Made by a program: the position numbers and the translations under genes. Shown here piece by piece: positions 1 to 20,000 of a stretch of 20,000 nt of DNA. How positions within the stretch are numbered: the stretch's first letter is position 1; the number at the start of each line of letters is the position of its first letter. The notes under the pieces were generated by a model. That model saw only the letters and a program-made list of their open reading frames with translations. It had not been told where the DNA came from and did no database searches. This DNA is from an uncultured virus (IMG/VR IMGVR_UViG_3300001544_000071) (taxonomy: Duplodnaviria; Heunggongvirae; Uroviricota; Caudoviricetes), in IMG/VR virus record IMGVR_UViG_3300001544_000071; one strand, given 5' to 3'.

Positions 1-306
1 TGTACCCGGAACAACCTGCAAGGTCGCTCTACCGGCCATGACGTGATTAGTAATAGTTATGGTTGAACCATCGACCATTACTTCCTGTATCGCATTGTCC
101 TGATTAGGAACAGCGTTAAAAAACGTGTCATTCAAACGCAAGGCCGAAGAAATATTTACTTCGTTAGCGTTTGCAAACACACTGTCCCTTTGCGAAGCTA
201 CGGAAACTTGCCCTGTTAAGAACGGATGTGCGTAAGTGTAAATAGAACCGCCAGCAGTTCTAAATACCGCACGGGGGGCTGTCCCCTTTCTGTTATTAGC
301 AAACAT
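1..306 (-). CDS. Putative tail tube protein, 5' part (runs off the window edge; not in the ORF track)
   Basis: ATG at 306 with AGGAGG at 315-320, overlapping the sheath stop. Open for 102 codons to the edge (MFANNRKGTAPRAVFRTAGG...VMVDGSTITITNHVMAGRATLQVVPGT). The position directly after the sheath suggests tube. Confidence 0.65.
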   Translation of the reverse strand, partial: MFANNRKGTAPRAVFRTAGGSIYTYAHPFLTGQVSVASQRDSVFANANEVNISSALRLNDTFFNAVPNQDNAIQEVMVDGSTITITNHVMAGRATLQVVPGT

Positions 307-318
307 TTATTCTGCCTC

Positions 319-3036
319 CTACTCTGAAACTATGCCGCCGGAAACCTCAACCATGTCGAGGTCATCCTTGTACCACGCTTTCCAAGCCGAAGCCGCAGAC
401 AAAGCAGTCCGGGATACTCGCGCCGTGGCAAAGTCAGGGAACATAAGCATAACATTAAACAATCTGCCGTTAGTACCGGCAAATCTCGCCAACGTGCGAC
501 CAACCAAGCGTTGTATCTCTTGGTACGCATCTTCATCCGTAAGCATCGGATTTGTAAGCGTTCCACGGTCAGTAACCATGTTAGCTGCCTGCATGGACAT
601 AGTATAGTCCGCAAACTTGGCTATCATCTGCATTGTGACCGGAATACCGGCATCAGTGTCGCCTATACCGCGAGCCATTGTCAGATAACTTTCCTGCGGA
701 GTGTTATCCGAAATAGTTGCAAAATGCCCAACGTTCATTTCTCTAAGCTGCTGATGCCCGGCCATGTCGTTTTCATTAACACTGCTATCCAACCAACTCG
801 GCCAACCCAAAGGTCTGATGCGTGTGCCGGAAAGACGAAGCAGAGAAAGTTTGTTGCCGATGAAAGTGCCGGAAGTATTACGCTGTGCAAACCACGCAGC
901 CAATATGTCAGCTACGATATAGTCCGCTTCGCTGTGTATAAGCATGGTTGTATTTTGGCACTCCATGAACATAAGCATTGCCCAATAGTATCTATCGCGT
1001 GAGGCTACAAGTAAACCTGTTATGGTATCGAATATAGGTAATCCGGTATTCGGGTCTGTGTCTCCGGTAGGTACTTTTTGTTCCTGCCGTACTGCTTCAA
1101 GCTGCTGTTGTCTTGTCGCGTAGCGTACCCAACATCTGCTCATCGGGCTTGGGGCTTGGTTTTCGTATGAAATGCGCACCAATGACCACATCCAAGATAA
1201 TGCAAGATTATTCCTACAAAGCAGAGCAAGAGCCAACGACATATCGAAGAACTGTGATGTAGCTTGGAACGCTGCACCTATAGGATTTCGTCCTTGTATT
1301 GTACTTTCCACACGTACAGAAATGCCGGCAGGCAGTTCAGGCGTTATAGCCCTTGGGTCCATCTCAACAAGATTACCGGCAGGGTCAGGTACTAAACCTT
1401 GGCCAAGGTTGGGATTTATACCAACTGTGGTAGCATGGATACGAACCAATGCAGTAATATCATCCGGCCTAAGCTGCGTAGGCGTTGGAATAACAATATC
1501 GAATAACTTTTCACCATCGCTGTACACATAGGTTCCTGCCGGAATTATAACCGTCTGACCATCCCCTGCGGCTGTACCGTCAATCACATTTGCGCTGGTA
1601 ACAACAATACCCGGAGCCGGCAGTAAGCCGAAGAACAGGTTTGTAATATCATTACCGTCAGCAAGATTATTGGCCGGTCCAACAGTGGTGGGCGTTACGT
1701 TATAAACAGTATAACTTCCACCGCCGGGAGCAAGATTAACACCGCCTGTCGGTACAGTAATACTCCAAATGCGCAAGCCGTCATTATAAGTGTACGTTCC
1801 TGCTTCAAGCAGAATAGAAACACCCGGAGGAATGACAGGATTACCCTGTACTCCGCCTGTTACAAGCAAGGAAGCCGGGAAACCAAGTGCGGGTGAAAGC
1901 GCACTAATGCCGACAGTACCGGCAGTAATAAGGCCGGGATGTGCAGCATCAACGCCGTTAGCTGTTGCAGTAAAGGTTACAGCATGTGTACCGCCAGCAG
2001 CAAGTGTTACGTCAGCAGGTATATTTACACTATAACCAAGGCCAGCCGCAAGAGCGTAGTCACCTAATGTTATCGTTCTGTCGCCTGTGTCGCCGTTTGT
2101 GCCTTGCGCTCCGCCGGGAATGAGCATTATTTCGCTGTCTGTCGGACTACCCGCAAGATTTGGTACTAAAGCTGAACCACCGCCCAACGATGAAGGCGTA
2201 GTAGTGTCAACCCAATTTGCATCAACATTACCTGTTACCAATGATACCGTAAAGGTGTCACTTCCGCCGGCAAGAATAATAACATCCCCGCCTGCTATGG
2301 TAAACTCGTAGTCCGAACCGGCAATACTTATAATGTAAGTAGTACCGTCAGGCAATGTTATATCAGTCGCGCCAATATTATTGATTTGTATTTCGTGTGT
2401 TGCTGGCGCGGCTGCTACAACAGTCGCATCATTAACAATGGTAACATTAAGCGTTGCTGCTGTACCGGGGTCGCCGGGACCGGCTGCAATTGGATTGGTA
2501 AAGACCACATCCTGCCTTGCGAAAGTACCGCCTCTTGTTCTGTTGGAAAGGCGAATATCCATAGATGCCGGCAAGCCCGGAGTAGGCTGTATAACAACAT
2601 CCCTGCCATCGTAATGCGGGTCAAACATGTATTTGAAGTATGAGAAAGAAAACAGAGCTTGGAACGCGGCAGTCAATGGCGCATAACTTATGCTCCTGTT
2701 CTGGATGTCCCAACCATCCGCTACTTCATCGTCAAATACGATAAGATAAATAACCACATCGCCATTTGTGTCCTGTCTGAAAATTGGCTGCCATTGGGCA
2801 AGCAAATCTCCGGTCATTACACCGATGTAATTATCCACAACAGCTACAAACACCGCAGGGCGTTCAGGAGACAGATAAGCGTCAGACCAGCCGACTATAT
2901 TCTGTGCCGCGAACCGCTTTGGTATGTAGATGCTTTGAGCGTTGAACAACTCATTTGTGTTGTTCACAATCACGTCTGTCGTAGAGCGAAAACGCATACG
3001 CATGTGCGCTAACGAACCAACATAATTTAAGTTCAC
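319..3036 (-). CDS. Putative tail sheath protein (~905 aa) with a large beta-rich internal insertion
   Basis: Long ORF. The likely start is GTG at 3036 with AGGAGG at 3043-3048 (the track start at 3081 overlaps the upstream gene). It follows the neck genes and precedes a tube-sized gene. The C-terminus (…AWYKDDLDMVEVSGGIV) ends like contractile sheath proteins. Confidence 0.65.
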   Translation of the reverse strand: MNLNYVGSLAHMRMRFRSTTDVIVNNTNELFNAQSIYIPKRFAAQNIVGWSDAYLSPERPAVFVAVVDNYIGVMTGDLLAQWQPIFRQDTNGDVVIYLIVFDDEVADGWDIQNRSISYAPLTAAFQALFSFSYFKYMFDPHYDGRDVVIQPTPGLPASMDIRLSNRTRGGTFARQDVVFTNPIAAGPGDPGTAATLNVTIVNDATVVAAAPATHEIQINNIGATDITLPDGTTYIISIAGSDYEFTIAGGDVIILAGGSDTFTVSLVTGNVDANWVDTTTPSSLGGGSALVPNLAGSPTDSEIMLIPGGAQGTNGDTGDRTITLGDYALAAGLGYSVNIPADVTLAAGGTHAVTFTATANGVDAAHPGLITAGTVGISALSPALGFPASLLVTGGVQGNPVIPPGVSILLEAGTYTYNDGLRIWSITVPTGGVNLAPGGGSYTVYNVTPTTVGPANNLADGNDITNLFFGLLPAPGIVVTSANVIDGTAAGDGQTVIIPAGTYVYSDGEKLFDIVIPTPTQLRPDDITALVRIHATTVGINPNLGQGLVPDPAGNLVEMDPRAITPELPAGISVRVESTIQGRNPIGAAFQATSQFFDMSLALALLCRNNLALSWMWSLVRISYENQAPSPMSRCWVRYATRQQQLEAVRQEQKVPTGDTDPNTGLPIFDTITGLLVASRDRYYWAMLMFMECQNTTMLIHSEADYIVADILAAWFAQRNTSGTFIGNKLSLLRLSGTRIRPLGWPSWLDSSVNENDMAGHQQLREMNVGHFATISDNTPQESYLTMARGIGDTDAGIPVTMQMIAKFADYTMSMQAANMVTDRGTLTNPMLTDEDAYQEIQRLVGRTLARFAGTNGRLFNVMLMFPDFATARVSRTALSAASAWKAWYKDDLDMVEVSGGIVSE

Positions 3037-3046
3037 ATCGTACCTC

Positions 3047-3619
3047 CTATAAAGGTTCTTGTAGTATTTGCCCTGCGGCAAACGATATATATTCTAACCT
3101 GTCCCCTCCACTACGCCCTGTATCGAAGTCCAACACTTCGTCATATTGCAGTTTCATGGTCAGGGTAAATGCTTTTGTTGTATTACCTCTGCCGAAATAA
3201 TCCACATTACATGGTATTATAGGACTGATATACGGTAATATCATAGCATTACAATACGCCTTAAATATTATAGCACAGTGGCGGGTCTTGGTCAAATGGT
3301 GCATCCACTTGGCCCACATTTCAGCCCTATGCCCTAAAAACCGTACTGTAATACGTCCTACTTTTACTGTGGTATTCAAATTATTTATATTAAAATCATG
3401 CGTAAGTCTGTCATCATCATCAATCCAATACTGTATCCATGTATCCTGTGTGCCGGGGTCTATTGGGTTTTCAAAGTTATGTTGCATAGGAACAACAAAC
3501 TTCATGGCCTCATCAAACTGCTGCTGTGTCATACCTTCATGGCGAAAGAAAAGGTCAGTCAATGCACCGCGTAATGTATCAAAATTAAGTCCTGAAATAT
3601 TTATAAACACGCCGGCCAT
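3047..3619 (-). CDS. Putative neck/tail terminator protein
   Basis: 190-aa ORF directly upstream of the sheath and coupled to the upstream stop (TAATG). Size and position are typical of tail terminators. Confidence 0.5.
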   Translation of the reverse strand: MAGVFINISGLNFDTLRGALTDLFFRHEGMTQQQFDEAMKFVVPMQHNFENPIDPGTQDTWIQYWIDDDDRLTHDFNINNLNTTVKVGRITVRFLGHRAEMWAKWMHHLTKTRHCAIIFKAYCNAMILPYISPIIPCNVDYFGRGNTTKAFTLTMKLQYDEVLDFDTGRSGGDRLEYISFAAGQILQEPL

Positions 3620-4353
3620 TACGCAGCCTCCTTGTCGAGCGCAATATAAATATTTATACTTTCAATAAGCTGCCCCGAAGCATAAAAAGTACGCTCTACA
3701 TTCAAGCCTAACGCCCTGCGTCTTGCCAGTGTTTCAGCCGAAGTTATATGTTTTAAGTTTATTTTACCTGTGTATAATGCGCTAACAATATCCTGTTTAA
3801 TAATTAGCCTGACTTCCTGTAGTGCGCTGTGATGCTGTTGATTTGACCACGCGGCAAACTCCTCTATGCGTAAATCTTCGCCCTGCCGTTGCGCCGCTTC
3901 TTCCATAACTTCTTCACGAATACGGGCTACAACAATATCAAACTCCTCTTTTACCCAAGAGTATGGAAATATAGTATCAAAATATGTATCAACAAAAGGC
4001 ACACCGCCATTAAAACGGTCTGTTAATATTCGGTACAATCGTTCAAAAGTCATATTAGACGCACCATATTGTCCTACTCTGTCTGCCGTTTGTACGTCTG
4101 TTATAAAAGATGCTGCGGCAGAAGAAAATATATTATTACGAATATTGTCCGGGAAATCGTAAGTTATACTGGCTCCGTTGTCTACCCAACCAAATCTTGT
4201 GTTAAGCTCCTCCATTGCGTTAACACCCGGAATTGTAGCTCCTTCGACAGCCACAAAATCCATATCCATTGTGTCTTTATCAGACGGGCCGGAAAAAGCT
4301 CTGCGTATATTTTTAGCGAACATCTTAACAAGAGAGATTACTTTCCCTGCCAT
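3619..4353 (-). CDS. Putative neck/virion morphogenesis protein
   Basis: Likely start MAGK at 4353 (AGGTGG upstream). The C-terminal 'SAETLARRR…FYASGQLIESI' resembles the 'T..RK…L.DTG.L..SI' motif of phage neck proteins. Confidence 0.5.
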   Translation of the reverse strand: MAGKVISLVKMFAKNIRRAFSGPSDKDTMDMDFVAVEGATIPGVNAMEELNTRFGWVDNGASITYDFPDNIRNNIFSSAAASFITDVQTADRVGQYGASNMTFERLYRILTDRFNGGVPFVDTYFDTIFPYSWVKEEFDIVVARIREEVMEEAAQRQGEDLRIEEFAAWSNQQHHSALQEVRLIIKQDIVSALYTGKINLKHITSAETLARRRALGLNVERTFYASGQLIESINIYIALDKEAA

Positions 4354-4363
4354 TGCTCGCCAC

Positions 4364-4774
4364 CTAGTACGCATTGTTTATATTAACCTCCACCTGCTCG
4401 TTACGCACTTGCAGGTCTGTTACGCCTGTTACGATTTCAAGTTTATAAACAGCAAAACCGCCTTCACGGGCAAAGTTATTATCTTGTATAAACTTGAACA
4501 TTTCCCCGCTGTCCTCCACATACATCCCTTGCCGTATCATGCTGTTTGGAATACGGTCAAAGCAAAAAAACTTTGCCTGCTGCCCTTCAACAAAAGTGTC
4601 GTCAGGAATACCGGCGGCTCCGCCTGTATCCCTTGTAATATAGGCGCGTATCTGTGTAAGCCTTACCGCTCTGTCTGTAAATCCACCGCCGGGCAAAGCC
4701 GCCATGTGGAATATATCAAAGCGGCGCATCAATTCAGGGAACGATGCAAGCATATCACCATACACGCCGGGCAT
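4364..4774 (-). CDS. Putative head closure/head-tail adaptor protein
   Basis: 136-aa beta-rich ORF in the head-tail joining block. Assigned by position and size. Confidence 0.45.
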   Translation of the reverse strand: MPGVYGDMLASFPELMRRFDIFHMAALPGGGFTDRAVRLTQIRAYITRDTGGAAGIPDDTFVEGQQAKFFCFDRIPNSMIRQGMYVEDSGEMFKFIQDNNFAREGGFAVYKLEIVTGVTDLQVRNEQVEVNINNAY

Positions 4775-4775
4775 T

Positions 4776-5123
4776 TTATTCCCTCACTACAGTTAATTCC
4801 TCCAAGGTGGTATTACCAGTCTTGGCGGTTTTTATATTAGGCGAGAGAGGGGCAGAAGAAATACTGCCTGCTGTCATAGATGGCGAAGGAGCAAACACCA
4901 TAGGCTTCTGCCCCTGTCCCGCCTCTCCGATAGGATAGGCTTTGCCTGAAACTATGCGGACTTCTCGGTCAAAAATTGTAGCCATTTTTTGTTTTACCAT
5001 GTCAGTAACACAGGCTTCTAAGGACTGCGGCATCCTGTAAGCTACACCATGTCTGTAAACATGTCCGCTAATTGTGCAATTAACATGCACTATAAACCAC
5101 TTGTTTGTCATTTTGTTTGTCAT
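4776..5123 (-). CDS. Hypothetical protein
   Basis: 115-aa ORF with an ATGA overlap with the upstream gene and GGAGG upstream. Confidence 0.6.
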   Translation of the reverse strand: MTNKMTNKWFIVHVNCTISGHVYRHGVAYRMPQSLEACVTDMVKQKMATIFDREVRIVSGKAYPIGEAGQGQKPMVFAPSPSMTAGSISSAPLSPNIKTAKTGNTTLEELTVVRE

Positions 5124-5596
5124 CGTATTCGCCCTCCGAGACGCACTCTTTTCACTGCGGTACTAATCATCATGTAGGCTTTATGTCCCCAAGGATTTGA
5201 TTTCAAAGGCATAAGTAAATCCCTGAAATCAGGGTTTTGTCCCCGGACAAAATTATCCTGAAAGGTAAGCGCAACCGCACCAATTCGCTTACCCTTTAAT
5301 GGTATACCTCCCATGATAGGAACGCCCGACACAAGTAACGGATACTGGTCAGCTATATACCAACAAGCCAAGAGCCTAAACAACAATTGAGTTTTGTCAA
5401 AGTATATTTGCTCTGGTTGCATGTCAAATAAAGTTTGGCAGCCTGTGAACATTGTGTAGACCGCATCAATAGCTTCGAGCATTACATTTTCGTATTTCTC
5501 ATCAGCCAAGTCGGGGAACGACATTAGATGCCATCTGCGAATGTCCGGGACGGTTATGCGTCTCGGTACACCGTCTACAAATATAGGGGTGTCCAC
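5120..5596 (-). CDS. Putative head-tail connector (DUF4054-like)
   Basis: GTG start with GAGG upstream. Motifs 'FPDLAD', 'LLACWY', 'IGAVALTF' and 'SNPWGHKAY' resemble the DUF4054-type connector pattern. Located after the capsid genes. Confidence 0.55.
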   Translation of the reverse strand: MDTPIFVDGVPRRITVPDIRRWHLMSFPDLADEKYENVMLEAIDAVYTMFTGCQTLFDMQPEQIYFDKTQLLFRLLACWYIADQYPLLVSGVPIMGGIPLKGKRIGAVALTFQDNFVRGQNPDFRDLLMPLKSNPWGHKAYMMISTAVKRVRLGGRIR

Positions 5597-5608
5597 AGGC
5601 TACCTCAA

Positions 5609-6106
5609 CTAAAACTTCGCGTTCTTGCCTTTCTTTTCGCCTTCCCCTTCGGTAGTGGGCGCAGAAAGACAATCTTCAAGGCCGCAGCATTTAGCAGCAA
5701 GGCTTTCAATCTGGTCTTGCAAAGGAAGTGTCGCTTTGGCAACCGCAGCGTCAATATCTTCCTGTGTAAACCCACCGCCGCCTTTTTCAAGCTCGTTGAT
5801 ACGTTTGGTCAAATCCTGTATCTGCTTTTCTTTAGCAGCTATGATACTTTGCGGCGTTTGCACCGACATCGGAAGTTCACTGCGGAGAACAAGTTTTTTC
5901 TGCTTGATAAACGAAACAAAAACATTACTCTCTTTTTCCAACGCTTTCAACGTTTCGTCCGAAACCTGTGTGAACCCATTATGTGCCATCAAGCCTGTGT
6001 ACTTGTTCAGCATCTTTGGATAAAAATCCATTGTCTGTTTTGTACCATCAGGCCCTTTATAATGGCAGCGTACTTGTTTATCATGCAAGCACTCAATATA
6101 TTTCAT
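5609..6106 (-). CDS. Hypothetical protein with coiled-coil C-terminus
   Basis: 165 aa, AAGGAG SD, heptad-like stretch 'AAKEKQIQDLTKRINELEK'. Directly downstream of the capsid gene. Confidence 0.7.
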   Translation of the reverse strand: MKYIECLHDKQVRCHYKGPDGTKQTMDFYPKMLNKYTGLMAHNGFTQVSDETLKALEKESNVFVSFIKQKKLVLRSELPMSVQTPQSIIAAKEKQIQDLTKRINELEKGGGGFTQEDIDAAVAKATLPLQDQIESLAAKCCGLEDCLSAPTTEGEGEKKGKNAKF

Positions 6107-6120
6107 AAAATTGCTCCTTC

Positions 6121-6139
6121 AAAGGGGGCTTACGCCCCC
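6121..6139 (-). terminator. Hairpin (probable weak intrinsic terminator) after the major capsid gene
   Basis: Minus strand GGGGGC-GTAA-GCCCCC-TTT: 6-bp GC stem, GNRA loop and a short U tract, followed by the SD of the next gene. Confidence 0.6.
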
Positions 6140-6153
6140 AATTTTAAGTTACC

Positions 6154-7695
6154 TTACGGTACCCACCAATTATTCGTTCCCATGCCTTCAATGACATGCA
6201 CAACCTTCTCCACAGGCACAAGCAAAGAACCAACACGTTTCAACGCGGTTCTCACTACACCATCCCTAAAGCCGGGAGCAGAAGGAAGTATCATTTTGTC
6301 AATCGGCACCGGACACAAAATCATTTCAGACATGCCGCCGTCAAGCGCAGACTGAATTGTGGGGAACGTCATAAACATAATATCCCACGGATTTGGGTTG
6401 AACGGAGTGTCAGGCATGAGCATTGGGTCAGGCACGATTTCAAAAGACTTGTACAGCCCATCGCCGGACTTGGTGGCCATTGTGCCTACCAGTTTGTTGC
6501 CGCTTTCATAAATCGTATTGATTACTGAAAGAGGATTGTTCTGGTTAAACACACGCGAGAGTTGGCTGTATTTGAATACTTTATAAAGTATTGGAGAGCA
6601 ACGAATCTTACACTCAACCGGGAGGAAGTTTAGCTCCTCCATTTTGTTTGCGATGAAGTGCGACAATTTGACGAGTAAGTCGGCACCGACTGTTGAGTTG
6701 GTTCCGTCAAACTCCTCTTGCCACAATTCAGCGGCAGGCTGGAACTGATACTGCTCTACCGTTCCGTCACGCATGGCAATTTGGGTAAGCCCTTCAAAGC
6801 CGGTTTCAGCATGGCCGAAATAGATAAGCACGTTGAGAAGCTGTTCGAGCATGAGGTTTGCGTAAGCATCCCTTGAGCCAATTGTAGCATTGGTAAGCCA
6901 GTTGCCGGGCATCGCTCCGATTGCCATTTCCTGTATCTGCGGACTTTCATAGTCAATAACAATGTTGATAAGCTCGGACAACATCGTACCTGTCCGGTTT
7001 TTGGCCGCGATACTGGTGTTGAACGTAGTCATTGTTTTTGCTACGTTGGATACCCTTGCATAACCTTCAAAAGTTTCTGTGAAGATTTGAACAAGGTCTG
7101 CCCATACGTTAGGAAGGCCAATCTTATTGACCATCCCTTCCGCATATCCTTGAAGGAACGGCTGGCGGAATATGCGCTGGATTAACGCAATATCCCAATG
7201 CGGAGTTGTCATACCAGCAAGGATACTATCGTTTACACGCTTTGCAATCCGGTCAACAACAAATTGTCCCGTTTTCTGGTCGAAGTACCCATAGTGCTGA
7301 ATAGTATCTGTTACACGCTTTTCAGCTTCTTTGGGTTCAAGACCAGATTTAATATACTCTGCCCTCTGCTCGGCGGCATAGCGCAAAATACTGTCAGTCG
7401 CCCTTTGGACAACACTTCTGCGCTTCAAGTTTTCGTCAACAAGAAGTTCGTCATGTATCATCTTTTCGGGAGTTTCAAAATACAGAGCCTCGGCCATCGT
7501 CTGATGTGTGCCGCGAACCCTGTAACCGCCTCTGGCAGCAATGCCGGCATCCGTATTACGTCCAATGTGGATGCCCTTATAATTCCCACTATCAATCATT
7601 GTGGGAAACTGCTGTACCAGAACTTCTTCTGCTTTTCTGCCCCAGTCATGGAAAGCAGGAGCAGTATTCAAAAAAGTTTGATTATCTGTCATCAT
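6154..7695 (-). CDS. Major capsid protein (HK97-fold, DUF2184-like) with an N-terminal extension
   Basis: ATG at 7695 with AGGAGA at 7702-7707, 513 aa. Contains 'NVLIYFGHAETGFEGLT' and the C-terminal 'RVGSLLVPVEKVVHVIEGMG', typical of this capsid class. Follows the protease and decoration genes and is followed by a hairpin. Confidence 0.75.
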   Translation of the reverse strand: MMTDNQTFLNTAPAFHDWGRKAEEVLVQQFPTMIDSGNYKGIHIGRNTDAGIAARGGYRVRGTHQTMAEALYFETPEKMIHDELLVDENLKRRSVVQRATDSILRYAAEQRAEYIKSGLEPKEAEKRVTDTIQHYGYFDQKTGQFVVDRIAKRVNDSILAGMTTPHWDIALIQRIFRQPFLQGYAEGMVNKIGLPNVWADLVQIFTETFEGYARVSNVAKTMTTFNTSIAAKNRTGTMLSELINIVIDYESPQIQEMAIGAMPGNWLTNATIGSRDAYANLMLEQLLNVLIYFGHAETGFEGLTQIAMRDGTVEQYQFQPAAELWQEEFDGTNSTVGADLLVKLSHFIANKMEELNFLPVECKIRCSPILYKVFKYSQLSRVFNQNNPLSVINTIYESGNKLVGTMATKSGDGLYKSFEIVPDPMLMPDTPFNPNPWDIMFMTFPTIQSALDGGMSEMILCPVPIDKMILPSAPGFRDGVVRTALKRVGSLLVPVEKVVHVIEGMGTNNWWVP

Positions 7696-7705
7696 AGCAT
7701 TTCTC

Positions 7706-8404
7706 CTACAATCCAATCGTCAGGAAAACGGCTTCGTTTTCCGGCTCGAAGATTTCAATAAATCCGCCAAAAGTTGCTCCGGCCATTGTCGGGTTTGCCT
7801 GCTGTGCAACAGTAAGTACCGCCATAATGGGGAACCCGGAAGTGTTGCTAAAGAACATGCCGAGCTTACAACCATCAGCACCAGCGATGTATGCAGCAAG
7901 CCAGTCGGAGTAAACCATTCTGGTTGCAGGAACATCTAAAGTCCTGTCGCCTTGCAAATACGCAAGATAATTGGCTTCTTCGCCTACTTCGGTCATTGTA
8001 ACCTTATAGCCTACATAGCCCTTGCGAATCATATCCGCACGACCGAACTGCGGCACACCCCATCCCTGAACAGGATGTCCGGTTTGCCAACCTTGGTTGA
8101 ACTCGGATACACCGATAAAAAGTCCGACCGCAGGTTTTTCAGTATGAACAACACCGGGGTCAACATCCATTCGAGTGATGTCCCTCCACAATCCATTTCC
8201 GTATGGAACTGCACCAGCAGCTAACAATACGTTAGACGGTCCAATATCCACACGCGAAAAGCTCTCTTTAAGAGCAGGTACACGGCCATCCACATTGCGC
8301 ATGAGGAAGCCGTTGGTTCTATCGCGCCCACGCCAAACATGCTCTTGCCCTATGCGAAGCGGAGTATTAGGTCCGTATGTTGCCCCTACGCCACTGTTAC
8401 CCAC
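7706..8404 (-). CDS. Putative capsid decoration/cement protein
   Basis: 232 aa, between protease/scaffold and capsid. Motifs 'VPYGNGL' and 'ADMIRKGYV' resemble decoration proteins at this position. Confidence 0.5.
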   Translation of the reverse strand: MGNSGVGATYGPNTPLRIGQEHVWRGRDRTNGFLMRNVDGRVPALKESFSRVDIGPSNVLLAAGAVPYGNGLWRDITRMDVDPGVVHTEKPAVGLFIGVSEFNQGWQTGHPVQGWGVPQFGRADMIRKGYVGYKVTMTEVGEEANYLAYLQGDRTLDVPATRMVYSDWLAAYIAGADGCKLGMFFSNTSGFPIMAVLTVAQQANPTMAGATFGGFIEIFEPENEAVFLTIGL

Positions 8405-8407
8405 AGA

Positions 8408-9613
8408 CTACCCCCTATTGAGTGCGCTTCCAAGAATGAACGCACCATCTTCAAGTAATTGAGTATCCACACCATCTTCGGTGCGAGTACCTTCCTTTTC
8501 TTTCTCTTTGGATTTTTCATCACCCTTAATACCAAGAGCAGTTTTGACTTGGCCTGTAACAGCCTTTTCAATCATGCCGGCAATACTATCAGTAATGCGT
8601 TTCTCCTGTTCGGCAAACATTTCTTCGATAGTTTTTTCTTTACTATCGGTTGTTTTCTTGCCTTCTTCTTTTTTGCCTTCTTCTTTCTTTTCAGGTTCAC
8701 CGGCAGCATCTTGTGTTTTCACACCAGCTTTTTCAAACAGTTTTTTAATACTGTCATCTGCCGTAGTAACCGAAGCCGCATCTGCGTATGCTTGGTCAAG
8801 AACCCTAGCAACGTCATCTGCTTTCAGCAACGCCTCTACTGGATGCGTCAGCGCATCTTGGACAGCCCCGGAGAGAATGTCTTTAGCATCCCCATCAGGC
8901 AATCCAGCCATGTGAGCCGAAATGTCGCCGACAAGTTTTTCTTTGCCAGCAGCATCCAAAGTATGCAAGGTTCTTGCGCCCTCTAGGACAATCTTAGAAA
9001 ACGAAAAGCCCTCGTCTTTGGTTCGGCCAATGCCAAGAAAAGATAATACACCTTTCTTTCCTGCCATATTTATGCCTCCAAACGATATATTGGGCGCTTT
9101 ATCCTGCACCCTGACTTGTGGCCCACCGCGACCGCGAGCCGTAATCACTACTCCATTTACAGAAAGTATATCTTTAAGAATAAAATCGTATTGTCCCGTA
9201 ATATCGGGAATTGCAACACTTCTGTAATCTGCACTTGTTTCTTTGTTACCTTGAAGGTAATACTCATAACTGTCTTTGGTATAAAAAGCCATCTTTCCAA
9301 ATATACCAATCTCACCGCCTTCAAGTTCTCTTTTAATTATATTTTCACCTATGATACCTGATGCCTGTAATCTAAAATTATCAGGGTCAGTTTCGCTAGG
9401 AGTATGTTCTTTTGTTACAACAGCGAAGGCGAATTTGTCCTTACAGCGTTCAATCACTTCTTTAGGCCGGTACTCCGTATACCACATCTTTTTAACAGCA
9501 GGAGTAAACCCACGTTGTATCATCTCATCATAAGTATAGTTATAAACACCGCTGCGCGCTAAACACGCTTCTTTAATTGCGAGCGCAGGATGTTTGTCAG
9601 CCACTCTCATCAT
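8408..9613 (-). CDS. DUF2213-like prohead protease/scaffold protein
   Basis: N-terminal motifs 'LARSGVYNY', 'EYRPKEV', 'VTKEH', 'GNKETSADY' and 'VITARGRGGPQVRVQD' match the DUF2213 pattern. The C-terminal half is charged and low-complexity, like a scaffold. Confidence 0.75.
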   Translation of the reverse strand: MMRVADKHPALAIKEACLARSGVYNYTYDEMIQRGFTPAVKKMWYTEYRPKEVIERCKDKFAFAVVTKEHTPSETDPDNFRLQASGIIGENIIKRELEGGEIGIFGKMAFYTKDSYEYYLQGNKETSADYRSVAIPDITGQYDFILKDILSVNGVVITARGRGGPQVRVQDKAPNISFGGINMAGKKGVLSFLGIGRTKDEGFSFSKIVLEGARTLHTLDAAGKEKLVGDISAHMAGLPDGDAKDILSGAVQDALTHPVEALLKADDVARVLDQAYADAASVTTADDSIKKLFEKAGVKTQDAAGEPEKKEEGKKEEGKKTTDSKEKTIEEMFAEQEKRITDSIAGMIEKAVTGQVKTALGIKGDEKSKEKEKEGTRTEDGVDTQLLEDGAFILGSALNRG

Positions 9614-11460
9614 AAACCTACCCTCTTACTCCGGGCTTTTGATATACCCTGTTTCTTTGTGCCGGGGCCTTTGTGAGACACTTTCTCCATCGACTTCTGT
9701 TTCAAAGGGTCGTCATACGAATGGCCTTGCTTCTCTTTTGTCGAAGAAGCAGAAGAACTGTCCACTTCAAGACCGGCCATTTCCGCTTCGTGCGCTTCTT
9801 GCTCTCTTGCGTCAAGAATAGCCTGTCGTTCTTCAAGTTTAGCACGAAGTTCAGCGTCAATGTGTACAAGACCGCCGGATATTTGTTGCAGCATATCAGC
9901 ACTGTCAGGCATCGGCATACCGCCGGCAACCATATCAAAGAAACCTTTAGACGCTGCTGCAAGTACGGCTACCTTATCTTCAATATCGGTTATTTTCTGT
10001 TCGTCAAACGATATTTGTGTATACTCAATATGGTCAAGTACATGTTTATCCATGCCTAAAGCATTTATAACTTGTAGCATTGCGATAGGTTTAAGCTGTG
10101 CTTGTACCTCTGCGTACATAAGTCTGTTGGTTTCTTCCTGACGTGTCCACGGGTCTTTGCTGGATTTACCGCCGCCAATACCTTTTTTCTCGACAGTAAA
10201 TATAGCTTCTTCCAGCAACCCTGCTTTAGCCGCCAAGTCCTGTCTTACAAGCCTTGTTAATTCAGATACCTCACCAAAATCACGCTGTATGGCTTTAAGG
10301 TCGCCTATAACATCAAGGTTCACAGGATTAAGAGGTGATGCTTCGCGCACTCTTATTGTATCTTCTTCCCCCATTTGGTCGAGTATCATTGAGCCTTCCA
10401 TAGCCATTGGTCCGTCTACGTTGAATGTACGCGCCAACAATGACATTTGGTTTATCATTGTAGGGATAGACTGCATTACATTGTAGTAGTTAAAAACTGC
10501 TTCAATCCATCCGGGTATGTCCGATACTCCCCATCCCATATTAAGCAGCACTCCCCAATATCCGGGCTGCGGTGCGGTGACGACACGCGCAATGCGGGAG
10601 GAGTGAACGTCTGTGCCGAGGAAAGGTATGTAAAAATATCGCGGCTTGCGGAAGTCTTCGCTTGTCGGGTTCCAGTTTGGAAAATGTACTGTATTCCAGC
10701 GGTCAAGTGTTACCCATCTGTCAATACAATCTTTTTTAATTAACCCATACCGGGCTAATTGCTCCACAGGAAGCGTCATAGCGACAGGCGTATCGCCTTT
10801 GAAAAACGGAAAAAGGAGAGAACCGGAAAATACCAAGCTCTCCCGTAAGCTATCTGAAATAGCCTTGGCAAGTCCTGTGCGTATCATATCTCTTGCAATA
10901 GTTTCTAGCTGGTCAGCAGAATAAAATGGATTTTTTATATGTACGCCATTCAGTAACATTGATTTGGCTTTCTTGCCGATTATCACTTCCGGGATACCTT
11001 TTTGACTGTATACCGTAGCAGCCTCTCCCGGAGTTATGTAAAGGTTAGGTGAAACCCTACCTGCCTTTGCAGGGTCTTGTCCGGCCACACCTGTATTCCA
11101 CATGTTATTTGAAATACCGCCCATTCTGCCGCCCGGATTGCCGGTAGCAAAATCACGAAAGCCTATAGCATCGGCTACGCGATTTACAACAGATGTGCCT
11201 TCTTTCAACGATGTATTTATTATAAGCCCAAGGTCAGCAGAACGAGCTTTAACATCATCAAGGCTATCAACTACGCGATTGATTTGCTTAAATCTTATAC
11301 GGCACTCGTTTTCGATTATATCATTGATTTCTGTTTGTGTAGACATGGGAAGTCCCTTAAAGGAACGGTCATTGTTTATAACAACACTTCCGTCCCTTGT
11401 GCGAGAGGTAGTAGTTTTTGTGCGGTTAATCCGCGTCCAAACAGCACTCCACCATGACAT
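9610..11460 (-). CDS. Portal protein (DUF1073-like)
   Basis: 616 aa. Motifs 'YSQKGIPEVII', 'LDRW', 'VHSSRI' and 'GWGVSDI' are typical of DUF1073-type portals. Lies directly upstream of the DUF2213-like gene. Confidence 0.75.
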   Translation of the reverse strand: MSWWSAVWTRINRTKTTTSRTRDGSVVINNDRSFKGLPMSTQTEINDIIENECRIRFKQINRVVDSLDDVKARSADLGLIINTSLKEGTSVVNRVADAIGFRDFATGNPGGRMGGISNNMWNTGVAGQDPAKAGRVSPNLYITPGEAATVYSQKGIPEVIIGKKAKSMLLNGVHIKNPFYSADQLETIARDMIRTGLAKAISDSLRESLVFSGSLLFPFFKGDTPVAMTLPVEQLARYGLIKKDCIDRWVTLDRWNTVHFPNWNPTSEDFRKPRYFYIPFLGTDVHSSRIARVVTAPQPGYWGVLLNMGWGVSDIPGWIEAVFNYYNVMQSIPTMINQMSLLARTFNVDGPMAMEGSMILDQMGEEDTIRVREASPLNPVNLDVIGDLKAIQRDFGEVSELTRLVRQDLAAKAGLLEEAIFTVEKKGIGGGKSSKDPWTRQEETNRLMYAEVQAQLKPIAMLQVINALGMDKHVLDHIEYTQISFDEQKITDIEDKVAVLAAASKGFFDMVAGGMPMPDSADMLQQISGGLVHIDAELRAKLEERQAILDAREQEAHEAEMAGLEVDSSSASSTKEKQGHSYDDPLKQKSMEKVSHKGPGTKKQGISKARSKRVGL

Positions 11461-11463
11461 ATT

Positions 11464-12264
11464 TTACGCCTTCCTTAAAACAACACACTTTAATAATTTA
11501 TCCAAACTAAGTATGCCCATACCATGAACAAAATCATTTTTCGTTACAATCTGCGGCGCAGTATTCGGTATAGTAAACGACACAGGAATAGATATAGGTC
11601 CGTCAAGCCATACAATATTAAAAGGCTCTACTGCCCCACGGGATACCACTGACACAGGACCGGAACCAGTAGCATTAAATAACACAGAAAAGTTTGTATC
11701 ATAAGCACCAGCAAAATCAGCACTCCAAACAAACCTAGCATATGCGCCAAAGTTTACGGGTGTTTCTGTGCTGCCTTCACCATTACACTGTAAGTAATGT
11801 TCAACTTCCCATCCGGGACTCCATAGTTCATGCGCTGCGTTCCCTAAAATATCGCGCAAATCTTCCAAGGGAGGTACGTTCACCATATCCACACGCCATC
11901 CGGCCAAATCCGTACCGAGTGGTATATCAGCTAACAAGTACTCTATAATGTCAACATCTAAAAGAGCTTCTGCTAACTGCTCCCACGACATATTAAAACT
12001 TTTACTAACACCAAACGCGGGAGCAGAAGAAATGAACTGGCTGAACCACTTAATATCATCGGGAGTTGCGCTGCCCCCGTAGATACGCGCAGCAACATCT
12101 TCAAACACAATGCCGTGCGCCGGCACGCTGATAAGTTTAGTGATTTCTCTAAAAAACAATGTTAACTGATGTTCCGGTATTAAACCCCATGTGACCTTTG
12201 TATTTAAGTCCGCACTTTTCCCTGCCTCGCGCAAGAAGGTATTCATCCAGTCCAAATATTTCAT
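11464..12264 (-). CDS. Hypothetical protein
   Basis: 266-aa ORF tightly packed between the endolysin and portal. No motif recognised. Confidence 0.7.
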   Translation of the reverse strand: MKYLDWMNTFLREAGKSADLNTKVTWGLIPEHQLTLFFREITKLISVPAHGIVFEDVAARIYGGSATPDDIKWFSQFISSAPAFGVSKSFNMSWEQLAEALLDVDIIEYLLADIPLGTDLAGWRVDMVNVPPLEDLRDILGNAAHELWSPGWEVEHYLQCNGEGSTETPVNFGAYARFVWSADFAGAYDTNFSVLFNATGSGPVSVVSRGAVEPFNIVWLDGPISIPVSFTIPNTAPQIVTKNDFVHGMGILSLDKLLKCVVLRKA

Positions 12265-12265
12265 T

Positions 12266-12706
12266 CTACTGCCTTATCTTCAACCAGCCAAGAACACGTT
12301 CCATGCTCCACTGGCTTTCGTTTGCGCCGCCGGCTTGACCGCGCATAGCAGCTATACCGTTCTGGTCAAAAATAGTAATACCGCCTTGCCCATTGTCACT
12401 GGCAGTACAAATACCAACGTGTCCCCAACGGTTCGTTGCAGACGGCCCGAACACAACAGTATCCCCCGGTTCCGGCCTCGCAGGACTTCCCTGTTGATAC
12501 GGAATAGCTTCAAAGATACGCCGCGTAACCGGCCCGACATCAGTGTTGTATCTGGTAAACAGACCAGAAGCTCCGCCATCAGCACCCAATCTTTCAAGTG
12601 TGGGCATCCCTAAAAAGCCTTCTGTATACTCGCGAAACAGCGCAACGCACTGACCGTCACGGATTACTTTTCCGCGCCATTTGTTTACAAACTCTTGTAT
12701 TCTCAT
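12266..12706 (-). CDS. CHAP-domain endolysin (catalytic domain only)
   Basis: 'GQCVALFREY' (catalytic Cys), 'PEPGDTVVF', 'WGHVGI' (His) and 'IFDQN' are characteristic CHAP motifs. Adjacent to a holin-like gene. Confidence 0.85.
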   Translation of the reverse strand: MRIQEFVNKWRGKVIRDGQCVALFREYTEGFLGMPTLERLGADGGASGLFTRYNTDVGPVTRRIFEAIPYQQGSPARPEPGDTVVFGPSATNRWGHVGICTASDNGQGGITIFDQNGIAAMRGQAGGANESQWSMERVLGWLKIRQ

Positions 12707-12707
12707 A

Positions 12708-13076
12708 TTACCAATCTCCCCATTGCTGATTTTGCTGCTGGCCGCCGCGCATTTGCTGTTGCTGCTGCGCGTTACCGCCGCTCATAGCTCTATTTATAAG
12801 CATCGGTATACCTTGGATAATCGCCTCATACCCAAATTGCATAACCGCCAAGCCCAAAGCAAACAAGTTCCATCCCCAAGTAACTGTACTGTTGATGAAA
12901 GGCATTTGCATAAGCACATTAAATGCAAGACATATAAGTCCCACAATCGAATAGGTACGCCTGCGCTTACAGTTTACCCAATTTTTTAACCACTGTACAA
13001 TCCCTATCGTTGCAATAGCCACAACAAGCACATGTGTTACAAGCACGGTCGTATCATACGCCATGATATTTTCCAT
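12708..13076 (-). CDS. Putative holin
   Basis: 122 aa with about three hydrophobic segments and a Q-rich tail. Directly upstream of the endolysin, with AGGAGG SD. Confidence 0.6.
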   Translation of the reverse strand: MENIMAYDTTVLVTHVLVVAIATIGIVQWLKNWVNCKRRRTYSIVGLICLAFNVLMQMPFINSTVTWGWNLFALGLAVMQFGYEAIIQGIPMLINRAMSGGNAQQQQQMRGGQQQNQQWGDW

Positions 13077-13078
13077 GC

Positions 13079-13618
13079 TTACCTCCTGTCTTCTACCTCT
13101 GCCTCCGTTAAAGCCAAATCAATCTTAACACTCCGTAAAGTAGGCATTAAAGCTATTGCTACACGATACACTTCTGCATTGTTTACAGCAAAATCAACTA
13201 CGTCTTTCGACACATCCCCATTTTGTTTTTTAGCTATGTATCTAAGACCAGCAAATAATCGTTCTGCCGCTTGTATATTGTCATTATAAAATACTAATTT
13301 TAACTGGTCAATTGCTATTTCATTAACGGTTTCCGTTAATTTATCAATGCGGTCTGACATATTCTGCAATTTTTCCCAAATCTTTTCCAAAGTTTCCTCA
13401 TACTTTGCTTTTGTAGCTATATATTCTGTTTGGCATTTTGTATGCGGACAATGTAGTGACGGCACATCAATTAAACTATTTGTCTGTGTATCAAACTCCA
13501 GCGGACCAAGTTTTCTTAACCTGCGCGCCAACCGCGTATTCTTAAATGTAAAAACAATAATAATCGACAATATTACAAGATACAACAAATAAGCAGAAAG
13601 AAAGTCATATAATGTCAT
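13079..13618 (-). CDS. Membrane-anchored coiled-coil protein (possible lysis accessory)
   Basis: One N-terminal hydrophobic helix followed by a basic patch and heptad repeats. Lies in the lysis cluster. Confidence 0.55.
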   Translation of the reverse strand: MTLYDFLSAYLLYLVILSIIIVFTFKNTRLARRLRKLGPLEFDTQTNSLIDVPSLHCPHTKCQTEYIATKAKYEETLEKIWEKLQNMSDRIDKLTETVNEIAIDQLKLVFYNDNIQAAERLFAGLRYIAKKQNGDVSKDVVDFAVNNAEVYRVAIALMPTLRSVKIDLALTEAEVEDRR

Positions 13619-13621
13619 TCC

Positions 13622-14050
13622 CTACCTCATTGCTTCAAGCCACGATAATCGGTCAACATTGCCAAGCCTGTCCGCCCATGCTTCTGTCCAACGGCTGTAA
13701 TACCAACTTAATCGGTCAAATCTTGTTTTATGTCCGTGGAACCAACGGCTCCAAAGATTACAAAATATAGCAGAATAGATACCAATCACGATAAGATACA
13801 ACGGTCCAAAATACAAAGATTGTTTGGAATGACCATATTCGTGCCTAATTGTCGTATAATCCTGCCGCCTAAGCAGAATATAATCCCCCAAAGACACCCC
13901 GGAAAGAAACCTTGAAATACGGCCTTTCGGCAGGAACAAGAACCAAGTTATGTCATTTGTTTTATGTTTTGTTGCTTTTAGAGCGCGGATAAGGATAAGG
14001 GCTAAAATATGTTGCGGTAACTGCCAAATCCACAAAATTATACTGCGCAT
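13622..14050 (-). CDS. Small membrane protein with an HExxH (zincin-like) motif
   Basis: 'WIWQLPQHILAL', 'GVSLGDYI', 'IRHEYGHSKQ' and a distal 'TEAWAD'. Two hydrophobic segments. Confidence 0.7.
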   Translation of the reverse strand: MRSIILWIWQLPQHILALILIRALKATKHKTNDITWFLFLPKGRISRFLSGVSLGDYILLRRQDYTTIRHEYGHSKQSLYFGPLYLIVIGIYSAIFCNLWSRWFHGHKTRFDRLSWYYSRWTEAWADRLGNVDRLSWLEAMR

Positions 14051-14055
14051 GGTAA

Positions 14056-14085
14056 ATTATAGGGGTATGTATTATTTTTTGTCAA
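14056..14085 (-). promoter_or_regulatory. Consensus sigma70-type promoter for the lysis/morphogenesis operon
   Basis: TTGACA (14085-14080), 18 nt, TATAAT (14061-14056). The ATG at 14050 follows after only 5 nt. Confidence 0.75.
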
Positions 14086-14091
14086 GTGCTG

Positions 14092-14124
14092 AAAAAGAGC
14101 CGTTTCCTGCGGAAGAAACGGCTC
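14092..14124 (-). terminator. Intrinsic terminator
   Basis: Perfect 10-bp stem GAGCCGTTTC (14097-14106)/GAAACGGCTC (14115-14124) with an 8-nt loop, followed by TTTTT on the minus strand. Confidence 0.75.
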
Positions 14125-14186
14125 AAACGAAAAAGGAGGAAACACGAAACAGTCCACAAAACCAACGTACTTAAATTATAACAGAT

Positions 14187-14414
14187 TTAAGAAGGATTGT
14201 CAACAGGTACTTTATACTCCATTTTGTAATATCGAATTGTGTAGGCAATAGGTTTTATTGTCACATCACCGTCTTTTGTGGCAAGTTTGAACTCACCGTT
14301 AGGTAATTGCTCTATGCTTTTCAGACCGTGCATACCCACTTGGTCAACCATTACGGCATTATTCGGCCAGAAACTTTCGACCGAAATGATTTTTTGTTTG
14401 TTTGATTTCGCCAT
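14187..14414 (-). CDS. Small hypothetical protein (75 aa, MAKSNKQKII…) in its own transcription unit
   Basis: ATG at 14414 with AGGAGA at 14422-14427. The track's longer start at 14561 runs antisense into cassette A and is unlikely. Confidence 0.7.
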   Translation of the reverse strand: MAKSNKQKIISVESFWPNNAVMVDQVGMHGLKSIEQLPNGEFKLATKDGDVTIKPIAYTIRYYKMEYKVPVDNPS

Positions 14415-14435
14415 CTTTTTGTCTCCTATGGGATA

Positions 14436-14465
14436 ATTATAACAGAGAAGCAGAAGAAAACACAA
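14436..14465 (-). promoter_or_regulatory. Putative extended -10 promoter for the 75-aa gene
   Basis: TTGTGT, 18 nt, TATAAT (14441-14436) with TG-n immediately upstream of the -10. Confidence 0.55.
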
Positions 14466-14494
14466 GGGCGTTTCGAGTTGGTTTTGCATGATTG

Positions 14495-14534
14495 GCACAC
14501 CCAAAACGGGCATACGCATACAGGGGGGAGTCAT
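14495..14534 (+). repeat. Inverted repeat A, outer copy (40 bp, perfect; partner 15193-15232)
   Basis: GCACACCCAAAACGGGCATACGCATACAGGGGGGAGTCAT is the exact reverse complement of 15193-15232. Confidence 0.95.
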
Positions 14535-14876
14535 CATCATTTGATGGGGGGACACGGACATACTATACGTGTTCTTAGTACCGCTGCCGTAGAATGGGGT
14601 AGTGGCCTAGTTGCTATTATTGGTTCGGGAGCAGCAGCGCACTCTCATGGTATAGCAACGGCTATAACTCCTAATCTTGCTCGTTCTGTTTTTGCCACCG
14701 TATCCGGCAGTGTAGTCGTTGGAGGGACAGAGTTAGGCGGAGGGTCTACAAATACTTCTGCCGCGGATGCTACTGTAGGCAGTGCAACAGCAACAAACCA
14801 AAACACAGGTTCCGGCACAGCCCATAATAACCTTCAACCCTACATAACTTGTTTTATGTGGCGCAGGGTTAGCTAG
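14496..14876 (+). other. Silent alternative fibre-tip cassette A (126 aa, no own N-terminus or RBS)
   Basis: Begins at IR-A with HTQNGHTHTGGSH and ends GSGTAHNNLQPYITCFMWRRVS, paralogous to the C-terminus of 14869-15912. The middle is divergent. Confidence 0.85.
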
Positions 14877-15912
14877 TTCGTTTCCACATGTAGCAGGTAA
14901 TAAAGGGCTGTAAATTATTATGTGCATTTCCGCTGCCGTTAGCCTGTATAGCTGGCGTTACCGTAGTCAATGCTCCTACGTTCGCCGCTCCGACTGCTGC
15001 ATCAGATGAGCCGGTAGCCAATACAAAAGAGTTTGCGTTTGAAAAAGTAGGTCCTTGTCCGTTAAACAAAGATACAGACATCCTAATAAAACCAGTACTC
15101 GCACTTTGGTCAGGCCCAACCTGTACTCTGCGCCCTACACCCAACCCTTCCATAGCAATTACTGTATGGGAGTGTCCCCCACCGGTGTGTCCATGACTCC
15201 CCCCTGTATGCGTATGCCCGTTTTGGGTGTGCGTATGACTCGGCATCTGCGCTACGGTTAAGGTGTGTGTTGCTGCACCGCCGAGTTGTTCTACGTTCTG
15301 AAACTGTGCGTTACCTTCATCAACACCAACTGGCACACGCCCATTGCCCCATCTTGCCCATGTGGTACCAGTAAACAAAGTACCCGGATTGACAGGGTTG
15401 ACAGTCATATAAATAGACCCAACAGGATAAATAGTCGCAAAGTCCGCTCCCGGACCGCGTATATTACCGCCCACCTCAACTTCAAAAGGACTAAGCGAAG
15501 TAATTTCCACAAGCGCACCAATGGCTACGGCATTTACGTTACCAATCTGAATAGGAATACCGGCGGCCTGAATAATAATATCGCCAACTCTTGCTGTTGC
15601 AGGCGGAGCGGTCATACCGACTGTTGTACGGAATATCTTCGTACCGGGTAAACCGGAAAGCTCAATAACAAAAGTAACAACTACGTTTGTAACATTATTT
15701 ATACCCACAATTTGACCAATACGGCCTTGGGTTTTACTAAAAACAAGCTGCCCTTCTTGTGGATTATGCCCTGTTAAAGGCACAAGAACAACAGAAGAAT
15801 TGCCGGAAGTATTTATTTCACTAAGAGTATGCCAAAAACCGGGTAAACCAGCCGGACCGGGACCGCCGGGGTCGCCAAGAACCCGACCTAAATCTACTAC
15901 GTTTGCTGCCAT
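14869..15912 (-). CDS. Tail fibre/baseplate tip protein (T4 gp10 C-terminal/collar-like domain with HxH needle), currently carrying tip B
   Basis: AGGAGA SD at 15919-15924. Short G-x-x collagen-like start, then 'IYPVGSIYM…WARWGNGRVPVGVD…GGAATHTLTVAQMPSHTH', four HxH motifs and 'AHNNLQPFITCYMWKRT'. Confidence 0.85.
   Translation of the reverse strand: MAANVVDLGRVLGDPGGPGPAGLPGFWHTLSEINTSGNSSVVLVPLTGHNPQEGQLVFSKTQGRIGQIVGINNVTNVVVTFVIELSGLPGTKIFRTTVGMTAPPATARVGDIIIQAAGIPIQIGNVNAVAIGALVEITSLSPFEVEVGGNIRGPGADFATIYPVGSIYMTVNPVNPGTLFTGTTWARWGNGRVPVGVDEGNAQFQNVEQLGGAATHTLTVAQMPSHTHTQNGHTHTGGSHGHTGGGHSHTVIAMEGLGVGRRVQVGPDQSASTGFIRMSVSLFNGQGPTFSNANSFVLATGSSDAAVGAANVGALTTVTPAIQANGSGNAHNNLQPFITCYMWKRTS
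15193..15277 (-). repeat. Inner copies of IR-A (15193-15232) and IR-B (15228-15277), overlapping by 5 bp inside the fibre gene
   Basis: Direct base-by-base comparison with 14495-14534 and 15974-16023. Confidence 0.95.
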
Positions 15913-15973
15913 GTTATATCTCCTATAGTACCATTTTTGACGATAAAAGTTGTTTTGTCAAGTTGATTTATTT

Positions 15974-16023
15974 TGCAGCAACACACACCTTAACCGTAGC
16001 GCAGATGCCGAGTCATACGCACA
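15974..16023 (+). repeat. Inverted repeat B, outer copy (50 bp, perfect; partner 15228-15277)
   Basis: TGCAGCAACACACACCTTAACCGTAGCGCAGATGCCGAGTCATACGCACA is the exact reverse complement of 15228-15277. Confidence 0.95.
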
Positions 16024-16484
16024 ATGGACCTTCACATTCACACGGTATGCAATCCCACACACATACGGGGCCTAGTCATAGTCACAGTATGAGTACACAA
16101 CAAATAAGCACAAGTGGAGATTTTACAGTTTTGGGTGCAACAAGCGCAACTCTTTTTAGTAATACTGTTGCATTTTCTATAGCAAATACAAATATAACAT
16201 TTCATGCTGCCGGCACAACCATACCGGGAAATCGAACTATAATAGGTTCGGTGAGTTTTTCTGGCGGTGCTGGTAATGTTTGGCGGCCAATAACAGATGG
16301 TACTACATCTTTTTGGAACAGTGGAGCTAATACAGGCGCATCAGGCACACAAAACACAGGCGGCCCAAGCAATAACACAACTACAAGTGCAGGTAATACC
16401 GCTACTACAGCAGCAGGAAGCGGTACTGCTCATAATAATCTCCAACCCTACATAACATGTTTTATGTGGAGACGTACTGCTTAG
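15975..16484 (+). other. Silent alternative fibre-tip cassette C (169 aa, no own N-terminus or RBS)
   Basis: Begins at IR-B with AATHTLTVAQMPSHTH, has four HxH motifs, and ends GSGTAHNNLQPYITCFMWRRTA. The middle is divergent and longer. Confidence 0.85.
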
Positions 16485-16490
16485 GGCCGC

Positions 16491-19013
16491 TTACCCAAAA
16501 GCCTCCGGGTTCACCGCCGCATACCCATCCGTCAATTCCACCACCGCCGGTTCATCTGCAACATGGTCTAGGTGCCGTTGTATCGTAGCCTTCCGTATAT
16601 CCAGCAAAGCTCTTTGCGTAACGCAGAGAAAATAGCAGAGCATACGCACACAGTCCGTATCGTGTATCGGAGAACTCGGCCCAATACCTTTGGGTATCTG
16701 ATTATTCTTATCCCTCTGCGCCAATGACAAAGCCTCCGCCGTATCCTTTGCAGCTTGGGTACATATAAGCCTTGAAGTGTACAACAGCTTGTTAGTAACA
16801 AAAGCACTATCTTCCACATTAGGATTTTTCCCTCTTGTTACCCACCATATCCCATGCTTATGTAATTCTCTTGTAAATTGCGTAATCTGGTCTTTCGCCG
16901 TAGTATCCGGTATCCATAATATCTTATTCCTCGGAAAATCAACCCGCAGCACTTTCGGAGCTTGCCGTATATCAGGAAACTCATACCGCTTCACAATATA
17001 AATAATATTCCCGCGTAATATAGCGGCGCATCCCCTATGGTATCCTTTGTTAAAATCCTGCGTCCAATATATCGTTTCGTTCTGCCCTACTTCCATGTCC
17101 AAAGGTATATTAACAAAGTTCCTGTCCCAATCAAAATCCCCGAACACCCTGCCCTGCGCAAGAGCCAAAAACATACCTTCAAGATAAACAAGCCTTTCCT
17201 GCGGTGTGTAAATCTGGTATAAACTCTCAACATACTCCGGGTCTAAATACCAATTATCCGCAGTCCTTCCCCGGATAAGCGTATAAGCCACGCCTGCTTT
17301 CTTGAAATTAGTTATTACACGATATAATCCTTTTTGGCCTTGCGATGTTGAGTTGTGTACAATCTTAAACCCGCAGTACCCTTTAACACAAAACTCCCCT
17401 TCATCTCCGTCAGGCATGTCTACTTCTAAATCGTACACCGGAACACTCCGGGCATTTTTTCGTAAACCATTTCGCATCGCGTCTAAAAATCTTGCCGCAA
17501 GAGCATACCGTTTTTTGGAATTGGGAGGTTTCTGCTCGCTGAACGCCAAACCGTTTAGATTTATCTCTACAACTCTGGCTACATAATCGAGCAGGCTTTG
17601 TAGTTCCCCAACGCTCTCCGCACACGCCGCACACACAGGCGTAACATCCAAATCCTTCTCTAATCCTATCTCTCTCTGCGTAATATTTGGCAAGCTCATT
17701 TCTATACTTTTTCTGGCATTTACTACATCTAATCCTTTTAATACACGCTGTATTAAACGAAATACCGCAATCAACACAGTCCGTAGCCCAAGTCTCTTTC
17801 TGCCAAACATTTTTATACTCTCTATGCCTAATTGCTCTATTACGTTCCGTATGTTGTTTTCTTCTTTCATTCTGCTGGCATATACAACATCTTTTACTTT
17901 GTACACCTTTTGTACTAAACTTTTGTCCGCACACAACACACACCCGTTCCCGCCAATGTGTTGTCCTATGCAGTGCTTGATGTTCTCCTGCCGACAAACA
18001 CTCAAGATTTTCAAGACTGTTATCAATTGTGTTAAAATCTTTATGGTGTATTTCCATTCCATCCGGGACAGTCCCGTTAGCTTTCTCCCAAACCGCACGA
18101 TGTAACGAAATTGTTTTGCCGTTCGTAGAACTTGTTCTGTAATACCCCTGCGGTTTTCCTTTACACCAATGCCAGTAGAACTTAATTCCATCAAACACGA
18201 TAGCAGGCATTTTTTTACCTCTTGCATTTCTAGCCATTTTTGTATCCTCCTCTTTGAGTATACAGTAAATAGCGAACTCTTGTCAAGACTTTGTGCGCAC
18301 TTCCAGACACCATCATCAAATACCCGATGTTCGGGGGTCATTTGAACACCAGCATACCAGAACACCTGTCGGTCATTTGTCTGCCCTGCTTTTTTAACTT
18401 CCCTAAATCCTTTTCGTGTAAGTACAAACTCTCCGGCACGAATATCTTTTATTTTTTTAACTCCTTGTTTTGTCAATACCTTTGTATTACCTTCTAAACA
18501 CGCAAAAGCAAGAAACGGTTTACGAAAATCCGGTATAACCTGTCTTGCACGTTCATTCACCGCTTTTACCGCATTAAAAGTAACGTCATCTCCTGCTATA
18601 TGCCCAAGGTCGTCAATCTCATCACATAACGCCGCGCAGCAGTCGAAACCCATAATCTCCTGCGGAGCAGAAAGAGACACTAATATTGTCGTAACATTCC
18701 CAACCGTAAGCCGGTTATTTTTCTTATCGTGCGTAAACTTAGTCCCGCTGTTATCCAAATCCTCTTTGATATACGCTAAGGTTGTTTTCTCAAGATGCCC
18801 TAACGTAACACCGCCAAGCAACAAACGTGGATTATGTCCTTCGCGTGATTTCTTACCTTGAAGTCTTTGGTTCGTGCTTGCCCACTGCGTTGCTAAAGAA
18901 CTCGTTTTACCGCTGCCATATCCGGCTACAAGAAAATGAAACCTATGCGCCGGAAATAAATAAGGAGCCTGTATGAAAGCTCCCTGATGCGGCAATAAAA
19001 GTTTTCTCCTCAT
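16491..19013 (-). CDS. terL: Terminase large subunit precursor with intein (840 aa; ~457 aa after splicing)
   Basis: Q-motif 'LLPHQ', Walker A 'AGYGSGKT', Walker B 'ALCDEID', coupling motif 'FA|STSQG' interrupted by the intein, and nuclease acidic residues 'TQDFN', 'IPD' and 'IHDTD'. Confidence 0.9.
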   Translation of the reverse strand: MRRKLLLPHQGAFIQAPYLFPAHRFHFLVAGYGSGKTSSLATQWASTNQRLQGKKSREGHNPRLLLGGVTLGHLEKTTLAYIKEDLDNSGTKFTHDKKNNRLTVGNVTTILVSLSAPQEIMGFDCCAALCDEIDDLGHIAGDDVTFNAVKAVNERARQVIPDFRKPFLAFACLEGNTKVLTKQGVKKIKDIRAGEFVLTRKGFREVKKAGQTNDRQVFWYAGVQMTPEHRVFDDGVWKCAQSLDKSSLFTVYSKRRIQKWLEMQEVKKCLLSCLMELSSTGIGVKENRRGITEQVLRTAKQFRYIVRFGRKLTGLSRMEWKYTIKILTQLITVLKILSVCRQENIKHCIGQHIGGNGCVLCADKSLVQKVYKVKDVVYASRMKEENNIRNVIEQLGIESIKMFGRKRLGLRTVLIAVFRLIQRVLKGLDVVNARKSIEMSLPNITQREIGLEKDLDVTPVCAACAESVGELQSLLDYVARVVEINLNGLAFSEQKPPNSKKRYALAARFLDAMRNGLRKNARSVPVYDLEVDMPDGDEGEFCVKGYCGFKIVHNSTSQGQKGLYRVITNFKKAGVAYTLIRGRTADNWYLDPEYVESLYQIYTPQERLVYLEGMFLALAQGRVFGDFDWDRNFVNIPLDMEVGQNETIYWTQDFNKGYHRGCAAILRGNIIYIVKRYEFPDIRQAPKVLRVDFPRNKILWIPDTTAKDQITQFTRELHKHGIWWVTRGKNPNVEDSAFVTNKLLYTSRLICTQAAKDTAEALSLAQRDKNNQIPKGIGPSSPIHDTDCVRMLCYFLCVTQRALLDIRKATIQRHLDHVADEPAVVELTDGYAAVNPEAFG
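17352..18500 (-). mobile_element. Intein (383 aa, residues 172-554 of TerL)
   Basis: Block A 'CLEGNTKVLT', block B 'MTPEHRVF', block F 'VYDLEV' and block G 'IVHN', followed by Ser+1. Confidence 0.92.
17410..18210 (-). CDS. HNH homing endonuclease with multiple CxxC zinc ribbons, nested out of frame within the intein (266 aa)
   Basis: 'SLHRAVWE…EIHHKDFNTIDNSLENLECLSAGEHQALH' is a clear HNH motif, followed by about 8 Cys pairs. ATG at 18210 with GAGGT at 18217-18221. Confidence 0.85.
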   Translation of the reverse strand: MPAIVFDGIKFYWHWCKGKPQGYYRTSSTNGKTISLHRAVWEKANGTVPDGMEIHHKDFNTIDNSLENLECLSAGEHQALHRTTHWRERVCVVCGQKFSTKGVQSKRCCICQQNERRKQHTERNRAIRHREYKNVWQKETWATDCVDCGISFNTACIKRIRCSKCQKKYRNELAKYYAERDRIREGFGCYACVCGVCGERWGTTKPARLCSQSCRDKSKRFGVQRAETSQFQKTVCSCGKIFRRDAKWFTKKCPECSGVRFRSRHA

Positions 19014-19174
19014 TCTTTACCTTTCCAATACCCGCAAGTTTTCTTATCCGCTTCCAAAGGCGTAATGTACCCTAACGCAGTACACGGATGAAACCAAGCA
19101 CAATCAGCGCATGTGTTTTTTTGCGCGTCTACCGGCTTTTTTATATCTAATATGTTAAATTGTTGTTCTATCAA
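19010..19174 (-). CDS. Small 4-Cys protein (54 aa; not in the ORF track)
   Basis: The TTG start overlaps the upstream stop (TTGA) and its TGA overlaps the terL ATG (ATGA). Sequence: MIEQQFNILDIKKPVDAQKNTCADCAWFHPCTALGYITPLEADKKTCGYWKGKE. Confidence 0.65.
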   Translation of the reverse strand: MIEQQFNILDIKKPVDAQKNTCADCAWFHPCTALGYITPLEADKKTCGYWKGKE

Positions 19175-19809
19175 AAGTCTTCTACGCTCCCATCTTGATT
19201 TATTTTATACCCTCCGGTTGCTTCGTCTTTCAGCACATCAGCCATAATTGACCTTGCCGCCGCCGGCCCTTCTTTTGTTATTTCATCTTTCAACGCTTCT
19301 CTTGCATTTTCGTCTCCGTCCTGCACTTCCACTGTACGCATCTGGCGGAACTCCTCTGCCGTCAAAGCTATAAAAAATATGTTAAGCGCATCGGCTTCCT
19401 CTTTCTCATCATCCTTCTTGGTCATGTTCAAAAGGTCACGGCGCATTTCCGCCGCTTTAAGTTTCATATTGAACGTGTCTTTATAATTCTTTTCGTATTC
19501 CTGCTTTTGTTTTGTATCGCGCATGTCATAATCTGTCTCATCAATAATCGTTCCCTGCAAGTCATTTGTTATCTGCTCTATTTCCTCAAGCTCTTTAAGA
19601 TACCTTTCCGCCCTAAGCTGCCTTGTCCGTATGCGGTATTCCTTATCCTCCATGATTAAAGCTCTTGTTTTACCTGATACCGCACAATAATCCAAAGACA
19701 TGCTGTCGGACAAAAACACTTTGTATGCTGTAATGACATTTTCTATTACGATTGACATATAGTTTTCATCAGTTTTGGGCGGAACTTTTTTCAGGGTTAT
19801 GGTTGCCAT
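19171..19809 (-). CDS. terS: Putative terminase small subunit
   Basis: 212-aa helical, charged protein upstream of terL with coiled-coil character. Assigned mainly by position and size. Confidence 0.55.
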   Translation of the reverse strand: MATITLKKVPPKTDENYMSIVIENVITAYKVFLSDSMSLDYCAVSGKTRALIMEDKEYRIRTRQLRAERYLKELEEIEQITNDLQGTIIDETDYDMRDTKQKQEYEKNYKDTFNMKLKAAEMRRDLLNMTKKDDEKEEADALNIFFIALTAEEFRQMRTVEVQDGDENAREALKDEITKEGPAAARSIMADVLKDEATGGYKINQDGSVEDF

Positions 19810-19815
19810 ACGTCA

Positions 19816-19843
19816 ATTATAATACATCAATAAAAATAGTCAA
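19816..19843 (-). promoter_or_regulatory. Sigma70-type promoter for the terS-terL operon
   Basis: TTGACT (19843-19838), 16 nt, TATAAT (19821-19816). The ATG at 19809 follows after 6 nt, with no SD. Confidence 0.65.
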
Positions 19844-19854
19844 CCCATGCTTTT

Positions 19855-20000
19855 CTTTTTTATTCCCTTGTCCTTAAACATCTCCTTTTGTTCCCTTGTC
19901 TTTTTATTCCTCTTGTCCCCCCTGTCTTTTTATTCCCTTGTCCCCCCTGTCTTTTTATTCCCTTGTCCCCCTGTCTTTTTATTCCCTTGTCCCCCTGTCT
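19855..20000. repeat. Pyrimidine-rich tandem repeat, unit ~CTTTTTATTCCCTTGTCCCCCTGT (24-26 bp)
   Basis: Units at 19900-19925, 19926-19950, 19951-19974 and 19975-19998. Partial copies start near 19855, and the array continues off the window edge. Confidence 0.9.

Follow-up and report, generated by a model that had tools for sequence, protein, structure and literature searches.

The locus analysed here raises the question of whether an HNH protein, encoded on the same strand as the large terminase gene (terL) of an uncultured virus and within the nucleotides of its intein, is the product of a separate gene, and, if so, what keeps both reading frames open. We analysed the whole stretch of 20,000 nucleotides (hereafter the window) together with related loci from IMG/VR and GenBank. 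The best explanation, to which we assign a probability of roughly 85% on the basis of sequence comparisons, is that the window carries an intein-interrupted terL plus a separate HNH_3/zinc-ribbon gene in the -1 frame, which is kept by selection and serves homing. The features on which the argument draws are:

16491..19013, minus strand: terL (large terminase) open reading frame, 840 codons including the intein, from the list of open reading frames.
18501..19013, minus strand: N-extein of 171 aa, ending ...RKPFLAFA, from the sequence and the alignment to Tetrasphaera phage TJE1 and locus L090.
17352..18500, minus strand: class-1 intein of 383 codons, with C1, T55-x-x-H58 (block B), VYDLEV (block F), H382-N383 and S+1.
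18240..18500, minus strand: N-terminal splicing region of the intein, residues 1 to ~87, blocks A and B (HMM of five seed inteins; pLDDT 78-98).
17460..18239, minus strand: stop-free linker of ~260 codons in the intein frame, with no family match, a low-confidence structure and no amino-acid conservation.
17352..17459, minus strand: C-terminal splicing region, blocks F and G (HMM match, E 2e-15; pLDDT 90-97).
17410..18237, minus strand: putative HNH homing-endonuclease gene, 275 codons plus stop, in the -1 frame (offset +2) relative to terL; Pfam HNH_3.
18246..18252, minus strand: Shine-Dalgarno-like GAGGAGG, 8 nt upstream of ATG 18237, read from the sequence.
18257..18286, minus strand: sigma-70-like promoter match (TTGACA-18 nt-TATACT, 11/12) from a consensus scan, ending 20 nt upstream of ATG 18237.
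18210..18216, minus strand: A_AAA_AAA heptamer in the terL phase, a candidate site for -1 frameshifting to the HNH frame.

The terL frame is stop-free in the window from 19013 to 16494, and the predicted spliced TerL would count 457 aa (171 + 286). Pfam and PHROG searches with the window exteins returned no terminase family match, and the identification of the protein rests on similarity to the annotated TerL of Tetrasphaera phage TJE1, to which BLASTP aligned the C-extein with 37% identity (E 1e-49) and the N-extein with 30% identity (E 1e-17). Further support came from an intein-less relative of 456 aa in locus L089, which lies upstream of a portal-like gene, and from the phage context of the window gene itself (portal, protease, tail fibre, amidase). 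Among 50,697 phage records, blastn with the terL region as query gave no match. The N-extein contains VAGYGSGKT and LCDEIDD, which we take to be Walker A-like and Walker B-like motifs, and the intein is inserted in the ATPase domain, directly before the STSQG motif.

The earlier note had placed an intein of 383 open codons at 17352-18500, and these boundaries hold, with the junctions FLAFA|C172...HN554|S555 in TerL numbering and not a single stop across the HNH overlap. The first intein residue (C172 of TerL) is invariant in the 43 inteins that were aligned and present in all 50 that were characterised; within block B (T55-P-E-H58) the histidine is invariant and the threonine conserved in at least 90% of the aligned sequences. 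The window intein ends in H382-N383|S, with N383 invariant in the same alignment; among the 50 inteins the last two residues were HN (32), SN (15) or other (3), and the +1 extein residue was C (43) or S (7). The N-terminal splicing region lies upstream of the HNH start, and the first ~16 codons of the C-terminal region (17413-17459) overlap the 3' end of the HNH reading frame, which thus ends within block F, as had been read from the sequence before.

Searches with HMMs in both frames, which had been proposed as a check, recovered HNH_3 in the nested reading frame and only Hint-type families in the intein frame. The latter matches were confined to the N-terminus and stayed below the curated cut-offs (Vint: E 7e-5, 23.1 bits against a Pfam cut-off of 27), and no nuclease family of Pfam matched the intein frame, in agreement with the earlier reading that its middle is devoid of a nuclease motif. 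In the AF2 model of the intein, residues 1-100 and 350-383 had pLDDT values of 80-98 and residues 110-345 values of 36-65; the best Foldseek match was the gp41-1 intein (6qaz, E 1.9e-4, TM 0.56 on the target), and other matches were DnaB and RecA mini-inteins. In this model the N- and C-terminal regions together form a Hint fold, and the intein resembles a mini-intein with a low-confidence middle. Protein splicing of the window intein is predicted. The L089 gene is an allele without the intein, uninterrupted precisely at the insertion site (RKPFLCFG|STSQGQKG), its 456 aa standing against the 457 aa predicted for the spliced window product, and in the TJE1 homologue the site used in the window is empty as well, a same-family intein being present at another site.

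For the nested reading frame, the earlier note had described a 266-aa HNH plus zinc-ribbon protein encoded at 18210-17410. The HNH assignment and the -1 frame stand, but a longer frame of 275 codons begins at ATG 18237; either this codon or the second in-frame ATG at 18210 is likely to be the start, which corresponds to intein codon 88 or 97, and the stop lies 19 codons before the intein end. The protein matched PF13392 (HNH_3) with E 9.4e-15 (54.4 bits, cut-off 24.8) and 11 PHROG HNH or endonuclease families (best E 1.7e-13), and is built from an N-terminal beta region, the HNH core and repeated Cys4 zinc-ribbon-like units. The core comprises H64, H65, D67, N73, N77, H86 and H90, of which the first six are invariant, like the Cys columns, in 43 sequences; the individual residues presumably play the catalytic roles of a beta-beta-alpha-metal motif. 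The AF2 model had a mean pLDDT of 78.6, with ten-residue blocks over residues 11-90 averaging 81-98. Its best, although weak, Foldseek match was I-HmuI of a Bacillus phage (1u3e, E 5.7e-3, probability 0.98, TM 0.21/0.31), and phmmer against the PDB sequences gave no match at E up to 0.01. A group I intron encodes I-HmuI, which is, like the predicted window protein, a homing endonuclease of the HNH class; the two differ in their C-terminal DNA-binding parts, which in the window protein are the zinc-ribbon units.

The earlier claim that this reading frame has its own Shine-Dalgarno sequence was borne out by GAGGAGG upstream of ATG 18237, and ATG 18210 is preceded by an SD-like sequence too; a crude match of at least 4 nt was found upstream of the chosen start in 28 of the 51 related loci. 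The sigma-70-like match is possibly an internal promoter: L090 has TTGACA-18 nt-TATCGT at the matching place. The region contains five promoter-like sites, which is not above shuffled sequences (mean 5.7), and the start predicted from the match would land inside the Shine-Dalgarno-like sequence. A search of sequencing runs with the stretch listed two DNA runs of one study, which may be where the window comes from, and no RNA run.

What keeps the intein frame open can be judged from the overlap itself, where the terL frame contains 0 stops and the third frame 38. When the HNH protein was recoded using the codon usage of the other window genes (5680 codons), 4.1 stops were expected on average in the terL frame, with a probability of 0.0067 of finding none, and when the nested frame's own codons were shuffled synonymously, 0 stops occurred in 1.2% of 5000 shuffles. 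The avoidance can be seen in codon choice: Leu, Ile and Val codons ending in TA or TG account for 0 of 12 before a purine-initial codon vs 14 of 21 before a pyrimidine-initial codon. In 22 non-nested homologues the corresponding frame contained 3-11 stops (mean 7.1, or 3.8 per 100 codons), against a mean of 0.016 host-frame stops in the 62 nested loci. These sequence comparisons indicate that the open intein frame over the HNH gene is the result of selection and not of chance, as the claim that the intein frame must remain stop-free implied.

The conserved protein is that of the HNH frame. In pairs of nested HNH genes (51 genes), codon positions 1/2/3 differed by 0.124/0.102/0.321 at identities of at least 70% (9 pairs) and by 0.379/0.324/0.608 at 50-70% (37 pairs), so that the most variable position, the third of the HNH codons, is position 2 of the host frame. 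L090 has an intein at the same site with both frames open, and its exteins are 58% and 57% identical to those of the window. Over the overlap, 97 of 265 residues (36.6%) are identical in the HNH frame (BLOSUM62 sum 484), vs 57 of 264 (21.6%, sum 69) in the intein frame and 49 of 264 (18.6%, sum 62) in the non-coding third frame, which has 35 and 21 stops; the identity in the intein frame is about equal to that in the non-coding frame. Disruption of the HNH frame in close homologues, which had been named as evidence that would speak against the overprinted gene, was not seen in L090, where this frame is intact and aligns without gaps. Of the ~800 nt of dual coding claimed before, the two open frames stand, but genuine double constraint is limited to the final ~16 HNH codons, over which the HNH tail and block F overlap, and the remainder of the overlap is one coding frame above a stop-free spacer.

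The arrangement recurs among relatives. A nested layout was found in 58 of the 80 IMG/VR loci that were kept, a fraction that is no prevalence because these are the best 80 among 519 relatives of a six-row alignment that itself included five nested forms, and in all four GenBank phage terL genes examined (the loci L036 and L047 among the 80 are copies of the GenBank phages CL2 and phiCDHM19). In the nested loci the HNH gene was always in the -1 frame of the host frame and never in the other shifted frame. Both intein HMMs matched in 47 of the 58 nested loci; the HMMs, made from five seeds, missed the other 11 on at least one end, and 10 of these 11 had C...N|C/S boundaries by eye and a shorter N region. 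One locus, L080, is a fragment of 215 codons without terL. Of 57 host reading frames, 36 matched Pfam terminase families and no non-terminase host family was seen in Pfam; the composite was present in Terminase_3 as well as Terminase_6 hosts and at several insertion sites. Its internal geometry was uniform: the chosen HNH start fell within intein codons 80-105 in 43 of 50 loci, and in all 51 loci the stop preceded the intein end by 0-25 codons.

Relatives of the window HNH protein also occur in two other settings. In Lactobacillus phage CL2-type loci and in L045 they lie between the halves of a split terL intein, and non-nested homologues are found directly downstream of a terminase-family reading frame, with a Pfam Terminase match upstream in 10 of the 19 loci examined (named are L010, L018, L022, L025, L030, L037, L045, L060 and L084; in L030 and L045 the upstream frame is the terminase N-part of the split-intein form and not an intact terL). 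Taken together, the conservation of the HNH frame, the layout of L090, the empty site of L089 and the recurrence support, at the level of sequence, the earlier proposal of a separate, overprinted endonuclease gene.

Various other explanations were weighed against this one. The layout might be an assembly artefact, in which compensating indel errors moved an in-frame HNH domain out of frame, and the window apparently is a metagenome assembly contained in only the two DNA runs mentioned above. Even given such indels, chance would have to account for ~265 open codons in the intein frame, L090 repeats the two-frame layout with a gap-free HNH alignment, and the layout is found in the 58 IMG/VR loci and in four independently sequenced cultured phages, so that this reading, to which we give next to no credence, is already contradicted by independent loci as far as their sequences go. 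We also consider it very improbable that -1 frameshifting yields the HNH protein as a fusion to the N-extein and the N-half of the intein. In favour of such a fusion, the 5' end of the HNH frame carries the A_AAA_AAA heptamer, in phase with terL; the two window ATG codons with their SD-like sequences speak against it, the A-run simply encodes Lys-Lys in both frames, and the idea was dropped for want of conservation: only 10 of 51 related loci have an in-phase slippery heptamer close to the HNH start, and its position varies. The heptamer at 18210-18216 was judged incidental.

Two further readings accept the gene and dispute its role. The HNH gene could be an independent lodger that is not the mobility engine of the intein, either a self-spreading homing gene that uses the intein as a landing pad or a terminase-associated packaging nuclease. 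The position of the non-nested homologues directly downstream of terminase-family frames suits this, as do the HNH proteins beside terminase genes that have been linked to packaging (in passages of PMC3592412 and PMC4422536). We hold it to be unlikely: the placement within the intein is uniform and the relative frame invariably identical, a pattern in keeping with parts that travel as one unit, the composite is found at several sites and in hosts from both terminase families, and the family and the (weakly matching) fold are those of I-HmuI-type homing enzymes. The lodger and homing readings are not fully separate, because a cut close to the insertion site would make both parts mobile. Alternatively the intein could be fixed and spliced and its nuclease an inactive or unneeded relic, decay after fixation being what the homing-cycle model predicts as set out in the 2025 preprint discussed below. 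This we regard as quite improbable, given that all 275 codons of the frame are intact and every catalytic and Cys column is conserved, that codon position 3 is the most variable, and that an empty-site allele coexists among the relatives, so that targets for the nuclease still exist.

Under the preferred reading, that of a selected and separately expressed homing gene, ribosomes on terL would produce one chain of N-extein, intein and C-extein, in which the central ~260 intein residues would be a non-conserved and probably disordered linker; the flanking Hint halves would fold together and splice out, leaving the 457-aa TerL. Ribosomes initiating internally at ATG 18237 or 18210, with the HNH gene's own Shine-Dalgarno sequence, would produce the HNH protein separately, from the terL mRNA or from a transcript of an internal promoter; this separate translation, like the site-specific cleavage by the predicted nuclease and its target, is what we infer. 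In a mixed infection the nuclease would nick or cut intein-less terL alleles such as that of L089, and repair would copy the intein together with the HNH gene into the cut allele. Any stop in the linker would inactivate terL, which is essential, and therefore selection would purge stops from the intein frame and conserve the protein of the HNH frame.

Whether this architecture had been described before had been left to a literature check, which turned up prior descriptions in a 2015 paper on Brucellaphages and in a 2025 preprint. The latter (Gosselin et al. 2025) describes, in a survey confined to PhagesDB, frame-3 endonuclease VII-like genes in actinophage terL inteins, and proposes as their origin a free-standing homing gene that invaded an intein. 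Its type D shares with the window the contiguous intein, often in terL, and the same-strand nuclease in frame 3 (+2), and the described forms also have the nuclease between the splicing blocks and an in-frame middle without recognisable structure. The difference lies in the nuclease, which is endonuclease VII-like (IPR004211) in the preprint's account and HNH_3 with C-terminal zinc ribbons in the window; Endonuclease_7 did not match the window HNH protein in Pfam at E up to 1, HNH_3 being found instead, and a tblastn search with the HNH proteins of the window and TJE1 yielded, among the matches listed, no PhagesDB-type actinophage except TJE1.

In Brucella phage Tb (NC_019446), gp07 is annotated 'intein present' and gp08 'putative HNH endonuclease', and the presence of an out-of-frame HNH inside the Brucellaphage terL intein was stated in print in 2015 (Virol J, PMC4422536), in a passage that contains no analysis of selection or spread. 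The common element is a same-strand, out-of-frame HNH gene that overlaps the middle of an intein-containing terL. The Brucellaphage gene, unlike that of the window (offset +2), is at offset +1, and its product belongs to another family with a C-terminal core, of which 32 residues match the window protein (E 0.002). A cyanobacterial dnaX intein with an out-of-frame LAGLIDADG homing endonuclease is described by Phillips, DeSimone and Gogarten (bioRxiv 10.64898/2026.09.14.751524), who credit the first proposal to Gorbalenya 1998. As presented there, it has in common with the window an overlapping-frame nuclease in a contiguous intein, coexisting intein-free alleles, and purifying selection on the nuclease frame with relaxed constraint on the intein frame; it differs in being a LAGLIDADG system in a cellular gene and not an HNH in a phage terL.

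Two other kinds of arrangement are related. In the fractured genes described by Dassa et al. 2009 (PMC2677866), the two halves of a split intein flank a free-standing gene for a homing endonuclease. The nuclease likewise has its own reading frame between N and C splicing halves, whereas the intein frame of the window is uninterrupted and the intein is predicted to be contiguous and cis-splicing. The ShiLan domain, in the account of Arsenault et al. 2025 (PMC11855218), is an out-of-frame HNH hidden in a phage methylase insertion; it shares the shifted-frame HNH gene and the absence of host-frame stops from the insertion around it, but this insertion lacks a splicing domain and presumably remains part of the protein, whereas the window has complete intein blocks.

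The three states of the HNH family (overprinting a contiguous intein, between split-intein halves, and free-standing downstream of an intact terL) may, as a tentative idea that we rate as possible but doubtful, document the path along which a free-standing homing gene comes to invade an intein; the elements of the window and L090 would have been retargeted from the usual site in the nuclease domain to the ATPase domain and perhaps have acquired a promoter of their own inside the intein. If this is true, a single stop in the linker would later turn a contiguous into a split intein, and a nuclease transcribed from such a promoter would be expressed independently of late terL expression.

The layout, then, is already described in kind and is not a new principle; specific to the window are the HNH_3 plus zinc-ribbon nuclease and the unusual insertion site in the ATPase domain. 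Since the kind is already in print, the value of the present case lies in breadth and in the new site. The expectation that standard annotation would miss the HNH gene proved right in all four GenBank records examined, where it is unannotated and gene callers report terL alone, so that a common mobile nuclease is undercounted. The locus also offers a clean case of a regime that annotation and dN/dS tools rarely model, in which one frame is conserved as protein and the other is merely stop-free, and it lends support to the idea that nucleases and splicing domains unite by invasion. As the same HNH family is also found in split-intein and free-standing form, the route from contiguous to split inteins is testable in cultured phages (TJE1, CL2).

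The large terminase gene (terL) on the minus strand of the window is interrupted by an intein, and within this intein lies a second ORF, in the -1 frame, that encodes an HNH nuclease homologue. The features on which the analysis is based are:

16491-19013, minus strand: terL ORF, 840 codons
17352-18500, minus strand: intein, 383 codons, boundaries read from the translation of the terL ORF
17410-18237, minus strand: nested HNH ORF, 275 codons, at offset +2 (= -1) to the terL ORF
8 nt upstream of the ATG at 18237, minus strand: SD-like GAGGAGG, read from the sequence
18210, minus strand: second in-frame ATG of the HNH ORF, read from the sequence

The intein borders in terL read ...RKPFLAFA / CLEGNTKVLT...GFKIVHN / STSQGQKG..., and the coordinates and length coincide with those claimed in an earlier, sequence-only note. 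An HMM search of both frames also bore out its claim of an HNH endonuclease in the -1 frame: the nested ORF matched Pfam HNH_3 (E 9.4e-15, 54.4 bits against a cut-off of 24.8) and 11 PHROG HNH or endonuclease families, while the intein frame yielded Hint-type matches alone, confined to the N-terminus, and no nuclease family in Pfam or PHROG. The window is phage DNA and carries portal, protease, tail-fibre and amidase genes (PHROG). No terminase model in Pfam or PHROG matched the exteins; the annotated TerL of Tetrasphaera phage TJE1 aligns with both the C-extein (37% identity, E 1e-49) and the N-extein (30% identity, E 1e-17).

Two other features were seen in the window. Upstream of the terminase region lies a tandem repeat (19888-20000; 24-nt period, 4.6 copies, 94% matches) that continues past the window end. 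On either side of the tail-fibre gene (14869-15912, minus strand) lies a plus-strand ORF (14478-14876 and 15903-16484); the two encode alternative fibre C-termini, ending ...AHNNLQPYITCFMWRR. A perfect inverted repeat of 50 nt (15228-15277 / 15974-16023) joins one flanking ORF to the expressed fibre gene, a second one of 35 nt (14500-14534 / 15193-15227) joins the other, and the arms of the two repeats abut within the fibre gene. The region 14478-16484 resembles a shufflon-like, invertible switch of host range built from three cassettes; PHROGs identified no recombinase in any window ORF.

The double open frame is beyond chance. Across the HNH ORF the terL frame contains 0 stops and the third frame 38. 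When the HNH protein was recoded with codons drawn at their frequencies in the other window genes (5680 codons), a mean of 4.1 stops arose, with 0 stops in 0.67% of 20,000 trials, and a synonymous-codon shuffle within the HNH ORF gave 0 stops in 1.2% of 5000 shuffles, the latter being the weaker control because the constraint itself shapes the codon pool of the ORF. Stops in the terL frame can arise solely where an HNH codon ends in TA or TG and the next codon starts with a purine; Leu, Ile and Val codons end in TA or TG in 0 of 12 cases before a purine and in 14 of 21 before a pyrimidine. Non-nested homologues (n = 22) carry 3-11 stops in the corresponding frame (mean 7.1, or 3.8 per 100 codons, a rate at which about 10 would be expected for the HNH ORF of the window), and nested homologues (n = 62) carry a mean of 0.016 in the host frame.

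We then compared the codon positions of 51 nested HNH genes over 190 well-occupied aligned columns. Differences at positions 1/2/3 amounted to 0.124/0.102/0.321 for pairs with at least 70% protein identity (n = 9) and to 0.379/0.324/0.608 for pairs with 50-70% identity (n = 37). Position 3 of the HNH frame is position 2 of the host frame and varies most; the host-frame peptide is therefore not conserved. An IMG/VR search with the window C-extein recovered two relatives, L090 and L089. L090 has an 840-codon terL with the intein at the same site, the HNH ORF at the identical offset, and exteins that are 58% and 57% identical to those of the window. Between the two, the HNH frame is identical at 97 of 265 positions (36.6%, gap-free, BLOSUM62 sum 484), the intein frame over the same nucleotides at 57 of 264 (21.6%, sum 69), and the non-coding third frame at 49 of 264 (18.6%, sum 62), with 35 and 21 stops in the third frame and 0 in both coding frames across the overlap. 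Judged from these alignments, the intein linker is held open while its sequence is not conserved, and protein-level constraint on both frames is limited to a stretch of ~16 codons, where the HNH tail runs over block F.

The HNH-frame model (43-row alignment) has a mean pLDDT of 78.6, with ten-residue blocks over residues 11-90 averaging 81-98, and contains two zinc-ribbon-like hairpins (residues 150-163 and 199-212); its top PDB match is the homing endonuclease I-HmuI, a weak match (E 5.7e-3, probability 0.98). For the intein frame the pLDDT is 80-98 over residues 1-100, 36-65 in between and 90-97 over residues 350-383, and the parts modelled with confidence resemble mini-inteins (gp41-1, E 1.9e-4, followed by DnaB and RecA). 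C1, H58 and N383 of the intein are invariant, as are H64, H65, D67, N73, N77, H86 and three Cys of the nuclease.

Internal initiation would be the simplest way in which the HNH protein is made. The earlier note placed its start at 18210, where an in-frame ATG indeed exists, but the upstream in-frame ATG at 18237, with its GAGGAGG, is also available. A promoter-like TTGACA-18 nt-TATACT (11/12) ends 20 nt upstream of the ATG at 18237, and L090 carries TTGACA-18 nt-TATCGT at the equivalent position; such sites are no more numerous in the region than in shuffled sequence, and conserved intein residues are also encoded by the TTGACA. The nuclease could also be reached by a -1 frameshift at the in-phase A_AAA_AAA heptamer (18210-18216), but an in-phase heptamer occurs in only 10 of 51 loci.

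The layout is not confined to the window. With tblastn, the window HNH matched 118 of 50,697 phage records. Four GenBank phages with a match under a terL annotation were examined (Clostridium phage phiCDHM19, Rhodobacteraceae phage LS06-2018-MD07, Acinetobacter phage Highwayman and Tetrasphaera phage TJE1), a fifth, Enterobacter phage 01_vB_Eclo_IJM, being left out as a fragmented record. In all four the HNH ORF lies at offset +2 within an intein, and the central part of the intein frame has no stops and no recognisable features. None of the four records annotates the HNH ORF, as expected from the earlier suggestion that standard annotation would miss it. The layout recurs in phiCD119, in a broken record (L003, AY855346.1, 2005): its terL region (201-2595) is split into several ORFs, with the intein C-half and the -1 HNH ORF still recognisable, and its close relative phiCDHM19 has a single 799-codon terL; the breaks are probably due to frameshifts in the older record. 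In Vibrio phages 1.245.O and 1.238.A/B and Brochothrix phage BL3, tblastn with the TJE1 HNH gave matches under 'hedgehog/hint domain protein / terminase large subunit' features or under two adjoining genes; these are probably further nested or split cases.

An alignment-based scan of IMG/VR kept the best 80 of 519 relatives (two being copies of GenBank phages); in 58 of these 80 the HNH match lay wholly within a long same-strand ORF, which is not a prevalence because the best 80 rank by an alignment dominated by nested forms. In every case the host frame followed the HNH frame by one base, and in no case by two. Intein-end HMMs matched both ends in 47 of the 58 nested loci; of the other 11, ten have C...N / C/S boundaries by eye and one (L080) is a fragment. 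Of 57 host ORFs, 36 matched Pfam Terminase_3/3C or Terminase_6N/6C, and Pfam showed no host family besides these. In 43 of 50 loci the HNH start, as chosen here, falls between intein codons 80 and 105, and in 51 of 51 the stop precedes the intein end by 0-25 codons. In two loci (L032, 509-3835; L044, 1-4305) the ORF that hosts the -1 HNH intein contains another in-frame match, to LAGLIDADG_3, in a more upstream part (residues 258-322 of 1109 and 208-270 of 1435, respectively), which may represent a second, conventional intein; neither host ORF matched a Pfam terminase at E <= 1e-5.

The insertion site is occupied in some relatives and empty in others. L089, a closer relative of the window than L090 (C-extein 62% identity), has a 456-codon terL without intein, with the junction RKPFLCFG / STSQGQKG exactly at the window site. 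The TJE1 TerL is likewise uninterrupted there; its own intein, of the same family, sits close to the C-terminus, a position without an intein in the window. Among 50 characterised inteins, 48 lie in the nuclease domain, 18-81 residues short of the host ORF's end, and only those of the window (286 residues) and the related locus L013 (215) lie far upstream; the L090 intein shares the window site, and that of L021, examined by eye, is inserted in the N-terminal half of the ORF that hosts it. The window intein is also the longest of the 50 (383 codons versus a median of 318).

The HNH family further occurs in split and free-standing states, and its non-nested homologues do not lie at random places. 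In Lactobacillus phage CL2, its IMG/VR copy L036, the relatives L029, L030 and L033, and L045, a 5' ORF containing terL and the intein N-half ends in a stop, the HNH ORF follows, and a small ORF overlapping the HNH 3' end encodes ...VYNMEV...IVHN / CMDA.RY, i.e. the intein C-half and a short C-extein; such a layout is that of a 'fractured gene'. In the CL2 record (L002, KR905067.1, 455-2771) the annotated 'large subunit terminase' ends in the intein N-half, the HNH gene comes after, and the C-half ORF is unannotated, with ~27 C-extein residues (...FIVHN / CMDATRY...). A natural split intein thus seems to divide the terL of CL2, and also of L029, L030, L033 and L045. Six loci (L018, L022, L025, L037, L060, L084) have an intact Terminase_3/3C ORF followed by an HNH gene. 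The ORF directly 3' of the free-standing HNH homologue is DUF4417 in L018, L037, L060 and L084, and in L025 (2324-2959) it matches Pfam ADPrib_exo_Tox (E 7e-24).

Related arrangements have been reported. Gosselin et al. 2025, on out-of-frame nuclease genes in actinophage inteins, describe endonuclease VII-like genes in frame 3 of terL inteins; they also report LAGLIDADG and VSR-like nucleases encoded antisense, in hosts that include terL, and propose that free-standing homing genes invade inteins. A 2026 preprint (bioRxiv 10.64898/2026.09.14.751524) shows frame-specific selection on an out-of-frame LAGLIDADG gene in a dnaX intein and credits the out-of-frame idea to Gorbalenya 1998, and the paper on ShiLan (PMC11855218) describes an HNH concealed in an insertion that lacks splicing blocks. 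For brucellaphages, an HNH gene lying out of frame within the terL intein was published in 2015 (PMC4422536). In Brucella phage Tb the RefSeq record (NC_019446) annotates both genes (terL intein and HNH), but the HNH lies at offset +1, as opposed to +2 in the window, and is of another family, in which the core is C-terminal. In the literature searched, which covered few subscription journals, we found no description of the HNH_3 plus zinc-ribbon family, of how widely it occurs or of the insertion at the ATPase site. The observation in the earlier note and its reading are sound. The element in the window is of a kind already known, with a nuclease of a different family, an unusual insertion site and a predicted function.
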